Shown here: piece after piece, positions 1 through 64,000 of the stretch | How positions within the stretch are numbered: position 1 is the first letter of the stretch | How the letters are laid out: every line of letters begins with the position of its first letter | From: Bacteroidales bacterium | GTDB taxonomy: Bacteria > Bacteroidota > Bacteroidia > Bacteroidales > UBA932 | NCBI GenBank assembly: GCA_017469845.1 | Contig: JAFUFP010000045.1 | Location: 90,567-154,566, forward strand | Direction: 5' to 3' | DNA length: 64,000 nucleotides | Made by a program: the position numbers and the translations under genes | The notes under the pieces: generated by a model | Databases searched by the model: none | What the model saw: the letters and a program-made list of their open reading frames with translations, nothing else | Told to the model about the DNA's origin: nothing

Positions 1-231
1 ACGAGAGATGCGACCGCCTCGCGGTTGACGCCGGAGCCGGAGCGCTTTCCCGCGGGGAATCACTTCCGGCTGATACGGGATTCGAACAGAACGAGGGTTC
101 CATTTCAGGGCAGGAATTCCTGTTCGGGGAATGAAGATTGTCAACCGTAAAGCTTCTTCGGTCCTCTTCAGTTCCAAATAAACTTTTGGTCCAGAAAGAA
201 TTCCATGACATATTCTTTAGTACATTTTTTA

Positions 232-239
232 TATATTTG
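232..239 (+). promoter_or_regulatory. Bacteroidetes -7 promoter box (TATATTTG) upstream of the antitoxin-toxin pair
   Basis: Matches the TAnnTTTG consensus, 37 nt before the ATG at 276. Confidence 0.5.
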
Positions 240-275
240 CATACTAGGCAGAAAAACTATTTATCAGTTATTTTA

Positions 276-488
276 ATGAGTTACGAATACAGCATACGAA
301 TACCTGAGAGCGACAGAGCCATGTTCCGCCAATGGGCGCGTAAAATGGGTTGGAATCTTTCCCGCCCAAAGAAAGTATTTGATGAGCCCAATGCAGAAAC
401 GTTGCAGGCCTTCAAGGATATAGAAGAAGGAAAAGGATTGGAGCCTTTGGATCCTGACAATTTTGAGGAATATGTAGCTTCTCTCTGA
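276..488 (+). CDS. Type II antitoxin (DinJ/RelB-like C-terminus)
   Basis: ATG 276 inside ORF 138..488; C-terminal PNAETLQAFKDIEEGKGL motif is typical of DinJ/RelB antitoxins; stop is 2 nt before the yafQ-like toxin. Confidence 0.75.
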   Translation: MSYEYSIRIPESDRAMFRQWARKMGWNLSRPKKVFDEPNAETLQAFKDIEEGKGLEPLDPDNFEEYVASL

Positions 489-490
489 GC

Positions 491-766
491 ATGTGGAATC
501 TGATACAGACCGGGCAGTTCAAAAAAGATTTGAAACGCTACAAGAATCAGCCCGCCAAGATAAATGCGCTCGGGGTCATTTTGAAACATTTGAGCGAAAA
601 CGGAACAGTTCCCGCTTCATGCCGGCCACATGCATTGTCGGGTGATTGGTCCGGATACTACGAATGCCATATATTAAATGATTTTCTCCTCATTTGGAAG
701 GATCCGAAAACAGGAAACATATACCTGGCGCGTCTGGGGTCACACTCCGAATTGTTCGGAAAATAA
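491..766 (+). CDS. yafQ: YafQ-family (RelE superfamily) mRNA interferase toxin
   Basis: 91 aa; FKKDLK, HALSGDW..YYECHI..DFLLIW and RLGSHSELF motifs. Confidence 0.9.
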   Translation: MWNLIQTGQFKKDLKRYKNQPAKINALGVILKHLSENGTVPASCRPHALSGDWSGYYECHILNDFLLIWKDPKTGNIYLARLGSHSELFGK

Positions 767-854
767 CCGATGGATTCCCCTGTCCTGATCCGGTACAACC
801 GCCATTCGGGATCCGAATTCTCCCTCAAACGACCAGTAAAAAAACGCACACGCA

Positions 855-1946
855 ATGATCAACAACAAAGTGGTTGTCGGAATCACCGCAGGTGACGGCA
901 ACGGAATAGGATACGAAGTAATCATCAAATCTCTCGCTGACGCCAGGATCCTGGAGTCATTCACTCCCGTGATCTACGGTTCGTCCAAAGCCTTCGGCAT
1001 ACACCGGAAGAGCCTTCACAACATAGACCTCGCCGAGACGCGTCTCATCTCCTCGGCCAAGGATGCCAAAGTACGCTGCATCAACATCGTGAGCTGCGTT
1101 CCCGACAATGTCGGAATCGAACCCGGCAAGCCCACGAAGGATTCGGCGAAAGCCGCGATGATATCGCTCGGAAGGGCCATCGAAGACATAAAGCAGGGTG
1201 ACATCGACGTACTTGTGACGGCGCCCATCAACAAGAAGGCCATGAATCTGGAAGGATTCGGGCACACGGGACACACCGAGTACCTCGAGCAGGAATTCGG
1301 AGTGGACGAGGCTCTCATGTTCATGGTCAGCGACCGCCTCAAGGTGGCTGTAGTGACCGGCCATATTCCCCTGAAGGACGTTCCCACCAGCATAACTTCC
1401 GAAGGTATAGTCACCAAGCTCCGTCTGATGCAGGATTCCCTGAAGAGGGACTTCGGTGTCGTCGAGCCCAAGATCGCCGTTCTCGGCCTCAATCCCCACT
1501 GCGGCGACGGCGGACTTTTGGGAGACGAGGAGCAGAACATCATAACCCCCGCGATCGAGAAGGCGAACGCCGAAGGCATAATGGCTTTCGGTCCCTACGC
1601 TTCCGACGGATTCTTCAGCCTCGGGAACTACGCCAAATTCGACGCCACTCTCGCCATGTACCATGACCAGGGACTCGCTCCCTTCAAGGCCCTCGCCTTC
1701 GAAAGCGGAGTCAACTTCACGGCCGGTCTTCCCGTCGTGAGGACTTCCCCAGACCACGGAACGGCATACGACATGGTCGGACGCGACCAGGCCGACCCCC
1801 ACTCGATGATGCACGCCATCTATACCGCCATCGACATCTTCAGAAGCCGTCTGCGCTATGACGACCTTCTTGACGGAAGGATGGACCGCAAGTTCACCGA
1901 GAGCCAGGAAGAGGGCAAGAGGAAGGGCCGTCCCCAGATAGCATAA
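855..1946 (+). CDS. pdxA: 4-hydroxythreonine-4-phosphate dehydrogenase
   Basis: GDGNGIGYE, TAPINK, GHTEYL, GLNPHCG, YHDQG and TSPDHGTAYD motifs. Confidence 0.95.
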   Translation: MINNKVVVGITAGDGNGIGYEVIIKSLADARILESFTPVIYGSSKAFGIHRKSLHNIDLAETRLISSAKDAKVRCINIVSCVPDNVGIEPGKPTKDSAKAAMISLGRAIEDIKQGDIDVLVTAPINKKAMNLEGFGHTGHTEYLEQEFGVDEALMFMVSDRLKVAVVTGHIPLKDVPTSITSEGIVTKLRLMQDSLKRDFGVVEPKIAVLGLNPHCGDGGLLGDEEQNIITPAIEKANAEGIMAFGPYASDGFFSLGNYAKFDATLAMYHDQGLAPFKALAFESGVNFTAGLPVVRTSPDHGTAYDMVGRDQADPHSMMHAIYTAIDIFRSRLRYDDLLDGRMDRKFTESQEEGKRKGRPQIA

Positions 1947-1974
1947 GCTTTTCCCCCACCGGGGTCATGTCAAG

Positions 1975-4101
1975 ATGTACACCGACAATCTCAACTCAGA
2001 CATCCAGTTCCTGCAGGGGGTGGGGCCCAAAAGGGCCGCGCTCCTCAAAAAGGAATTGGAGATAGAGACGATCGGTGACTTCATCAGATACTATCCCTTC
2101 CGGTACATAGACCGCAGCACGATCACTCCCATCGGCGAGATAAGGAGTGAGTCGGCATACGTGCAGTTCCAGGCGCAGGTACTTTCCGTCAACGTGCCCG
2201 CTCCGGCCTCCGGAGGTAAGATGAAGAGGATATCGGCCATCGTCGGCGACAGCAGCGGACAGATGGAACTTGTCTTCTTCAAAGGACTCAAATACATCCA
2301 GGAAAGGCTGCAGGTGGGTTCCACCTGGTTGTTCTTCGGGAAGCCGAGTTACTTCAACGGCAGGATCAACATGGTCCACCCGGAGATCGACAGCCCGATA
2401 GTCCAGGGCGCGAACGACAAAAGTTCCGGAGTCATGACGGGAGTCTACCCTTCCACCGAGAAACTCAAGAACGCCGGCATCACCGGAAAGGTCATGAACC
2501 GACTGATGTCCAACGCCCTCAACCTCACCCTTCCCGAAATCAAGGAAACCCTCCCCGACTACATCATAAGGGACAAGGGACTCCTTCCCCTGAAGACAGC
2601 CCTTCTCAACATACACTTCCCCAAGGACGCATATTCCCTGGACAAGGCAACGTACCGCCTCAAGTTCGAGGAACTCTTCTTCCTGCAGCTTTCGCTCCTC
2701 AAGCAGAAGTACGTCCGCAGCAGGGCAGAGCAGGGGCTTCCGATGCCCAAAGTCGGGAAAGCCTTCAACGATTGCTACAACGCACTCCCCTACGAGCTCA
2801 CCGGTGCGCAGAAGAGGGTCATCCGTGAAATCCACACCGACCTCAAGAGCGGACACCAGATGAACCGTCTCCTTCAGGGGGACGTGGGAAGCGGCAAGAC
2901 GATGGTAGCCGTACTTTCTTCGCTCATCGCCATCGGTAACGGATACCAAGCCTGCATCATGGCCCCGACCGAGGTACTTTCACAGCAGCATTTCGCGAAC
3001 ATATCCAAATACCTCGCCCCGACCGACGTAAAGGTCGCCCTCCTTACCGGCAGCACAAAGGCTTCCGAAAGGAAGAAGATACACCAGGGCCTTCTTGACG
3101 GATCGATCGGCATCGTGGTGGGAACCCATGCGCTCATCGAAGATACGGTCCAGTTCAAGAATCTCGGCCTTGCCATCGTCGACGAGCAGCACCGTTTCGG
3201 AGTCGAGCAGAGGGCCAGGCTCTGGAACAAAACCGTCGGCGGAATCCCGCCCCATGTCCTTGTAATGACTGCGACCCCCATCCCGAGAACACTCGCCATG
3301 ACCCTGTACGGGGACCTCGACGTCTCCGTCATCGATGAGATGCCTCCGGGAAGGAAGCCCGTACTGACGATGCAGATAACGGAGCGCAGGCGCTATGCCC
3401 TCAACAAGTTCATGAAGGACCAGATAGCCCTCGGAAGGCAGGTCTTCGTAGTGTACCCGCTCATTTTCGAAAGCGAGAAAGCCGACTATGCGAACCTTGA
3501 AAAGGGTTACGAGAAGCTCGTCGAGGACTTCCCCTTCCCTCCCTACAAAGTGGCCATCGTCCACGGGAAGCAGACCAACGACGAGAAGAACTTCAACATG
3601 TCGGCATTCGCCGGCGGAAGGGCCCATATCCTGGTTTCCACGACCGTCATCGAAGTCGGAGTGGATGTGCCGAACGCCTCCGTGATGGTCATCGAAAGCG
3701 CCGAAAGGTTCGGCCTCAGCCAGCTCCACCAGCTGAGGGGCAGGGTCGGAAGAGGCTCGGACAAGTCGTACTGCGTCCTTGTGAGGGGCGACAAAGTCAG
3801 CAAGGAATCCGCCAAGAGGCTTGACCTCCTGTGCCAGACCGAGGACGGATTCGTCCTGGCGGAAGAGGACATGAAGATGAGGGGACCCGGAGACCTCGAA
3901 GGGACCCAGCAGAGCGGACTTCCCGTTTCCCTCAACATCGCCTCCGTAGCCAAGGACGGAAGGATCCTCCAGGATGCGAGGGACTATGCGGAAAAAGTAC
4001 TGGAAAGCGATCCTCTCCTTTCCAGCCAAAGGAACGAGCCCCTTGTCCAGGAGCTGGGGAAAGACAAATACCGGAGGGACGACTTCAGCAACATCAGCTG
4101 A
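1975..4101 (+). CDS. recG: ATP-dependent DNA helicase RecG
   Basis: Wedge domain; QGDVGSGKT Walker A, DEQH box, MTATPIPRT, QLRGRVGR, TEDGF..AEED..RGPG (TRG) motif. Confidence 0.97.
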   Translation: MYTDNLNSDIQFLQGVGPKRAALLKKELEIETIGDFIRYYPFRYIDRSTITPIGEIRSESAYVQFQAQVLSVNVPAPASGGKMKRISAIVGDSSGQMELVFFKGLKYIQERLQVGSTWLFFGKPSYFNGRINMVHPEIDSPIVQGANDKSSGVMTGVYPSTEKLKNAGITGKVMNRLMSNALNLTLPEIKETLPDYIIRDKGLLPLKTALLNIHFPKDAYSLDKATYRLKFEELFFLQLSLLKQKYVRSRAEQGLPMPKVGKAFNDCYNALPYELTGAQKRVIREIHTDLKSGHQMNRLLQGDVGSGKTMVAVLSSLIAIGNGYQACIMAPTEVLSQQHFANISKYLAPTDVKVALLTGSTKASERKKIHQGLLDGSIGIVVGTHALIEDTVQFKNLGLAIVDEQHRFGVEQRARLWNKTVGGIPPHVLVMTATPIPRTLAMTLYGDLDVSVIDEMPPGRKPVLTMQITERRRYALNKFMKDQIALGRQVFVVYPLIFESEKADYANLEKGYEKLVEDFPFPPYKVAIVHGKQTNDEKNFNMSAFAGGRAHILVSTTVIEVGVDVPNASVMVIESAERFGLSQLHQLRGRVGRGSDKSYCVLVRGDKVSKESAKRLDLLCQTEDGFVLAEEDMKMRGPGDLEGTQQSGLPVSLNIASVAKDGRILQDARDYAEKVLESDPLLSSQRNEPLVQELGKDKYRRDDFSNIS

Positions 4102-4137
4102 TCCGTCTTCCTTCCATAACTCCCGACAGGACAAATC

Positions 4138-4830
4138 ATGACTTCATACAATGCCAGAATAGAGATATGCTGCCCTTCAGCGGAAGCCGCATTCGCGGCA
4201 GAGAAAGCGAGGGCAAACCGGATAGAACTTTGCAGGAATCTTGAAACCGGAGGATTGACCCCGTCCGAAGGGGACATAATGAAGGTGGCCAATATCCTCG
4301 ACATCCCGGTCAATGTCCTCATCCGCCCCAGGGAAGGGACTTTCGTGTACAATGAAGAGGAAGTCTTCCAAATGCTGAAATCCATCTACTTCTGCGGAAT
4401 CACCGGAGCGGTCAACGGAGTCGTTATCGGAGCCCTCACGGAAGACGGGAATGTCGATGTGGATGCCTGCCGGAAAATGATCGCACAGGCGCGGGAATTC
4501 AGAATGGAAGTGACGTTCCATAGGGCCATAGATGAACCCGGGGACATCTTCGCAAGACTTCAGGACGTAATCAACTTGGGTGTCGACAGGGTGCTCTCCT
4601 CAGGAGGAGCTCCCACGGCCGAACAAGGTGCCGAGACCCTCGCCGAAATGGTCAAACTCTCCGGAAAGAGGGTATCGGTGATGCCGGGATGCGGAGTGAC
4701 CCCAGAAAACGCCTCCCGTATCCTCGATATTACCAAGGCACATGAAATCCACGGCTCCAGGATCGGAATCATCGACGTGCTCCATCCCAGAGGGAACCAG
4801 CCATCCAAAAAGAAAAAGAAGAAAGCCTAG
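4138..4830 (+). CDS. cutC: CutC-family protein
   Basis: RIELC..L..GGLTPS, VLIRPREG.F.Y, TFHRAID and RVLSSGG motifs. Confidence 0.9.
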   Translation: MTSYNARIEICCPSAEAAFAAEKARANRIELCRNLETGGLTPSEGDIMKVANILDIPVNVLIRPREGTFVYNEEEVFQMLKSIYFCGITGAVNGVVIGALTEDGNVDVDACRKMIAQAREFRMEVTFHRAIDEPGDIFARLQDVINLGVDRVLSSGGAPTAEQGAETLAEMVKLSGKRVSVMPGCGVTPENASRILDITKAHEIHGSRIGIIDVLHPRGNQPSKKKKKKA

Positions 4831-5855
4831 CGGACAGACTCAAGGAAAGCCGCCAGCTCCGTAAAGAAAACGTCACGGTAAGGTTTTCCGAGGGTGTCAT
4901 TCCCGTAGGGTTCCCTCCGGAATCCCCATCCGTGTCCGCCGGCGGGATAGATGTGCATCTGGGCGGGGACATTCTTCTCCTTCAGAGCCTCGAAATACAG
5001 TATGCTGTTCTTCGGCGGAACGGTGGTGTCGTTCTCGCTAAGGGCCAAGAAGGTCGGCGGCACGCCTTCATGCACCTGGTACTGCAGGGAATATTTTTTG
5101 ACCTGGGCGTTATACCTGGCCATCCTCTCTTCGTACTCTTCATCGGAGATTCCCTTGGCGAAATAGGATTCCTTCTCCCCTATGAGATTGTCATGGGTCC
5201 CCTGATGGGTAAGACCTGCCTCCAAAGAGATCACCGGATAGATGAGGACGGAGAAATCCGGTCTCGTCACCTCGTCGTCATAATACACCGAAGCGGTTGC
5301 GGCGAGATGTCCTCCCGCAGAGAATCCCATGATTCCCATGCTTTTTATCCCCCACTCCTCCGCATGGTGGCGGCAGTAGCGGAAAGCGTTCTGCACGTCA
5401 TGCAGAGGAATCGCGTCATTGGTTTTCGGGAGACGGTACTTAACGACGCAGACCGTTATTCCCTTGTCGACAAGCCAATCCGCGACGCAGCTTCCCTCGT
5501 TCCACATCGACACCATGAAATATCCCCCGCCGGGACATACTACGACCATCTGTCCGTTGGGCTTCTTGGGGAAATAAAGGTCCAGGCACGCACCGTTACC
5601 TATATTATATGTGTCACCGTATCCGGGGGAAGTTTCTTCTCCCCGAAGACCGTTGTCAACCAGAGGGCCGGATGTGATCTTCACTCCGTTTTCGGTTATA
5701 CCTTCATCAACCTCCTGACCCTTAGGATACAGAAGGACGGTCCTGGAAGGTTTGACAGGTTCTTTCTTTTTGGGGGCAGCGCCTGAAGCGATACCGAAGA
5801 AGAGGGAAACTGACATGGCTATCAAAAAAGCGAGATGATGACGATGATTTTTCAT
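4827..5855 (-). CDS. Secreted alpha/beta hydrolase (carbohydrate esterase-like)
   Basis: Likely start ATG 5855 followed by a signal peptide; CPGGGY oxyanion loop, GFSAGG nucleophile, ENDTTV (Asp) and GGHGWG (His). Confidence 0.85.
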   Translation of the reverse strand: MKNHRHHLAFLIAMSVSLFFGIASGAAPKKKEPVKPSRTVLLYPKGQEVDEGITENGVKITSGPLVDNGLRGEETSPGYGDTYNIGNGACLDLYFPKKPNGQMVVVCPGGGYFMVSMWNEGSCVADWLVDKGITVCVVKYRLPKTNDAIPLHDVQNAFRYCRHHAEEWGIKSMGIMGFSAGGHLAATASVYYDDEVTRPDFSVLIYPVISLEAGLTHQGTHDNLIGEKESYFAKGISDEEYEERMARYNAQVKKYSLQYQVHEGVPPTFLALSENDTTVPPKNSILYFEALKEKNVPAQMHIYPAGGHGWGFRREPYGNDTLGKPYRDVFFTELAAFLESVR

Positions 5856-5996
5856 GGGAAAGGATCTTTTCGCCGTAAATATATCAAATTCTTCGGAGCA
5901 GCCGGCATCAACCCGACTATATTGTATACGATTCACCCGTATACAACGGAAGGGACCCTTCCGGATCCCTTCGCGTTCTGGTATTTCAACAAGAGA

Positions 5997-8900
5997 CTAC
6001 TCCTTGCCGGAGAGTTTCTTGTAGGTGTTGTAGCGGATCTTCGCGAACTCCTCGGTCTTCTGCAGAAGTTCCTCAGCCCTGTCGGGGAAGAGCTTGTACA
6101 GAGAAGAGAAGCGGACCTCTCCCTTGAGGAAGTCCTGGAACTTGGTCCAGTCGGGTTCCTTGCTGTCAAGGGTGAAGGGGTTCTTGCCCTGCTCCTCGAG
6201 AAGAGGATTGTAGCGGTACAGATGCCAGTAACCGCAATCAACGGCGAGTTTCTCCTCCTTCTGGCTCAGACCCATACCTGCCCTGAGACCATGGTTGATA
6301 CAAGGGGCGTATGCGATGATGAGTGAAGGTCCGTCATAAGCCTCAGCCTCCTTGATGGCGTTGAGGTACTGGACGGGGCTTGAACCCATGGCGACCTGTG
6401 CGACATAGACGTAGCCGTAGCTCATCGCCATCATACCGAGATCCTTCTTGCGGATCTTCTTACCTGAAGCGGCGAACTTGGCGATAGCGCCTGCAGGGGT
6501 AGACTTGGATGACTGTCCACCGGTGTTGGAGTAGACCTCAGTATCGAGGACGAGCACGTTCACGTTCTCACCGGAAGCGAGGACATGGTCGAGACCGCCG
6601 TAACCGATATCGTAAGCCCAACCGTCACCACCGAATATCCACTGGCTGCGTGAAGGGATGAAATGCCTGTACTCGAAGAGTTTGGCGGCGATGTCGCACT
6701 TGCACTCCTTCAGAAGCGGAACGAGCTTGTCGGCAACCTCACGGGTAACGGCAGCGTTGTTCTTGTTGTCTAGCCACTGGGTGTAGAGGGCCTTCATCTC
6801 GTCAGAGCACTTCTCGCACTCGAGGCCTTCCTTCATAAGACGCTCGACGGTCTCACGTGCGCGGTCAGAACCGAGCTTCATACCGAGACCGAATTCGGCG
6901 TTGTCCTCGAACAGGGAGTTCTGCCATGCGGGGCCGTGTCCCTTCTCGTTGGTGCAGTAAGGTGAAGCGGGGAAGGAAGCTCCGTAGATTGAAGAACAAC
7001 CGGTAGCGTTGGCGATCATCATGTGGTCACCGAAGAGCTGGGTGATGTTCTTGATGTAAGGAGTCTCACCGCAACCTGAGCAAGCTCCGGAGAACTCGAA
7101 CAGAGGCTGAGCGAACTGGGCGTTCTTGACATTGGCGGCCTTGTTGACGACATTCTCCTTGTAACCGACCTTGTTGTTGAGGTAGTTGAAGTTGTCCTGC
7201 TCGCCTTCCTGTCCCTGGTAAGGAACCATCTTGAGAGCCTTTGTCTTGGCGATACATACGTCGACGCAGTTACCGCAACCGGTACAGTCGGCCACTGAGA
7301 TCGAGAGAGCGAACTTGTACTCCTTGAGGGGACCGTTGCCCTGCTTTGTCTTGATGGAAGCGGGAGCGGCGGCAGCCTCTTCTTCGGTGAGGAGGAAAGG
7401 ACGGATAGCTGCGTGAGGGCAGACGAATGCGCAGGTGTTGCACTGGATACAGTTCTCGCTGATCCACTCGGGAACATTGACCGCTACTCCCCTCTTCTCG
7501 TATGCGGAAGTGCCTGAAGGCATGGTTCCGTCGGCATACTGGAGGAATGAGCTGACGGGAAGTGAATCTCCGTTCTGTGCGTTGACGATGTCGGCGACCT
7601 TCTTGACGAACTCGGGAGCGAAGCGGTCCTTGTTGGGGTTCTCGAACTTGGCTGTGATGTTTGCCCACTCTGCGGGAACTTCGACCTTGGTGTACTCACC
7701 ACCGCGGTCAACGGCTGCGTAGTTCATGTTGACAACGTTCTCACCCTTCTTGCCGTAGCTCTTGACGATAGCTTCCTTCATGTACTTCACGGCGTCCTCG
7801 TAAGGGATGATGCCGGTGATCTTGAAGAATGCGCTCTGGAGGATGGTGTTGGTCCTTCCGCCGAGGCCGATTTCTGCAGCGATCTTGGTGGCGTTGATGA
7901 TATAGAGGTTGATGTGCTTGCTGCCGATGATGGCCTTCACATTGTCAGGGATCCTCTTGATGGTCTCTTCCTCATCCCAGAGGCTGTTCAGAAGGAGGGT
8001 ACCGCCTTCCTTGATTCCCTTGAGGACATCATACTTCTGGAGGTATGAAGGAACGTGGCAAGCCACGAAGTCGGGAGTTGAAACGAGGTAAGGAGCCTTG
8101 ATGGGGAGTTTACCGAAACGGAGGTGTGAGCAGGTGTATCCGCCGGACTTCTTGGAGTCGTAGTCGAAATAAGCCTGGCTGTAGAGGTCGGTGTGGCTAC
8201 CGATGATCTTGATGGTGTTCTTGTTGGCACCGACTGTTCCGTCGGAACCGAGGCCGTAGAACTTGCACTCGGTGGTGCCGGGCTTCACGATGGAAATCTC
8301 TTCCTTGATGGGGAGGGACTTGAAGGTGACGTCATCGACGATACCGATGGTGAAGTCAGCCTTGGGCTGCTTGAGTGCGAGGTTGTCGTAAACTGCGACG
8401 ATCTGTGCGGGAGTGGTGTCCTTCGAAGAAAGGCCGTAACGTCCGCCGATGATGTAAGGAGTGTTCTCCTTGCCCTGGAAGAGGGCCTTGACATCGAGGA
8501 AGAGGGGCTCTCCGAGAGCTCCGGGCTCCTTGGTCCTGTCGAGGACAGCGATCCTCTTGACGGAAGCGGGGAGAACCTTGAGGAAGTACTTCTCTGAGAA
8601 AGGCCTGTAGAGGTGGACGGTGATGAGACCGACCTTGCGGCCCTGGGCTGCGAGATAGTCGATGGTTTCCTTGATGGTCTCGGTGACGGAACCCATGGCT
8701 ACGATGATGTTCTCGGCATCCTCTGCTCCGTAGTATGTGAAGGGACGGTATTCCCTGCCGGTGACTTCGCTGATCTCACCCATGTAACGGGCTACGATAT
8801 CAGGAACCGCATCGTAGAACTGGTTGCGGGACTCAACTGCCTGGAAGTAGACGTCACCGTTCTGGGCGGTACCCCTTGTGACGGGAGCGTCGGGGTTGAG

Positions 8901-9527
8901 AGCCCTTGCACGGAAGTTCTCCAGAGCCTTTGTGCTTACCATCTCACGGAGGTCGTTCTCATCGAGAGCCTCGATCTTCTGGATTTCGTGCGAAGTACGG
9001 AATCCGTCGAAGAAGTGGAGGAAAGGAAGGCTTGCCTTGATTGCTGAGAGGTGCGCTACGGCGGCGAGGTCGTGAGCTTCCTGGACAGACCCTGAAGCGA
9101 GCATCGCGAAGCCGGTCTGGCGGCAAGCCATCACATCCTGGTGGTCTCCGAAGATACTGAGGGCATGGGAAGCGAGGGCACGTGCGGAAACGTGGAAGAC
9201 TGCGGGAAGCATCTCACCTGCGATCTTGTACATGTTGGGGATCATCAGGAGGAGACCCTGGGAAGCGGTGTAGGTCGTGGTGAGGACACCGGCCTGCAGA
9301 GAGCCGTGCACGGTACCTGAAGCACCGGCCTCGGACTGCATTTCGGTAACCTTCACGGTCTCGCCCCAGAGGTTCTTCTTTCCGTAGGCGGCCCACTCGT
9401 CTATGTTCTCAGCCATAGGAGAGGAAGGGGTGATAGGATAGATGGCCGCATGCTCGCTGAACAGATATGCGATGTTGGCGACTGCGGTATTACCGTCACA
9501 GGTAATGAATTTCTTTTCTTTGGCCAT
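5997..9527 (-). CDS. nifJ: Pyruvate:ferredoxin (flavodoxin) oxidoreductase
   Basis: 1176 aa; YPITPSS, two CxxCxxCxxxCP/C ferredoxin motifs, FSGACSGCGETPY, GGDGWAYDIG TPP motif. Confidence 0.97.
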   Translation of the reverse strand: MAKEKKFITCDGNTAVANIAYLFSEHAAIYPITPSSPMAENIDEWAAYGKKNLWGETVKVTEMQSEAGASGTVHGSLQAGVLTTTYTASQGLLLMIPNMYKIAGEMLPAVFHVSARALASHALSIFGDHQDVMACRQTGFAMLASGSVQEAHDLAAVAHLSAIKASLPFLHFFDGFRTSHEIQKIEALDENDLREMVSTKALENFRARALNPDAPVTRGTAQNGDVYFQAVESRNQFYDAVPDIVARYMGEISEVTGREYRPFTYYGAEDAENIIVAMGSVTETIKETIDYLAAQGRKVGLITVHLYRPFSEKYFLKVLPASVKRIAVLDRTKEPGALGEPLFLDVKALFQGKENTPYIIGGRYGLSSKDTTPAQIVAVYDNLALKQPKADFTIGIVDDVTFKSLPIKEEISIVKPGTTECKFYGLGSDGTVGANKNTIKIIGSHTDLYSQAYFDYDSKKSGGYTCSHLRFGKLPIKAPYLVSTPDFVACHVPSYLQKYDVLKGIKEGGTLLLNSLWDEEETIKRIPDNVKAIIGSKHINLYIINATKIAAEIGLGGRTNTILQSAFFKITGIIPYEDAVKYMKEAIVKSYGKKGENVVNMNYAAVDRGGEYTKVEVPAEWANITAKFENPNKDRFAPEFVKKVADIVNAQNGDSLPVSSFLQYADGTMPSGTSAYEKRGVAVNVPEWISENCIQCNTCAFVCPHAAIRPFLLTEEEAAAAPASIKTKQGNGPLKEYKFALSISVADCTGCGNCVDVCIAKTKALKMVPYQGQEGEQDNFNYLNNKVGYKENVVNKAANVKNAQFAQPLFEFSGACSGCGETPYIKNITQLFGDHMMIANATGCSSIYGASFPASPYCTNEKGHGPAWQNSLFEDNAEFGLGMKLGSDRARETVERLMKEGLECEKCSDEMKALYTQWLDNKNNAAVTREVADKLVPLLKECKCDIAAKLFEYRHFIPSRSQWIFGGDGWAYDIGYGGLDHVLASGENVNVLVLDTEVYSNTGGQSSKSTPAGAIAKFAASGKKIRKKDLGMMAMSYGYVYVAQVAMGSSPVQYLNAIKEAEAYDGPSLIIAYAPCINHGLRAGMGLSQKEEKLAVDCGYWHLYRYNPLLEEQGKNPFTLDSKEPDWTKFQDFLKGEVRFSSLYKLFPDRAEELLQKTEEFAKIRYNTYKKLSGKE

Positions 9528-9567
9528 ATTGTTATTAAAATGATGATTATTTGATACTTACGAATAT

Positions 9568-10455
9568 CTAAATCGTAGTGATTCCTTCGATGGTGACACT
9601 TCCGCCGGAGATTCTCTTGACGAGACCCTGGAGAACCGCACCGGGACCGATCTCCATGAAGTAGTCGGCGCCGTCGGCGATCATGTTATGGACGGACTGG
9701 GTCCACTTGACGGGGGAAGTGAGCTGGCGGAGAAGATTCTCCTTGATGACGACGGGGTCGGTTTCGGCCTTGGCGGAAACGTTCTGGTAGATCGGGCAGA
9801 CGGGGCTCTTCACGTCGGTAGCCTCGATCGCTTTGCCGAGTTCAACCCTGGCGGGTTCCATGAGAGGGCTGTGGAAAGCTCCTCCAACCGAAAGGGGAAG
9901 TGCCCTCTTGGCACCTGCTTCCTTGGCGAGAGCGCAGGCGGCAGCGATGGCTTCCTTCTCACCGGAGATGACGATCTGACCGTCGCAGTTGTAGTTGGCG
10001 GGGATGACGATACCTTCGACCGATGCGCAAAGCTCCTCAACCTTCTCGTTGGGGAGGCCTATGATGGCTGCCATTCCTCCGGGAACCTTCTCGCAGCATT
10101 TCTGCATCTCGGTGGCCCTTATGTAGACTAGACGGAGAGCGTCCTCGAAGGCGACGGCGCCGCTCGCGGCGAGTGCCGAGAATTCTCCGAGGGAATGTCC
10201 GGCTACCATGTCCGGCTTGAATCCGTCATAGCAAGAAGCGAGGACTACGGAATGGAGGAAAATGGCGGGCTGGGTGACGCGGGTCGCACGGAGGTCCTCG
10301 TCAGTGCCGTCGAACATTATGTCTGTTATTCTGAATCCGAGGACTTCATTCGCCCTCTCAAGCATTTCCTTGGCTTGGTGGTTGCTTTCGTAAAGTTGTT
10401 TAGCCATACCAGGGAACTGTGATCCCTGGCCGGGGAAAACATAAGCTTTCTTCAT
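9568..10455 (-). CDS. fabD: Malonyl-CoA:ACP transacylase
   Basis: FPGQGSQ, GHSLGE, GAFHSPLM and EIGPG motifs. Confidence 0.95.
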   Translation of the reverse strand: MKKAYVFPGQGSQFPGMAKQLYESNHQAKEMLERANEVLGFRITDIMFDGTDEDLRATRVTQPAIFLHSVVLASCYDGFKPDMVAGHSLGEFSALAASGAVAFEDALRLVYIRATEMQKCCEKVPGGMAAIIGLPNEKVEELCASVEGIVIPANYNCDGQIVISGEKEAIAAACALAKEAGAKRALPLSVGGAFHSPLMEPARVELGKAIEATDVKSPVCPIYQNVSAKAETDPVVIKENLLRQLTSPVKWTQSVHNMIADGADYFMEIGPGAVLQGLVKRISGGSVTIEGITTI

Positions 10456-10529
10456 AAATGAACTGTTTTTTCAGTAGTTGTACACGTATTATATATAGTC
10501 TTGCAAATCTACTAAAAAAACCGCTAATC

Positions 10530-10559
10530 CGGAAAGTTTTCTCGGAGAAAGTCTTTCCG
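10530..10559 (-). terminator. Probable hairpin terminator after the TlpA-like gene
   Basis: cggaaag...ctttccg inverted repeat with an inner ttctc/gagaa stem, next to an A-run (U-run on the minus strand). Confidence 0.4.
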
Positions 10560-10619
10560 CTCTACAAGCCAACATGTTACCAGGGCAATCAGCCGGGAAA
10601 ATGATGCCCGGGAAGAGAC

Positions 10620-11651
10620 TTACCGCAGATACTCCGACAGAGTGGCGTCAAGCTGTTCCCCGCGAAGGCCCGTTTTTCTGAGGATCCTTCCGTCAGGAGC
10701 GAAAAGATAGACCTGCGGAATGGAGTTGAACCCGTAAACTGAAGAAGCCGTGCTTCCTCCTCCGAGGATCTGATTCCATGGAATGGCGTGCTCGGAAACG
10801 GCCTTTTCCGAATCGGCGACTTCATCGGACACGGTCACTCCCACGATATCGAAATTCGCCCCGCGGTATTTTTCATAGGCGGCCTTGAGATTGGGAAGTT
10901 CAGCTATGCAGGGACCGCACCACGACGCCCAGAAATCCACGAGGACATATTTTCCTTTTCCGACGAAATCGGAAAGGCGCTTTACGCTTCCGTCCTTTTG
11001 CGGAACTGCGAAATCAAGGAACATCGCCCCTTCTGCTGTCGCCCTTCTTTTGGCGATATCCTCAAGGCGCTTTTTTATCCTGGGACTTTCCTGAACAAGA
11101 GGCGAAAGCTGCGAAATCAGTCTTTCCTGCCCCTCGTCGTTCTCGGACTGCGAAAGTATCATGAAGGCCCTCACTCCCAAGAAATTGTCCTTGTTTTCTT
11201 CGAACATCCGGCGGTTCAGGTCCATATATTCGTCGTAAGCGTCGGGATTCTCCATGACTTTCCTGAACAAAGCTTTCTGGAGAGAGTCGTATTCCTTCAT
11301 CCTTCGGTTCAGGTCCGAAGGCCCCTTGGATACCATCGAAAGGGAATCGCCCGCAAAAGTGTACGAAAGAGAGGATCCGTCAAGGATAAACGAAGTGATG
11401 ACCTCGTCGTCATTGAAGGAAAATGTCCCCGTAGCCACTCCCCCGTCATCGGGGAAACGGAATGAGAAACGCCCGCCCTGTACTGCAAGGAGAGTGTCGA
11501 TTCCGAGGTCTGAAGAGAGGATCTGAACCTTTTCGGGGGCACCTTCCGGGAAAGTGCATTCAACTGAAGTTCCTCCACTGTCCGAACAGGAAGAGAGAAA
11601 GGCGAACGCCGCCGCAAATGCGGCATAAAATAACGATGATGTTTTTTTCAC
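10620..11651 (-). CDS. TlpA/thioredoxin-like disulfide reductase lipoprotein
   Basis: GTG start, lipobox FLSSC, C-terminal DFWASWCGPC thioredoxin motif. Confidence 0.88.
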   Translation of the reverse strand: MKKTSSLFYAAFAAAFAFLSSCSDSGGTSVECTFPEGAPEKVQILSSDLGIDTLLAVQGGRFSFRFPDDGGVATGTFSFNDDEVITSFILDGSSLSYTFAGDSLSMVSKGPSDLNRRMKEYDSLQKALFRKVMENPDAYDEYMDLNRRMFEENKDNFLGVRAFMILSQSENDEGQERLISQLSPLVQESPRIKKRLEDIAKRRATAEGAMFLDFAVPQKDGSVKRLSDFVGKGKYVLVDFWASWCGPCIAELPNLKAAYEKYRGANFDIVGVTVSDEVADSEKAVSEHAIPWNQILGGGSTASSVYGFNSIPQVYLFAPDGRILRKTGLRGEQLDATLSEYLR

Positions 11652-11762
11652 GGTTCCGTATCCGGCCGGAAAAAGTCACGCCCGGACAGACAAAAATACC
11701 ACTTTTTCGGTATCTTTGTACATCGGGAAAAAACTTTCCCGGAACATGAACGTAAAACACCT

Positions 11763-12530
11763 ATGAAAGGATCGGATGCATTCAGTATGGACGGCAAAGT
11801 CGTCCTCATAACCGGAGGTGGCGCAGGTATAGGCCGAAGCTGCGCCCTCATTCTCTCCAAGGCCGGAGCGAAGATATTCCTTGTCGATCTGCTCGAGCAA
11901 AGAGCTGCGGCGGTAAAGGCCGAAATCGAATCAGAAGGAGGAGAATGCGACTTCCTGTGCGCGGACATAAGCGTGGAGGAGAACTGCTCCAAGGCGGTAT
12001 CATCTTGCGTTGGGCGCTTCGGACGCCTCGACACCCTCATCAACTGCGCCGGCATGCAGGGGAAATCGGGAGATCTGGAGAAGGAATTCGACTCGGAGAA
12101 TTTCGGGAAGATCATCGGAGTTGACCTCGGCGGCACATTCATGATGTGCAAATACGCCTACCCCGAATGTTCCAATACCAAGGGAAGCATCATAAACATC
12201 GCTTCTCTTGCCGCCCTAAGGGCATCAGGACCACTTGCTTACACGGCAGCCAAGGGTGCGATAAAGAGTTTCTCTAAGGCCCTCGCTTTCCGTCTCGGGG
12301 ACAAGGGAGTCAGAGTGAACACGATATATCCCGGATTCGTCCTCACCGAAATGACCATGGGAGTCCTTGACCGCCCCGACCTCAAGGAAAGGTTCGAAAA
12401 GGATTCCCCCATGCATATCCTCGGGAAGGCGGAAGACATAGCATACTGCGCCCTGTACCTCGCCAGCGACGCGGCCCGTTTCGTGACCGGGCAGGACTTC
12501 GTCATAGACGGAGGCGCGATGTGCATGTAG
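11763..12530 (+). CDS. Short-chain dehydrogenase/reductase (SDR)
   Basis: TGGGAGIG, NCAG, YTAAK (YxxxK), RVNTIYPG and DGG; -7 box TATCTTTG at 11711-11718. Confidence 0.92.
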   Translation: MKGSDAFSMDGKVVLITGGGAGIGRSCALILSKAGAKIFLVDLLEQRAAAVKAEIESEGGECDFLCADISVEENCSKAVSSCVGRFGRLDTLINCAGMQGKSGDLEKEFDSENFGKIIGVDLGGTFMMCKYAYPECSNTKGSIINIASLAALRASGPLAYTAAKGAIKSFSKALAFRLGDKGVRVNTIYPGFVLTEMTMGVLDRPDLKERFEKDSPMHILGKAEDIAYCALYLASDAARFVTGQDFVIDGGAMCM

Positions 12531-12656
12531 AGAGGGATTCCCCGTCAGCGGACTTTCCGGCAATCAAAGGGTGAACGCCCGACTAAACCGTTCCAATTGA
12601 TTTTTCCTTTGGATTATCGGTGGATTTTTCCTTTATTGCCGAAAATCCCCAAAGTC

Positions 12657-13583
12657 ATGAAAAGCGTAAGAGTATTCGCTCCCGCATCCATCGCGAACTT
12701 GGGATGCGGTTTCGACATCATGGGACTTGCCCTCGACGAAGTCGGGGATGTCCTTGACATGAGCATTTCGGAAGGCGACGGCCTTTCAATCACGAACGAG
12801 TCGGGTGTACCCCTTCCTGATGACATCGAAAAGAATGTCATCACCCCCGTCGTCAGAAAATTTCTCGAACTGACCGGGAACAAAGCCCAGGTCAACGTCG
12901 TGATAAAACAGAAGATCTATCCCGGCAGCGGTATAGGTTCAAGCTCCGCTTCAAGCGCCGCCGCGGCATTCGGAATGAATGAGCTCTACGGCTCTCCCCT
13001 TTCGGAAGAGGAAGTCGTTGTCTGCGCGATGGAGGGAGAGAACCTCGCCAGCGGCGGATACCATGCCGACAACGCGGCTCCGGCCGTCATGGGAGGAATC
13101 GTCCTGATAAGAGGATACGAGCCTCTCGACATAATAAAGCTCCCCGTCCCGGGAGACTTCTACTGCGCCGTAGTCCATCCCCAGCTGGTGGTATCGACAA
13201 AGGAGGCCAGGAGCATCCTCCCCAAGAACGTCCCCATGCATGACGCCATCACCCAATGGGGCAATGTCGGAGGCCTGGTCGCAGGTCTCTACTCCGGAAA
13301 CATCGGCCTTGTGGGAAGGGCGATGAAGGACGCCATCGCCGAGCCTTACAGAAAGGGATTCATCCCGGGATTCGATGACCTGAGGGAAAAGATCCTCTCG
13401 AAGGGATCCCTGGCAATGAACATCGCCGGATCGGGTCCTTCCGTTTTCGCCCTCGCAAACAAACGTGACATTGCCCACAAGGCGGGAGACATCTTCGACG
13501 AGCATTTCTCGTCCCTCGGAATCGACCATCAGGTCTATGTAGTGAAGGTATCCAACAGGGGCGCCAGACTCATAGCCTACTAA
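12657..13583 (+). CDS. thrB: Homoserine kinase (GHMP family)
   Basis: Likely start ATG 12657; APASIANLGCGFD, PGSGIGSSSAS, HADNAAP and IAGSGPS; directly upstream of thrC. Confidence 0.92.
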   Translation: MKSVRVFAPASIANLGCGFDIMGLALDEVGDVLDMSISEGDGLSITNESGVPLPDDIEKNVITPVVRKFLELTGNKAQVNVVIKQKIYPGSGIGSSSASSAAAAFGMNELYGSPLSEEEVVVCAMEGENLASGGYHADNAAPAVMGGIVLIRGYEPLDIIKLPVPGDFYCAVVHPQLVVSTKEARSILPKNVPMHDAITQWGNVGGLVAGLYSGNIGLVGRAMKDAIAEPYRKGFIPGFDDLREKILSKGSLAMNIAGSGPSVFALANKRDIAHKAGDIFDEHFSSLGIDHQVYVVKVSNRGARLIAY

Positions 13584-13595
13584 GATCCCCGTCCC

Positions 13596-14900
13596 ATGAA
13601 ATACTACAGCACAAACGGGAAGTCCGCTCCCGCTTCCCTCAAGGATGCGGTAATCCGCGGATTGGCTCCCGACAGGGGCCTTTACATGCCCGAAAGGATC
13701 GTCCCGATGCCGAAAGGATTCTTCGCCGACATGGCGGAGATGGATTTCAAGGAGATCGCCCTTGCCGTAGCCAGGAATTTCTTCGGAGAAGACATTGAAG
13801 AAAAAGCCCTTGAAAGGATCGTCCGCGACACCCTGTCCTTCGACACTCCCGCCGTCAAGGTGACAGACAGGATACATTCCCTCGAACTCTTCCACGGGCC
13901 TACCCTCGCGTTCAAGGACGTCGGGGCGAGATTCATGGCGAGGCTCCTCGCCTACTTCAACGAAGGTGAAAGCCGGACGGTAAACGTTCTTGTGGCCACT
14001 TCCGGAGACACCGGAAGCGCCGTCGCCAACGGTTTCCTCGGAGTCGAAGGCGTGAGGGTATTCGTGCTTTACCCCAAAGGCAGGGTCAGCCCGATCCAGG
14101 AGTGTCAGTTCACGACCCTCGGCCAGAACATCACCGCCCTTGAAATCGACGGCAGTTTCGATGACTGCCAGGCCCTTGTGAAGAGCGCCTTCATGGACGA
14201 GGAATTGAGGGAAAGGATGTTCCTCACCAGCGCGAACAGCATCAACGTCGCGAGGTTCCTTCCCCAGTCGTTCTACTATTTCCACGGTGTGGCTCAGATG
14301 AAGAAGAAAGGTCTGGGAGACAATCTCGTCGTATGCGTTCCCAGCGGAAACTTCGGCAACATCTGTTCGGCCCTTTTCGGAGTGAGGATGGGACTTCCGG
14401 TAAAAAGGATGATAGCGGCGAACAACCGTAACGACGTCTTCTTCCAGTACCTCCGTACCGGAGTGTACTCCCCCCGTCCCAGCATCCCCACCCTCGCCAA
14501 TGCGATGGACGTCGGAGACCCGAGCAACTTCGCAAGGATCATCGACCTCTACAAAGGGGACTGGAACGCGATACGTTCATTCATAAGCGGTGCCACGGTC
14601 GACGACAGCACCATCCTTTCGACCATAAGGGAGTGCCATGAAAGGAACGGCTATATCCTCGATCCCCACGGGGCATGCGGCTTCAGGGCTTTGGAAGATT
14701 CTTTGGAGGATGGCGAAAACGGACTCTTCTGCGAAACCGCCCATCCCGCCAAATTCAAGGACACCGTCGAGAAAGCGACCCTCGAAGAAATCGCCATCCC
14801 CGAAAGGCTCGCCACCTTCATGAAGGGAGAAAAGAAATCCGTTCCTCTTTCCAAAGATTATGGCGCGCTGAGGGATTTCCTTCAGGATGTCAACGGATGA
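13596..14900 (+). CDS. thrC: Threonine synthase
   Basis: LELFHGPTLAFKD (PLP lysine), ATSGDTG, SANSIN, PSGNFGN and TAHPAKF. Confidence 0.95.
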   Translation: MKYYSTNGKSAPASLKDAVIRGLAPDRGLYMPERIVPMPKGFFADMAEMDFKEIALAVARNFFGEDIEEKALERIVRDTLSFDTPAVKVTDRIHSLELFHGPTLAFKDVGARFMARLLAYFNEGESRTVNVLVATSGDTGSAVANGFLGVEGVRVFVLYPKGRVSPIQECQFTTLGQNITALEIDGSFDDCQALVKSAFMDEELRERMFLTSANSINVARFLPQSFYYFHGVAQMKKKGLGDNLVVCVPSGNFGNICSALFGVRMGLPVKRMIAANNRNDVFFQYLRTGVYSPRPSIPTLANAMDVGDPSNFARIIDLYKGDWNAIRSFISGATVDDSTILSTIRECHERNGYILDPHGACGFRALEDSLEDGENGLFCETAHPAKFKDTVEKATLEEIAIPERLATFMKGEKKSVPLSKDYGALRDFLQDVNG

Positions 14901-14907
14901 CCCTAAC

Positions 14908-15096
14908 TCAGCAAGAAAAGGATAATTTCGCTGGAAAGAATCCTGCCGATCCAGACTGCTGAAGTGAGGAATGCTTTCGTTTGTGCAATAGGGCGAAGGC
15001 CCTGATAACCTTCTCCAGCAGTTGTTTGTTATTGTAGCCAAGCTCTTCCGAGCGTCAGACTATCCACTCTTTGGAAAAAGATTCAGTCGATATCAT
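14908..15096 (-). pseudogene. Remnant of an AbiEii-like nucleotidyltransferase toxin (nonsense codon plus truncation)
   Basis: ATG 15096 overlaps the antitoxin stop; reads MISTESFSKEWIV*RSEELGYNNKQLLEKVIRAFALL with TGA at 15055-15057; the frame ends at 14908 without the GGT catalytic motif. Confidence 0.6.
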
Positions 15097-15808
15097 ATTC
15101 GCTGTTGTCGAAAATTGATTGAATTATGTCAGCTACGTTCCTGCGACGCGCATACCGCAGAAGCCGGGACCGGTTGATGGCATAACGGAATCGGGCGTTA
15201 TGCATGATATGGAGATACTCTCCACCCTGGAGATAATGAAAATCGGGATCGCAGTACATATCGACCAATAGCTTTTCAAGTGTAGGCACTTTGATGCCAC
15301 CGATGGTCTGCAGTGGAGATTCAGTCGTGAGATTCTTCACAAAGACGGCTCTCCTGTCCATATTTACGTACTTGTATATGAAATCGGCATCAGGACGGAA
15401 ATAAACCGTTTTCCCTTGGTCCTGCAGATGGTGAAATACTGTCTCTGTTATATCTTTCTCAACCTCGATGTATAAGATCTGATTGGACGGAAGATGATGC
15501 ATGAACTGGAAAAGCCAGGGACCTTCATACACGCACATTCCAATCTCCGGGAACTCTTTGTGAAACTGCCCGTACAGCGATACGGCCTCCTTCCCTATTA
15601 AGGGCTCAAACAATTTCTTAGTGTTTTTTGCCGTATAAATGCCCCGACCTATGCGCACAATCCTGCCGGCATCTGACAATCGTGAAAGATACCAGTTGAG
15701 TCGGGAACGCTCCAGACTGAACACCCCGTCGAGTCTCTTCTGAAGATCCGAGGCGGTGAAACTGTCCAACGAGGCTGCTGTTTCCAGTATTTGTTCTTCG
15801 ATTGTCAT
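15083..15808 (-). CDS. AbiEi-like type IV antitoxin / DUF6577-like protein with N-terminal winged helix
   Basis: Likely start ATG 15808; RIVRIGRGIY wing and PTLEKLLVD motif; -7 box at 15837-15844 on the minus strand; AT-rich. Confidence 0.75.
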   Translation of the reverse strand: MTIEEQILETAASLDSFTASDLQKRLDGVFSLERSRLNWYLSRLSDAGRIVRIGRGIYTAKNTKKLFEPLIGKEAVSLYGQFHKEFPEIGMCVYEGPWLFQFMHHLPSNQILYIEVEKDITETVFHHLQDQGKTVYFRPDADFIYKYVNMDRRAVFVKNLTTESPLQTIGGIKVPTLEKLLVDMYCDPDFHYLQGGEYLHIMHNARFRYAINRSRLLRYARRRNVADIIQSIFDNSEYDID

Positions 15809-16075
15809 CCCGGTATTACATCCTAATACTATACTACAAAGATACAATTTTCGGCAATAATTCCAAAATTTGCCGAAAGTTTATTCCCATAAGCTCTTAA
15901 CATCCTCATATTGCTCTCATCCCGAAGCAGCTCCTTTAACAATTCACGACTGGGCACTCCAGACAATGCCGCAGCGTTATTCGGGACTGACATACAATCG
16001 AAGACAGCCTCACGTCCAATCAAGGAAAGGGGCTGTCATCGTATTTCAGACAAATGAAAGCGGAGGGCCGGGGCT

Positions 16076-16264
16076 CTACCTGTATTTGTCGAAAGAGTAG
16101 AGTTTTCTCAGCTTCTCCTTCGTTTCCTCATCCTGGTGGGTGAAATAGTTCTTCCAACCGGGACAGAAATTGATGTGCCAGCGCCAGAATCTTCCCAGAA
16201 GAGATTTGGGATTCTTGTGATATGCGGACCTGAACTTGCAGTTTTCGCAAGGGTATTGTGCCAT
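16076..16264 (-). CDS. Small hypothetical protein (62 aa, CxxC)
   Basis: Fills an intergenic gap with an AT-rich leader; CENC motif and RFWRWHINFCPGW segment; resembles small proteins I recall from other Bacteroidales. Confidence 0.65.
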   Translation of the reverse strand: MAQYPCENCKFRSAYHKNPKSLLGRFWRWHINFCPGWKNYFTHQDEETKEKLRKLYSFDKYR

Positions 16265-16456
16265 ATAGATGAAAGTTTATTCGTTTGCGGGATAAAGATA
16301 AGGAAATATCCCTGAACAATTCCAATAGAGGGTCAAAAATAATGTCGCACACGCCATTTTCAGACCTGTTCGTAGAACCGGAAGCCCCATTCGTCGAAAA
16401 TTCTTTTGCCATCCGGTCGGCAAAGTGTAATTTTGACAAAAAAATCAAGACAACTT

Positions 16457-17881
16457 ATGAACAGGACATTGCTCTCGGCAATACTTTCTCTCTCCATCCC
16501 CGTCATTTCGGCGGCACAGAACACGGTACCGGTCTCATTCGACCTCAATTATTCCGATGCGGAGAACATCCTCTCACCCATCACAGTAAAGGTGGGGAAC
16601 GCTCTTCCGCTCCAATCGAAACCGCGCCCTGAGCGTGAAGGGTACCGCTTCGCCGGATGGTACACTTCCCCCGATTGCCGTGAAGGCGACGAGTGGCTCT
16701 TCGGCAACAATTCGGTAGGATTCTACACCCAACCGACGGATTCGATGGCGGTGAAGGGTGAAATGACCCTTTACGCCAAGTGGGTCTCCCCCACTCCCGT
16801 AAGGACGGTCCAGGACCTTGACGACATGAGGAACGACCTCAGCGGATGGTATGTCCTCGAAAATGACATCGACCTTTCCGGCATCCTCAACTGGGTTCCC
16901 GTCGGAGAGTACGAGGCTCACTACGAGTTCGCACCGGGAGAATGGTGGGTGAAGGCCTTCAAGGGAAGATTGGAAGGCAACGGACACACGATAAGAGGAC
17001 TTCATATGACGCAGCTTCTCACCGACAAGAGCGGACTTTTCGGTGCCTGCGCCAATGCCCAGATTCTTGGAGTGAAGATGGAGGACACCCTCATCGAGAT
17101 GACCGCCGAAAAGCCCTACGTGGCCCCTCTCGCCGGCATTCTCAAGCAGGATGACGGAGCCGTTACCGAAATAAGGTCTTGCAACATAGCCAATACCACG
17201 ATAAAAGTCAGGACCACCAACAAGGAATCCACCTTCCACAGCTTCACCGGTCTTTGCGGAGGAGCATGGGGCGGATACATAGGCCAAAACACGGTCAGCG
17301 GAAAGATGGATCTTCAGATAGCTGGAGAAGGCGGCGGAGAACTTTACGTCGGAGCCTTCCTCGGTGAAGCCTACAACGACACCGTCGGCTGCGTGAGCGA
17401 CTACGAGATCAACATCACCTTCACAAACCCCAAAGCCAAGGACCTGAAAGCCTATATCGGAGCTTTGCAGGCATCGGCGACGAACGTGGATTCCAGCGTA
17501 GCGATGGGTTCCATAAACCTGAGCGGATTCTCGGGATCAAAGGAGATATACGTGGGAGGTCTCATCGGAAGTGAGCGCTACGGAACCGTCAAGAGCAGCC
17601 GCTCTTCGGTCAGAATCACGGAAAAGAAGGTCCCTTCGATCCAGATCGGCGGAATCGTCGGAGAATTCAACCAGGGGTACAGCATGATAGGAGCCGCCTT
17701 CGGAACGAAGACGACAATCCTCAACTGGTGCACTTTCACCGGAAAGGTCACGTCCGACGGTAATGACACGGTCGTTTTCGGTGAAATCTGCGGAGGAGGA
17801 CAGCCCGAGCCCCTCTCTTCACCCTGGGGACTGTCGATGGACTACTCGATCCGCAACTGCAAGTACGAACCGGCGGAGTAG
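16457..17881 (+). CDS. Secreted protein with Listeria-Bacteroides (InlB B-like) repeat and GLUG-type beta-helix region
   Basis: Signal peptide from ATG 16457; VSFDLNY..P.REGYRFAGWYT repeat; YVLENDIDL...W.PVG, F.GRLEGNGHTIRGL, GLFG and GG.VG repeats. Confidence 0.7.
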   Translation: MNRTLLSAILSLSIPVISAAQNTVPVSFDLNYSDAENILSPITVKVGNALPLQSKPRPEREGYRFAGWYTSPDCREGDEWLFGNNSVGFYTQPTDSMAVKGEMTLYAKWVSPTPVRTVQDLDDMRNDLSGWYVLENDIDLSGILNWVPVGEYEAHYEFAPGEWWVKAFKGRLEGNGHTIRGLHMTQLLTDKSGLFGACANAQILGVKMEDTLIEMTAEKPYVAPLAGILKQDDGAVTEIRSCNIANTTIKVRTTNKESTFHSFTGLCGGAWGGYIGQNTVSGKMDLQIAGEGGGELYVGAFLGEAYNDTVGCVSDYEINITFTNPKAKDLKAYIGALQASATNVDSSVAMGSINLSGFSGSKEIYVGGLIGSERYGTVKSSRSSVRITEKKVPSIQIGGIVGEFNQGYSMIGAAFGTKTTILNWCTFTGKVTSDGNDTVVFGEICGGGQPEPLSSPWGLSMDYSIRNCKYEPAE

Positions 17882-17905
17882 CTCCTCTTCCACCTGAACC
17901 CATAG

Positions 17906-17943
17906 AATTTCTCCGTGAAAGCCGACACTTTCACGGAGAAATT
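17906..17943 (+). terminator. Intrinsic terminator hairpin
   Basis: Perfect 16-bp inverted repeat aatttctccgtgaaag / ctttcacggagaaatt with a 6-nt loop, followed by a T-rich tract. Confidence 0.7.
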
Positions 17944-17985
17944 GTTTATTTTTGCCCAAAAACGGAAACAAACACAAACACGAAC

Positions 17986-18930
17986 ATGAAAAAGGTATCT
18001 TTGGTAGCCGCGGCCATCCTTTCAGCCGCTATCGCGGCCTCCGCTCAGGACGTATACAAGATTTACGATGGAGTCGCACCCGGAGCCGAAGGGCTCAATT
18101 ATCCCGAAATGACCCTTTGCCTCGGAAGTTCCCGTCCGAGGGTATACAATGTCACTGAACCCACTATCACGGTCTATCGCCCCGAAGAGGCGGTGAACAC
18201 CGGAGCAGCCGTCATAATAGCCCCCGGAGGAGGCAACATGTACCTGACCTGGGAAGAGGAAGGTGTGAACGTTGCCCAGTGGTTCCAGAGGCACGGAATT
18301 ACCGGCATCATCCTCAAATACCGCACGAACTTCATGGGCAACACCGAAAAAGAAATCGAGGAGCAGCAGAACGCCTTCTTCCAAAGGATGTTCGGAAGTT
18401 TCGCGGAAATGGGACGTGAAGTCGAAAGAGGCGGAGCACAGGCTCCGGTGAGGGCCCAAAGACCCGCAGCCCCCGCAACTCCCCAAAAGGTGGAAAGGAC
18501 CATCCAGGGCGATGACGGACGCCAAGCCGTCAAATACGTCCGCGCCCATGCCGAAGAACTTGGAATCAATCCCGACAAGATAGGTCTGATAGGATTCTCG
18601 GCTGGAGGATCACTCACCTGCAACGTCATGTACATCAATGATGAAGAGACACGTCCCAATCTCGCGGGGCCGATCTACGGAGTATTCTCAAACGGAGAAC
18701 TGCCCCAAAATCCAGTTCCCACCTTCATAGCCGCCCCCGAGTTCGACCTCGGTGCTCCGGACGCCTCCTTCAACCTTTACAAGAAATTCCAGGAGGCTCA
18801 CCTTCCCGCCGAACTCCACTTCATCCATGACGCCACCCACGGAGAAGGGCTCCTTTACAACGGAAGGGAATGGAACGAATGGATAGATCTTCTGTACGCC
18901 TTCATGAAGGCCGTGAAATTCGTCGAGTGA
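17986..18930 (+). CDS. Secreted alpha/beta hydrolase (esterase)
   Basis: Signal peptide; APGGGN, GFSAGG, candidate Asp (EFDLG) and His (ATHGEG). Confidence 0.85.
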   Translation: MKKVSLVAAAILSAAIAASAQDVYKIYDGVAPGAEGLNYPEMTLCLGSSRPRVYNVTEPTITVYRPEEAVNTGAAVIIAPGGGNMYLTWEEEGVNVAQWFQRHGITGIILKYRTNFMGNTEKEIEEQQNAFFQRMFGSFAEMGREVERGGAQAPVRAQRPAAPATPQKVERTIQGDDGRQAVKYVRAHAEELGINPDKIGLIGFSAGGSLTCNVMYINDEETRPNLAGPIYGVFSNGELPQNPVPTFIAAPEFDLGAPDASFNLYKKFQEAHLPAELHFIHDATHGEGLLYNGREWNEWIDLLYAFMKAVKFVE

Positions 18931-18953
18931 TTTTCCTCACACGCAGTATCACC

Positions 18954-18986
18954 AACAAGGGGATGCCGGTCCGGCATCCCCTTGTT
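18954..18986. terminator. Bidirectional terminator between convergent esterase genes
   Basis: aacaaggggatgccgg-t-ccggcatccccttgtt perfect inverted repeat. Confidence 0.75.
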
Positions 18987-19006
18987 CATTTACTGGCGAA
19001 ATTCCA

Positions 19007-20839
19007 TCAGAAATTCTTCCCCACGACAGTCCACTCGGGTGAGAACCCTTCAGGAAGAGTTCCTTTTTTGAAGTACTCCATATTCGAAGTCTTCCCCTTC
19101 ATCTGGGCGTCGAGCCAAAGGAGAGCCATATCCGTGAACTCACCTCCGTGATACTCGATGTAGGTGCCGTTGTGTCCTACGGGAAGGTTCGTAAGAACCA
19201 CGGGAACTCCGGTAATCCTCCTGTAGTCATCCGTAGCGTTGGGGTAAGCGATATCGCTCTCACCACCGATAATATAGATGATCGGATTTGAAAGTTTGGA
19301 AAGGTCTTCCTTGGAAAGAAGGTACATGGGGGCGTCCACAGGGAAGGCTCCGCTGTTGAGTGCGACCGTGGTCTTTATCCTCTTGTCTCCGATTGTGCTC
19401 AGGACAAGAGCCTGGAGTCCTCCGCAGGACTGTCCCATGGCAGCGGTATTGTGCGTATCCACCGTTCCGAAGTATTCACTCTTCGGATCGGCGGCCTTCT
19501 TTTCCAGCCAGTCGAGGGCACGGATATAATCAAGTGCGTCGAGCTTTTTCTGGTCTCCTCCCTGTCCCATCGCGGGAGCGGGGCGGGGCTGCTCCTCCCT
19601 TTGGACATTCTGAGCGGGGGCGGGAGCGGGACGGTTCTGAATCGCCTCGTACTGACGGCGGAGAGTCTCCCCGTCAATTCCGTGGGCGGTCCAATGTCCG
19701 TTCGTTATGATGACGTAACCCTGTGAAGCTATCTGGGTAAGGAGCGGAAGATAGAACCAGGAGTCCCTTGTACATCCGCCGTTTCCGAAAAGGATGACCG
19801 GCATGGGACCATCTTTGGAAGCCGCTTTTAGGTTTTGAGGTCTCACGATAGTATATCCTGGAAGTTCAGCATCTTCGACTACGACGCTCCTGAAAGGTCC
19901 GTCTCCTCCATCCTGGATCGTGACGCTGTTGACGGTGGTAGTGTTGACGAACCGTGTCTGTTGCATGAAACTGTACAGTCCGTCAATCCAGTTGTCGACG
20001 GTCTTGCCGAGTTTCCTCATTCCGAAGCCGTGTTGAACTCCGGCATGGTAGTGAAGTTCGGCATCGATTCCCGCCTTGGTCCACGCCTGGTACAGGTCAA
20101 AGGGTTCATGCGGAGCGAAAAGGTCATTCTGGGGGCTGACCAGATATAAAGGAGCGGCATCCTCGGGAACCTCTATGGGATCAACCCAACCGACGTAGAC
20201 AGGCGCCACCAAAGCGGGTCTTGAGGAAGCGTCATGATGCATGCCGACGTTCATCGCAAGCACTGCTCCGGCGGAGAATCCCATGATTCCGATCCTTTCG
20301 GGGTCTATACCGAATTCATCCGCCATCGAACGGACCAATTTCATGGCCTGTAGGCCATCCTCGTGAGCGATGCGTACCGCCCTGCTCTCTTCGGTATCGC
20401 CTATTCTGGTCAGAGTCTTCGAACGGTCGGCATCCGGACGGAATATGTCCCCCAGGATCGAGGAAAGTTTCGCACGGCTCTCCTCGGGGGTTTTCCCGAG
20501 AGGACGGGTCCTGTATTTGAGCACGAAGGCGGCGACCCCGTGGTCAGCCAGATAAGAAGCCACGTCATAGCCTTCGTAATCCATGGAAAGGGTGACGTAC
20601 GCTCCGCCTGGAGCGACGATCATGGCCGCACCCGTAGCCTTGTCGGGATCGGGAAGATAAACGGTAAGCGTGGGGTTGACGACATTCATCGCGGTGCTGC
20701 CGTCGAAGGATTCATGGTCTTCCATGCCCTCATATCCGGGGGCTTCCCCTTCGTACAGGCGGATTACCCTGTTCTGGGCGGACAGTGCGACGGCGGCAAA
20801 GAGAGTGGCCGCCAAAGTGATCAATATTCGTTTTCTCAT
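19007..20839 (-). CDS. Secreted tandem two-domain alpha/beta hydrolase
   Basis: Start ATG 20839 with signal peptide; domain 1 has PGGAY/GFSAG/QND/QHGFG; domain 2 has FGNGGC/GQSCGG/GGESD/GHNG. Confidence 0.85.
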   Translation of the reverse strand: MRKRILITLAATLFAAVALSAQNRVIRLYEGEAPGYEGMEDHESFDGSTAMNVVNPTLTVYLPDPDKATGAAMIVAPGGAYVTLSMDYEGYDVASYLADHGVAAFVLKYRTRPLGKTPEESRAKLSSILGDIFRPDADRSKTLTRIGDTEESRAVRIAHEDGLQAMKLVRSMADEFGIDPERIGIMGFSAGAVLAMNVGMHHDASSRPALVAPVYVGWVDPIEVPEDAAPLYLVSPQNDLFAPHEPFDLYQAWTKAGIDAELHYHAGVQHGFGMRKLGKTVDNWIDGLYSFMQQTRFVNTTTVNSVTIQDGGDGPFRSVVVEDAELPGYTIVRPQNLKAASKDGPMPVILFGNGGCTRDSWFYLPLLTQIASQGYVIITNGHWTAHGIDGETLRRQYEAIQNRPAPAPAQNVQREEQPRPAPAMGQGGDQKKLDALDYIRALDWLEKKAADPKSEYFGTVDTHNTAAMGQSCGGLQALVLSTIGDKRIKTTVALNSGAFPVDAPMYLLSKEDLSKLSNPIIYIIGGESDIAYPNATDDYRRITGVPVVLTNLPVGHNGTYIEYHGGEFTDMALLWLDAQMKGKTSNMEYFKKGTLPEGFSPEWTVVGKNF

Positions 20840-21052
20840 AGAAATAAAAAACAATGGTTTGTGTTCTGTGTACGGCAAAGATAAGGTTTAGATGCCGGAT
20901 TCCATTGTTCCGCAGATGCTTTTTGTTTGCCCGAGCCCTTTTTTCTCCGTTCGTTGAGAAAAAACGTACGTTCGTGAAAAAGGTTACCGATATTGCCCCG
21001 AGTCCCTTTTCTTTGCACTTGAACCAACAGAAAAACAAAAAATCCAATAAAC

Positions 21053-21838
21053 ATGAGACACTGTTTCAGAACAGCGCTCCTGCTGCTTTCACTTTCAGGC
21101 ACCACGGCCTTCGCGCAGGAGCCCAAGATCACCACTGTCCTCGAAGGACCCGATTCAATTCCCTCAACCATCATCCTGGAGTATTCCCAGCCGATTTCGG
21201 CGTCATCGGTTTCACCGGAGACGTTCGTCATTCCGGGAGTGAACATCATGGGGGTATTCGTGACGGACACTCCTCCTACTACCGATCCCCTCCCACCCAT
21301 GATGGACGGGCAGGAGACGGAAAGAAATGATGGGGAACGTCCCCAGATGCCGCCCCGTCCCGAAAGCGTAGACGGCAAATACGTCGTCCTTCTTCTTGAA
21401 GGGGGAATGGGCGGAAGAAGAGGTCCCGGCATGAAAGGCGGCCCCGGCATGCCCCCTCCCGACGGCAATGTCCCCGGAAGAGGTGACAAAGCCACAAAGG
21501 ATGAGAAGGCGCAGTCCCAAGAGGGCGCCGAAAAGCCACAGGGCGGCCGTGAAGGCCAAGGAATGAGAAGGATGGGTCCCGGTGGCCCCGGCGGCCAAGG
21601 AGGGATGCGTCCTCCTCAGGAAGGAGCTTCCGCACCCAAGGTTCCGATTCTCCTCCAGCAGGTCAAGGACATCTCCTCCACTTCAGGCAAGGCTGTCAAA
21701 TCCTGGAGCCAGTCAAGGGAAGCGGACAATTTCATAAAGAGAGAAATGCCCGAACGCCCCAAGGACGGGGAAGGTAATCAGGGAGGAAGAGACCGTGGCC
21801 CAAGGCAACGTACCTCAGAGAAGCCCGCCCAAGCATAA
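21053..21838 (+). CDS. Secreted protein: esterase-associated Ig-like domain with Gly/Pro/Met/Gln-rich inserts
   Basis: Signal peptide; IILEYSQPISASSVSPETFV...GKYVVLLL...LLQQVKDISSTSG resembles the EstA Ig-like domain; no GxSxG catalytic domain. Confidence 0.6.
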   Translation: MRHCFRTALLLLSLSGTTAFAQEPKITTVLEGPDSIPSTIILEYSQPISASSVSPETFVIPGVNIMGVFVTDTPPTTDPLPPMMDGQETERNDGERPQMPPRPESVDGKYVVLLLEGGMGGRRGPGMKGGPGMPPPDGNVPGRGDKATKDEKAQSQEGAEKPQGGREGQGMRRMGPGGPGGQGGMRPPQEGASAPKVPILLQQVKDISSTSGKAVKSWSQSREADNFIKREMPERPKDGEGNQGGRDRGPRQRTSEKPAQA

Positions 21839-21861
21839 GCCTCACTTGCGACATCATTCAA

Positions 21862-21888
21862 CAATCCCGACCCTACGGCCGGGATTTT
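21862..21888 (+). terminator. Probable terminator
   Basis: aatcccg...cgggatt hairpin followed by T residues, about 25 nt after the stop at 21838. Confidence 0.45.
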
Positions 21889-21991
21889 CCGTTTGCAGGG
21901 CAATTCCGTGCACGTGCACAAAAACATCCTCAAATCCTTTGCTCCATAAATATAAAGTGTTATTTTTGCGGTAACACGACAACTTTACACG

Positions 21992-23044
21992 ATGAGAATC
22001 AGGACAAAAGACATAGCCCAGAAGGCAGGGGTATCCCTCGGAACGGTTGACAGGGTTCTCCACAACCGCGACGGAGTCTCCGAAAAGAGCAGGAAGAAAG
22101 TTCTCGCCATAATGGAGGAACTCGGTTACGAACCGAACCGCTACGCCAGCGCCCTGGCTTCAAACAGAACCCTCTCCTTCGCGTGCCTTATCCCGGGACA
22201 CAGTGAAGGCGAATACTGGGAAAGTGTCGAAGAAGGGATACGCGGCGCGGTGAAGGACTTCGCGGACCTGGGAGCGCACTGCGCATTCTTCTATTACGAT
22301 TCGTTCGACTACTCATCTTTCGCCGTGGAAGGGGAAAAGATACTCGGGGGAGATTTCGACGCAGTCATAATAGGTCCCACCGTCAAGGAATTCACCCTCC
22401 CCTTCACTTCATCTCTCGACGGCAAGGGCACACCTTATGTCTTCGTGGACTCCTTCGTCAGCGGATCCTCTCCCCTTGCCTACTACGGACAGGACGCCCA
22501 CTCGAGCGGATACTTCACCGGAAGCATTGTCCTTCCGCTGAGAGTTCCTTTTGGAGGAACGATCGCCGTATTCGAGACGACAAGAGGAAAAGTCACCGGA
22601 TCCAACCAGCAGATACTCAGGGAAGAAGGATTCCGCAGGTGGATCGGAAAAAACGGAGCGGAGGTTATCCTCCGGAAGGTGGACCTGCCGCAGGACGGAG
22701 ACCCGTCCGCCTGCCGTAAAGTGCTGAAGGAGTTCTTCAGTTCCAATCCGGACATAAAGACCGGATTGTTCTTCAATTCAAGGGCATACATCGTCGGGGA
22801 ATTCATCCTGGAAGAAGGGGTGAAGGACTTTGACCTCACCGGCTACGACCTTCTGCCACGGAACGTGGGATGCCTCAGGAAAGGGGCCATTTCAAGACTC
22901 ATTTCCCAGCGGCCGCTGGAGCAGGGCTACGGCGCTGTCAAGGCTCTCACCGAAAACATCATACTGAAAAAAGACGTGAAGAAGGAGAATCTCATGCCGA
23001 TAGACCTTCTGACGGCGGACAACATCGACTTCTACATCCGGTAA
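21992..23044 (+). CDS. LacI-family transcriptional regulator
   Basis: TKDIAQKAGVSLGTVDRVLH helix-turn-helix, YEPN..ASAL hinge, periplasmic-binding-protein-like sensor domain. Confidence 0.92.
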   Translation: MRIRTKDIAQKAGVSLGTVDRVLHNRDGVSEKSRKKVLAIMEELGYEPNRYASALASNRTLSFACLIPGHSEGEYWESVEEGIRGAVKDFADLGAHCAFFYYDSFDYSSFAVEGEKILGGDFDAVIIGPTVKEFTLPFTSSLDGKGTPYVFVDSFVSGSSPLAYYGQDAHSSGYFTGSIVLPLRVPFGGTIAVFETTRGKVTGSNQQILREEGFRRWIGKNGAEVILRKVDLPQDGDPSACRKVLKEFFSSNPDIKTGLFFNSRAYIVGEFILEEGVKDFDLTGYDLLPRNVGCLRKGAISRLISQRPLEQGYGAVKALTENIILKKDVKKENLMPIDLLTADNIDFYIR

Positions 23045-23083
23045 CCGCAGATACGACAAAAAAGCACACAAACACACAATAAC

Positions 23084-25090
23084 ATGAAAGCACACATTGG
23101 AGCGATTATTTCAGTACTCATCCCCGTCGTGATGAGTTGCTCGGGCAATGTTGAGCAGCCACAACTCGGAACAAGAACGGCCCCGATTCTGGAGAAAAAG
23201 GGTCTCCAGTTCAAGGACCTCAACCGTAACGGCAAGCTCGACGCCTACGAAGACTGGCGGCTTTCCCCCGAAAAGAGGGCGGAAGACCTCCTTTCGCAGA
23301 TGAACATCGATGAAAAGATCGGGTTCATGATCATTTCCCAGATAAACATGGGTTCTTCCGGTAATGACCCCAGGGGCGGAGGAAGAGGGACCGTCACATC
23401 GGAACTCAACGAGGAGGACGTGGTCTCCAACCGCAACATGTTCACAGGCCTCGCCTCCGAAGAATCCATCAACGTCTCCGGAACGACCAAGGGAATCAAG
23501 GAAAGGAATTTGAGGCACTTCATCCTCAGGGCAAACGCCCCGGCAAGGGTGATGGCCGAGTGGGCCAACAACGTCCAGGCCGTGGCCGAGGACACCCGAT
23601 TGGGAATTCCCGCGATCTTCGCTTCCAACCCGAGGAACCACGTCGCCGTGGATAACTCCATGGGACTGAACGTCGGAAACAGCTACTTCACCCAGTGGCC
23701 CGGAACATTGGGACTCGCCGCCGCCAATGACCCCGAGCTCGTATATGAGTTCGCGAAAAGCGCAGCTTCAGAATGGGTGGCCTGCGGTATCCGGAAAGGC
23801 TACATGTACCAGCTCGACCTTTCGACCGAGCCCAGATGGAGCAGAATCGAGGGAACCTTCGGTGAGGACGCCGACCGCGTCTCCGAAATCGCCGTTCAGC
23901 TCGTGAAAGGATTCCAGGGAGAGACCCTGGGTCCCAATTCAGTCGCCCTCACGATGAAGCACTTCCCCGGCGGAGGTCCCGAAATGAAAGGATGGGATTC
24001 GCACTATGATTTCGGTAAGAATCTCGTCTACCCGGGAGAGATGTTCGACTATCACATAAAGCCCTTCAAGGCGGCCGTCGATGCGGGAGTGTCCGGCATA
24101 ATGCCTTACTACGCAAGGCCTCACGAGACCGAGTACGAGGAAGTGGGTTCCGCATACAACTACGGACTTCTCACTACCCTTCTGCGTGAAACGTTGGGAT
24201 TCAAAGGCCTTGTCAACTCAGACACCGGTCCCATCAACAACATGCCTTGGGGTGTTGAGGACCTTTCAATCCAGGAAAGGTACGCCAAGGCCGTAGCCGC
24301 GGGAACAGACCTGTTCTCGGGCGGAGCCGACATCGCCAACCTCAAAGCCACCTACGACGCCGGTATGATCACCGACGAGCAGATAGACCGCTCCGTGAGA
24401 AGGCTTCTCGTGGAGAAATTCAGTCTCGGACTTTTCGAGAACCCCTACGTCGATCCCGACAATGCCGAAAAGACGGCAAACTGTCCCGAATACCGCGCCA
24501 TGGCTGAAACAGCCTTCCGTAAATCCATCGTCCTGATGAAAAACGAAGGAGGGGCCCTTCCCCTCAAGGCCGGAACCAAGATCTACTTCGAAAGGATGGA
24601 TTCAAGGTCAGCAGGAAACCACACCCCCGTCCTTCCTGAAGATAACACCTGGGGAGTCGAATTCGTGGATTCACCCGACAAGGCAGACGCCGTTGTCCTT
24701 TGGCTCTTCCCCGGAGCGGGAGGAGGATTCCTGGGCGGAGGTGGCGGAGCCGCTCCGATAAGCAACCTCCTTTCCGCCAACAGCATGGACATAAAATACA
24801 TCAACGCCCTCGCCGCAAAGAAGCCGACAACCGTCATCGTCAATTGCAGCAAGCCATGGGTACTGAATGAGCTGTCCGACAAGGCTTCACGGAGCCAGAT
24901 TGCCACATTCGGAACTACCCTTCCCGCCGTCATGGACGTTCTGACCGGGAAGTTCAACCCCACCGGCAAGATGCCTTTCGCTCTCCCCTCTTCTCAAGAA
25001 GCGGTGGAGAACAACAAGGAAGATGTTCCCGGATCAATGGAAGCTGAAGGGTATGCCCTGATACCGTGCGGATTCGGAATGAGCTATTGA
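23084..25090 (+). CDS. GH3 beta-glucosidase-family lipoprotein
   Basis: Lipobox VMSC; FKDLNRNG.LD.YEDWRL, KHFPG, NSDTG (nucleophile Asp) and KSIVLMKN. Confidence 0.9.
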   Translation: MKAHIGAIISVLIPVVMSCSGNVEQPQLGTRTAPILEKKGLQFKDLNRNGKLDAYEDWRLSPEKRAEDLLSQMNIDEKIGFMIISQINMGSSGNDPRGGGRGTVTSELNEEDVVSNRNMFTGLASEESINVSGTTKGIKERNLRHFILRANAPARVMAEWANNVQAVAEDTRLGIPAIFASNPRNHVAVDNSMGLNVGNSYFTQWPGTLGLAAANDPELVYEFAKSAASEWVACGIRKGYMYQLDLSTEPRWSRIEGTFGEDADRVSEIAVQLVKGFQGETLGPNSVALTMKHFPGGGPEMKGWDSHYDFGKNLVYPGEMFDYHIKPFKAAVDAGVSGIMPYYARPHETEYEEVGSAYNYGLLTTLLRETLGFKGLVNSDTGPINNMPWGVEDLSIQERYAKAVAAGTDLFSGGADIANLKATYDAGMITDEQIDRSVRRLLVEKFSLGLFENPYVDPDNAEKTANCPEYRAMAETAFRKSIVLMKNEGGALPLKAGTKIYFERMDSRSAGNHTPVLPEDNTWGVEFVDSPDKADAVVLWLFPGAGGGFLGGGGGAAPISNLLSANSMDIKYINALAAKKPTTVIVNCSKPWVLNELSDKASRSQIATFGTTLPAVMDVLTGKFNPTGKMPFALPSSQEAVENNKEDVPGSMEAEGYALIPCGFGMSY

Positions 25091-25112
25091 GAATAGCACG
25101 ATACTCCTGACT

Positions 25113-25155
25113 CAAATCCGCGGTCTTCAACCACTGAAGGCCGCGGATATTGTTT
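25113..25155. repeat. 43-bp hairpin repeat, copy 1 (terminator-like)
   Basis: caaatccgcggtcttcaaccactgaaggccgcggatattgttt; internal inverted repeat; 39/43 identical to 25602..25644. Confidence 0.85.
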
Positions 25156-25248
25156 AAACAAAATTGAAGCGCTTGTAATGAATATTTTTACTATCCCGTT
25201 GTAAAATAAATTGCTACTTGCTATTTTTGCGTAACTAAAAACATAAAT

Positions 25249-25584
25249 ATGGCATTTGACATCGAGAAACTTCAGCAAATTGCAAAGCATCTTCCTGAAG
25301 AAAGGAAGGAAGAGATGGAAAACCGTATCCGCAACAGGGAATGGCTGAAGAAGTCAGCCCACATCGCTTTGGCCGTCAAGCATGAACTCCGGGCTCACGG
25401 CATGACCCGACAGGAATTGGCGGAAAGGATGGGAGCGTCACCTCAGGACGTCTGGAGGATTCTCGAAGGGAAGGAGAATCTGACGCTTCAGACCATTTCA
25501 CAATTGGAAGAAGCCCTGGGCCGGCCTCTTTTGAGGATTCTGCCGGAAAGTCCCGGGAATTCCGACCGCTGCATGATCCGATAG
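25249..25584 (+). CDS. XRE-family HTH protein (HigA-antitoxin-like, no toxin partner)
   Basis: MTRQELAERMGASPQDVWRILEGKENLTLQTISQLEEALG; -7 box TATTTTTG at 25222-25229. Confidence 0.85.
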   Translation: MAFDIEKLQQIAKHLPEERKEEMENRIRNREWLKKSAHIALAVKHELRAHGMTRQELAERMGASPQDVWRILEGKENLTLQTISQLEEALGRPLLRILPESPGNSDRCMIR

Positions 25585-25601
25585 CGGAAATATCTTTGAC
25601 G

Positions 25602-25644
25602 CAAATCCGCGGTCCTCAACTGGTGAAGGCCGCGGATATTGTTT
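25602..25644. repeat. 43-bp hairpin repeat, copy 2 (terminator-like)
   Basis: caaatccgcggtcctcaactggtgaaggccgcggatattgttt. Confidence 0.85.
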
Positions 25645-25665
25645 CAACCAAAAGCGAAGAACACC

Positions 25666-28473
25666 CTACTTCGTAAAAGTGTGTGTTCCCTGTCCGACTA
25701 CGACACTATTGCCGCCGAACTTGACGCTTGCCCTGACTCCGACAGGGACGGTAACCTTGAGGACATCTCCTTCAATGGAAGTGGAAAGCACTCCGTAAGG
25801 GGTCTTCTTGTCGCACTTGACAGAAAGGCCGTCGATAAGGTAAGGCTCTATGAAGACGTGGCGGAAGCCGGGTTCGTTCTCATCATAGCGGATACCTCCA
25901 AGATAGTTGTACAGCCATGTAAGGCATCCTCCGAACATGGGATGGTTGCGTGAGCTCTCACCGTTCCAGTTCTCCCAAGTCACAGTCGCGCCCTGTTCAA
26001 GCCACCATCCGAAGCTCGGGAAATCCTTCTGGGTCATAACCTTGTATGCGACATCATGCATGCCGTTCTCGGAGAGGACTTCGAAAAGGTACCTCGTTCC
26101 GCAGATTCCGGTATTGAGGTGGCAATTGTACTTCTCGACGATTTCCTTGCCGAAAGTCTCGACAACATCGGCCTTGACCTCATCAGGAACACCCATCTTG
26201 AGGGCGAAGACATTGCTGCCGTAGTCCCCGTAGGTACGGTTCACCGGATCGTAGAAGACCTTATGGAATGTCTCCTTTATCTTTTGGGCACGCGCCGCAT
26301 ACAGAGTAGCATCTTCATCAAGTCCCAAAGCCTTGGCGGCCTTTGCGCAGATGTCGGTGCACATCCAATAGTAGAACTGGTGGACAAGCCTCTTTTCGGG
26401 AAGTTCATAAGGAGGGAGCCAGTCCCCGAGGCTTCCGAACTGGCCGCCGCCGTTCTGGACGATGTCCGGATCGCTTTCGGCATCGAGATACTCGTTTTCG
26501 TCTGAGAGTTCGTGCATGAACCTCACGTACTCCGTCATCGCGAAGTAGTTCTCCTTCAGCATATCCTTGTCACCGTACTGCAGGTAGAATTCCCAAGGCA
26601 TGATATCGATGGCGGCTCCCCATCCGATTCCGCCCGCACCGTCATTGGTGGGAGCGATGTTGGGAACGTGGCCGGTCCTGGTGTTCTGCGCGTCAGCAAT
26701 GTCCCGGATCCACTTGCGGTAGAAAGGAGCGGCATCGAAGTTCATCATGACCGCTGCAGAAGAAAGCTGACCGTCTCCGGTGTATCCAGACCTTTCCCTC
26801 TGGGGACAGTCGGAAGCGATTCCGCCGTGGCTGTTGTCCAGTTGGCTCTGCTTCCAGATCCTGTTGATGTCCTCGAGCATAGGATTCGAGGAAGTGAAGG
26901 AAGATGTTTCCGGAAGGTTCGTACAGATCATCTCGGCGCTCATCATGGAGCTCTCCAGACCGGGAAGACCCTTGACATTGGCCTTGCTGAAAGTGTACCA
27001 GGTGAATCTCGGAGCGTACTCCTTCACCTTCTGCCCATTGAATACGTATTTGTTGAGGACCGTCTGCTGGTCATTGGCGTAGGTGACGGTGAGGGTATCC
27101 CCTTCCGCTCCCTGGAAATCGCGGAAACGGATCCATCCGGTGATTTCCGTACCGAAGTCCACGTCGTAGCTTCCATCCTCCAGAAGAGTGACCGACTTGG
27201 GCTTATAAGTCCTGTAGACGACATCTCCCGGCGATGTGTGGGCCGCAAGTTTCCCGGTGGGAGCCTTGCGGACGACTGCATTCTCCCATGACGAATCATC
27301 CACTAGAGTCGTAGCCCAACCGGGGGTTTCGCACCTCGCGTCATACACTTCGCCGTCGAATACTCCGTTCACGTGGATCGCGGACTCCTTTGCCTTCCAG
27401 GAAGGGTCGGAGCAGATTATGTCTTTGGTTCCGTCTTCGTAGTTGATTTCAATCTGGGCGAGAAGGCGTGAACTTCCGTAAGGGATCTGGAAATATCCTG
27501 TAGGGTTGTAGAAGCCTTCACCGAGAATGGCTCCGGCAACGTTTTCGCCCTTTTCCAGAAGAGGCTTTATGTCATAGGCTTTGTAAAGGACCCTGTAGTC
27601 CCTGAAAAGATAATCCGTTGTGGGTCCGTACTGGCCTACGACGGGACGCTCGCCGTAATTGGTCTGGTTCGGCATCAGAACCTCATTCCCGAGCTTCTGA
27701 CCGTTGACGAAGAACTCATAGTAACCAAGTCCCACGACATAGGCCTTGGCTGAAGCGACATCGCCCTTCACCGTGAAGCCCTTCCTCAGAAGGGGTGCCG
27801 GACTCTGGTCTACTTTCTGCGGAGTGAAGGGGTTGCGCATACGTTCCTGGAGTTCGACAGGGTCGATACCCATTTCCATGATACCGGTGATGAATTTCTG
27901 ACGGTCGGCCGGATCTTCACTCTGCATGAGCGGAAGAAGCTCCATGAGTCTTCCCATGTCGATGTCAACTGAAGGGGTGAGATTGCTTCGTGAAGCTTCC
28001 TTGTAGGGTTCTTCACCTCTCCAAGGGGCGCCGATCCACGTAGCCTTCCAGTCGGAAGGATCCAGAAGTCCCATACCCCAATAAGAAGGCTCGCTCCATG
28101 ACGAAGGCGTGTCTTTTCCGTCCCATACCATCACTTTCCACCAGCAGTCCTGACCGGACTTCAGAGGAGAGCCTCCGTAAGGGACAAGATGGGATTCGGA
28201 GGAAGTGACTTTCCCTGAATCCCAGAGATCGCCCTCTTCCTTGGAAAGGAGGGATTCGGAAGATGACACGATTATACGGTAGGCGGACTGGCTCGCCCCC
28301 TGGACTCCCTTCCCCGGGGAATTGATCCATGAAAGCCTCGGTGCCGTCCTGTCGACGGTGGACGGATTCACGATGTCCTCACAAGTGAGAGACACGGGAG
28401 CGATGTCGGCGCCGGAGCACGAAATAAGGAAAAGCGTGGCAACGCCTGAAAAGAAAAGATTTGACAGTTTCAT
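25666..28473 (-). CDS. GH78 alpha-L-rhamnosidase-family lipoprotein
   Basis: Start ATG 28473, lipobox LISC; PRLSW FN3-like module, PAPLLRK.F, SDCPQRERSGYTGD, W.NWNGESSRNHPMFG. Confidence 0.9.
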   Translation of the reverse strand: MKLSNLFFSGVATLFLISCSGADIAPVSLTCEDIVNPSTVDRTAPRLSWINSPGKGVQGASQSAYRIIVSSSESLLSKEEGDLWDSGKVTSSESHLVPYGGSPLKSGQDCWWKVMVWDGKDTPSSWSEPSYWGMGLLDPSDWKATWIGAPWRGEEPYKEASRSNLTPSVDIDMGRLMELLPLMQSEDPADRQKFITGIMEMGIDPVELQERMRNPFTPQKVDQSPAPLLRKGFTVKGDVASAKAYVVGLGYYEFFVNGQKLGNEVLMPNQTNYGERPVVGQYGPTTDYLFRDYRVLYKAYDIKPLLEKGENVAGAILGEGFYNPTGYFQIPYGSSRLLAQIEINYEDGTKDIICSDPSWKAKESAIHVNGVFDGEVYDARCETPGWATTLVDDSSWENAVVRKAPTGKLAAHTSPGDVVYRTYKPKSVTLLEDGSYDVDFGTEITGWIRFRDFQGAEGDTLTVTYANDQQTVLNKYVFNGQKVKEYAPRFTWYTFSKANVKGLPGLESSMMSAEMICTNLPETSSFTSSNPMLEDINRIWKQSQLDNSHGGIASDCPQRERSGYTGDGQLSSAAVMMNFDAAPFYRKWIRDIADAQNTRTGHVPNIAPTNDGAGGIGWGAAIDIMPWEFYLQYGDKDMLKENYFAMTEYVRFMHELSDENEYLDAESDPDIVQNGGGQFGSLGDWLPPYELPEKRLVHQFYYWMCTDICAKAAKALGLDEDATLYAARAQKIKETFHKVFYDPVNRTYGDYGSNVFALKMGVPDEVKADVVETFGKEIVEKYNCHLNTGICGTRYLFEVLSENGMHDVAYKVMTQKDFPSFGWWLEQGATVTWENWNGESSRNHPMFGGCLTWLYNYLGGIRYDENEPGFRHVFIEPYLIDGLSVKCDKKTPYGVLSTSIEGDVLKVTVPVGVRASVKFGGNSVVVGQGTHTFTK

Positions 28474-28598
28474 CGGAAATGATTTTCGGGTGGTCAACAA
28501 TTGCTCCACAAATATACGGATTTGGCACAAAAAGGCTATGTTTGCATCCGGAAAACGGCCCACATTCAGCGCCGTTTCCGTAAAAGAAACACCCGAAG

Positions 28599-29501
28599 AT
28601 GACAGCGAAAACACTCGTTCAGATATTATCCTCATTGATGCTGGCACTTTCACCCGTAAAATCCGAAGGCATGACAAAAACCAGGATCCACATTCCCCGG
28701 GAGGACGGACATTCCCTCAAGGTACTCATCTACCGTCCCGACTCCCCTTCCTCCGCTCCCGCCACCGGAGTGCTCTGGATCCACGGAGGAGGATACATAA
28801 CCGGAATGGCCTCGATGGTCGGCTGGCTGGGACGTCCAGCCCCTCTTGTGGAGAAATACGGAGCCGTGGTCATAAGCCCAGGATACCGCCTCTCCCCGAG
28901 AGGAAGATACCCTGTAGCCCTGGAGGACTGCTACGAAGCGCTCCGCTACATGGTAACCCATGCCGATGAACTGGGGATAAGGAAGGATCAGATATTCGTC
29001 GGAGGTGAAAGTGCGGGAGGAGGCCTATGCGCCGCCCTTTGCCTTCTGGCAAGGGACCGGGGAGAATTCAACATCGCATTCCAGATGCCCCTTTACCCGA
29101 TGATCGACGACCGCGACACCCCTTCCTCCAAGGACAATCACAACAAGGTCTGGAACACGAAAACGAACCATTTCGGATGGAAGCGATACCTTGGCCCCCT
29201 ATACGGTACCGACGATGTCCCCGCCTACGCCGCTCCGGCAAGGGAAACCGACCTTAGGGGCCTTCCTCCCGCATACACCTTCGTATGCACGGATGAGCCC
29301 TTCTACTGCGAAACCCTCACATTCGTTGAGAACCTCCGCTCGGCCGGGATTGAAGCGGGACTCGACGTCTACGAAGGGCTGTACCACGCCTTCGACATGC
29401 TCGCCCCGAAAAGGGAAGAATCAATAAAAGCCGCCGAGAACTTCGAAAAGGCCTTCCTCCATGCCGTAGAGAACTACTTCGCCCCGAACGGTAAGAACTG
29501 A
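28599..29501 (+). CDS. HSL-family (family IV) esterase/lipase
   Basis: HGGG oxyanion motif, GESAGG, YPMIDDR and LYHAFD. Confidence 0.88.
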   Translation: MTAKTLVQILSSLMLALSPVKSEGMTKTRIHIPREDGHSLKVLIYRPDSPSSAPATGVLWIHGGGYITGMASMVGWLGRPAPLVEKYGAVVISPGYRLSPRGRYPVALEDCYEALRYMVTHADELGIRKDQIFVGGESAGGGLCAALCLLARDRGEFNIAFQMPLYPMIDDRDTPSSKDNHNKVWNTKTNHFGWKRYLGPLYGTDDVPAYAAPARETDLRGLPPAYTFVCTDEPFYCETLTFVENLRSAGIEAGLDVYEGLYHAFDMLAPKREESIKAAENFEKAFLHAVENYFAPNGKN

Positions 29502-29593
29502 CGGCGTACGCAAAAAAGGCGATCGGGACTGTACCCTTGCGGATACGGCCCCGACCGTTCGTTCTATGACTACCCGCTTGCGGGAATGACTTC

Positions 29594-31081
29594 TCAGTCA
29601 TCGGTCTCACCCATCACGATAATGAGGTGGTCTCCCTTCTGGAGCACCATGCTTCCGTGCGGGACAAGGAACTTGTCGTCCCTTTTCACCATCACGACCC
29701 TGATTTCGTGGGGAAGATTGAGGTCACGCAGAGTTTCCCCGTCGACAAGTTCACCTTCCGAGAGCGTGTGGTCACGGAGCATTCCCATCTCCTCGGGAAT
29801 CTCCATACCGAAAGTCTCGACTTCCGGATCCTCGTCATAGCTGAGTTTGAGGAAATCCGCAGCCTTGGAAAGCGACATTCCCTGCACCATCAAAGAGAAC
29901 AGTGTGATGCAGAAGACGATGTTGAAGATCTCGGTCGACCCCTCTATGCCGGCGACAACCGGACACAGGGCGAAAAGGATTGGACCGGCTCCCTTGAGTC
30001 CGACCCATGAAACCAGGAGCTTCGCTCTCACTGAGATGCCCTTGAACGGAAGAAGGCAAAGGAAAACGCTTGCAGGACGCGCCACGAGCATCATGAAAAC
30101 TCCGATGATGAGAGCGGGAAGGATGATTCCGCCCATCTGGGAAGGACGTGCAAGGAGTCCCAGGACGAGGAACATCAGAAGCTGCATCAACCACGTCATT
30201 CCGTCAAAGAAGCTGAGGATGTAATTCTTCCTTCTGAGCTCAGCCTTGTTGCCGATGATGATGGCCGCGATATAGAGGGAAAGGAGTCCGTTTCCGTCAA
30301 GTACTGAAGCAATACCGTTGGCGAAGAATCCGATGCTGAGGATCAGCACCGAATAGAGCGAGCTGCTCGAAAGGTTCACCTTGTTGAGGAGATAGGTCGC
30401 CCCGTATCCCACCAGCATACCCACTGCGAATCCCACCACCATCTGAAGGAAGAGGACCCATATTCCGGTAAGGGCCATAGCCCCCATGCCGACGGCCTTC
30501 GTCGATGAAAGGACCTGCACCAGAATGATGGTGAGGACGTAGGCCATGGGGTCATTACTTCCGGATTCAAGCTCCAGCATCGGACCCAGGTTCTCCCTGA
30601 GGTGCATCTTCTTTCCCCTGAGGATCGAGAAGACGGAAGCCGAGTCGGTTGATGACATCACCGCCGACAGGAGGAAACATCCCAAAATGGTGGAACCGAT
30701 GGAACCTATCATTCCGGGAAGAACCAACCAGATGAACAGACCCGTCAGAACGACCGTAAGGAAGACTCCCAGGGTCGACAGGAGCACTCCCTGCTTCATG
30801 ACGGGTTTGACATCCTTCAGGGAGGTTTCCAAACCGCCGCTGAACAGGATCACCGTCATAGCGAAATGTCCTATCGACTCGGCGATCTCGTAATCCTGGA
30901 ACTTGAGTCCGATACCGTCGGCACCCACCACCATTCCGAGGATCAGGAACAGCAGCAGGGACGGGGTACCGAACTTGTTGCCCACCTTCGTGGTCAGGAT
31001 GGCGAAGAACACGAGGATCGACGCTATCAGCAGAAGGTGGTCCGAAAGCAGGTTTACCGAGAATATCGAAAGCGGCAGCAT
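29594..31081 (-). CDS. cvrA: K+/H+ antiporter (CPA1, NhaP2/CvrA type) with C-terminal TrkA-C/RCK-like domain
   Basis: Multiple hydrophobic helices; PSLLLFL..GM..G.DG, ILFSGGL.T, SSTDSASVF, LELESGSNDPMA, GLKGA.PI; C-terminal VP.GS..LQKGD. Confidence 0.9.
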   Translation of the reverse strand: MLPLSIFSVNLLSDHLLLIASILVFFAILTTKVGNKFGTPSLLLFLILGMVVGADGIGLKFQDYEIAESIGHFAMTVILFSGGLETSLKDVKPVMKQGVLLSTLGVFLTVVLTGLFIWLVLPGMIGSIGSTILGCFLLSAVMSSTDSASVFSILRGKKMHLRENLGPMLELESGSNDPMAYVLTIILVQVLSSTKAVGMGAMALTGIWVLFLQMVVGFAVGMLVGYGATYLLNKVNLSSSSLYSVLILSIGFFANGIASVLDGNGLLSLYIAAIIIGNKAELRRKNYILSFFDGMTWLMQLLMFLVLGLLARPSQMGGIILPALIIGVFMMLVARPASVFLCLLPFKGISVRAKLLVSWVGLKGAGPILFALCPVVAGIEGSTEIFNIVFCITLFSLMVQGMSLSKAADFLKLSYDEDPEVETFGMEIPEEMGMLRDHTLSEGELVDGETLRDLNLPHEIRVVMVKRDDKFLVPHGSMVLQKGDHLIIVMGETDD

Positions 31082-31387
31082 CTAGTCTTCGATTTGGAAC
31101 AGGTTCAGGAAACCGGTCATCTGGAAGACGCTGCGGATTTCGTTGTTGATGCTTCTTACGATCACTTTGCCTCCCTTCTCGGCGGCGGCTTTCCTCAGCG
31201 ACAGGAAAATCCTGAGGCCGGAACTGGAGATGTATGACAGTTCCTTGCAGTCAAGGATTATTGTCCCTGCGGCATCCTCCTTCAAAGGTTCAAGCTGCTC
31301 AGCGACATTCTGTGCTGCGGGAGTGTCGAGGCGGCCGTTAAGTTTGGCCGTAACTTCTTGATTCTTTTTGGTTATTGATACTAACAT
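31082..31387 (-). CDS. STAS-domain anti-sigma-factor antagonist (SpoIIAA/RsbV-like)
   Basis: GRLDT and DCKELSYISSSGLR with the phosphoacceptor Ser region; VFQMTGF. Confidence 0.92.
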   Translation of the reverse strand: MLVSITKKNQEVTAKLNGRLDTPAAQNVAEQLEPLKEDAAGTIILDCKELSYISSSGLRIFLSLRKAAAEKGGKVIVRSINNEIRSVFQMTGFLNLFQIED

Positions 31388-31392
31388 ATCGC

Positions 31393-33468
31393 TTAAATGT
31401 TTTTAGTCATCGATAAAATGTTCTTTCCGTCATCACTCCTCCGGTAATTTACCGTATCCATGATGTTGCGCACGAGGAATATTCCCAACCCTCCGACGGG
31501 ACGTTCCTCCACGCCCAAAGTCGTATCCGCAACGGGGACCTGGGTAGGGTCGAAAGGAATTCCGCTGTCCGTGATGATGAATTCGAGCGACTTTTTGCGC
31601 ATGATCGCTTCGATGTCCACCAGGCCGTCGGATCCTTTCGGATAAGCGTACATGATCACGTTGGTAACCGCCTCCTCGAGAGCAAGATTAATGCCCATCG
31701 CGAGAGACTGTTCGATTTTCATCTCGTCAGCTATCGTCTCCACGAAATCAGCCAATTGAGGGATCTGCTGAATGTCATTGTGGAGGATCAGATGGCGTTC
31801 AGATTCTTCAGGGTCGATTTTGTTCATATAATGGATGAATAACATTGTGAGGTCGTCACTTTGGGGTGCAGTTCCCACGAATTTAGTCATGGCCGTCTCG
31901 AGGGCTTCGAGATGCTCCTCGGCAGTACGGCGGATGGAAAGGAGATCCTTGACCCTCTCCTCACCGAAAAGGCGGTGGTCCGCATCCTCGGCTTCGGTAA
32001 GGCCGTCAGTATAAAGGAAAATCGAATCATCAAAGGAAAGGTCTGTTTCCTGTTCCTTGAAGTTCATGCCCGGCATGACGCCGATCGGAAGATTCGGTTC
32101 CACGGGAAGAGCCCCGACGGTACCTTTGAGGATGAACGGAGCGTTGTGACCGGCGTTGCAGTAACGTAGGTGACCGGTCCTGAGATCCAACACACCGCAG
32201 AAGAACGTGACGAACATGTTGTTCTCGTTCGTTCCCGTCATGGAGTCGTTGATGGCGGAGACAATCCTCTGGGGGCTCTTTTCATGTGCGGATACCGTAC
32301 GGAAAAGGCTCCTGGTGACCGCCATCAGAAGCGATGCGGGCACACCCTTGCCGCTGACGTCACCGATGCAGAAGAAGAGTCTCTCCTCCTTTATGAAGAA
32401 GTCATACAGGTCGCCTCCCACCTCCTTGGCCGGATACATCGCGGCTGCGAGGTCCAGATCCGTCCTCTCCGGGAAAGGAGGGAAGATCTTGGGAAGCATG
32501 GACATCTGTATTTCGCTGGCGATCTTAAGTTCGCTTTCTATCTTTTCCTTGCTGGCTTCGACCTGACGGAGCTTCGCCTGCTCCTTGATGGTACGGCTGA
32601 GGATGAACCACAGCAGCAAAAGTCCCAGGATCTGGAGGAGGATCACCCTGTGCCCCAACCTGTTGATGCTCTCGAAAACTTCATCCTGCGGGATGACGAT
32701 CGACATCGTCCAACCGGTGTCGGACATCTCGGCCTCCTGACGGAGAGCCTTTCCACTGACCACAGAGTCGGGGGAAGCGGCCAGAAGACGGCCTTCACGG
32801 CTGGTTATCTTGCTGAACGAATTGGGGTACAGCCGCACATTCTCGACAAGAGAGGAAAGGAACGAGAGGGAAACGTCTGTCCCGAGGACGGCGGCCATCT
32901 TCCCGTCCAGGTCGTAGACGGGTTCGGCATAAGTCACCACCATGGACTTTCCGCCGCTGTTGTCGAAGTAGGGTTCACTCCATGAGCCGATGCCGGAATC
33001 GAAGACTTTCTTGAACCAGGGCATGGACAGATAGTCATGCTGCTCGGAGCCGATTTCCTCGTCTACGATTTCACCGCCTTCCGAGCGGGACGAAGAGGGC
33101 TCGAACCAGTATCCCATCTGGGGATAGTAGCTGGGAGAGAAAGCCATCGCCACATCAGCGATGTCGGGATTGGTGAAGAGCAACTGGTGGAAGAAGTCGT
33201 ACAGCTCGTCCGTGTCGTCGAGATGTTCCGTCATTACCCAAGCCATGTTCTTGGTGGCGGTCTCGACATTCTCCATGATGCTCTCTATCTTCAGACTGGA
33301 GACCATCAGCTCGTTCTTTGCCCTGAGCTCGGCTTCGTTCTTGAGGTCCCTGCGGGCGAAAAAGAACTGGGTCAGCGTTGTCGCTTCCAGCATGACGGCG
33401 GCCAACAGCACCATGAAAAGACCACGGCGCCTGTATACCTTAGCAGTTGCTGAAAGTTTCTCGCTCAT
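31393..33468 (-). CDS. Membrane sensor: TM-Cache-TM, SpoIIE/PP2C phosphatase and C-terminal RsbW-like HATPase kinase
   Basis: W(S)EPYFD Cache motif; AKEVGGDLYD, GDVSGKG, YTDGLTEA and QSDDLT PP2C motifs; LEEAVTNV, D.G.PFDP and GGLG GHKL motifs. Confidence 0.9.
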   Translation of the reverse strand: MSEKLSATAKVYRRRGLFMVLLAAVMLEATTLTQFFFARRDLKNEAELRAKNELMVSSLKIESIMENVETATKNMAWVMTEHLDDTDELYDFFHQLLFTNPDIADVAMAFSPSYYPQMGYWFEPSSSRSEGGEIVDEEIGSEQHDYLSMPWFKKVFDSGIGSWSEPYFDNSGGKSMVVTYAEPVYDLDGKMAAVLGTDVSLSFLSSLVENVRLYPNSFSKITSREGRLLAASPDSVVSGKALRQEAEMSDTGWTMSIVIPQDEVFESINRLGHRVILLQILGLLLLWFILSRTIKEQAKLRQVEASKEKIESELKIASEIQMSMLPKIFPPFPERTDLDLAAAMYPAKEVGGDLYDFFIKEERLFFCIGDVSGKGVPASLLMAVTRSLFRTVSAHEKSPQRIVSAINDSMTGTNENNMFVTFFCGVLDLRTGHLRYCNAGHNAPFILKGTVGALPVEPNLPIGVMPGMNFKEQETDLSFDDSIFLYTDGLTEAEDADHRLFGEERVKDLLSIRRTAEEHLEALETAMTKFVGTAPQSDDLTMLFIHYMNKIDPEESERHLILHNDIQQIPQLADFVETIADEMKIEQSLAMGINLALEEAVTNVIMYAYPKGSDGLVDIEAIMRKKSLEFIITDSGIPFDPTQVPVADTTLGVEERPVGGLGIFLVRNIMDTVNYRRSDDGKNILSMTKNI

Positions 33469-33474
33469 AATTCT

Positions 33475-34311
33475 TTATCCAAAAAACACCCTATCGATCA
33501 CATCGTGGAATTCCTTCCTCCTGCAGCCGCAGTCCCTGTCGATCATGATCGTCTTGAGGGCAGCATACGGAAGGATCAGCCTGTCCACTTCCTCCATCGT
33601 GAGGTCCGTACCGAAATACTCCGGAACGAAAGCGTCCCAGAAAGCGGAAGCGGTGGCGTTGTCCACGTGCAGATATTCCTTATTGAATTCTTCGCCACTC
33701 AATTTGCAGCAAAGATACAACATCCCGAGGTCAAAATACGGATGGCCGTATCCGAAATCGCCCAAATCTATGAAATATTTCTCCCCTCCGACGAAAATAG
33801 CGTTTCCGAAATGAAGGTCGCCGTGGAGGGCGGTATCGGAATCGGGGGCGTCGATGATGAACCTGGAAAGGCGGTCCTTTTCCCGGGGAGTGAAATAAGG
33901 GCTTTCGCCCAGAAGGCGGAGATACCGTACCTTCACGGACTCGAACTCGGACATGTTCACATGGACGGCATGCAGATGCTTGCACATCACCGCGAAATCC
34001 ACCGCGTATTCCGCCACCTTTTCGGGATGGTCACCGCAGGCCCTGGCGAATGAAGTCTTGCCGACAATCCGGCGGAAGCGGATTCCGTAGCGGCCGTCTT
34101 CAGTGACGACGTAGTCCCCGGGCTCGGGAGTGGGAACCCCCAAGTCATAGACCTTCCTTGCCAGCAGCATTTCATCAAGGGGCTGATTGATCATCCCCGG
34201 GAAATACAGTTTCAGCATCACGGAAGGATCCTTCCTGTGATTGTAGCTTTCGCCGTTGGCCCCGCCGCCGGCGAGGACGTAATCGTCAATCGAGATTTTT
34301 ATCGGTTCCAT
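33475..34311 (-). CDS. APH/choline-kinase-fold phosphotransferase
   Basis: GGGANG glycine loop, MLKLY lysine, HGDLHFGN catalytic loop and IDLGD metal-binding motif. Confidence 0.85.
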   Translation of the reverse strand: MEPIKISIDDYVLAGGGANGESYNHRKDPSVMLKLYFPGMINQPLDEMLLARKVYDLGVPTPEPGDYVVTEDGRYGIRFRRIVGKTSFARACGDHPEKVAEYAVDFAVMCKHLHAVHVNMSEFESVKVRYLRLLGESPYFTPREKDRLSRFIIDAPDSDTALHGDLHFGNAIFVGGEKYFIDLGDFGYGHPYFDLGMLYLCCKLSGEEFNKEYLHVDNATASAFWDAFVPEYFGTDLTMEEVDRLILPYAALKTIMIDRDCGCRRKEFHDVIDRVFFG

Positions 34312-34885
34312 TTCCGAAGACTTTGTCAATCAGATCCGTAAATTCCTCATATGCCGCCGTACCGGACAATTCCCCGAGGGATTTGGCCAGTCCCCTGTAA
34401 TGCCACTCGTGGTCAAAGCGGTTCTTGGTGTGGAAGATGTTCCAAAGTTCATCCCCGACAACAGCGAAATCCCTCGCTATAGCCCTCATGTTGGAGAGTT
34501 TGTCCCCGAGGGCCACCATCTTGACGTCGAGTGAAGAAGCCGCGAGCCTTTCGATGGCGGCGAGTTTCCGGCGTCTCCAGCTTTCTTCCTTGGTCTCCCC
34601 TTCGATGAAAACGTCGCTTTCACCGTAGACCAGATCGGCGACCCTGTCCCCGAATTCCCGCCTTATGTCTTCAACCGTCACGGACGTATCTTCAACCGTG
34701 TCGTGCAGAGCGGCGGCTGCCATCAGCTCCTGGTCCTTGGTCAAAGTCGAGACGATCTCCATCGCCTCCATCGGATGGACGATGTACGGTATCCCCTTGC
34801 CGCGGCGTTCCGTCCCGGTGTGGGCCTTGACCGCGAAGAGGATCGCCCTGTCAAGAAGTTCGGTATTGATGGGTCCGTTGGGCAT
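34286..34885 (-). CDS. HD-domain small alarmone hydrolase (Mesh1/SAH-like)
   Basis: FAVKAH...R, PYIVHP, LHDTVEDT and DKLSN motifs of the RelA/SpoT hydrolase domain. Confidence 0.88.
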   Translation of the reverse strand: MPNGPINTELLDRAILFAVKAHTGTERRGKGIPYIVHPMEAMEIVSTLTKDQELMAAAALHDTVEDTSVTVEDIRREFGDRVADLVYGESDVFIEGETKEESWRRRKLAAIERLAASSLDVKMVALGDKLSNMRAIARDFAVVGDELWNIFHTKNRFDHEWHYRGLAKSLGELSGTAAYEEFTDLIDKVFGNGTDKNLD

Positions 34886-34888
34886 GAT

Positions 34889-35953
34889 CTATTCCTCCTG
34901 ATTCATGAAAGGCATCTCCATCGCCTGTGAAACAAGCATCTGGGCCATCATTTCATTGGCTTCCGAAGGACCGTTCAAAGTGTCGAACATGTAACGGATC
35001 CCCGCCTTGCCGCCTCCCCGCTTGAGGATGCAGGCTATGCACAGGTTCTGGGGACCGATCGAAGAGGATACTATGTCGAGGTCGGTAAGTCCTATCTGGT
35101 AGCAGGCTATCTGGTATGCCCCTTCCGAATAATCCTTTATCAGGCGGGAGATGTCCCCCAGAGTTGAGCAATTCAGCATCTGGAAGACCTTCAGATAAGG
35201 CATCAGCGACACTTCCTGGATCTCCGCCTGGTTCATCGACGCGATCCTGCGGTTGAGGTTGCCGAAAGGATTCATGCCGAGGTAGCTGCGGAAGGTGTCT
35301 CCGTCGAGAGGTGCGTCATCAAGGTCACCGGAGGCCACGAGAGCCTGGACTTTGCGGCGGTAATCGGTGAGTTCGCTGCGGATTTTGCTGAACTCCTCGT
35401 CGACGAGTTCGAGCATTCCGGCAAGGCGGCTCATAGAGCGGCGGTAACGTTTGGGGATTTCAACTCCGCTCTTGTAACCGGTATCGTGGTTCATGTTCGC
35501 CCAGGAGTGCTGGAGCACGGTCCTCATCTGGATTTCGAACTTGTAGGGGAAGCTCTTCACCGAGCACACGTAGTGCAGGGAAAGATATCCGAAACTGTCT
35601 ATTTCAAGGAGCTTCCGCTTATCCACGGAGTTCTTCCAGTCGACGGTGAAAAGACGTTCCACAGCCGAAGCGACCTTGTCCACATCGTCGGTGTAGAATG
35701 TTATGATCCTGAGGCCCAGGATATCGGTTATGTCGGCGAGGGAAGAATATTTCTGACCCTTCAGTTCAAGTTTGCCCGCAAGGGAAGATTCGGTCTTCAC
35801 CCTTGATTCCAACGAAGCCACATTGACCCCGGCCTTGTCAAGAAGGGAGCGGAGTCGTTTGACGAGAATCTTTTCCTCCTTTTTGAAAAGGGGAAGATTA
35901 TTCCTGTACTCGTCCATTATGGACTGGCAATGGGCATCCAGAACTGGTTTCAT
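34889..35953 (-). CDS. Small alarmone synthetase (RelA/SpoT synthetase domain) with C-terminal extension
   Basis: SRVK..SSL..K, DILGLRI, GYLSLHY and EIQMRT..QH.WA...HD.GYK motifs. Confidence 0.9.
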   Translation of the reverse strand: MKPVLDAHCQSIMDEYRNNLPLFKKEEKILVKRLRSLLDKAGVNVASLESRVKTESSLAGKLELKGQKYSSLADITDILGLRIITFYTDDVDKVASAVERLFTVDWKNSVDKRKLLEIDSFGYLSLHYVCSVKSFPYKFEIQMRTVLQHSWANMNHDTGYKSGVEIPKRYRRSMSRLAGMLELVDEEFSKIRSELTDYRRKVQALVASGDLDDAPLDGDTFRSYLGMNPFGNLNRRIASMNQAEIQEVSLMPYLKVFQMLNCSTLGDISRLIKDYSEGAYQIACYQIGLTDLDIVSSSIGPQNLCIACILKRGGGKAGIRYMFDTLNGPSEANEMMAQMLVSQAMEMPFMNQEE

Positions 35954-36304
35954 AGAAAATAATAGCATATTTAATCAAAGGTATGAAATATTTCCGGGAT
36001 TCCGGCTTTTCCGAAGGAAAAACGTTATTTCCATAGCCGAAAGGACCACCGGTAAACGGGTTGACGTTCCCTTCGAAGGCAAAATACAATAGACCAAGGC
36101 CGGTATTCCGGGAAGTGTACGAAAGAATCAATCCCATCGGCATAGGGGGAACACTCCAGAGATGAATTTCAGATACGGCACCGGAAAAAACGAATCGGAA
36201 CATCCTTGAAAGGAGTTGTACGCCGATACAGAAAATGAAGAAAATTTTTCTCGATTTTTGCAAAACAGACATTCGGCTAAACATCTAATATATAAACATA
36301 TAAA

Positions 36305-36360
36305 CCTCAAATCAAAGATCAAATGTTCTGCCAGAATCGCTAAAAAAATCAAAATCTGGC
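36305..36360 (+). repeat. 56-bp direct repeat, copy 1
   Basis: cctcaaatcaaagatcaaatgttctgccagaatcgctaaaaaaatcaaaatctggc; 54/56 identical to 37955..38010. Confidence 0.9.
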
Positions 36361-36405
36361 ACAACATTCCTCTAAAATTCTTACATTTGTAAAAAGTCAC
36401 GAGCC

Positions 36406-37830
36406 ATGGATAAAATTATCGGAAGAGACATAGAACTTTCAAGAATCGAAAGATACTTCAGCAGCGGCAAAAGCGAATTCGTAGCGCTGTATGGTAGAAG
36501 ACGTGTAGGTAAAACTTCTCTGATAAGATACTATTTCAAAGACAAGTTTGATTTCTTCGCCAGCGGAGTACTGGACGGCAATAAAGAGGACCAGAAAAAC
36601 GCATTCATCAAAGCTCTTGAAAAATACGGATACTCCGGTCCCACACCTCAGAACTGGAATCAGGCTTTTGAAGCTCTCGGTTCCATAATCGAGAAGAAAA
36701 AAAGGAAAAAACGCTGCGTCATCTTCATTGATGAAATTTCATGTTTCGATTTTGAATATTCCAACTTTGTCAAAGAACTCGGCATATTCTGGAATACCAA
36801 GGCTTCTTGGTACGACAATGTGTTTCTTATCATCTGCGGCTCGGCGACATCGTGGATGATCAGAAACGTCATTGACAATCGCGGAGGACTCCATAAACGA
36901 TGCACACGGGAAATGCACCTGAAACCGTTCAACCTGTACAAATCTGAAATGTACTTCAAGGCAAAGCATTACAAATGGGACAGGATGACAATCCTGCAAT
37001 TGTATCTTGCTTTGGGCGGAATACCATACTATTTTTCCTTGCTCGATCCGGGAAAGAGTGCAGCAGAGAATATCGACATGCTGTTCTTCTCAACCGATGC
37101 TGATCTTAAGGACGAATTCAGACGGCTGTATTCATCTCTTTTCAAAACTCCCGAAAAATATATGGATATAATAAGACTCCTTTCAAGAAGCAAAGAGGGT
37201 CTGACCAGAAAAGAAATTTCCTCAGCGATAAAAACCAGTACAGGTGACGATCTGACCAAAATGTTGAAAGATTTGATTTACAGCGACCTTATCATTTACA
37301 GCAACAATGGCAAAAAAAAGACTTCAGGCATATACCGCATCATAGATTTCTTCACAATTTTCCACCTGACGTTCTGCGAAGGAACCATAACAGACCGTGC
37401 ATATTGGCGACACACACTCAACACTCCCGCACAAAACACATGGTACGGTCTGGCATTTGAGCGTCTGTGCCTTTACCATATATGGGAAATCATTCAGTCA
37501 TTGAGATTGGATACAATACTCACTACATATTATTCATGGAGAAGTGCAGGTGAGTATCCTGCGCAGATTGACATGATTATTGACAGGGCTGATGGAATTA
37601 CCGACATATGCGAGATGAAGTACTCGAGGTATGAGTACATCCAGGATGCCGAAGAAAGCAATAAATTGTATAGACGGATTGAGAATTTTCGGAAAGCGGG
37701 CAAAAACAAAAAAACCATACGGACAGTTCTTGTCACCACACAAGGTTTGGCAAAGGGAGAACATAGTGATGATTTTTCAAAAGTACTGACACTTAAAGAC
37801 CTTTTTATAGAAAACACGGAAGAATCTTAA
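36406..37830 (+). CDS. AAA/P-loop ATPase ('archaeal ATPase' type) with possible C-terminal PD-(D/E)XK-like domain
   Basis: YGRRRVGKT Walker A, IFIDE Walker B, ICGS; C-terminal QIDMIIDR.D....ICEMKY; AT-rich; -7 box TACATTTG at 36382-36389. Confidence 0.88.
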   Translation: MDKIIGRDIELSRIERYFSSGKSEFVALYGRRRVGKTSLIRYYFKDKFDFFASGVLDGNKEDQKNAFIKALEKYGYSGPTPQNWNQAFEALGSIIEKKKRKKRCVIFIDEISCFDFEYSNFVKELGIFWNTKASWYDNVFLIICGSATSWMIRNVIDNRGGLHKRCTREMHLKPFNLYKSEMYFKAKHYKWDRMTILQLYLALGGIPYYFSLLDPGKSAAENIDMLFFSTDADLKDEFRRLYSSLFKTPEKYMDIIRLLSRSKEGLTRKEISSAIKTSTGDDLTKMLKDLIYSDLIIYSNNGKKKTSGIYRIIDFFTIFHLTFCEGTITDRAYWRHTLNTPAQNTWYGLAFERLCLYHIWEIIQSLRLDTILTTYYSWRSAGEYPAQIDMIIDRADGITDICEMKYSRYEYIQDAEESNKLYRRIENFRKAGKNKKTIRTVLVTTQGLAKGEHSDDFSKVLTLKDLFIENTEES

Positions 37831-37954
37831 GACCGGGAACACCTTGGTCTTGAATAAAAATTCACTTTATTCTTTTTACAAAAATCAATATCCTCTCTTC
37901 TCCGTTTTCTGCAAAAAACAATAAATACAAATCTTTGATTGACACAGAAATAAT

Positions 37955-38010
37955 CCTCAAATCAAAGATCAAATGTTCTGCCGGAATCGCTAAAAAAATC
38001 AAAATCCGGC
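37955..38010 (+). repeat. 56-bp direct repeat, copy 2
   Basis: cctcaaatcaaagatcaaatgttctgccggaatcgctaaaaaaatcaaaatccggc. Confidence 0.9.
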
Positions 38011-38201
38011 GGATAATCGGCGTGACCTCACGCAAGGGAACGTTCCCGATGAACGGGCAATACCCCCCCCGATATTTTCCTGACCGGAGACCTGCTTTCA
38101 TGCAAGATTGACCGAAAAGGAAAAGAATGGCTCCTTTCGGAAAAATTGATTCTCCATATCCCTCGTAACTTTGCCGATCGGACACAAAAGAATGCATCGG
38201 C

Positions 38202-38993
38202 ATGAAATATTCCTCTCTATATCCCATCACGGCATCAAATATCGACAGGGAATACCGTCTTTCCGTGGACGGCCTTCTGACGTTCCACGAGAATACGGTC
38301 GCGCGCTACATGACGCTCCTGGGCCTGGCCGCCTTCGACCTTCAGAAAACCGACCTCACGTGGGTCATCTCCGAAATCAATCTCCTTCTTCCGGAGCCTC
38401 CTTCGATATGGTCGGAGGATATCCGCATAACGCTGTGGATAAGCGAGATGTCTTCCCTCAGAGTATGGTTTGACTTCATCGCGGAAGAAGTCCATACCGG
38501 AAAAGCGGTAGCCAAAGGGAACAGCTGCTGGTCACTGATTTCGATGTCGGAAAGAAAGCTCCTCCCCTGCTCGGGACTCATTCCCGAGGACAGGGTTATC
38601 CCCGAGTTTGCAGCGGGTCCCCACAGGAAACGGCCGCTTCCCTTCGAAGAGGACGGAAGGCGGGAAGGGATTCTCCATAAGGTGAACCGCCTCGACCTCG
38701 ACTTCAACGGCCACATGAACAACCGCCGTTACATTCCGATGGTGGTACTGTCTCTCGGGGAAGATTATCTTAGCGGAAGAAGGCCCGATTCGCTCAACAT
38801 AAGGTTCTTGAGGGAAGCTCGTCTCGGGGACTCCCTTTCAACCTACATCTTTCCTACGTCAGAGGAGGACTCTTTCGTGGGAAAGATTCTTTCGGACGAA
38901 GGCGGTGAAGAAGTCTGCCGCATAACCCTCCATTGGAGAGAAAGGGAAGAAACGGAGGACATCGCCTCGACCAATTACGTGAGGAACCCCTAA
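38202..38993 (+). CDS. Acyl-ACP thioesterase (double hot-dog)
   Basis: DLDFNGHMNN catalytic motif; N-terminal hot-dog with TWVISEI. Confidence 0.85.
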   Translation: MKYSSLYPITASNIDREYRLSVDGLLTFHENTVARYMTLLGLAAFDLQKTDLTWVISEINLLLPEPPSIWSEDIRITLWISEMSSLRVWFDFIAEEVHTGKAVAKGNSCWSLISMSERKLLPCSGLIPEDRVIPEFAAGPHRKRPLPFEEDGRREGILHKVNRLDLDFNGHMNNRRYIPMVVLSLGEDYLSGRRPDSLNIRFLREARLGDSLSTYIFPTSEEDSFVGKILSDEGGEEVCRITLHWREREETEDIASTNYVRNP

Positions 38994-39101
38994 GACGCTA
39001 TCCCGAGAGCATCCTCTCCTGGAAAAGTGAGAGAAAACCTTCTCCACATCTTTGACAAAAGCGAACAATTCCATAAATTGGCCTCACAAAATGAAGCCGA
39101 T

Positions 39102-40277
39102 ATGGAAACTGTTCAACGTAAGCGTGAAGTCTGGATCGATTACCTGAGGGTCATCGCATGCTTCATGGTACTTACCGTACACTCGACGGAACCTTTCTAC
39201 CTCGGAGGTGAAGGGTCGCAGATACTTTCTTTGAATGAAGGCATATGGGCGGCCATATTCCTTTCAGTGACAAGGGGCTGCGTGGCGCTTTTCGTCATAG
39301 CGTCTTCATACCTCCAATTCCCCATTCACTACCCTACCGGAGAGTTTCTGCGCCGAAGGGCTACAAGGGTTCTAGTGCCCCTTGTGGTATGGCTGCTCAT
39401 CTACGCTTTCTATTGGGGTGAGCCGGTCCACAACCTGCGCGACCTGCTGGTGAACTTCAACTATTCGGCAGGACACCTCTGGTTCGTGTACATGCTCATA
39501 GGACTGTATCTTCTCATGCCCCTTCTCTCCCCATGGGCCGAAAAGGTCGGCAAAAAGGAACTTCAGGCATATATCTGCATATGGCTCTTCACTTCCCTGA
39601 TCCCGTTCATCAGGGATTACCTTGGTGGAGGCCAGCTCTCGATGACATACGGAACCGGAGGATTGCCCCAGTTCGCGAGATACCCCGTATGGGGAGAAGC
39701 CAGCTGGAACCTCTACGGCACTTTCTATTATTTCAGCGGCTTCATAGGATACCTCCTTCTGGGGCTGTATCTCCGTAAATTCGTCGGAGAGCTCTCCTGG
39801 GGAAAGACCCTTTCCGTATCCATCCCCTGCCTTCTGGGAGGATTCGCGATATGCGGAGGAGGATTCCTGCGGAGGATTTTCCTGTCATCCGGCGGGGAAT
39901 TCCCCTACTCGGGTCCCCTTTCCCAAGGTGTATGGTGGGAAACATCCCTTTTCAATGACGCCCTCGGAACCGTCCTCGTCACGATCGGATTCATCCTCAT
40001 CATAAGGAAGATTTCCTGCGAAGGGAAATTCTACCGGAAAGTTGTGCTTCCCGTTTCGCAGGCGAGCTACGGAATGTACCTCGGCCACATGATAATCCTC
40101 GCCGCTTTCTCGGGACTGTTCCTGGGCATTTTCGGAAGAGGCGAAGAAGGGATTCTGGGAATATGGACTCCCCCTGTGGAAATACTTCTCACGGCCTTCT
40201 GTTCATACACTTGCGCCGCTATCGCCGCAGTTCTCATAAGAAAGATCCCTAAAGTCGGGAAATGGATAATCGGCTAG
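39102..40277 (+). CDS. Acyltransferase family 3 (membrane O-acyltransferase)
   Basis: WIDYLRVIACFMV..VH, VALFVIAS, HLWFVY and SYGMYLGH; multiple TM helices. Confidence 0.88.
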   Translation: METVQRKREVWIDYLRVIACFMVLTVHSTEPFYLGGEGSQILSLNEGIWAAIFLSVTRGCVALFVIASSYLQFPIHYPTGEFLRRRATRVLVPLVVWLLIYAFYWGEPVHNLRDLLVNFNYSAGHLWFVYMLIGLYLLMPLLSPWAEKVGKKELQAYICIWLFTSLIPFIRDYLGGGQLSMTYGTGGLPQFARYPVWGEASWNLYGTFYYFSGFIGYLLLGLYLRKFVGELSWGKTLSVSIPCLLGGFAICGGGFLRRIFLSSGGEFPYSGPLSQGVWWETSLFNDALGTVLVTIGFILIIRKISCEGKFYRKVVLPVSQASYGMYLGHMIILAAFSGLFLGIFGRGEEGILGIWTPPVEILLTAFCSYTCAAIAAVLIRKIPKVGKWIIG

Positions 40278-40303
40278 AACTACAATCCCCTCCTGGACCA
40301 TAT

Positions 40304-40345
40304 AAAACGCATCCTCACGCAAAAGCTGCATGAGGATGTGTTTTT
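40304..40345. terminator. Bidirectional terminator
   Basis: aaaacgcatcctca...tgaggatgtgtttt inverted repeat between convergent genes. Confidence 0.65.
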
Positions 40346-40363
40346 ATCATGTCGCCGGGACAT

Positions 40364-41791
40364 CTACTCCACCTTGATCGAATTCAGCAGCTGAAGTTTG
40401 CCCTTGTCGATCAGCCTTATTATGAGTTCCCCGAAAAGGGTATTCTGCCATGCGAACCACTCCCTCGTGAAATTCGTAGGATCGTCCTTATGGAAACTCT
40501 CGTGCATGAACCCCGTACCGGCGTCGGTGGAAAGAAGGGTTTCGACGCACCACTTGATTTCGGCGTCATCATCGGAGGTGAAGGCCTTCATCATTATGCT
40601 CATCGGCCAGATCATGTCGTAACCAACGTGCGGTCCTCCGATTCCTTCCCCTGCTTTTCCCTTGAAGAAGAAGGGATTATCCTCACTCCAGACAAAGCGG
40701 CGGGTCCTTCGGTAGATGGGATCGTCGGCCATCTCGGGGTCAAGGTACGACATCGCCAGAAGCGAAGGGACATTGGCGTCATCCATGAGGAAACGGTTCC
40801 CGAAACCGTCCACCTCGTAGGAATAGATTTCCCCGTATTTGGGGTGGTCATAGACGGCGTAGACCCGAAGGGCAGTCTCCACTTCGTCGGCGAGGGCCCG
40901 GCAATCCGAAGCGAGGGCGGTTTCACCGTTGACGGATTCGAGGATTTCGGCGGCTTTGCGGAGCGAGCTCACCGCGAAGAAGTTCGACGGGACCAGGAAC
41001 TCGAAGGTCGTGGCGTCATCCGAAGGACGGAATGAAGAAGCGATGAGGCCAACGGGATTGACGGGGTTTCCCAATCCTGCACAGGCCTTGGTGTCGAGCT
41101 GGCGGTCAGTTACTCTCAGGAAAGTATAAGGCCCGTGGCCCTCTTTCCTTTGTTGGACACGGAAGGTATCGTATATCTTCCTGATGGCCGAAAGCCACAC
41201 TTCGTCGAAAACCGAACTGTCTCCTGTGACCTTCCAGTATTCGTGGGCGAGACGTATGACGTAGCAAGGGGAATCCACTTCCCACTTTCTCTCGTGGTCA
41301 TTGGGGTTCATGTCAGTATTGTCGGACATCCAATATCCGCCGGTGGGGCCGTCATTGAAAGCGTTGGCGTACGGATCGATGTTCACAAGCGAAAGCTGGC
41401 AACGGACAACGCCCTCCAGAAGTTCACGGAGGTGCTCATCCCGGGATGCAAGCTGCAGATACGGCCATACCTGCGCCCCGGAATCCCTCAGCCACATGGC
41501 ATGGATGTCACCCGTGTAGACGAATGTCCTGGGGTTCCCGTTCTCATCGGTGGAGAAATGCACAGTCGTGTCGAGGGTGTTGGGGAAACAGTTGCGCATC
41601 ATCCAGCGGAGTTTCGGGTTCGTAAGGAGCGAACAGACTTCGTCTATCTTCTTTTCGACCGCCTGTGAAGTGAAGAGCCTCTCCCCTACGGGAGGACGCC
41701 GGTCGGGATACTTCTCACCTTGGGCGGAGACACTTCCGCAAAGGAGCAGGGCCGCAGCGGCGGCCGTTATCTCAAGAAAAAGTTTCATCAT
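40364..41791 (-). CDS. GH125 exo-alpha-1,6-mannosidase family
   Basis: TGDIHAMWLRDS, ERKWEVDS, FRPSDD, EVDGFG...MDDANVPSLL and W.NTLFGE. Confidence 0.92.
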   Translation of the reverse strand: MMKLFLEITAAAAALLLCGSVSAQGEKYPDRRPPVGERLFTSQAVEKKIDEVCSLLTNPKLRWMMRNCFPNTLDTTVHFSTDENGNPRTFVYTGDIHAMWLRDSGAQVWPYLQLASRDEHLRELLEGVVRCQLSLVNIDPYANAFNDGPTGGYWMSDNTDMNPNDHERKWEVDSPCYVIRLAHEYWKVTGDSSVFDEVWLSAIRKIYDTFRVQQRKEGHGPYTFLRVTDRQLDTKACAGLGNPVNPVGLIASSFRPSDDATTFEFLVPSNFFAVSSLRKAAEILESVNGETALASDCRALADEVETALRVYAVYDHPKYGEIYSYEVDGFGNRFLMDDANVPSLLAMSYLDPEMADDPIYRRTRRFVWSEDNPFFFKGKAGEGIGGPHVGYDMIWPMSIMMKAFTSDDDAEIKWCVETLLSTDAGTGFMHESFHKDDPTNFTREWFAWQNTLFGELIIRLIDKGKLQLLNSIKVE

Positions 41792-41815
41792 AAAGCGTTT
41801 TTCAGTCTTCTGGCA

Positions 41816-44092
41816 CTATTCCTCTGAAAGTGAATAGGGTCTATCTTCGGGAGCGGTACCCCTTTCCGAGGAAGGAGCGGAAGACATATCAAAGAATATC
41901 TTGCCGCCTCGGACAATATCGGAATGGTTGATGTAATTCTTCGTCCAGGATTTTCCGCCCATCTTCATTTCCCTCACGAACATGTTCTCCGATGAATTCT
42001 CCGGAGCCTCGACAAGAAGATCTCCGCCCGGAAGATGGACCGTGACCTTTTTGAAAAGCGGGGTTCCGAGGGCGTACTGTCCGCTCGCGGGACATACCGG
42101 GTAGAATCCCAGCGCGGAGAACACGTACCAGGCCGAAGTCTGTCCGTTGTCCTCGTCGCCGCAGTATCCGTCCGCCCAGGGGGTATAGAATTTCTCCATC
42201 ACTTCCCTCACCCTCGACTGGGTCTTCCAGGGCTGGCCGCTCCAGTCATAGAGATAGAGCATATGCTGGATGGGCTGGTTGCCGTGGGCGTAGTTGCCCA
42301 TTCCCATGACGGTCATTTCGGTGATCTCGTGTATCGGGAATCCGTAATACGAGTCATCGTATTTGGGAGGCATGAGGAAGACTCCGTCAAGAGTGGCGTT
42401 GAACTTCTCTTCTCCGCCCATAAGGCCGATGAGACCCTTAACGTCGTGGAAAACGCTCCAGGTGTAGTGGAGAGAATTCCCCTCAGTGAAGTCCCCTCCC
42501 CATTTGAGAGGACTGAAGGGACGGCGGAACTCCCCGTCCTCCTTCCTTCCGTTCATCAGGCCGTTTTCGCTGTCATAGAGATTGCGGTAATTGAAGGCGG
42601 CCTTCCTGAAGGGGGCAAGTTCCTCTTCGCTCTTTCCGAGGGCTTTGCCGAAAGTGTAAATGCACCAGTCATCGTAGGCGTACTCGAGAGTGCGGGCCGC
42701 GTTCTCGCTGATGCCCACATCACAGGGTACGTACCCCAGGGAATCGTACCATTCGTATCCGAGCCTTCCGGTGGAACCGACCTCCGGATGGACCGCATGC
42801 GCCCCATGGACGACGGCCTCCCAGAGTTTTTCAGCGTCATAGCCCCTGATTCCGCTGACGAAGGCGTCGGCCACAACCGAAGCGGAATTGTTGCCCACCA
42901 TACAGTTACGATGTCCAGGCGACTCCCACTCCGGCAGGAATCCGCTTTCGAGGTAATCGTTGACGAGTCCCTCCTGGACCTTCACCGAAGTCTCGGGATA
43001 GACGAGGTTCATAAGCGGGAAAAGACTCCTGAAAGTGTCCCAGAAACCGGTGTCGGTGAAGAAGTATCCGTTTTCCACTTTCCCGGTGTGTGGGCTGTAA
43101 TGGACCCTCTCCCCCGAAGGGGTTATTTCCGAAAGGTCCCTCGGGAAAAGGAGGGCCCTGTATAGGCACGAGTAGAATGTGCGAAGATGGTCGATATTGT
43201 CATCCTCCACTTCGATCCTTCCGAGAGCGGAGTTCCAAGCCTGTCTTGCCAAAAGTTTCGTTTCGTCGAAAGTTGAAGGAAGTTCCTCCAGATTCTCCTC
43301 AGCCTGATCCAGGGAGATGAACGAAGAAGCGACCCTAAGATGTACCTTCTGTCCCGCCTTCGTCGGGAATCCCACTATAGCCTGGGAATGGGGTGAAGAA
43401 ACTTCATCCTCTTCCACCACGGCCCCGTCAGAAATCACATCGGAGAAGACGAACGGAGTGTCGGATTCGATTATGAACCAGTTCCGGAAATTCTCTCCCA
43501 CTCCCCCGTGGTTATGGGTATTGTACCCGACGATCCTGTTTTCCGAAACCCTTATCCATGAGTCTCCGGGGAAAGCGTCCACGACAAGATACGACATCTC
43601 CATTTCGGGATACGTAAGACGGAAGAAAGCGGCATGCGAAGTCGGGGTGAGTTCCGCCGTCACGTCATGGTCGGCAAGATACACGCTGTAATAATAAGGT
43701 GTAGCCGTCTCGGCCTTGTGCGAGAACCAGCTTTCCCTTTCGTCCTCATCCCAAACGGGTCCCGTCGTGACCGGCATTATCGAGAAGGAGCCGTAGTCGT
43801 TGATCCACGGTGAGGGCTGATGGGTCTGCTTGAGGCCGCGGATATGGGTGGCGTCATAACGGTAGGTCCATCCGTCACCGTCCTTTCCGGTCTGCGGGGT
43901 CCAGAAATTCATACCCCACGGAACGGCCACCGCCGGGTAGGTGTTGCCGGTGGAAAGGCTGAATGTCGACAGCGTTCCGCAGAGCGGATTGACATAGTCG
44001 ACTGGTTCTTCCATTTTGAAAGAAGGCTTTTCCGAGCATGAGAGGGCAAGGGCAAGGAAAAGTGACGAAAGAATGATTCCGGGATGTTTCAT
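41816..44092 (-). CDS. GH92 alpha-mannosidase lipoprotein
   Basis: Start ATG 44092, lipobox ALSC; GNTYP, WGMNFWTPQT, QTHQPSPWINDY, GFWDTFR, YAHGNQP and GDEDNGQ. Confidence 0.93.
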   Translation of the reverse strand: MKHPGIILSSLFLALALSCSEKPSFKMEEPVDYVNPLCGTLSTFSLSTGNTYPAVAVPWGMNFWTPQTGKDGDGWTYRYDATHIRGLKQTHQPSPWINDYGSFSIMPVTTGPVWDEDERESWFSHKAETATPYYYSVYLADHDVTAELTPTSHAAFFRLTYPEMEMSYLVVDAFPGDSWIRVSENRIVGYNTHNHGGVGENFRNWFIIESDTPFVFSDVISDGAVVEEDEVSSPHSQAIVGFPTKAGQKVHLRVASSFISLDQAEENLEELPSTFDETKLLARQAWNSALGRIEVEDDNIDHLRTFYSCLYRALLFPRDLSEITPSGERVHYSPHTGKVENGYFFTDTGFWDTFRSLFPLMNLVYPETSVKVQEGLVNDYLESGFLPEWESPGHRNCMVGNNSASVVADAFVSGIRGYDAEKLWEAVVHGAHAVHPEVGSTGRLGYEWYDSLGYVPCDVGISENAARTLEYAYDDWCIYTFGKALGKSEEELAPFRKAAFNYRNLYDSENGLMNGRKEDGEFRRPFSPLKWGGDFTEGNSLHYTWSVFHDVKGLIGLMGGEEKFNATLDGVFLMPPKYDDSYYGFPIHEITEMTVMGMGNYAHGNQPIQHMLYLYDWSGQPWKTQSRVREVMEKFYTPWADGYCGDEDNGQTSAWYVFSALGFYPVCPASGQYALGTPLFKKVTVHLPGGDLLVEAPENSSENMFVREMKMGGKSWTKNYINHSDIVRGGKIFFDMSSAPSSERGTAPEDRPYSLSEE

Positions 44093-44363
44093 AAAAAAAC
44101 GTAAATAGCTGTGCTGTCCCCCAAATATACTGCAAAAACTGAGAAAAAACTTTCTCCGGAGGATAATTCGCCCCAAGGAAGGCCGGGGCGGAGTTTTTCC
44201 CGAAGGGCGAATAGAGAAAAAAAATGGGCCCAAAGTTCAATTTCTTTTGGATTTCCGGCAATAAAGCAGTAATTTGCAAGACCTCTTCAGAATCTTTATT
44301 AAAATTGTTAAAAACCCCACTCTCTTATTTCACGAAATGGAAGTTTGGGGTATCTTTGCAAAC

Positions 44364-46319
44364 ATGATTTGGACATTATTCAAGCTATTGGGCTGCATCG
44401 CCGTTCTCATGTACGGAATGAAGGTGATGAGCGAAGCCCTTCAGAAGATGGCGGGACCGGGACTGCGCCACATTCTCGGAGCCATGACCACCAACAGGTT
44501 CACGGGAGTACTGACGGGTATGTTGATCTGTGTGGCGGTTCAGTCTTCAGCGGCGACCACCGTCATGACGGTCTCATTCGTCAACGCCGCTCTCCTCACC
44601 CTCTCGCAGGCCATCTCGGTAATCATGGGAGCGAATATCGGAACGACGCTTTCCGCCTGGATAATGTCAGCCGGATTCTCGTTCAACATCGCGAACATCG
44701 TCTGGCCGATATTCCTGATAGCGATTGTCCTCATCCAGTTCCCGAAACGGCGATACATCGGTGACTTCCTCTTCGGAATCTCCTTCCTCCTTTTCGCCCT
44801 CGGCACCCTGAACGCCACCGGAAGGGAGATGGACCTCGCCCACAACGAATCCGTCGTGAACTTCTTCGCTTCGTTCGATTCGGGCAGTTACCTCACGATC
44901 ATCCTTTTCCTCATAATAGGAGCCATCCTCACCTGCATAGCGCAGTCTTCGGCCGCCCTGATGGCCATCACAATGGTCCTCTGCACTTCGGGAGTCCTCA
45001 CCATCTACCAGGGTATCGCCCTTGTCATGGGTGAAAACATCGGAACGACCGTAACCGCGAACGTAGCCGCACTGTCGGCCAACACCCAGGCTAGAAGAGC
45101 GGCCCTCGCCCACCTCCTTTTCAACGTATTCGGAGTGCTGTGGTGCCTTTGCATCTTCTATCCCTTCGTCAACACGGCATGCTCCATAGTGGGAGTCGAC
45201 CCCCACGCCGAGACTCAGAGCGCCGCCAGGCTCTCCTTCGTTCTGGCGACCTTCCATACGATGTTCAACGTCATCAACACGAGCATCCTCATCTGGTTCA
45301 TACCCCAGATGGAGAAGATCGTATGCAAGATCATTCCTCAGAAGAAGATGGATGTCGAAGAAGAGTTCCGTCTGCAGTACATCCAGGTCGGTATCATGAA
45401 GACCCCTGAAATCGCGATATTCCAGGCCCAGAAGGAGACCGAGCTCTTCGGTCAGAAGATGGCCCAGATGCTCCAGATGGTCCGTGACCTTTACAAGGAA
45501 ACCGACATGGACCGCTTCAAGGAGAAACAAGCCAAGATCCGGAAGATGGAGGAGATGTCCGACCGTATGGAAAGCGGCATCGGCAGCTACCTGGCCCAGG
45601 TCGGAAACGCCCACCTGAGTGATGACTCAAAGAGAAAGATCCGCACGATGCTCCGCGCAATCAGCGAACTTGAAAGTACCGGAGACAGCCTCCTCAACAT
45701 GTCAAGGACAATGGAGCGCAAGCTCTCCCAGAAGGCCACCTTCACCGCCAATCAGGAAGAGGGTATCGCCCAGATGTTCGACCTTCTGGCCGACGCCATC
45801 GACAATATGGGCAAGGTCATGACCGGAGACGGTGACATCGAAGTTTCGCTCGCGATCGAGAACAACATCGACACCCTGAGGACCAAGCTCCGCAACCAGA
45901 ATACCGCCGACGTGGATGAGGGCAAGTATTCGTTCGTGGTCGGAACCATCTTCATCGACCTCGTACGCGAATGCGAGAAGTGCGGTGACTACATCATAAA
46001 CGTCGTCGAAGCCAAGAAGGGAAAGAGGGAGAATGAAGTCGACACCGACTCCCTCGTCGTGGATCCCGAGAAGAAGACCGTGACCCTCAACGGGGAGGAC
46101 CTTCTTTTCACCAAGACCGAATTCGAGATCCTGAACCTCCTTGTCGCCAATCCCGGCAGGACGTTCTCAAGAAGCGAACTGATCGACATCGTATGGCCCA
46201 AGGACGTGGTCGTCGGAGAAAGGGTCGTTGACGTGAACATCCGCCGCATCCGCCAGAAGCTCGGTGACATGGCCAGCAGGATCAACACGAGAGCCGGATA
46301 CGGATACTACTTCGAATAA
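44364..46319 (+). CDS. Na+/Pi cotransporter (NptA type, PhoU-like tail) fused to an OmpR/PhoB-type winged-helix DNA-binding domain
   Basis: Two repeats QSSAAT...GANIGTT and QSSAAL...GENIGTT; helical PhoU-like region ending ECEKCGDY..NV; then FTKTEFEIL.LL..NPGRTFSR.ELI..VW...VDVNIRRIRQKL...I.TR.GYGY; -7 box at 44351-44358. Confidence 0.9.
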   Translation: MIWTLFKLLGCIAVLMYGMKVMSEALQKMAGPGLRHILGAMTTNRFTGVLTGMLICVAVQSSAATTVMTVSFVNAALLTLSQAISVIMGANIGTTLSAWIMSAGFSFNIANIVWPIFLIAIVLIQFPKRRYIGDFLFGISFLLFALGTLNATGREMDLAHNESVVNFFASFDSGSYLTIILFLIIGAILTCIAQSSAALMAITMVLCTSGVLTIYQGIALVMGENIGTTVTANVAALSANTQARRAALAHLLFNVFGVLWCLCIFYPFVNTACSIVGVDPHAETQSAARLSFVLATFHTMFNVINTSILIWFIPQMEKIVCKIIPQKKMDVEEEFRLQYIQVGIMKTPEIAIFQAQKETELFGQKMAQMLQMVRDLYKETDMDRFKEKQAKIRKMEEMSDRMESGIGSYLAQVGNAHLSDDSKRKIRTMLRAISELESTGDSLLNMSRTMERKLSQKATFTANQEEGIAQMFDLLADAIDNMGKVMTGDGDIEVSLAIENNIDTLRTKLRNQNTADVDEGKYSFVVGTIFIDLVRECEKCGDYIINVVEAKKGKRENEVDTDSLVVDPEKKTVTLNGEDLLFTKTEFEILNLLVANPGRTFSRSELIDIVWPKDVVVGERVVDVNIRRIRQKLGDMASRINTRAGYGYYFE

Positions 46320-46476
46320 AAAATCCCTAAGGGAAGTTCAATAATGCGGGGCGGGAACATTTTCCGTCCCGCAGCCGTCTCCGACGGACGGAGCCGTCCG
46401 GATTTGGAAAACAGGAGCACTTTCGCCATCTTTATGGTGCAAAACGGACCGGGAGGTCCACCTGAAACAAACCATC

Positions 46477-47424
46477 ATGAACAGGGAAAAGGAGATATAC
46501 AAAGTGACCCTTGCGGGAAGCGTGATCAACGTCACCCTGACGGCAGGAAAATTCATCGCCGGAATACTCGGACACAGCGCCGCGATGATAGCTGATGCGG
46601 TGCATTCGCTGTCAGACCTTCTCACCGACGCTGTCGTCATCATTTTCGTACACATCAGCGGCAAGCCCGCCGACCGCAGCCATGAATTCGGTCACGGGAA
46701 ATACGAGACCCTGGCCTCGGCCTTCGTCGGCATGGCCCTTCTGGTGGTCGCCGGAGGCATAATCTTCAATGCGGTCGAGACCATCATCGAGTGGGCGAAC
46801 GGTAACGACATCCCCCGTCCCGGAATGGTGGCCCTTTGGGTCGCCGCGGCCTCGATCCTCCTCAAGGAACTGGCGTTCCGCTTCACAATAGCCAAAGGCA
46901 GGGAACTTTCCTCCCAGGCCCTCGAGGCCAACGCCTGGCACCACCGCAGTGACGCCCTCTCCTCAATCGGCACATTCGTCGGAATCGGAGGAGCGATACT
47001 CCTCGGTGACCGCTGGACCGTGCTCGACCCCATAGCATCAATAGTGGTGGGATTCTTCATAGTGAGGGTCGCCTGGAAACTTCTCAAGGAGTGTTTCGGA
47101 GACCTGATGGAAGCTTCACTGCCTGAGGAGGTAGAGAAAGAGATCCTCGACATCGTCACTTCTTTCCCGGACGTTTCGGATCCGCACAACCTCAAGACAC
47201 GCCGCATCGGAAACAACTACGCCATAGAAATCCACATAAGGATGGACGGTGACATTCCGCTGGTGAAGGCCCACACGAGGGCGTACTACATAGAAAAGGC
47301 GTTGGCGGAACATTTCGGGAAGGAGACCCATACGATCATCCACATCGAGCCGGTCAAGCCTTTCAGCAAATACGGACCTGACCTTGAGAAAATCCTGCCC
47401 GAACAGATTTCTGACGTCCAATGA
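46477..47424 (+). CDS. Cation diffusion facilitator (FieF-like) transporter
   Basis: ADAVHSLSD, FGHGKYE and NAWHHRSDA; C-terminal metal-binding domain. Confidence 0.92.
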   Translation: MNREKEIYKVTLAGSVINVTLTAGKFIAGILGHSAAMIADAVHSLSDLLTDAVVIIFVHISGKPADRSHEFGHGKYETLASAFVGMALLVVAGGIIFNAVETIIEWANGNDIPRPGMVALWVAAASILLKELAFRFTIAKGRELSSQALEANAWHHRSDALSSIGTFVGIGGAILLGDRWTVLDPIASIVVGFFIVRVAWKLLKECFGDLMEASLPEEVEKEILDIVTSFPDVSDPHNLKTRRIGNNYAIEIHIRMDGDIPLVKAHTRAYYIEKALAEHFGKETHTIIHIEPVKPFSKYGPDLEKILPEQISDVQ

Positions 47425-47466
47425 TCCCTACGATCCGCCTCTTCCCGGTGAAGGGAAATCCAGCGG

Positions 47467-50400
47467 TCAATCCTCTTCTTCTGAGTCGGCGCCCTCTCCG
47501 AGGTATTTCGTCGGAGATACTCCGAAAGTATACTTGAAACGCGTAGTGAAACTCTGCCTTGTCTGGTAACCCAGCATATAGGCGATTTCCTTTATGCTGT
47601 ACATCCTGGATTTGAGAAGGGCCAGGGCCTTGTTCATCCTATACTGATTGATGTACTGTATGGGGCTCAGGCCGGTCAGGCTCTTCACCTTCATGTAGAA
47701 GGAAGTGCGGCTCATGCCGAGTTCCTTGTGGAGGACGTTCACGTTGATCTCCTCGTCCTTGAGCCTCTCGTCAAGAGCCTTGGAGAACTTCTCCATGAAA
47801 ATCTTGTCCAGAGGGCTGAGTCCCGATTCCTCGGAGGATTCTTCCGCAAGGGATTCCGAAGTCACGTTCTGCACCTTGGTCTGAAGCTTCGCACGGTTCC
47901 TCATCACGCTTTCCGCCACGGCGAGAAGATACTCCGATATGAAGGGCTTCAGGACATAAGCGTCCGCGCCGGTGTGGAGTCCCTTTATCTGTGACGCAAC
48001 GTCTGTCTTCGCCGTAAGTAGGATCACGGACACGGAGCAAAGGTCGCTGTCCTCTTTGATGGCCGCGCAAAGCCTGAACCCGTCCATCCTGTCCATCATG
48101 ACGTCGCTCAGCACGATGTCGACATACTCTTTCCGCAGTATATCCAGGGCCGAAAGGCCGTCTTCAGCCGTTAACACCTTTCCGCAGAAACTGAACAGTT
48201 CCCCCAGATACATCCTCATGTCGGGATTGTCCTCGACGATGAGAATGCTGCATCCTCCGAGAAGGCCGTTCCCTTCCGGAGAGAAGTCCTTCCCCGGATT
48301 CTCCGGAGCGACTGCCGGCTCATCCCCGAGAATCTCGTATGAATTCCCCGGAACGGGAAGCACGAACTTGAATACCGCCCCGCCTCCCGGAGCGTTCTCG
48401 GCCTTTATGGCTCCGTCCTGGAGATTCACGAGTTCACGGACGTAATTGAGCCCTATTCCGAATCCCTGCACATCCACCCCTCCGGAATTCTTCCTCGTAT
48501 GACGGGAGAAAATGCTTTCTGTCTCCCCTTCCGGGATTCCGGGGCCCTGATCCGAGACCCTGACTTCCACCATCTTTGTATCGAAGGGCCTGCCGTAGAC
48601 GGATTTCGCTTCAGATTTGTCTAAAATTGCCGTGGAAACGGTTATCGTCCCGGGATCGAGCGAGTACTTGATCGCGTTGGAAAGAAGGTTCGACATGATG
48701 CGGGAGAACTTCGACCCGTCGAAATCGAACGCCATGTGCGGCGATTCCACAAGGATAGTCTGGCGCTTCTGGATGGCGATCGGGGTGAAAAGTCCGACCG
48801 CTTTCTCGATTTGGGTGCGGATGTCATTCCGTTCCCTTCTGACCACAGTGTTGCTGGAAAGGTCGTTACCCAGGATCTGGTTCGTCAAATCAAGCAGTTC
48901 CCTTGCGCTGCGGGACACGAGGTCAACGCTCTTTCGGTCCGCAGGCGTCAAGACTGAGGAGCGCTCCAGGTCACCCAAAGGGGCTACGATGAGGGAAAGC
49001 GGAGTCCTTATCTCATGGGAAAGATTCGTGAAAAGATCGATTTTCGCCTTGTCGACTTCCCGTTGTATCCTCATCTTCTCTTCACGGGCGGCGGTTTCCT
49101 TTCTCCTCCTGTACCATCGCCATAGGGCGAGGGCCGACAATAAGGCTACGGCGGCATAGGCAAGGATAGCCCACCACCTTAGCCAGGGTTTCTGCCGGAC
49201 AGTGAACGAGAACGACTTCACCATATCGTCCGGAGTGCCGTCGGCCCTGAGCTTGAACACATACTTTCCGTGCGGAAGGCCCGGATAGGAAACGTACCTG
49301 TTCCTCATGTCGTGCCACTCGTCCTCGTATCCTTCAAGGGTATACTTGTAGCGTATGCTCAGGTGATCGTAGTTTATGTCTATACACTTGAAAGCGAAGG
49401 AGTTCTCATTATAGTCAAAGACGGCCGGAGAAGACATGTCCCCCTGGTAAGGGACATCATTCACAAGCAGATGATCGATATAGTACCGGATGTCGCCGTT
49501 GCTGAAAAGACTTCCTAGGTCATCTGAGGAAAAAACGGTCAGCCCGTTGGAGAAGGCGAAATAAAGATTCCCCTCAGAATCCTTGAAGGAAGTGGTATAG
49601 TAATCGTACCTGTTGGAGGTATTGTAATAGCTCATCCCTCCGCCGTCGGAAGGGTCCAGTTTCACAAGACCGTAGGCCGATCCTATCCAGATATTGCCGA
49701 GGTCATCCTCCTCGAGGGAATAGAAGGCGTATTCGAAATACGGCAATGAGGAAGAGAGTTTCCAATCCGGAAGGATGTATTCATCCCTGGATGCGTCCTC
49801 CCCGCCTATCCGCAAAACTTTCCTGTCGGTCGTAAGGCACCATACATCCCCATTCCTGGACAGAAGGGCATCGACGATGGCCGCACCTTCATCCAGAACG
49901 GGAAGACCTTCGCGCATCGTGCCACCTCTGCGGAAAGAAACCCTGTCCGAGCGGTACTCCAGGTAGAAATTCCTCGACGGATCGGCGGCGACGGGCACCG
50001 GGAGTTCACCTTCCAGTGTCATGAAAGAAGACTTGTCGGAATATTCGTACTGGTTGTAGTAGGAAGCGAAACGGATGCTCCCGTCCACGTCTTCGACTAT
50101 ACGGTACACCATGTTCCCTTCGAAACGGCCGACCTGTTCGGCGGTCAAAGCGTCTCCCGAAATCGAGAAGCGGCCGAGATAATCATTGGTGGCCAGCCAC
50201 ACCTTGTTGTCGGAAGAAATCATGAAGGCCCTGATGTCCTGACCGTCCAATCCGGAAGATATCCGGGCTTCGGTGACCCTGCCGGTATTCTTGTCGAAAA
50301 CGGAAAGCGCTCCGTTTTCAAGGAACCATATTCTCCCGGCGGCGTCTTCCGCTATCCCCTGAATCCTTTTCCCTTCGGAATGAAGGACAAGGTCGTCAAG

Positions 50401-51318
50401 AAAACCGGGACGCCCATCCCTGTGGATGACCAGGCCGTAAAGGCCCATCCTGGAACCGGACAGCCAGACATGGCTCCGGTCCAGGGCGAAAGTGCACATT
50501 CCGGAAGGGGTGACGCCGCTGAATGACGAAATCCTTTCGGCGCCGCCTGAGGATCCGACAACGAATATGCCGCCTTCCTCCGTGAAACAGAGAACGGAGT
50601 CTTCACCGTACGGAGCGACGGAAACGATTCCCGCAGGTCCGCCGCCGAAAGGGCGGAGAGACAGTTCATCCATATCGGCACGAAGAAGTCCTGAGCGGGA
50701 ACCCAAGACAACGCTTCCGTCACTGAGCGGAACGATTCCCCCTATGGATGAACCTTCTCCGAGGTCCATCCTCTTCACCAGTTCCAGAGAGCGGTTGAAA
50801 ACAAGAAACGTATTGTTTGCCGAGGCGAGGACGAAGTCACCGTCCCGCCCCGCCGTCACTACAAAGGTGTTTTCCGGAAATGAAAATGCGTATGAGGAAA
50901 CCGTTTCGCCGTTTTCCTTGTCCAGGATATAGATACCGGTGTCGTTCGTGAAGATGAGTTCCGACTGTGAAAGGTCGCAAAGGGTCTTGTTGTTACCGAA
51001 CATCGTGCTCTGATAACGCACAACACCCTCTTCCGGGGTCCAATGCCCGATGAATGAAGGGGTGGCAATCCAGAAGGTCCCGTCATTCTGGGGCAGGAAA
51101 TCAAGGACATTGGTGCTCCCGATGATTTCCATTATTTCGGTGCCGTCATAAGTATAAAGGCCCCTCAAGGATGAAAAGCAGATCTTCCCCTCCCGGTCGG
51201 CCTTTATCGAAGTGACGCTTTCGCCGTATGTCCCGCCGACAAGGACGGGCGACTGTCCGAGTGCGGAGACACCGGACAGAAGGACGGAAACAGCGATGGA
51301 GGTCAGGATTCTCTTCAT
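47467..51318 (-). CDS. Hybrid two-component sensor kinase/response regulator (beta-propeller, Y_Y_Y, HK, REC, AraC)
   Basis: FTNLSHEIRTPL H-box, NLLSNAIKY, GFGIGL, DIVLSDVMM receiver and C-terminal AraC HTH; divergent from susC. Confidence 0.93.
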   Translation of the reverse strand: MKRILTSIAVSVLLSGVSALGQSPVLVGGTYGESVTSIKADREGKICFSSLRGLYTYDGTEIMEIIGSTNVLDFLPQNDGTFWIATPSFIGHWTPEEGVVRYQSTMFGNNKTLCDLSQSELIFTNDTGIYILDKENGETVSSYAFSFPENTFVVTAGRDGDFVLASANNTFLVFNRSLELVKRMDLGEGSSIGGIVPLSDGSVVLGSRSGLLRADMDELSLRPFGGGPAGIVSVAPYGEDSVLCFTEEGGIFVVGSSGGAERISSFSGVTPSGMCTFALDRSHVWLSGSRMGLYGLVIHRDGRPGFLDDLVLHSEGKRIQGIAEDAAGRIWFLENGALSVFDKNTGRVTEARISSGLDGQDIRAFMISSDNKVWLATNDYLGRFSISGDALTAEQVGRFEGNMVYRIVEDVDGSIRFASYYNQYEYSDKSSFMTLEGELPVPVAADPSRNFYLEYRSDRVSFRRGGTMREGLPVLDEGAAIVDALLSRNGDVWCLTTDRKVLRIGGEDASRDEYILPDWKLSSSLPYFEYAFYSLEEDDLGNIWIGSAYGLVKLDPSDGGGMSYYNTSNRYDYYTTSFKDSEGNLYFAFSNGLTVFSSDDLGSLFSNGDIRYYIDHLLVNDVPYQGDMSSPAVFDYNENSFAFKCIDINYDHLSIRYKYTLEGYEDEWHDMRNRYVSYPGLPHGKYVFKLRADGTPDDMVKSFSFTVRQKPWLRWWAILAYAAVALLSALALWRWYRRRKETAAREEKMRIQREVDKAKIDLFTNLSHEIRTPLSLIVAPLGDLERSSVLTPADRKSVDLVSRSARELLDLTNQILGNDLSSNTVVRRERNDIRTQIEKAVGLFTPIAIQKRQTILVESPHMAFDFDGSKFSRIMSNLLSNAIKYSLDPGTITVSTAILDKSEAKSVYGRPFDTKMVEVRVSDQGPGIPEGETESIFSRHTRKNSGGVDVQGFGIGLNYVRELVNLQDGAIKAENAPGGGAVFKFVLPVPGNSYEILGDEPAVAPENPGKDFSPEGNGLLGGCSILIVEDNPDMRMYLGELFSFCGKVLTAEDGLSALDILRKEYVDIVLSDVMMDRMDGFRLCAAIKEDSDLCSVSVILLTAKTDVASQIKGLHTGADAYVLKPFISEYLLAVAESVMRNRAKLQTKVQNVTSESLAEESSEESGLSPLDKIFMEKFSKALDERLKDEEINVNVLHKELGMSRTSFYMKVKSLTGLSPIQYINQYRMNKALALLKSRMYSIKEIAYMLGYQTRQSFTTRFKYTFGVSPTKYLGEGADSEEED

Positions 51319-51487
51319 GCTCCAAAGTTATCAAAATACTCGCGCGAATCGTCGCTTTTGACGATTTTATTCCCCGTTTTGATGAAATTATTTCCACAAA
51401 AACGTTTCAAATCCCTCTTCAGACAATCCAGCGTCCTCCTTTCGTGACCGCGAAAATACCTTTGCGTCAAACAACAATCACACTATC

Positions 51488-54400
51488 ATGAACAAAGCCT
51501 TCTACAGATTCGTCACCGCCGTTCTCGCTGCGGCATTGACAGTAGCGGCATCGGCACAGAACCAGTCCGTCAAAGTCAACGGAACCGTGACCGATGCGAA
51601 CAATGAACCTCTGATAGGGGTCGGCGTGATGCTCGAAAACTCCACGACCGGTGTCGTTACCGGCATCGACGGAGACTTCAGCATCGAAGTACCGGCCAAT
51701 TCCACCCTGGTATTCTCCTCCATCGGTTATCTTACAAAGAAAGTGGTGGTCGAGCAATCGGGCACCATCACCGTAACGCTGGAGGAAGACAACCAGCTTC
51801 TCGAAGAGTCCGTCGTAATCGGATACGGAACCACCACCAGGAAGAATTTCACCGGAAGCGTGTCATCCGTCAAGATGGAGGACTCCCCCATCATCAACAC
51901 CACCGTCAACAACGCCTTCTCGCTTCTGGACGGAGTCGTCACCGGCGTAAACTTCCGTAAATCCGGTGAGGCCTCCTCGTCCCCTTCCATGTTGGTAAGA
52001 GGACAGAAGTCGATCGCTTCGAGTTCGAGCAATCCCCTCATCGTTCTTGACGGCGTGATCTACACCGGAAGCATGAATGACATCGACCCCTCGACGATCG
52101 AGAGCCTGAGCGTGCTCAAGGACGCGACTTCACTCGCCGCCTACGGATCGCAGGCCGCGAACGGCGTCATCATGATCACCACCAAGAAAGGAGTCAGGGG
52201 CAAACCCGTCATCAGCTTCAACACCTCCCTCGCCCTCGTCACCCCGAACTTCAGACCCGACATGAGGGACGGAAGCGAGTACATAGAGCTGATGAACACG
52301 AGGAGAAGGACCTCGGACCCTTCCGACTGGATGTCCTCCCTGCAGATGGAGCGCTACAAGGCCAATGACCCCGTCGACTGGTACAAATTCATCACAAGGA
52401 AGGGATTCAACCAGAACTATTCCCTCAGTTTCTCCGGTGCGACCGACGTCGTTGACTACTACGTGTCCGCATCATATCTGAACAACAGGAATTTCATCAA
52501 AGGAGACGAATACGACAGGCTCACTACGACCGCAAGGGTCAACGTGAAAATAAACCAGTACATCTCCGCGGGCGCCAACTTCAACCAGTCCTACAACCGC
52601 AACGACGGAATCCGTCCCGACTACTCGGCGGCGGTCACCCTCTCGCCCTGGAATGAACCCTACCTCTCCGACGGAAGACTCCGCAAATACGTCGACGGAG
52701 TGGAGATCACCTCCACCAATCCCATGTGGAACCCCCTCAACGGACAGGAAAGGGAGAACCGCAGGAAAAGCAGCGTAAGCGGCGGAAACATCGAGATCAA
52801 ATTCCCCTGGGTGAAGGGCCTGAGCTACAAGATAACCGGTTCCTACACCGAAAACACCTCCACGGTCCGTTCGTTCACGCATGAGACCAATTTCGTCAAC
52901 ATCTCCCTCGGAGAAGCCGGTTACACGACGGCCGAGCAGGACAAATACCTCACCGACGCCACCGGTTCTATCTCCGAAAGCAAGACCCGCTCATGGGTGA
53001 TCGACAACATCCTCACCTACAACAGGGAAATCGGCGACCACTACATCAACGCCACACTCGTATATACAAGGGACTCCCAGGAAGTGGATGCGTACACCAC
53101 TTCCGGAAGTGATTTCTCGGCCGTGGGCAACACCAACCTCGGATTCCACGGGCTGAACCTCGCCGCCGTGCAGAAATACAACTCGATGAGCTACTCGCTC
53201 CACAATGACATCGGATACCTCGCGAGGGCGATCTACGCTTACCGCAACACCTACCACATCAACCTCTCCGTCAGAAGGGACGGAAGTTCGGTCTTCGGCG
53301 CAAAGCACAAATGGGGCATCTTCCCCGCCGTGGGTTTCGCATGGACGCTGTCCAACGAGCCTTTCTTCAAGGTCGAGGCCATCAACAACCTCAAGTTCAA
53401 AGCTTCCTGGGGACTCAACGGTAACCAGTCCCTCTCCCCTTACGGAACCCTTTCCACGATGAACGTCGGAAAATCCGGAGGAATATCTTCATTCTTCGAT
53501 GAAAGCGTGGCCTGGGGACAGAGCGTCGCAGCGCTCGGCAACGCCGACCTCGGATGGGAATCCACCGCGTCATTCAACTACGGCGTTGAAGCCGACTTCC
53601 TCAAAGACCGCCTGCACATCGAAATCAACGGCTACAAGTCCAAAACCACCGACCAGATATTCTCGAGGAACATCCCTGTGATGGGTTCCGGCATCACCTC
53701 CCAGAGGGCGACCATGGGAAGAGTCGACAACTGGGGAATAGAGGCCGACCTGAGGAGCATCAACATCAACAGCAGGAACTTCACCTGGACAACGAACATG
53801 ACCTTCTCGATGAACCGCAACAAGCTCGTCGACCTTTACGGAAACGGTGAGGACGACATAGCGAACAGCCTTTTCCTCGGAAAGTCCCTCGGAGCCATAT
53901 ACGGATACAAGTGGATCGGAATCGTCCAGGAGACTGATACCGACTACATGGCCGCGAACGGCGCCAAGCCCGGAGACGTCAAATACGGCAACATCGACGG
54001 AAGTGAGGACGGCAAGATCACCGAAAGCGACAGGACCATCCTCGGATACAACAAGGACAACTTCCGCCTCAGCATGCAGAACACCTTCCGCTACAAGTCT
54101 CTGCAGCTATACTTCCTCCTCAACGGAACCTTCGGAGGCCACGGCTACGGTCTCGCGCAGAACAACATGGCGTACCAGACCTACGAAGGATACGCGAACC
54201 GCAACACCCTCGACCATCCTTTCTGGACAGCCGAAAAGCCCAGCAACAAGTATCCTTCCTACGCATTCAGCGACAACACCCGCTTCACCGCACTCCAGTC
54301 ATACGGATTCGTAAGGCTCCAGGAGGCCAACCTCTCCTATTCCTTCAACAAGGATCTCGTCTCCAAGATCGGACTCTCGGCCATGAGGGTATTCGTATCG

Positions 54401-54517
54401 GGATCGAACCTCTTCTTCATCGCCCCGCACTGGGTGGGCAGTGACCCTGAAGTGAGGAGCTACTCCTCCGCACAACTTCCCAGGACCGTCACGGTCGGTG
54501 CTTCAATAACTTTCTAA
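51488..54517 (+). CDS. susC: SusC/RagA-family TonB-dependent transporter
   Basis: N-terminal carboxypeptidase-regulatory-like domain, VVIGYG, PLIVLDG, VLKDATSLAAYGSQAANGVIMITTKKG plug signature; ends in Phe. Confidence 0.95.
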   Translation: MNKAFYRFVTAVLAAALTVAASAQNQSVKVNGTVTDANNEPLIGVGVMLENSTTGVVTGIDGDFSIEVPANSTLVFSSIGYLTKKVVVEQSGTITVTLEEDNQLLEESVVIGYGTTTRKNFTGSVSSVKMEDSPIINTTVNNAFSLLDGVVTGVNFRKSGEASSSPSMLVRGQKSIASSSSNPLIVLDGVIYTGSMNDIDPSTIESLSVLKDATSLAAYGSQAANGVIMITTKKGVRGKPVISFNTSLALVTPNFRPDMRDGSEYIELMNTRRRTSDPSDWMSSLQMERYKANDPVDWYKFITRKGFNQNYSLSFSGATDVVDYYVSASYLNNRNFIKGDEYDRLTTTARVNVKINQYISAGANFNQSYNRNDGIRPDYSAAVTLSPWNEPYLSDGRLRKYVDGVEITSTNPMWNPLNGQERENRRKSSVSGGNIEIKFPWVKGLSYKITGSYTENTSTVRSFTHETNFVNISLGEAGYTTAEQDKYLTDATGSISESKTRSWVIDNILTYNREIGDHYINATLVYTRDSQEVDAYTTSGSDFSAVGNTNLGFHGLNLAAVQKYNSMSYSLHNDIGYLARAIYAYRNTYHINLSVRRDGSSVFGAKHKWGIFPAVGFAWTLSNEPFFKVEAINNLKFKASWGLNGNQSLSPYGTLSTMNVGKSGGISSFFDESVAWGQSVAALGNADLGWESTASFNYGVEADFLKDRLHIEINGYKSKTTDQIFSRNIPVMGSGITSQRATMGRVDNWGIEADLRSININSRNFTWTTNMTFSMNRNKLVDLYGNGEDDIANSLFLGKSLGAIYGYKWIGIVQETDTDYMAANGAKPGDVKYGNIDGSEDGKITESDRTILGYNKDNFRLSMQNTFRYKSLQLYFLLNGTFGGHGYGLAQNNMAYQTYEGYANRNTLDHPFWTAEKPSNKYPSYAFSDNTRFTALQSYGFVRLQEANLSYSFNKDLVSKIGLSAMRVFVSGSNLFFIAPHWVGSDPEVRSYSSAQLPRTVTVGASITF

Positions 54518-54563
54518 AGCGACGGGAAAGGTTTCCATAATGAGACATTAAAAGACAGCCAAA

Positions 54564-56396
54564 ATGAAAACAACAAAATATCTGATTCCGGCAGTACTTT
54601 GCCTTATGGGCATTTCGGCATGCAACGACGAGGACTTCCTCGAGGAAAAGCCCAAAACGTTGTACACCACCACGACGGCTTTCGAAAAAAGTTCCCAAGT
54701 GGAGTCCCAGCTTGTGACGGCGTACAGAAAGATTTTCTCCCTCCACGGATACGCCAACGAATCCCTGGCACCGAGTCCGGCCCTTTTGGGCGGTGTTGGT
54801 TCTGACGTATTCGACATCTTCCATTCCCTCGTCGGAGAAGGCGCGGCCGGATGGTCGAACTACGCCCTTTGGAATTCTTCGGATTCAAGGTTCAGCACCC
54901 TCTGGGACGACCTTTATCAGCTGGTCAGCTACGCGAACCTCGCCCTTCTGGGAGCTGAGAACGTAGAATGGAACGACGAAAGCGAAAAAACTTATCAGAC
55001 GGCCCAGGCCAAATTCTTCAGAGGATACGCCTACCTGAGGCTGGCCGAGTGTTTCGGCGGAGTCCCGATCGTGGACGAGTTCACCGAGACCCTGCGCCTC
55101 GATTACGAGAGGGCGACAAGGGAGGAGAGCTACAAATTCGCCATCGAGAACCTCGAAGCTGCGGCTGAAGGTCTCCCCGACTACCCCAGGAATGACGGAA
55201 AGGTCGGCAAGGGTGCCGCATACCATTTCCTCGCGGAGGCTTATCTGGGCCTCGGAGTAGAAACGTCCAACTCTTCAGGAGACTGCTACTCGAAAGCAGT
55301 CCAGGCGGCTGAAAAGACTATAGCCCTCCATCCCCTCATGACGAAGCGTTTCTGAGTAAGGGCTAACCCGGACTCGAAGTCCGTCAACAACGGAGTTCCC
55401 GCATACAAACCGGAAGGAAACGTCTTCTACGACCTGTTCCAGATCGGCAACTACCCCTATTCCGCGGGCAACACCGAGTCAGTGTGGATAATCGACATCC
55501 CCACATACGAATCCATCCAGGGTGCAGGAATTTCCGAGGGTCCTTACGCCAGGTACATGAACAACGGAAGCATCTATTACCTCACCATGAACACCGGTCC
55601 CATCTTCAGGGACATGAGGTGGAAACCGGAATACAGGGAAGCAGGCGCCAACGACTCCCCCTTCATGGGCAACATAGACCTCGCGAAGTATCCGGGTGGC
55701 AACCTCTGCGCATATCTGGGTGGATTCTCCATCGGCAGGGTCGCCGAGACGAAATACATCTCCGACAAAGTATGGGCCGGTGATCTTGCCAAGGACATGA
55801 GGAACGACCCGATCAACATCTGCAGGGAATTCATCTGCCTTGACAGGGATCACAGCCGCTACGGCACCGTCGTCAAAGCGGAAGAACTCCAGGATCCAGC
55901 CGGAATGTTCCCGCTCCGCTCAAAAACCGCCATGCAGGATGACTGGGGATGGCATTCTTCAGCTATGGACGAGCACATCGCCCAATACGGAAGGGACTGG
56001 TATGTCGTCCGTTCCGCCGAAACCTACCTCCTTGCCGCCGAAGCGTATCTTCGTGACGGAAACGCCGAGAAAGCAGCGCAGGCACTGAACGCGGTCCGTT
56101 CCAGGGCTGAAGCCTCCACCCTTTTCTCAGCCTCCCAGATCGACATCTACACCATCCTCGACGAAAGGGCAAGGGAACTCTCATATGAAGAAAGGCGTTG
56201 GCCCACACTCCTCAGGATGGGTTCCTCCGTCGACGGAAAGAACGAAGTCATGGTCAACCAGCTCAAGAAAAACGCCATGTTCATCGCCGACTTCACCTAC
56301 TACACCGGAGAAATAGGCTGGACACTCTTCCCCATCCCCCTGAAATACATCCAGATGAACTCCGAAGCCGAGATGGCTCAGAACAAGGGCTGGTAA
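54564..56396 (+). pseudogene. susD: SusD/RagB-family lipoprotein interrupted by one in-frame TGA (55353-55355)
   Basis: Lipobox ISAC, ACNDEDFLEEKP, AKFFRGYAYL.L...FGGVPI; the same frame continues after the TGA to RSAETYLLAAEA and ILDERAREL.YEE.RW..L.R. Confidence 0.85.
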
Positions 56397-56421
56397 TAAC
56401 CCTCATAAACGCGCTCAGCAA

Positions 56422-59292
56422 ATGAAAATAAGATCAACAGCAACAATATTCGCGGGTATTCTCCTGCTCTTCGCCTCTTCGTGCTCCGGTGTTTCCATCT
56501 CCCCGGTGGACCTCAGGTGCGAATACATGGAGAATCCCCGTGCGGTGGATGCAGCCTCCCCCTCCCTTTCATGGGTCAACGCCCCGGCAAAGGGAGCCAA
56601 GGGAGCTGCCCAGACAGCATACATGATAGAGGTCGCATCCTCAAGGGACGCCCTTGAAAAAGGATTGGCCGATCTATGGAAAAGCGGAAAGGTGGAATCC
56701 CCCTCATCCGTCAGAATACCCTACTCGGGAGAAGCCCTCACGAGCGGCCAGGACTGCTGGTGGAGAGTGAAGGTATGGGACGAAAACGGCAAGGAATCCT
56801 CCTGGAGTTCACCCGCATACTGGGGTATGGGCATCATCGACAAAAACCTCTGGGCCGCCGAATGGATCGGAGCGCCCTGGCAGGGTGAGGAAACCTACAA
56901 GAAAGTCGAACTCGAAAAGCCTTTCAACCTTCCTCCCGGAATGAGCATGGAGGCTTTCCTGAAGATCGTCCAGATGTACATGGACCATCCTTCGTCCCGT
57001 GGGGACATCATGAGGCAGAACGGAGCCGGAGAAGGCCGTCCCGCGGGCGGAGCCGCCCAGCAGCAGCCCCAGGATCCTGCCTGGGAGATGGCGAGGACCA
57101 GGGTCCCCGAAATCGTCCAGACCCCCGCTCCCCTTCTCAGAAAGACCTTCACTGTCGGTCCTGACGTCGAATCCGCCAAGGCTTTCGTCGTCGGATTGGG
57201 ATATTTCGAGTTCTATTTCAACGGGGAGAAAATCGGGAACGACGTCCTGATGCCCAACCAGACGAACTACTCCGAAAGGCCGATAGTCGGACAGTACGGC
57301 CCGACGAACGACCATATCTTCCGCAACTACAGGATTCTGTACACGGCATTCGACCTTACCGACAAGGTGGTTGAAGGGAAGAACGCCGCTGGAGCCATCC
57401 TCGGTGAAGGGTTCTACAACGCCACCGGAACTTACCAGATACCTTTCGGTTCTTCAAGGTTCCTCTGCCAGATCCAGATCCGCTACAAGGACGGCAGCAC
57501 CCAGATCGTCTGCTCGGACGGCAGCTGGAAAGCCAAGGCTTCACCCATCCTCGTGAACGGAGTGTTCGAAGGAGAGGTCTACGACGCCTCCAAAGAGGAT
57601 CCCCAGTGGGCGACAGCCCAGTACGACGACTCCTCTTGGGAGAACGTGGCGCTGAGAAAGACTCCCACCGGAGAACTCACCGCCCACACTTCGCCAGGTG
57701 ATGTTGTCTACGACACCCTCTCCCCTGTCAGTGTCCGGAAGAACGAAGACGGCAGCTTCGAAGTGGATTTCGGGGCAGAAATAACAGGTTGGGTGAGGTT
57801 CCGCGGAGTCGAAGCCCAGAAGGGCGACACCCTCAAGGTCACCTACACCAACGACCAGCTCACCTCAACGAACCTCTACATCTTCGGAGATGAAAAGATG
57901 ACTGACTACGCCCCCCGCTTCACCTGGTTCACGTTCAGCAAAGTGAACGTATCGGGCGTTGAGAATCTTGACCCCGGAATGATGACAGCGGAATGGGTCT
58001 GCACAAATTTGCCGAAGGTGGCTTCGTTCTCCTCTTCAGAGACCCTCCTCGGTCAGATAAACGACATCTGGAAGAGAAGCCAGCTGGACAACATCCACGG
58101 AGGAGTTCCAAGCGACTGTCCCCACAGGGAAAGGTCCGGTTACACCGGAGACGGACTCCTGTCGGCTTCCGCCGTCATGGAGAATTTCGACGCTGCCGCC
58201 TTCTACCGCAAATGGATCCGTGACATAGCCGACTGCCAGAATACCGAAACCGGCCATGTGCCCAACGTCGCTCCCACCAACAACGGAGCCGGAGGCATCG
58301 GTTGGGGCGCAGCCATCTGCGTGGTTCCCTGGGAGCATTACATCCACTACGGAGACAAGGACATACTGGAGGACAACTATTTCGCAATGAAGGAATACGT
58401 AAGGTACATGTGTTCACTCATGGGAGAGGACGGAGTCATCGACTCGACCAAGGATCCCGACGCCGCCGCGAATGTCGGCATCATGGGAAGCCTCGGCGAC
58501 TGGTGCCCTCCCTACGAGAACCCCGACAGGGTCCTTGTCCACCAGTTCTATTTCTGGAAATGCGCCTCGATCTGCGCCAAGACCGCCGCTCTGATGGGCA
58601 ACGATGAAGAAGCGAAGACGTATTCATCCATGGCCCAGCAGCTCCGGGAGGCTCTCATAAAGAGATTCTACAAAGAGGACGAGGGAACATTCGGACCATT
58701 CGGAGCGAACGTGTTCGCCCTCGAGATGGGACTTCCCGCCGATATGGCCGCAAAAGTCGCCGAATCTCTCCGCAAGGAAATAGTCGACGAGCATGACGGT
58801 CACATCATCACCGGAATCTTCGGCACGAGGTACCTTTTCAAGGTCCTCTCCGACAACGGAATGAGTGATGTCGCCCTCGGCGCCCTCCTCAAAACCGACT
58901 TCCCTTCGTTCGGACACTGGATCGAGCAGGGAGCCACGACGACATGGGAGAACTGGAACGGAAGCGGTTCACACAACCACCCCATGTTCGGAGGCGGACT
59001 CACATGGCTCTACAACTACATGGCGGGCATCCGTCCTGACGAGAACGACCCGGGATACCGCCACATCATAATCGCCCCCGCGCAGATAAGCGGAGACTAC
59101 ACAGCCGACTACTCCTACGACAGCATCTACGGCAAGGTGTCTTCATCGGTCAGGAGCGGCGGAGATACTTTCTCGGTCCAGGTCACCATTCCCGTGGGAT
59201 GCGACGCGACACTCATCATGCCCTATTCGGGAGAAAAACATGAACTGACCCAGGGCACTTACAAATTTTCAACAAAGAAGACATCAAAATGA
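56422..59292 (+). CDS. GH78 alpha-L-rhamnosidase-family lipoprotein (paralog of 25666..28473)
   Basis: Lipobox ASSC; PAPLLRKTF, SDCPHRERSGYTGD and W.NWNGSGSHNHPMFG. Confidence 0.9.
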   Translation: MKIRSTATIFAGILLLFASSCSGVSISPVDLRCEYMENPRAVDAASPSLSWVNAPAKGAKGAAQTAYMIEVASSRDALEKGLADLWKSGKVESPSSVRIPYSGEALTSGQDCWWRVKVWDENGKESSWSSPAYWGMGIIDKNLWAAEWIGAPWQGEETYKKVELEKPFNLPPGMSMEAFLKIVQMYMDHPSSRGDIMRQNGAGEGRPAGGAAQQQPQDPAWEMARTRVPEIVQTPAPLLRKTFTVGPDVESAKAFVVGLGYFEFYFNGEKIGNDVLMPNQTNYSERPIVGQYGPTNDHIFRNYRILYTAFDLTDKVVEGKNAAGAILGEGFYNATGTYQIPFGSSRFLCQIQIRYKDGSTQIVCSDGSWKAKASPILVNGVFEGEVYDASKEDPQWATAQYDDSSWENVALRKTPTGELTAHTSPGDVVYDTLSPVSVRKNEDGSFEVDFGAEITGWVRFRGVEAQKGDTLKVTYTNDQLTSTNLYIFGDEKMTDYAPRFTWFTFSKVNVSGVENLDPGMMTAEWVCTNLPKVASFSSSETLLGQINDIWKRSQLDNIHGGVPSDCPHRERSGYTGDGLLSASAVMENFDAAAFYRKWIRDIADCQNTETGHVPNVAPTNNGAGGIGWGAAICVVPWEHYIHYGDKDILEDNYFAMKEYVRYMCSLMGEDGVIDSTKDPDAAANVGIMGSLGDWCPPYENPDRVLVHQFYFWKCASICAKTAALMGNDEEAKTYSSMAQQLREALIKRFYKEDEGTFGPFGANVFALEMGLPADMAAKVAESLRKEIVDEHDGHIITGIFGTRYLFKVLSDNGMSDVALGALLKTDFPSFGHWIEQGATTTWENWNGSGSHNHPMFGGGLTWLYNYMAGIRPDENDPGYRHIIIAPAQISGDYTADYSYDSIYGKVSSSVRSGGDTFSVQVTIPVGCDATLIMPYSGEKHELTQGTYKFSTKKTSK

Positions 59293-60182
59293 AAACAACA
59301 TATCTTTCACTGTGCTTTCTGGCGGCGGCGACAATGACACTCGGCGTCTCCTGCGAAAAGGAAGAATCCTTCACTCTCGAGGATACCGTATATATGGACA
59401 AGGTCCTCCTCGCCCAAGGGGAAGGATTCAACGATGAACTTTATTCATTCGACATGGAATTCGCCGGCGAAGGAGTTTCCGGACAGAACGGGTCCTACAC
59501 CGGAACGGGTGAAGTCGTGTCCCTGAAAATGTTCGGAAGCAAATACTATCTCGACGCTTCCATCTATTCCCCCGTTGAGGCGGGAGGAGAAAAGGACTAC
59601 TCATACCGTATTGACGAGTCCCGTTACTACACGGTGTCCAACGGTCAGGTCACCGAAAAGAAGATATCCAAAGGATACGTCAACATAACGAAAGAGGACA
59701 ACAGCTACAGGATCGGCTCCACACTCACCCTTGAAAACGGTGAAACACTGAAATTCATCGCACACAGCGACATTATCTTCCCCAAGCTCCCGAAATACAA
59801 GTACATGGGTAACTTCATCCAGGCCTATGACGCCGGAGAAGTGTACATCGTGGAATTCGCGAACGGAACGGCCAAGATGGGTGACGGCAAGATGGAAGGC
59901 AGCGGTACCGTGGTGCACATCGAGTGGCCCGGCCTTCATTCCCTTGAGGACGGAGTCTACGCTCCCGGCGACTACAAGAAGGGATTCCTCAACGACACCT
60001 ACGCCGCCTGGGGTGCGGTTTGGGACGAGGGATCGAGATTTCATGAAATCGCTGATGGAAACCAGTCCACAAGCGGCTATATCACCGATGCGACGATAAC
60101 CGTAAGCACTCTCGCCGACTCGGCGAGAAGGATAGAAGTCGACATGGACGACGTGGTGTACATCTACGAAGGACACCTATAG
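59289..60182 (+). CDS. Hypothetical lipoprotein (PUL-associated)
   Basis: Lipobox GVSC; overlaps the GH78 stop by 4 nt; beta-rich sequence. Confidence 0.75.
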   Translation: MKTTYLSLCFLAAATMTLGVSCEKEESFTLEDTVYMDKVLLAQGEGFNDELYSFDMEFAGEGVSGQNGSYTGTGEVVSLKMFGSKYYLDASIYSPVEAGGEKDYSYRIDESRYYTVSNGQVTEKKISKGYVNITKEDNSYRIGSTLTLENGETLKFIAHSDIIFPKLPKYKYMGNFIQAYDAGEVYIVEFANGTAKMGDGKMEGSGTVVHIEWPGLHSLEDGVYAPGDYKKGFLNDTYAAWGAVWDEGSRFHEIADGNQSTSGYITDATITVSTLADSARRIEVDMDDVVYIYEGHL

Positions 60183-60203
60183 AAAAGAACTTGAACTTAA
60201 AAG

Positions 60204-60236
60204 AAAGGGGCGGGAAATGAATCCTGCCCCTTTTTT
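60204..60236. terminator. Bidirectional terminator
   Basis: aaaggggcggga-aatgaa-tcctgcccctttt with A and T tracts on the two sides. Confidence 0.75.
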
Positions 60237-60261
60237 GCATCCTCCTCCGACAACCTTTCCG

Positions 60262-61089
60262 TCATTTTGACGTCAGGAATTCCCTCGTAAGATGGGCGGG
60301 AAGGGATACATCCTCGGGAAAAGTGTGCGAAAGTCCCTCCAGAGGGACATATTTGACGTTTTTGAGATAGCTTGTATACGCTTCGGCGTCGCGGATCAGG
60401 TCCTTTCCGTCCGAGAGTCCCTGAAGGATGAGAACGGGGCCGTCATACTTCGACGTCCTCCCGTAAACATCCATATCCCTCGCCGAGAGAAGGTAGTTCT
60501 TCCCAAGGTGCGTACCCTTCCAGAAGTCGATGTACTCGGGCAGTTCTCCGGTGGAGAAATCTATTCCGAACATCGAGCCGCTCTGCGCCATTGTGCATAT
60601 GCATGCGGCGGGCGCCAGAAGGACAACCTTGGATATCTTGTCCTTACCGAGTTCTCCGGCGAGAATCCCCGCCTCCAGTCCTCCCTGGGAGTGTCCGACA
60701 AGATATATCGCGTCCCTATCCACCCAATCGAGCGAACGGACATAATCGAAGATCGCCAAAGCGTCCTCAAACTCATTGTCCAGCGTCATATTGACGAATT
60801 CACCGCCGGATTCCCCGTGACCGTTGAAATCGAACTTCGCTGTAGCTATTCCCGCGGCATTGAGAGAATCGGCCACGGCCACAAGATGGGGCTCATTCCT
60901 GTCCCCGGTGAGACCGTGGAGTATGATGGCCATGGGCACCTTCCCGGAAGAAGATGCGGGACGGTCGATATCTCCCACAAGAAGGGCGGTAGCGTCAACG
61001 GAGACCTTTTCGTGCAAAGGTTCAAGTCCCCTTCCGCATCCGACAAGGAGGAGAAGAGGAAGAATAACTGTCAGCGGAAACTTTTTCAT
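60262..61089 (-). CDS. Alpha/beta hydrolase lipoprotein, cinnamoyl/feruloyl-esterase-like
   Basis: Lipobox LVGC; ILHGLTG, FDFNGHGESGG, GHSQGG and GLSH. Confidence 0.8.
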   Translation of the reverse strand: MKKFPLTVILPLLLLVGCGRGLEPLHEKVSVDATALLVGDIDRPASSSGKVPMAIILHGLTGDRNEPHLVAVADSLNAAGIATAKFDFNGHGESGGEFVNMTLDNEFEDALAIFDYVRSLDWVDRDAIYLVGHSQGGLEAGILAGELGKDKISKVVLLAPAACICTMAQSGSMFGIDFSTGELPEYIDFWKGTHLGKNYLLSARDMDVYGRTSKYDGPVLILQGLSDGKDLIRDAEAYTSYLKNVKYVPLEGLSHTFPEDVSLPAHLTREFLTSK

Positions 61090-61247
61090 AAACGGAAATT
61101 GTATTCACAAAAATAGCCAAGTCTTCCCGTTATTCAAAAAAGATTCGGCCGTCGGGGATGATTTCGTTTTCCCGGAATTGTATTTCTGAGCGAATATTTC
61201 CAACTTTATGGCCGGAAAACAAAACCGCAACAAACCAAACCGAATCA

Positions 61248-63578
61248 ATGATGAAAAAAATTCTCACCATGGCCCTGCTTTCCCTTATCGGGAACTGCGC
61301 ATTCGCCCAGTTCACATGGGAAAGAGGTTCCAAAATCGACGTTTCCTGCTCCGAAGGGGAACACGTGATGATCGGAACCACCCTCGAGATCCTCGACCAT
61401 GACAGCCGTCTCGTCCTCGGAGAAGGCATCAACGTTGTCCGCAGCGGCGGCAAGATCGTCGTCGGCACCGTAGGTGAAAGTTCCCTGCTTTCCGGGATAG
61501 ACACTTCTCCCCTTTCCGGCAAGAAGGAAGGCTTCATGCTGAAAGTTCTTGACAACGGAACCCTCTACATAGTCGGAAGCGATTCCCACGGAACCGCCTA
61601 CGGAATCATCGAACTTACCCGCCTTCTTGGTGTATCCCCCTGGGAATACTGGGCGGACGTGACGCCAAGGACGATGGACCGTCTCACCCTCCCGAAGGGA
61701 TACCTAAACGTGCAGAGCCCATCCGTGGAATTCAGGGGCATATTCATAAACGACGAGGACTGGGGTCTCACCAGGTGGAACAGCCGTGACTACGAGCCCC
61801 CTTACCGCCCCACCCGTCCCGCGATAGGACCGGACAAGAACGGCAAGATCTTCGAGCTTCTCCTCCGTCTGAGGGCCAACACCTTCTGGCCCGCCATGCA
61901 TGAAAGCAACCAGGCTTTCTTCCTCACCCCCGGAAACCGTGAAGTGGCCGAGAAATACGGCATCTACATCGGCAGCTCCCACTGCGAGCCCATGGCCTGC
62001 AACGCCGCCGTCGAATGGACAAAACGCGGAAAGGGCGAATACGACTTCGTGAACAACCGCGAAGGAGTCATGGAGTTCTGGGAAGACAGGGTCAAGGAAG
62101 TGGCCGGTCAGGAGATCTTCTACACCGTCGGAATGAGGGGACTCCACGACTGGGGAATGGCCGGAGCGAATACCGTCGAGGAAAGGAAAGTCGCCCTCAC
62201 CCATGTCATCGCCGCGCAGAGGGAACTCCTCTCAAAGTACGTCGACAAGGACGTCACGAAGGTACCCCAGATGTTCATCCCCTACAAGGAGGTTCTCGAC
62301 GTGTACAACGCCGGACTCGAAGTCCCCGATGACGTCACCCTGATGTGGCCCGACGACAACTTCGGCTACGTTACTCACTACCCTACCGACAAGGAGCGTG
62401 AGCGCTCCGGCGGCAACGGAATCTACTACCACGTCTCCTACTGGGGTGTCCCCCACGATTACCTGTGGCTCGGGACATTCAGCCCGGGGCTCCTTTTCCA
62501 GCAGATGAACAAGGCATACGACTACGGCGTGAAGAAGATCTGGATCCTGAACGTCGGCGACATAAAGCCCATCGAATACCAGACCGAACTCTTCCTCGAC
62601 ATGGCCTGGAACATAGACAAAGTGAGGGAAGAAGGCCCCACCGCCCATCTTGGGCAGTTCCTCGAGCGTGAATTCGGTCCCGAAGCGGGAAAAGAGCTTC
62701 TTCCGGTCATGACCGAGCACTACCGCCTCGCGTTCATACGTAAACCCGAGCACATGGGAAACACCTATGTCTACTACCCCGACCGTCTAGAAGTGAAAGA
62801 CCTTCCCTGGAGCGAGAATACCGTAAGGGAAAGGATATCCGACTACAAGGCGATTTCCGACATGGCAGAGAAGATCGGAAAGACCATGCCCTATGACAGG
62901 GAGGACGCCTACTTCCACCTCGTCAAATACCCCGTCCAGGCCGCTACACAGATGAACAACAAGTTCCTCCGCGCGCAGCTGGCACGCCACGGAAGGGGCG
63001 ACTGGAGGGAAAGCGACGCGGCGTTCGACTCCATCGCGCGCCTTACCAGCATCTACAACTACGGCATCCACAACGGAGGCAAGTGGAAGAGGATGATGGA
63101 CTTCCAGCCCAGGAAGCTTCCCGTTTTCGAAATCGTCCCCATGGAAACTGTCGACACCCCGATGGTTGAGGACAGCAAGGTTCAGTACTCCTTCAACGCG
63201 ATGGACTTCGAAAAAGGAAAGGCCACGCCTCAGGACATGCTGGGATACGAAGGGAAAGCCGCGGCATACCCTCAGGGAGCACAGCAGAGTTTCTCAGTCG
63301 GAAAGGTAAGCGGGGACAGCATCAGGGTCAGAGTTGCCTTCATCCCCTCCTTCCCCGTCGGCGTCAAGGAAATCCGCCTCTCCGTGAAAATGGACAAGCA
63401 ACCGGAACAGATCATCTCCTACGGCACTTCCTGGCACTCAGGGGAATGGTGCGAGAATGTCCTTACCAACCGCTCCCTCAAGGAAGTGTCCTTCCCCAAT
63501 GACGGAAAAGCGAAGCACACCCTCATCCTTCAGGCCCTCGACGACGGAGTCGTTGTGGACAAGATAGAGATAGAGTGA
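61248..63578 (+). CDS. GH115 alpha-glucuronidase family
   Basis: Signal peptide; GSD.HGTAYG, GVSPW.YWADV, RGIFINDEDWG, ANTFWPAMH, SHCEPM, DDNFGY and NVGDIKP.E. Confidence 0.92.
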   Translation: MMKKILTMALLSLIGNCAFAQFTWERGSKIDVSCSEGEHVMIGTTLEILDHDSRLVLGEGINVVRSGGKIVVGTVGESSLLSGIDTSPLSGKKEGFMLKVLDNGTLYIVGSDSHGTAYGIIELTRLLGVSPWEYWADVTPRTMDRLTLPKGYLNVQSPSVEFRGIFINDEDWGLTRWNSRDYEPPYRPTRPAIGPDKNGKIFELLLRLRANTFWPAMHESNQAFFLTPGNREVAEKYGIYIGSSHCEPMACNAAVEWTKRGKGEYDFVNNREGVMEFWEDRVKEVAGQEIFYTVGMRGLHDWGMAGANTVEERKVALTHVIAAQRELLSKYVDKDVTKVPQMFIPYKEVLDVYNAGLEVPDDVTLMWPDDNFGYVTHYPTDKERERSGGNGIYYHVSYWGVPHDYLWLGTFSPGLLFQQMNKAYDYGVKKIWILNVGDIKPIEYQTELFLDMAWNIDKVREEGPTAHLGQFLEREFGPEAGKELLPVMTEHYRLAFIRKPEHMGNTYVYYPDRLEVKDLPWSENTVRERISDYKAISDMAEKIGKTMPYDREDAYFHLVKYPVQAATQMNNKFLRAQLARHGRGDWRESDAAFDSIARLTSIYNYGIHNGGKWKRMMDFQPRKLPVFEIVPMETVDTPMVEDSKVQYSFNAMDFEKGKATPQDMLGYEGKAAAYPQGAQQSFSVGKVSGDSIRVRVAFIPSFPVGVKEIRLSVKMDKQPEQIISYGTSWHSGEWCENVLTNRSLKEVSFPNDGKAKHTLILQALDDGVVVDKIEIE

Positions 63579-63601
63579 CGCTCCACTGGAGCATTTGAAA
63601 T

Positions 63602-63634
63602 ATGGCCGCCTGAACCTGAAGTCCTGGCGGCCAT
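63602..63634. terminator. Probable terminator between convergent genes
   Basis: atggccgcc...ggcggccat 9-bp stem. Confidence 0.5.
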
Positions 63635-63678
63635 TATTGTATTTCAGATATGGAGGTCTTCCCAAAAAAGGAAAAGGA

Positions 63679-64000
63679 CTATTTGGGGAACATCCTTATG
63701 GCGAGCATGGTAAGGTCATCACTCTGCTCGGCGTCACCGACGAAGAGCGAGACATTGCCTCCCACTTTCGCGACAATTTCCTGAGCGGAAAGGTCGGTCG
63801 TGATTCCGGAAAGGACCCTATGGAGTCTGGCTTCACCGTAAAGTGAGGAATCGCTTCTGGTCGCTTCCGTGAGACCGTCGGTATAAAGGAAAAGGGTTTC
63901 ACCGGCCTTAAGGGATGACTTCTGCAGGGTGTAACTCCAATCGGGGATGATACCGATGGCGACATTCGGGTCGGCGTCCATGAAGATAGGCTTCCCTTCG
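63679..64000 (-). CDS. Partial SpoIIE/PP2C phosphatase (C-terminus only; 5' part lies outside the window)
   Basis: Frame open to the window edge (EGKPIFMDADPN...); LFLYTDGLTEA and QSDDLTML motifs. Confidence 0.85.
   Translation of the reverse strand, partial: EGKPIFMDADPNVAIGIIPDWSYTLQKSSLKAGETLFLYTDGLTEATRSDSSLYGEARLHRVLSGITTDLSAQEIVAKVGGNVSLFVGDAEQSDDLTMLAIRMFPK

Follow-up and report, generated by a model that had tools for sequence, protein, structure and literature searches.

Gene organization of the block

The window analyzed here, a 64,000-nucleotide stretch from the genome of a rumen Bacteroidales bacterium, contains six ORFs at positions 29594-35953, all on the minus strand. Features of the block and its borders are as follows:

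28599-29501, plus strand: esterase gene, convergent with the block
29594-31081, minus strand: K+/H+ antiporter (CPA1-type), 495 aa; NF003716, Pfam Na_H_Exchanger and TrkA_C
31082-31387, minus strand: single-domain STAS protein, 101 aa; Pfam STAS, TIGR00377
31393-33468, minus strand: Cache-PP2C-RsbW membrane sensor, 691 aa; Pfam PDC/dCache, SpoIIE, HATPase_c_2
33475-34311, minus strand: APH-fold kinase, 278 aa; Pfam APH, near TIGR02172
34286-34885, minus strand: small alarmone hydrolase (SAH), 199 aa; Pfam HD_4
34889-35953, minus strand: small alarmone synthetase (SAS), 354 aa; Pfam RelA_SpoT
35954-36405, minus strand: intergenic region between divergent genes, with promoter-like sites; probably the operon's promoter and leader
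36406-37830, plus strand: ATPase gene, AT-rich, divergent from the block

From the SAS gene to the antiporter gene, successive junctions consist of a 3-nt gap, a 26-nt overlap, gaps of 6 and 5 nt, and finally 0 nt, where the STAS stop codon and the antiporter start codon read TAGATG with no nucleotide between them. The kinase ORF starts with ATG, and a TTG lies further upstream at 34329; the SAS ORF also starts with ATG, with an alternative ATG at 35968. The gene order and spacings proposed in the initial annotation agree with the ORF coordinates and the sequence, as do its domain assignments for all six proteins with Pfam and NCBIfam. No sigma factor gene was detected within the block by ORF and domain annotation, again as proposed. 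We found no published account of this gene set in the literature.

Rumen RNA contigs from three metatranscriptome runs cover 29.6-35.9 kb and cross four of the five gene junctions; these are low-depth assembled contigs from one sample that carry no strand information. The STAS/sensor junction is crossed only in a fourth run, whose labelling is doubtful. Coverage stops at the block borders, with no RNA contigs in flanks of 7 kb and 2 kb. Contigs therefore span all five junctions, the fifth from the doubtfully labelled run, which supports the expectation that the genes are co-transcribed. The upstream intergenic region (35954-36405) has no Rfam match and no RNA contigs in the metatranscriptome runs searched. 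Terminator-like sites show no excess in the region (8, versus 8.4 in shuffles).

Protein components

The membrane sensor has two hydrophobic segments (TM 17-38 and TM 271-295) that flank a periplasmic PDC/dCache input domain, MCP-like according to Pfam. In the cytoplasm, a SpoIIE-type PP2C phosphatase (SpoIIE, E=2.9e-49) is followed by an RsbW-type serine kinase (HATPase_c_2, E=5.9e-25). No variation occurs in 51/51 sequences at D370, G373, D488, D538, D539, E598, N603, D634, and G659-G662, positions that comprise the N-box, G-boxes, and metal-binding aspartates. Alignment of the STAS protein to SpoIIAA structures places Ser55 at the phospho-acceptor Ser58 of SpoIIAA, and 66/66 sequences keep the motif YISSSGLR unchanged. 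Thus, the pair offers the phosphorylatable STAS serine in a DSSG-type motif, GHKL kinase, and PP2C phosphatase of a partner switch, all with intact motifs. The source genome (100% complete) has one STAS match and one strong HATPase_c_2 match. In the same family, the sensor-STAS pair is widespread without SAS, so the switch is a general module. In such SAS-free relatives, the genes next after STAS encode ABC permeases with fused SBP domains or, alternatively, a CitMHS/TrkA_C transporter.

The SAS (RelA_SpoT, E=7.9e-19) has a RelQ/RelP-like catalytic domain at approximately residues 1-205, and RelQ and RelP are its best PDB matches both by sequence and by fold. Conservation is complete (81/81 sequences) at R51, K53, S57, K61, D77, G80, R82, G122, Y123, S125, H127, E140, Q142, and T145, so that the fold, the catalytic Asp and Glu, and the nucleotide-binding motifs of an RSH synthetase are all present. 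The predicted product is a (p)ppGpp-type nucleotide, RelQ/RelP-like SAS proteins being makers of (p)ppGpp or pGpp. However, at 354 aa the protein exceeds the ~200-250 aa of single-domain SAS proteins, and unlike RelQ and RelP it carries a conserved helical C-terminal domain of ~150 aa. The model of this tail is confident (pLDDT 92.7), and its fold has no match in PDB (best Foldseek match, E=2.8). Tailed SAS proteins are also present in settings that have no switch, namely Olsenella, a TIR/LRR neighbourhood, and a Fibrobacter locus whose sequence ends 1.5 kb to one side. The tail is therefore not a dedicated STAS-binding domain.

The SAH (HD_4, E=1.5e-20) retains the complete active site of an RSH hydrolase, that is, the His, HD, ED, and Asp/Asn residues (H37, H61-D62, E65-D66, D128, and N132; 69/69 sequences). 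The kinase (APH, E=1.6e-16) scores 206.8 bits against TIGR02172, for which the cut-off is 228.2, and has only weak APH(3') matches in a PDB sequence search. In 70/70 sequences, it retains K34, H163, D165, N170, and D182. In distant relatives, SAH and kinase are fused in one ORF. This HD_4+APH architecture is represented by at least 562 protein clusters. Fused relatives carry the NCBI name TIGR02172 family, one of them from Fibrobacter sp. The antiporter scores 519.6 bits against NF003716 (potassium/proton antiporter; cut-off 355), which is above the equivalog threshold, and ends in a TrkA_C (RCK_C) domain (E=1.2e-11). That the key motifs are intact, as they looked in the initial annotation, is upheld by the invariance of catalytic and phospho-acceptor residues across 51-81 orthologues.

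Conservation of the gene cluster

Species genomes with the SAS number 285; the best 80 of the 285 loci were analysed, and among them its identity is 69-76%. Linkage was counted in 51 species-level loci with at least 6.5 kb of sequence on both sides. The SAS gene is accompanied by genes for the SAH in 44 of these loci, the kinase in 47, the sensor in 45, STAS in 47, and the antiporter in 32; sensor and STAS both accompany it in 45, and all six genes occur together in 26. At least five different orders of the full set exist. Some species also encode a cytidylate-kinase-like P-loop protein with SAS, SAH, and kinase.

SAS-switch linkage is likewise seen in divergent orthologues and in further families of the order. 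Among distant orthologues (SAS 50-56% identical), the switch kinase and phosphatase can reside on separate genes, minimal SAS-STAS pairs occur, and a STAS-SAS pair adjoins a different TrkA_C transporter. The alarmone trio and the switch are sometimes at separate loci. SAS can lie alone at one site with SAH-kinase-sensor-STAS at another site of the same genome, or SAS-SAH-RsbW-PP2C and STAS-antiporter can be on separate contigs of one genome. Within the genus of the source organism, SAS and STAS are present together in three genomes and both missing in 18. STAS orthologues of at least 60% identity are all in SAS-positive genomes, and by manual count the SAS-STAS distance is below 5 kb in ~33 of 39 SAS-positive genomes of the family.

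The linkage of the six genes is not due to chance, and the cluster occurs in Bacteroidales of rumen and gut, with carriers in several hundred species. Co-occurrence in other genomes had been expected, and the several gene orders, fusions, split loci, and shared SAS/STAS phyletic pattern confirm it. The proposed six-gene unit does recur in many species, but it is not universal, because the antiporter is present in only 32/51 loci and the trio and switch are separable.

The antiporter is an optional member of the cluster: it left no trace in 11 of 16 tested genomes that still have SAS-SAH-kinase-sensor-STAS. Where it occurs in relatives, its gene always adjoins that of the sensor or STAS (29 adjacencies each, 43 copies), and in many loci it sits between the two.

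Comparison with known systems

STAS/PP2C/RsbW switches normally control a sigma factor. The Bacillus switches RsbU/RsbV/RsbW-SigB and SpoIIE/SpoIIAA/SpoIIAB-SigF use the same three domain families, and the STAS serine corresponds to that of SpoIIAA. Several kinase-less Cache-PP2C paralogues could feed one STAS protein, as RsbU and RsbP feed RsbV. Unlike these systems, the block fuses kinase and phosphatase in a membrane protein, encodes no sigma factor, and mostly occurs in genomes that have no alternative region-3 sigma factor. In 25 of 28 cluster-bearing genomes, the only sigma factor with a Sigma70 region 3 is the housekeeping one, a count that covers factors with region 3. The source genome has a second sigma70-type paralogue, which is in none of 40 other genomes of the genus sample and is absent from 25/28 cluster-bearing genomes, including both other cluster carriers in the genus. 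The sigma-factor target of a canonical partner switch was thus found neither in the cluster nor, for region-3 factors beyond the single one, in these 25 genomes. This is in keeping with the earlier proposal that the switch output is not a sigma factor.

Non-sigma partner switches are already known, and second-messenger synthases are among their outputs. Diguanylate cyclases are the targets in three such cases: HsbD and BgrR answer to STAS proteins, and SiaD to the STAS-like SiaC (PMC8457831, PMC5085249). In HptB-HsbR-HsbA-HsbD and SiaABCD of Pseudomonas aeruginosa and BgrSTUWV-BgrR of Sinorhizobium meliloti, as predicted here, the phosphorylation state of a STAS or STAS-like protein depends on a PP2C phosphatase and an opposing RsbW-type kinase. 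In HsbA-HsbD, SiaABCD, and BgrV-BgrR, the STAS or STAS-like protein acts on a nucleotide second-messenger synthase instead of a sigma factor. Moreover, HsbR joins phosphatase and kinase in one protein, as does our sensor (PMC5085249, PMC8457831). In contrast to HsbD, SiaD, and BgrR, however, the linked synthase is of the RSH family (RelA_SpoT) and the block contains no GGDEF domain. The synthase comes with a dedicated hydrolase, with an APH-fold kinase, and in many loci with a K+/H+ antiporter, and the input is a periplasmic Cache domain rather than a receiver domain. Compared with the diguanylate-cyclase switches, STAS-enzyme binding here is predicted from gene linkage.

The alarmone enzymes resemble RelQ or RelP combined with an SAH of the Mesh1 or PbcSpo type in synthetase fold, catalytic motifs, and complete HD/ED site, but here they lie inside a signalling cluster, and SAH is fused to kinase in relatives. 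Adjacent synthetase and hydrolase genes are shared with the FaRel-ATfaRel toxSAS system (PMC7229694), although we see no sign of toxin behaviour here. The abutting STAS and transporter genes recall MlaB with the MlaF ATPase and the cis STAS domains of SLC26/SulP transporters, and the RCK_C (TrkA_C) domain recalls a c-di-AMP-gated cation/proton antiporter and Ktr subunits (PMC7367683, PMC7132281, PMC5575661).

Proposed mechanism and alternatives

The gene content, intact motifs, conserved linkage, and block expression are established. We consider it probable (roughly 0.6) that the block encodes one signalling system, in which a sigma-less partner switch is coupled to a dedicated alarmone module. 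Linkage, expression, and sigma-factor counts support the initial suggestion of a signalling unit with alarmone and/or K+/H+ output in place of a sigma factor. We infer which way the signal flows and which proteins make contact; linkage alone does not single out the protein that STAS would bind, and it would fit the alarmone module as either output or input of the switch.

Domain content and the conservation of catalytic residues suggest that the PDC/Cache domain of the sensor would read a periplasmic ligand, and that the opposing PP2C phosphatase and RsbW-type kinase would set the phosphorylation of STAS Ser55. By linkage and by analogy to HsbA-HsbD, BgrV-BgrR, and SiaC-SiaD, one phospho-form of STAS would then bind and switch the alarmone enzymes. 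The SAS is the most likely target, perhaps through its C-terminal domain. An outside signal would thereby change the level of a (p)ppGpp-type nucleotide, which the SAH would remove, with the APH-fold kinase presumably acting together with the SAH. The antiporter, always next to switch genes, may be a second, optional target, reached perhaps via STAS, in the manner of MlaB on MlaF or of the cis STAS domain of SLC26 transporters, or alternatively by the nucleotide on RCK_C, as c-di-AMP binds RCK_C domains. We know of no RCK_C domain that binds (p)ppGpp, nor of any described CPA1 antiporter under a trans-acting phosphorylatable STAS protein.

An unlikely alternative is that the STAS target is a transporter, namely the antiporter here and others in relatives, and that the alarmone trio is only expressed alongside it or has an upstream role, such as supplying a nucleotide to modulate the sensor or RCK_C domain. 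The constant adjacency of the antiporter gene to those of the sensor or STAS, often between both, fits this reading, as do the abutting TAGATG codons, the STAS-antiporter pair that persists apart from the rest (locus L108), the transporters that follow STAS in SAS-free relatives, and the MlaB-MlaF precedent (PMC7367683). Yet the antiporter is missing from 19/51 loci and wholly from 11 of the 16 genomes that have the other five genes, and minimal SAS-STAS pairs exist with no transporter (loci L093 and L097). Quite doubtful, too, is a circuit in which SAS, SAH, and kinase, with the P-loop protein in some species, together make and process a non-canonical messenger in place of plain (p)ppGpp, whose level is set by extracellular signals via the phospho-state of STAS and which gates the antiporter via RCK_C.

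We regard it as improbable that SAS and SAH are a type IV toxSAS/antitoxin or defence pair lying beside a signalling module by accident. The two genes are adjacent in 57 of the best 80 of 285 loci, an SAH orthologue is elsewhere in 8/9 genomes that lack SAH next to SAS, and distribution in the genus is patchy (3/21 genomes). There is also an SAH antitoxin for FaRel (PMC7229694), a defence-candidate gene adjoining the block in the window, and a weak match (50 bits) of the SAS catalytic core to PADLOC candidate PDC-S33. None of the other five proteins matches PADLOC, however, and SAS is nearest to the non-toxic RelQ and RelP, is 69-76% identical among those best 80 loci, and is linked to STAS and sensor as closely as to SAH. 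SAS and SAH can be at different loci with SAH remaining beside the switch, and flanking genes vary from genome to genome. A toxSAS two-gene unit of inheritance is ruled against by the five- to six-gene clusters and the separate SAS/SAH loci of several genomes. It would be similarly surprising if RsbW held a sigma factor encoded elsewhere, with the neighbouring genes part of its regulon or mere operon mates. The RsbU/RsbV/RsbW domain set, the second sigma70-type paralogue, and the ECF class outside our counts leave some room for a canonical switch. But that paralogue is confined as described above, the kinase forms one protein with a membrane sensor, an arrangement shared with the non-sigma systems HsbR and SypE, and shuffled orders that keep six genes together are unexpected from regulon membership alone.

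Implications

SAS proteins are known to be controlled through transcription and allosterically, by nucleotides or RNA, and to our knowledge little is known of signal-dependent on/off switching of these enzymes. If a sigma-less partner switch does control the alarmone module, the path from sensor through a phosphorylatable STAS protein to SAS/SAH would be a new input route to stringent-response nucleotides, and non-sigma partner switching would extend from c-di-GMP to the RSH family. If instead the messenger is non-canonical, the cluster would amount to a full second-messenger circuit in gut anaerobes, self-contained and of a new kind. The cluster also offers handles on the conserved SAS tail, the HD_4-APH fusion, and the possible alarmone or STAS link to K+/H+ exchange. 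Given its presence in several hundred species and its expression in the rumen, the cluster may shape the responses of abundant fibre-degrading anaerobes to their surroundings.

Gene block and encoded proteins

Six open reading frames (ORFs) occupy the minus strand at positions 29594-35953, with the coordinates and gaps that the initial annotation had reported, and all of its domain assignments were reproduced with Pfam and NCBIfam.

Features of the gene block (all ORFs; domains from Pfam and NCBIfam)
29594-31081, minus strand: K+/H+ antiporter; Na_H_Exchanger and TrkA_C domains, and a match to NF003716 (potassium/proton antiporter) scoring over the cut-off
31082-31387, minus strand: STAS protein; STAS domain
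31393-33468, minus strand: Cache-PP2C-RsbW membrane protein ("sensor"); PDC/dCache, SpoIIE and HATPase_c_2 domains
33475-34311, minus strand: kinase; APH domain, close to TIGR02172
34286-34885, minus strand: alarmone hydrolase (SAH); HD_4 domain
34889-35953, minus strand: small alarmone synthetase (SAS); RelA_SpoT domain

Going from SAS to STAS, the first two genes are separated by 3 nt, the next two overlap by 26 nt, and the last two gaps measure 6 and 5 nt; the TAG stop codon of STAS abuts the ATG of the antiporter gene. For the kinase, relatives of 277-278 amino acids favor a start at the ATG (34311) rather than at the TTG (34329). The block is bordered by a convergent esterase gene on one side and a divergent, AT-rich ATPase gene on the other. 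Terminator-like sites around it do not exceed the frequency seen in shuffled sequence, and no match to a known RNA family or riboswitch was found in its region, leader included.

The AT-rich gene (36406-37830, plus strand) encodes an ATPase_2/AAA protein with a full-length match (552 bits) to the PADLOC defense candidate PDC-S27. Direct repeats of 82 nt lie on the two sides of the gene (36279-36360 and 37929-38010; 84% identical). Judged by these repeats and this match, the gene looks like an inserted single-gene defense candidate.

By sequence as well as by fold, SAS most resembles the classical small synthetases that form (p)ppGpp, RelQ and RelP. Its motifs for ATP binding, acceptor binding and catalysis are invariant in 81 orthologues. 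The protein also carries an extra C-terminal domain of ~150 amino acids, which was modeled with a pLDDT of 92.7. No structural match to this tail was found in the PDB (top match, E=2.8); its fold provides no lead to function and bears no likeness to a sigma domain.

The His/HD/ED/Asp-Asn site of SAH is complete. In the kinase, the Lys, HxDxxxxN and Asp motifs that mark active APH-fold enzymes are present. A PDB sequence search with the kinase returned only weak APH(3') matches and thus no hint of its substrate. In an alignment with SpoIIAA, Ser55 of STAS falls on Ser58, the residue that is phosphorylated there. The sensor retains both the metal-binding aspartates of PP2C and the N-box and G-boxes of its kinase domain. 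All these residues and motifs of SAH, the kinase, STAS and the switch (sensor and STAS) as a whole, which the initial annotation had described as looking intact, are invariant across orthologues. Because hydrophobic segments at residues 17-38 and 271-295 bracket the Cache domain of the sensor, this domain is predicted to lie outside the cytoplasm.

Conserved linkage of the six genes

The SAS family yielded more than 7,800 matches, of which the best 120 are 71-99% identical (mostly 71-79%) and ~353 amino acids long. When one genome per species was scanned, SAS was present in 285 species; the 80 loci that were analyzed derive nearly all from metagenome-assembled genomes of rumen or gut Bacteroidales. 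Neighbors were counted, with the six window proteins as queries, at those 51 loci whose flanks reach 6.5 kb or more on each side. The kinase and STAS genes each lie beside SAS at 47 of these loci, the sensor gene at 45, SAH at 44 and the antiporter gene at 32, and all six genes occur together at 26. The co-occurrence expected from the initial annotation is thus observed, although the antiporter is only an optional member of what had been proposed as a six-gene unit.

Complete sets occur in at least five distinct gene orders, in which parentheses mark additional genes.

Gene orders of complete sets
Order 1 (that of the window): SAS-SAH-kinase-sensor-STAS-antiporter
Order 2: SAS-SAH-kinase-antiporter-sensor-STAS
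Order 3: sensor-antiporter-STAS-(RmuC)-SAS-SAH-kinase
Order 4: kinase-(NMT1)-sensor-antiporter-STAS-SAS-SAH
Order 5: SAS-sensor-antiporter-STAS-SAH-kinase

Adjacency counts define two sub-modules, SAS-SAH-kinase and sensor-STAS, and place the antiporter gene always adjoining or between the sensor and STAS genes. The antiporter is truly optional: 16 genomes carry SAS-SAH-kinase-sensor-STAS with no adjacent antiporter gene, and only two of these have an orthologue elsewhere. The set can also be split, with SAS solitary and SAH-kinase-sensor-STAS, or sensor-STAS-antiporter-SAH, at another locus of the genome; one genome has SAS-SAH-RsbW-PP2C on one contig and STAS-antiporter on another. Where SAS clusters lack SAH, an orthologue of SAH is found elsewhere in eight of nine genomes, three of which have it paired with a Cache-PP2C gene that lacks the kinase domain. 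At L135, L137 and L138, such a kinase-less gene overlaps SAH. Since the linkage is retained in more than one gene order, in fused genes and across split loci, chance juxtaposition was rejected.

Two further genes recur at these loci. A cytidylate-kinase-like P-loop gene (Cytidylate_kin2, ~214 amino acids) is an occasional seventh member directly after SAS at ten of the loci examined, lying between SAS and SAH at seven (L010, L018, L046, L050, L062, L074, L085) and after SAS at L004-L006. In several lineages, a gene for an NMT1/THI5-like periplasmic binding protein lies directly 5' of the sensor gene (L021/L022, ~4800-5770; L117:6577-7524; L119:6528-7523). This protein may be a co-sensor that brings a ligand to the sensor.

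Expression in the rumen

Contigs 95-100% identical to the block are present in three rumen metatranscriptome runs from one sample, and they cover all six genes. They span the antiporter/STAS, sensor/kinase, kinase/SAH and SAH/SAS junctions; the STAS/sensor junction is spanned in a fourth run, whose RNA label is doubtful. With that run included, contigs bridge all five junctions, as expected for the co-transcription that had been proposed. Across a 20-kb stretch, nearly every bin in 29.3-35.9 kb is covered in the three runs, which contain no RNA contigs at 22.0-29.3 kb (7.3 kb downstream) or 35.9-37.9 kb (2 kb upstream). Because the flanks are empty while the block is covered, DNA carry-over is an unlikely source of these contigs. 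The data, which are of low depth, from a single sample and without strand information, fit a single transcription unit.

Distant relatives and phyletic distribution

Loci of SAS orthologues with 50-56% identity, which come from four families of the order, retain the set in new arrangements. SAH and the kinase are encoded by a single 470-amino-acid ORF, RsbW kinase and Cache-PP2C phosphatase have a gene each, and there are minimal pairs of SAS and STAS. The order at one locus is RsbW-STAS-SAS-SAH, and a 50%-identical SAS has STAS directly 5' and an adjoining CitMHS/TrkA_C transporter. The HD_4-APH fusion is widespread, with no fewer than 562 clusters when grouped at 90% identity, and it adjoins a SAS in a Fibrobacter genome. 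At L142:7882-11997, the order is SAS, HD_4-APH fusion, Y_phosphatase3, RsbW and STAS; here, the tyrosine-phosphatase family protein is possibly a non-homologous replacement of the PP2C switch phosphatase.

No switch genes were found beside SAS relatives of 45% identity or less at the loci checked, and therefore the linkage of SAS to the switch appears confined to one clade of the SAS family. One relative of equal length (39% identical; L088:1772-7453) lies amid TIR, LRR and RyR-domain genes, a defense-like setting that differs from the surroundings of the present cluster.

On a broad taxonomic scale SAS is rare, and among close relatives its distribution is patchy. It is present in 10 of 401 genomes sampled from the phylum, 8 of 301 from the order and 40 of 251 from the family of the source organism; the last sample includes its genus, with 3 of 21. 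In this genus, exactly the three SAS-positive genomes encode a STAS protein, and the 18 others lack both. Every STAS orthologue that is 60% identical or more comes from a SAS-positive genome.

The source genome (100% complete) encodes one STAS domain, one strong RsbW-type domain, one SAS and one long RSH protein. It also has two paralogues of the sensor that contain Cache and PP2C domains but lack the RsbW kinase domain, one at 63682-64000 that runs past the window end (C52:154248-156206) and one on another contig (C45:1134-3017). By analogy with RsbP beside RsbU, these could be extra input phosphatases for the sole STAS protein.

The sensor-STAS pair is a more general module than the SAS cluster, and occurs by itself in SAS-negative genomes of the family. 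Such pairs often have an NMT1-like binding protein gene 5'. On their 3' side are other transporter genes, which encode either a CitMHS/TrkA_C transporter or ABC permeases with fused solute-binding domains. At L116:10244-13195, L121:10253-12418 and L124:3805-6024, STAS is followed by large fusions of two to four SBP_bac_3 domains with an ABC permease domain, an unusual architecture and a further case of STAS adjoining a transporter.

Comparison with known systems

RsbW and SpoIIAB proteins hold alternative region-3 sigma factors, and a sigma factor encoded elsewhere was considered as the partner of the switch. The source genome has two region-3 sigma factors, the housekeeping protein and one sigma70-type paralogue that is 59% identical to it (contig C19:45522-46373, outside the window). 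Of 44 other genomes tested, only 3 have this paralogue, and it is missing from the 40 other genomes of the genus sample. Among 28 cluster-bearing genomes tested, 25 lack it, both other carriers in the genus among them, and hence most carriers have no alternative region-3 sigma factor. Because it does not co-occur with the cluster, the paralogue was rejected as a hidden target, and a partner among region-3 sigma factors is not supported. A cognate sigma factor, by which the canonical Bacillus switches are defined in part, was found neither in the block nor, for most carriers, among the region-3 factors. The cluster does not behave like a toxSAS module (PMC7229694), in that SAS is RelQ/RelP-like, highly conserved and separable from SAH, and its linkage to the switch equals its linkage to SAH in strength. 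A defense role finds little support: SAS has just a weak, domain-level PADLOC match, and the other five proteins have none.

Of the systems described so far, those nearest to this cluster are partner switches governing diguanylate cyclases, namely HsbR-HsbA-HsbD, BgrSTUWV-BgrR and SiaABCD (PMC5085249, PMC8457831). By predicted function, the cluster is alike in outline, but it is not a member of this group: its synthase belongs to the RSH family, and it adds a hydrolase, a kinase and an antiporter. Literature searches that paired alarmones or their small synthetases with partner switches, STAS proteins or anti-sigma antagonists, in Bacteroides or in general, revealed no link, and none is mentioned in the toxSAS paper (PMC7229694) or in a review of STAS-only proteins. 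As in the initial annotation, no description was found of an alarmone synthetase joined to a partner switch; non-sigma switches on second-messenger synthases, by contrast, were already known. A switch acting on an alarmone synthetase would extend this type of control to the RSH family.

Proposed function

The six genes are conserved as a functional set, with domains present, active sites intact and the block expressed. Comparative and expression evidence supports the proposal that the switch acts on alarmone turnover and/or K+/H+ exchange, although the antiporter is optional. The Cache sensor would set phosphorylation of STAS Ser55 through its opposed PP2C and RsbW activities, and one form of STAS would then act on the alarmone enzymes. 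Because minimal SAS-STAS pairs exist, SAS is the likeliest target. The kinase, since it is fused to SAH in relatives, probably works together with this hydrolase. The antiporter may be a second, optional target, reached via STAS or via a nucleotide bound to its RCK_C domain. The cluster offers a concrete, testable route by which an extracellular signal could be connected to alarmone turnover.

Follow-up and report, generated by a model that had tools for sequence, protein, structure and literature searches.

A Na/Pi Transporter of Rumen Bacteroidales Fused to a PhoB-Derived DNA-Binding Domain, a Putative One-Component Pho Regulator

A gene in the window (the whole 64,000-nucleotide stretch analyzed here, from a rumen Bacteroidales bacterium) encodes an NptA/YjbB-type Na/Pi transporter whose PhoU-like domain runs, through a short linker, into a winged helix-turn-helix (wHTH) domain derived from a Bacteroidales PhoB. 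The fusion protein is probably a membrane-anchored one-component Pho regulator that controls at least its own gene, with DNA binding predicted from sequence comparison. A wider reading, which we offer tentatively, is that the Pho transcription factor and a working transporter are the same protein, which holds the whole Pst/PhoU-PhoR-PhoB relay in one chain. The PhoU-like domain would gate the wHTH in response to transport state or cytoplasmic Pi, the protein would act mainly in cis, and this arrangement would have evolved independently at least twice in rumen Bacteroidales and displaced the two-component system there. A literature search for a transporter-wHTH architecture found no description of one. 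Within the literature searched, the fusion would be the first described polytopic solute transporter covalently joined to a transcription factor DNA-binding domain, and we know of no earlier fusion of this kind.

It has long been asked how PhoU-type domains convert Pi transport or the cytoplasmic Pi level into a signal for transcription, and PhoU signaling is hard to study because the signal runs through a transient transporter-PhoU-kinase complex. In the fusion, a PhoU-like domain would be wired to a DNA-binding output without a kinase or phosphorylation, and therefore DNA binding or promoter activity of a single protein would report the state of the sensor. Since the fusion family is abundant in the rumen and present in a cultured species, it is open to experiment and relevant to the rumen phosphate economy.

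Gene model and domain architecture

The fusion gene and its parts are as follows.

44364..46319, + strand: nptA-wHTH fusion gene (NptA/YjbB-type Na/Pi transporter, PhoU-like domain, and PhoB-derived wHTH), 651 aa plus stop
44364..45353, + strand: transporter domain, polytopic, with two Na_Pi_cotrans repeats, residues 1-330
45405..46019, + strand: PhoU-like six-helix bundle, cytoplasmic, residues 348-552
46020..46052, + strand: flexible basic linker of about 11 aa, residues 553-563, pLDDT <50
46053..46316, + strand: OmpR/PhoB-type winged helix-turn-helix, from a Bacteroidales PhoB, residues 564-651
46218..46265, + strand: recognition helix ERVVDVNIRRIRQKLG, residues 619-634, numbered via alignment with E. 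coli PhoB

The ATG at 44364 is backed by homologues, which start with MI(L/W)T, and the stop codon occupies 46317-46319; an in-frame TTG upstream, at 44274, lacks homologue support as a start. One relative, P0002, has the same length as the window protein and is 97-98% identical to it. The earlier note, made from the letters of the window, had read here a single uninterrupted ORF in which two Na/Pi repeats (QSS...GxNIGTT) and a PhoU-like region lead through a linker into a complete C-terminal winged helix of about 90 aa, with neither a receiver domain nor an ATG at the junction. This layout is borne out. ORF analysis gives 651 aa without an internal stop, the repeats fall at residues 60-95 and 194-229, the PhoU-like region is a complete bundle in the AlphaFold model, the linker EAKKGKRENEVDTDSL spans residues 549-564, and the winged helix extends over nucleotides about 46044-46316. 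M636 is the sole Met beyond residue 520, and therefore the junction contains no in-frame ATG.

Pfam recovered Na_Pi_cotrans twice (E value of 9.5e-53), PhoU (2.6e-7, with one repeat above the threshold at 31.4 bits), and Trans_reg_C at residues 578-650 (3e-21). Among the NCBIfam models, TIGR00704 (NaPi_cotrn_rel) matches residues 4-327 with 210.1 bits, equal to its cutoff, and NF037997 scores 175 bits against a cutoff of 50. Residues 551-651 match best to the Bacteroidetes PhoB model NF053854 (2e-32), in its C-terminal half only (model positions 125-225). No REC domain was found with the Pfam and NCBIfam profiles; therefore, the protein is no response regulator.

Occurrence and spread of the fusion

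Contigs of four independent metagenomes (gut, goat, and sheep) and three metatranscriptome contigs run unbroken across 46000-46070, so independent DNA and RNA span the junction that the earlier note proposed to check by read mapping. The search that it proposed for Na_Pi_cotrans, PhoU, and Trans_reg_C together in related genomes revealed a widespread architecture: 87 protein clusters share it along with the junction type, and about 25 species genomes carry the fusion. Prevotella yielded 979 matches, and the best 120 of these 979 were all fused. Carriers include a cultured species, Xylanibacter ruminicola (SEF57719.1), and the database annotation of all fused members reads only "Na/Pi symporter." A screen of 300 random genomes of the order found no further fused gene, and the rarity that this first suggested is contradicted by targeted searches, in which carriers were concentrated in particular rumen lineages. 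In the rumen, Prevotella and Cryptobacteroides-like bacteria harbor the fusion family in abundance.

Origin, loss, and selection

In unfused orthologous loci, nptA is followed within 18 to 133 nt by phoB (311 to 334 bits against a cutoff of 270) and then by a short phoR, and these nptA-phoB-phoR loci have a basal position relative to the fused clades. Comparison of the loci shows that the fusion descends from an nptA-phoB-phoR operon by loss of the receiver domain and phoR. Fused proteins fall into three junction types (A, B, and C; that of X. ruminicola is type C), the wHTH of each type being monophyletic and nested among nptA-linked PhoBs. A single fused clade was rejected (delta lnL of 148.7, p-AU of 4e-66), and the fusion evidently arose independently at least twice. 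At least 10 later losses of the wHTH mark it as dispensable in some lineages; no remnants of the wHTH or phoR were detected by tblastn 3' of unfused or fused relatives.

The selection test that had been called for shows the wHTH to be under purifying selection, with dN/dS values of 0.06 to 0.26 in most pairs, similar to those of the PhoU domain, and of 0.44 in one within-genome paralogue pair. The earlier note had also considered a recent deletion that fused nptA to a phoB-like gene. The nptA-phoB neighbors support the proposed source, but the event was neither recent nor followed by decay, as shown by conservation in dozens of species, at least two origins, and purifying selection. No conserved neighborhood of the fused gene was found, as neighbors vary in every locus. 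In the window, the neighbors are a GH92 gene, a CDF transporter gene, and a hybrid two-component gene.

Conservation of the three modules

The QSS(S/A) and G(A/E)NIGTT motifs are invariant across 121 relatives, fused and unfused, and the transporter domain has dN/dS values of 0.02 to 0.08. Because the membrane domain is under such strong purifying selection, we infer that Na+-coupled Pi transport is retained and that the fusion protein is still a working NptA/YjbB-type Na/Pi transporter. In the PhoU-like domain, the two ExxxD motifs (E396..D400 and E538..D542) are invariant among the relatives aligned. The AlphaFold model of the bundle has a pLDDT of about 90 and superposes on whole PhoU structures (1T72 and 2I0M) over 211 to 219 columns with TM scores of 0.80 to 0.83.

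At residues 564-651, the model shows a canonical wHTH, whose closest PDB structures are those of the E. coli PhoB effector domain (1GXQ and 1GXP; TM scores of 0.79 to 0.81). Sequence matches of the wHTH in the PDB reach 1e-15, and identity to E. coli PhoB is 36%. Counterparts of PhoB R193, V197, R200, R201, and R203 are kept in the window protein, and W611-P-K-D (the transactivation loop), R620, R627, R630, and K632 are 83 to 100% conserved. The base-contacting positions (PhoB 194, 197, 198, and 201) are variable among type A proteins, and one type A subclade has Asp or Glu at PhoB position 201.

Linker residues K551, G553, K554, and R555 hardly vary among type A fusions; the linkers of types B and C differ and lack the K-x-G-K-R motif. 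An internal start that would yield a free wHTH was rejected as unconserved: Met stands at residue 552 in 48 of 86 type A proteins, but the window protein has Lys there, and others have Leu, Lys, or Arg. The linker is predicted to be flexible, and no confident contact between the wHTH and the PhoU-like domain was reported in the AlphaFold model.

Other Pho genes in carrier genomes

Of 21 type A genomes, 13 encode no Trans_reg_C protein besides the fused one, and the same is true of G307 (92% complete, with two fused copies), G336, and G327; the incompleteness of metagenome-assembled genomes weakens these counts. No other OmpR-type wHTH was found in any of the type B genomes examined. Canonical PhoB is absent from all three type B genomes and from three of four type C genomes, and it is present in all three nptA-phoB genomes tested. 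From these gene contents, the fusion seems to replace PhoB/PhoR in most carrier genomes. In the window's genome, PstB and a stand-alone PhoU were not found, and a horizontally acquired PiT-RR-HK cassette is present.

Promoter and candidate operators

The elements predicted upstream of the fusion gene are as follows.

44270..44277, + strand: alternative -7-like box TAATTTGC, 5' of the candidate operator
44297..44311, + strand: candidate operator TATTAA-N3-TGTTAA (9-bp period), at the site of TGTTAA-N5-TGTTAA in five orthologous promoters
44351..44358, + strand: predicted Bacteroidetes -7 box TATCTTTG (TAnnTTTG), with the proximal hexamer 45 bp upstream, as in orthologues

TAnnTTTG is the Bacteroidetes -7 promoter consensus. 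Many fused genes have direct repeats with an 11-bp period 43 to 48 bp upstream of the -7 box, and apart from promoter elements these are the only conserved islands. Five type A orthologues carry TGTTAA-N5-TGTTAA with at most one mismatch, and 11-bp repeats also occur in three type C fusions, in one or two type B fusions, and, as GTTACA, in nptA-phoBR operons. The two hexamers of the window are 9 bp apart, not 11. One metatranscriptome contig begins at 44294, upstream of the predicted promoter, so the candidate operator could sit inside a 5' leader.

GTTACA boxes pair with a PhoB-type helix, NITRLRKK, in nptA-phoBR operons and, among the fused genes examined that have this helix and a clear box, in some type B and C fusions; type A helices pair with TG(T/A)TAA boxes. 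Strict covariation of recognition helix and box within type A is weakened by the nearest relatives, P0003 to P0005. P0003, the nearest relative of the window protein, has no clear box, and P0004 has TGATAA repeats though its helix is identical, so the covariation is imperfect.

The repeat patterns are rare genome-wide (2 to 14 per genome), and neither TGTTAA-N5-TGTTAA in four type A genomes nor GTTACA-N5-GTTACA in six type B and C genomes was commoner than a control pattern. In those ten genomes, no boxes were found beside Pi-related genes, the exceptions being one HK-RR operon and the promoters of the fused genes themselves, and genomes with the fusion as the sole wHTH had no other Pi genes with boxes. 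In the window's genome, the promoters with box matches are those of the PiT/RR-HK cassette and of a paralogous NaPi gene, along with one whose function is unknown; these may be the resident response regulator's own sites. Since the PiT-RR-HK promoter carries the same kind of box, cross talk with the fusion is possible. RR-HK operon promoters of G000, G342, and G339 contain TGTTAA arrays. Arrays in G000 occur at C29:15513-15551 and C45:14009-14040.

Proposed function and alternatives

The membrane-tethered transcription factor proposed in the earlier note is the best-supported function, resting on the conserved fold, DNA-backbone contacts, and RNA polymerase loop, on the status of the wHTH as the sole OmpR-type domain in most carrier genomes, and on the PhoB-style repeats in the promoters of fused genes. 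The other part of that proposal, direct sensing of Pi flux, is suggested by analogy because of the role of the NptA PhoU domain in Staphylococcus aureus. In the ancestral operon, the PhoU-like domain presumably reported transporter state or cytoplasmic Pi to PhoR. In the fusion, it would act on the wHTH directly, for example, by sequestration or through dimer geometry. The promoter footprints suggest that the wHTH would bind tandem repeats upstream of its own -33/-7 promoter and thereby autoregulate; its own locus would be the nearest target because the protein is inserted cotranslationally.

An unlikely alternative, though the strongest of those weighed, is constitutive binding of the tethered wHTH to its own promoter, which would provide dosage feedback on transporter synthesis outside the control of Pi. 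The inhibitory REC domain is gone, and the E. coli PhoB DNA-binding domain is active once freed of its receiver. In addition, no targets are well supported other than the promoters of the fused genes themselves, and the linker is predicted to be flexible, with no confident wHTH-PhoU contact reported in the model. However, the fusion point always lies right after the PhoU-like domain, the Pi-status module in S. aureus, and constitutive binding would leave most carriers, in which PhoB/PhoR is replaced, without a Pi-responsive regulator.

Somewhat less probable is that a conventional response regulator (in the window's genome, the PhoB-like one on contig C29) occupies the boxes and that the wHTH serves protein contact, oligomerization, or autoinhibition of transport. 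The TGTTAA arrays at RR-HK operons imply that such a regulator could bind the fused gene's box, and the variable or acidic base-contacting residues of several type A subclades and the repeated loss of the wHTH agree with this explanation. Against it, several of the genomes without another OmpR-type wHTH (13 of 21 of type A and all type B genomes examined) keep boxes, and G338 and G340 keep TGTTAA-N5-TGTTAA at the fused gene. Conservation of the WPKD loop and the phosphate-contacting arginines is hard to account for without contact with DNA or RNA polymerase.

Regulated proteolysis, in which the protein would be a pro-regulator sequestered in the membrane and a change in Pi status would lead to a cut in the linker (GKR) that frees the PhoB-like DNA-binding domain in soluble form, is improbable. 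The near-invariant, disordered K-x-G-K-R of type A would suit it, and proteolytic activation is reported for CadC (PMC11484849), but the motif is missing from type B and C linkers, and the loci compared show no protease partner or conserved neighbor. Finally, an assembly chimera or a pseudogene decaying after a recent deletion, for which only the odd architecture speaks, is ruled out for practical purposes by hundreds of independent occurrences among relatives, purifying selection, unrelated junction-spanning contigs, and transcription.

Comparison with known systems

The one-component Pho regulator favored here has a close counterpart in S. aureus, where the PhoU domain of NptA modulates PhoPR (PMC13170248). 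[quoted passage not shown] However, S. aureus relays the signal via a distinct kinase and a response regulator that is phosphorylated, whereas the fusion has neither kinase nor receiver and carries the DNA-binding domain on the transporter chain itself. E. coli YjbB, an NptA-like protein with PhoU domains, matches the fusion in its two modules up to residue about 552 and in its best family model, TIGR00704 ("Na/Pi-cotransporter II-related"), but it has no DNA-binding domain.

The wHTH is homologous to that of E. coli PhoB (effector domain-pho box complex, 1GXP), the 11-bp period of many candidate operators is typical of tandem PhoB binding, and those of the fused genes sit upstream of a weak -33 region. 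The box sequences differ, being GTTACA or TG(T/A)TAA in fusions and CTGTCAT in E. coli. In contrast to the E. coli PhoB/PhoR-PstSCAB-PhoU system, the fusion has no REC domain and would act without phosphorylation, and the window's genome has no Pst or free PhoU. SLC5-domain kinases such as CbrA/CrbS also join a transporter fold to a signaling output, but theirs is a histidine kinase that needs a response regulator, whereas that of the fusion is a DNA-binding domain.

Like ToxR, CadC, and TcpP, the fusion is an integral membrane protein with an OmpR-type wHTH and would act without phosphorylation. Membrane-integrated wHTH activators such as CadC do reach chromosomal targets (PMC7888679, PMC6320335). 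ToxR, CadC, and TcpP have an N-terminal wHTH, one transmembrane helix, and a periplasmic sensor, whereas the fusion has a C-terminal wHTH, a membrane part of about 330 aa with many helices, and a cytoplasmic PhoU sensor; it would work in the manner of the ToxR/CadC class and is no member of it. CadC depends on a separate transporter, LysP, to sense lysine, whereas the membrane part of the fusion is the polytopic transporter itself. If our reading is true, the fusion extends both the ToxR/CadC concept and the idea of a "trigger transporter."

Domains, predicted fold, and neighboring genes of the fused protein

The reading frame at 44364-46319 (+) was translated into 651 residues without a stop. 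Pfam identified two Na_Pi_cotrans domains (E value, 9.5e-53), a PhoU domain (2.6e-7), and a Trans_reg_C domain at residues 578-650 (3e-21). In NCBIfam, the YjbB-like "Na/Pi-cotransporter II-related" model TIGR00704 covers residues 4-327, the top match of residues 551-651 is the C-terminal half of the Bacteroidetes PhoB model NF053854 (2e-32), and no receiver domain was matched. An AlphaFold model based on 51 fused homologues (mean pLDDT, 76) contains a very confident helical PhoU-like bundle at 360-550 (pLDDT of about 90), a disordered linker at 553-562 (below 50), and a winged helix-turn-helix (wHTH) at 564-651 with the canonical beta-sheet/three-helix/hairpin fold (about 70-89). In Foldseek, the wHTH matched best the Escherichia coli PhoB effector domain, both free and bound to pho-box DNA (1GXQ/1GXP; TM, 0.79-0.81; 36% identity), and the middle part matched the whole PhoU proteins 1T72 and 2I0M (TM, 0.80-0.83). 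Translation, domain searches, and predicted fold agree with the earlier note, which had described an uninterrupted gene joining Na/Pi repeats, a PhoU-like region, and a wHTH without a receiver domain, and the product is almost certainly functional. The neighboring genes, assigned by eye, are as follows, and none recurs next to fused genes elsewhere.

41816-44233 (-), GH92-like glycosidase
46477-47424 (+), cation-diffusion-facilitator transporter
47467-51318 (-), hybrid two-component regulator, 1283 aa

Distribution and selection

A search with residues 400-651 as the query returned 192 relatives, of which 121 were aligned. The three-domain architecture is present in 87 of these, and the other 34 stop after the PhoU-like domain (552-574 aa). 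The junction type of the window gene (type A) was found in about 25 species-representative genomes, all of them metagenome-assembled genomes (MAGs) from the gastrointestinal tracts of cattle, sheep, goat, yak, buffalo, and deer. A second, far larger fused family occurs in Prevotella (979 matches, the best 120 of which all combine PF02690 and PF00486), with a member in the cultured Xylanibacter (Prevotella) ruminicola (SEF57719.1/A0A1H5T4N2). In every source, fused proteins are named "Na/Pi symporter" or "phosphate:Na+ symporter" and nothing else. The junction is crossed gap-free by contigs of four unrelated metagenome studies, and three metatranscriptome contigs (97-100% identity) cover 45878-46287, which indicates that the fused frame is transcribed, DNA carry-over being possible in such libraries. 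Three Bacteroidales-type NaPi genes (L038, L068, and L079) belong to contigs that binning had assigned to Oribacterium or Fibrobacter MAGs, which is probably mis-binning rather than transfer.

The wHTH is under purifying selection, with pairwise dN/dS values of 0.06-0.26 in 10 of 11 pairs with usable dS across types A to C; dS was saturated in most pairs, and the least saturated pair gave 0.06. The corresponding ranges are 0.01-0.28 for the PhoU-like domain and 0.02-0.08 for the membrane domain. Among 86 fused proteins, nearly all of type A, conservation is 83-100% for the wHTH hydrophobic core, the loop W611-P-K-D (the counterpart of the PhoB transactivation loop W184-G185), and R620, R627, R630 (PhoB R193, R200, and R203), and K632, and the counterparts of the base-reading PhoB positions 194, 197, 198, and 201 vary. 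The window recognition helix, ERVVDVNIRRIRQKLG, retains all arginines. In G307, a genome with two type B fused paralogues (L017/L018; wHTH dN/dS, 0.44), the second wHTH has strongly diverged (49% identity; helix VDTYINRLRRK), which could reflect neofunctionalization or relaxation after duplication.

Origin of the fusion

In five related genomes (G330 of the same genus, UBA4262, UBA4259, Prevotella RUI566, and a Bacteroidaceae MAG), two genes on the same strand lie downstream of an unfused orthologous transporter gene (42-65% identity), from which a gap of 18-133 nt separates them. The first encodes a response regulator of 224-238 aa, and the three tested scored 311-334 bits against the Bacteroidetes PhoB equivalog (cutoff, 270). 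The second encodes a kinase of 306-400 aa; the one tested (L021) matches only the C-terminal 230 of 583 positions of the Bacteroidetes PhoR model. Since unfused orthologues precede phoB and a kinase gene in these genomes, an nptA-phoB-phoR operon is, as judged from gene order and homology, the ancestral state, and the fusion corresponds to the loss of the stop codon, the spacer, about 125 receiver codons, and phoR. None of the fused loci retains a phoR gene. The kinases at L021, L051, and L060 are short (306-312 aa), and the L021 match looks as though the usual sensory part were missing; a short PhoR would fit signaling via the PhoU-like domain of the transporter. The three junction types are as follows.

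Junctions between the PhoU-like domain and the wHTH
Type A (window): ...NVVEAKKGKRENEVDTDS-LVVD
Type B (same genus): ...EARLGAxRNGIRFRGIQxD
Type C (Prevotella): ...EARLGKRFLRFQGLxVxLD

In the transporter-core tree, type C and types A and B fall on different sides, each with nptA-phoB loci as basal branches. Forcing one fused clade without nptA-phoB loci, a group named after the tree had been seen, costs 148.7 log-likelihood units (p-AU, 4e-66). In a tree of the wHTH only, each type is monophyletic, and all types form one well-supported clade with the nptA-linked PhoBs (98/97). At least two independent fusions are thus the most economical reading of these trees. Unfused proteins occur here and there in the type A clade, each as a lone tip on a long branch, and well-supported branches force at least 10 changes of state, read as secondary wHTH losses. 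The suggestion in the earlier note that a deletion had joined nptA to a phoB-like gene is therefore upheld as to the joining, and its word "recent" is not, as the fusion is old, recurrent, and selected.

Probable replacement of PhoB and PhoR

The genome of the window (100% complete) has only two Trans_reg_C domains, one in the window protein and one in a PhoB-like regulator of 222 aa (242 bits; cutoff, 270) on another contig, C29. It encodes a single unfused NaPi-PhoU paralogue; neither a free-standing PhoU nor a PstB above threshold (best, 152 versus 343 bits) is present. The regulator belongs to a cassette outside the window:

C29:13075-17503, PiT-family transporter (748 aa) divergent from response regulator (222 aa) and kinase (417 aa)

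The cassette DNA is 97% identical to that of another species (G342), whereas the fused protein of that species is only about 75% identical to the window protein, so the whole cassette looks like a recent horizontal acquisition. In 13 of 21 type A genomes, no OmpR-type wHTH was detected besides that of the fused protein, and the same was observed for the fused proteins of G307 (two fused copies; 92% complete), G336, and G327. All three nptA-phoB genomes tested have a canonical PhoB, which is missing from all three type B genomes and from three of the four type C genomes. MAG incompleteness tempers these counts, but they fit a scenario in which the fusion took the place of PhoB/PhoR.

Candidate operators

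Regions 5' of fused genes are unalignable outside three kinds of island:

Bacteroidetes -7 box (TAnnTTTG)
-33 element, TTGCA-like
Box, the proximal copy beginning 43-48 bp upstream of the -7 box

In the nptA-phoBR operons, GTTACA(A) occurs two to four times with an 11-bp period, in either orientation. These repeats are a candidate Pho box for Bacteroidales, of which no definition was found in the Bacteroides fragilis PhoB paper (PMC3547664). At L021, L034, L051, and L047, the start codon follows the direct repeats by about 70-135 bp. Pairs with an 11-bp period precede three type C genes and one type B gene (L031), and two GTTACAA copies 32 bp apart precede L017 (type B); these boxed genes retain the PhoB helix VDVNITR(L/I)RKK. 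No clear box was seen upstream of L057, L018, and L033. Five type A genes with the helix VDVNIR(R/H)IR have TGTTAA-N5-TGTTAA with at most one mismatch, and in a type A subclade with VDxSI(R/K)(D/E)IR, TGTTGATAA is invariant and is often accompanied, 11 bp upstream, by a second copy, (T/G)GATAA. Such patterns are rare (2-14 per genome when one mismatch is tolerated), so chance does not explain why they recur at one promoter position. G338 and G340 have boxes and no other OmpR-type protein to bind them. The boxes are the main support for a tethered wHTH that may bind DNA and autoregulate.

The candidate operator of the window gene has a 9-bp period:

44297-44311, TATTAA-N3-TGTTAA

Its closest relatives are heterogeneous: P0003 lacks a clear box, P0004 has TTGATAA-N4-ATGATAA although its helix is identical to that of the window protein, and P0005 has an inverted TTATCA...TGGATAA. 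The first base of one metatranscriptome contig from sheep gut (run X28) is 44294. Its start thus falls 57 nt 5' of the predicted -7 box and a short distance 3' of another -7-like motif, TAATTTGC (44270-44277); transcription may in fact begin before the candidate operator.

In the genome of the window, the intergenic region of the C29 cassette has four hexamers (TGTTAA/TATTAA/GGTTAA/TGTTAA) with an 11-bp period, and TGTTAA-type repeats at C45:14009-14040, outside the window, precede the unfused NaPi-PhoU paralogue. A similar array at C13:57412-57445, also outside the window, precedes a small lipoprotein-like gene and then a Cu-oxidase_4 gene; the C45 and C13 genes are possible members of a local Pho regulon. 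TGTTAA repeats also lie upstream of a kinase-regulator operon in G339. Given these repeats at regulator-kinase promoters, a coexisting conventional regulator may bind the boxes in place of the fusion or alongside it. No Pi-related targets besides the own promoters emerged in genomes where the fusion stands alone.

Proposed mechanism and comparison with known systems

The comparisons show the architecture, the descent from nptA-phoB-phoR, selection against change, the pattern of replacement, and footprints in the promoters. The window protein is, on balance, probably a membrane-anchored, DNA-binding Pho regulator; in this the earlier note was largely right. The PhoU-like domain of Staphylococcus aureus NptA modulates PhoPR activity (PMC13170248), and here its counterpart would control the attached wHTH directly. 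The wHTHs of two protomers would sit head-to-tail on the repeats, and RNA polymerase might be contacted via the conserved WPKD loop. The effector domain of E. coli PhoB is active once freed of the receiver, so some restraint by the PhoU-like domain or membrane geometry would be expected. CadC, a membrane-integrated wHTH activator, is able to capture a chromosomal site (PMC7888679 and PMC6320335). The nearest target of a cotranslationally inserted polytopic protein would be its own gene, which fits the own promoters being the only consistent sites.

The window protein would work like the one-component regulators of the ToxR/CadC type, yet it is not a member of that class, since its wHTH is at the opposite end, its membrane part is polytopic, and a periplasmic sensor is absent. 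Nor is it a response regulator, because it has no receiver domain. Its sequence places it in the NptA/YjbB transporter family, with a PhoB-derived output attached. No description of the three-domain architecture was found in the literature searched. The modules and the logic were known already, but no precedent was found for joining them covalently, for the recurrence of such a fusion, or for the displacement of PhoBR.
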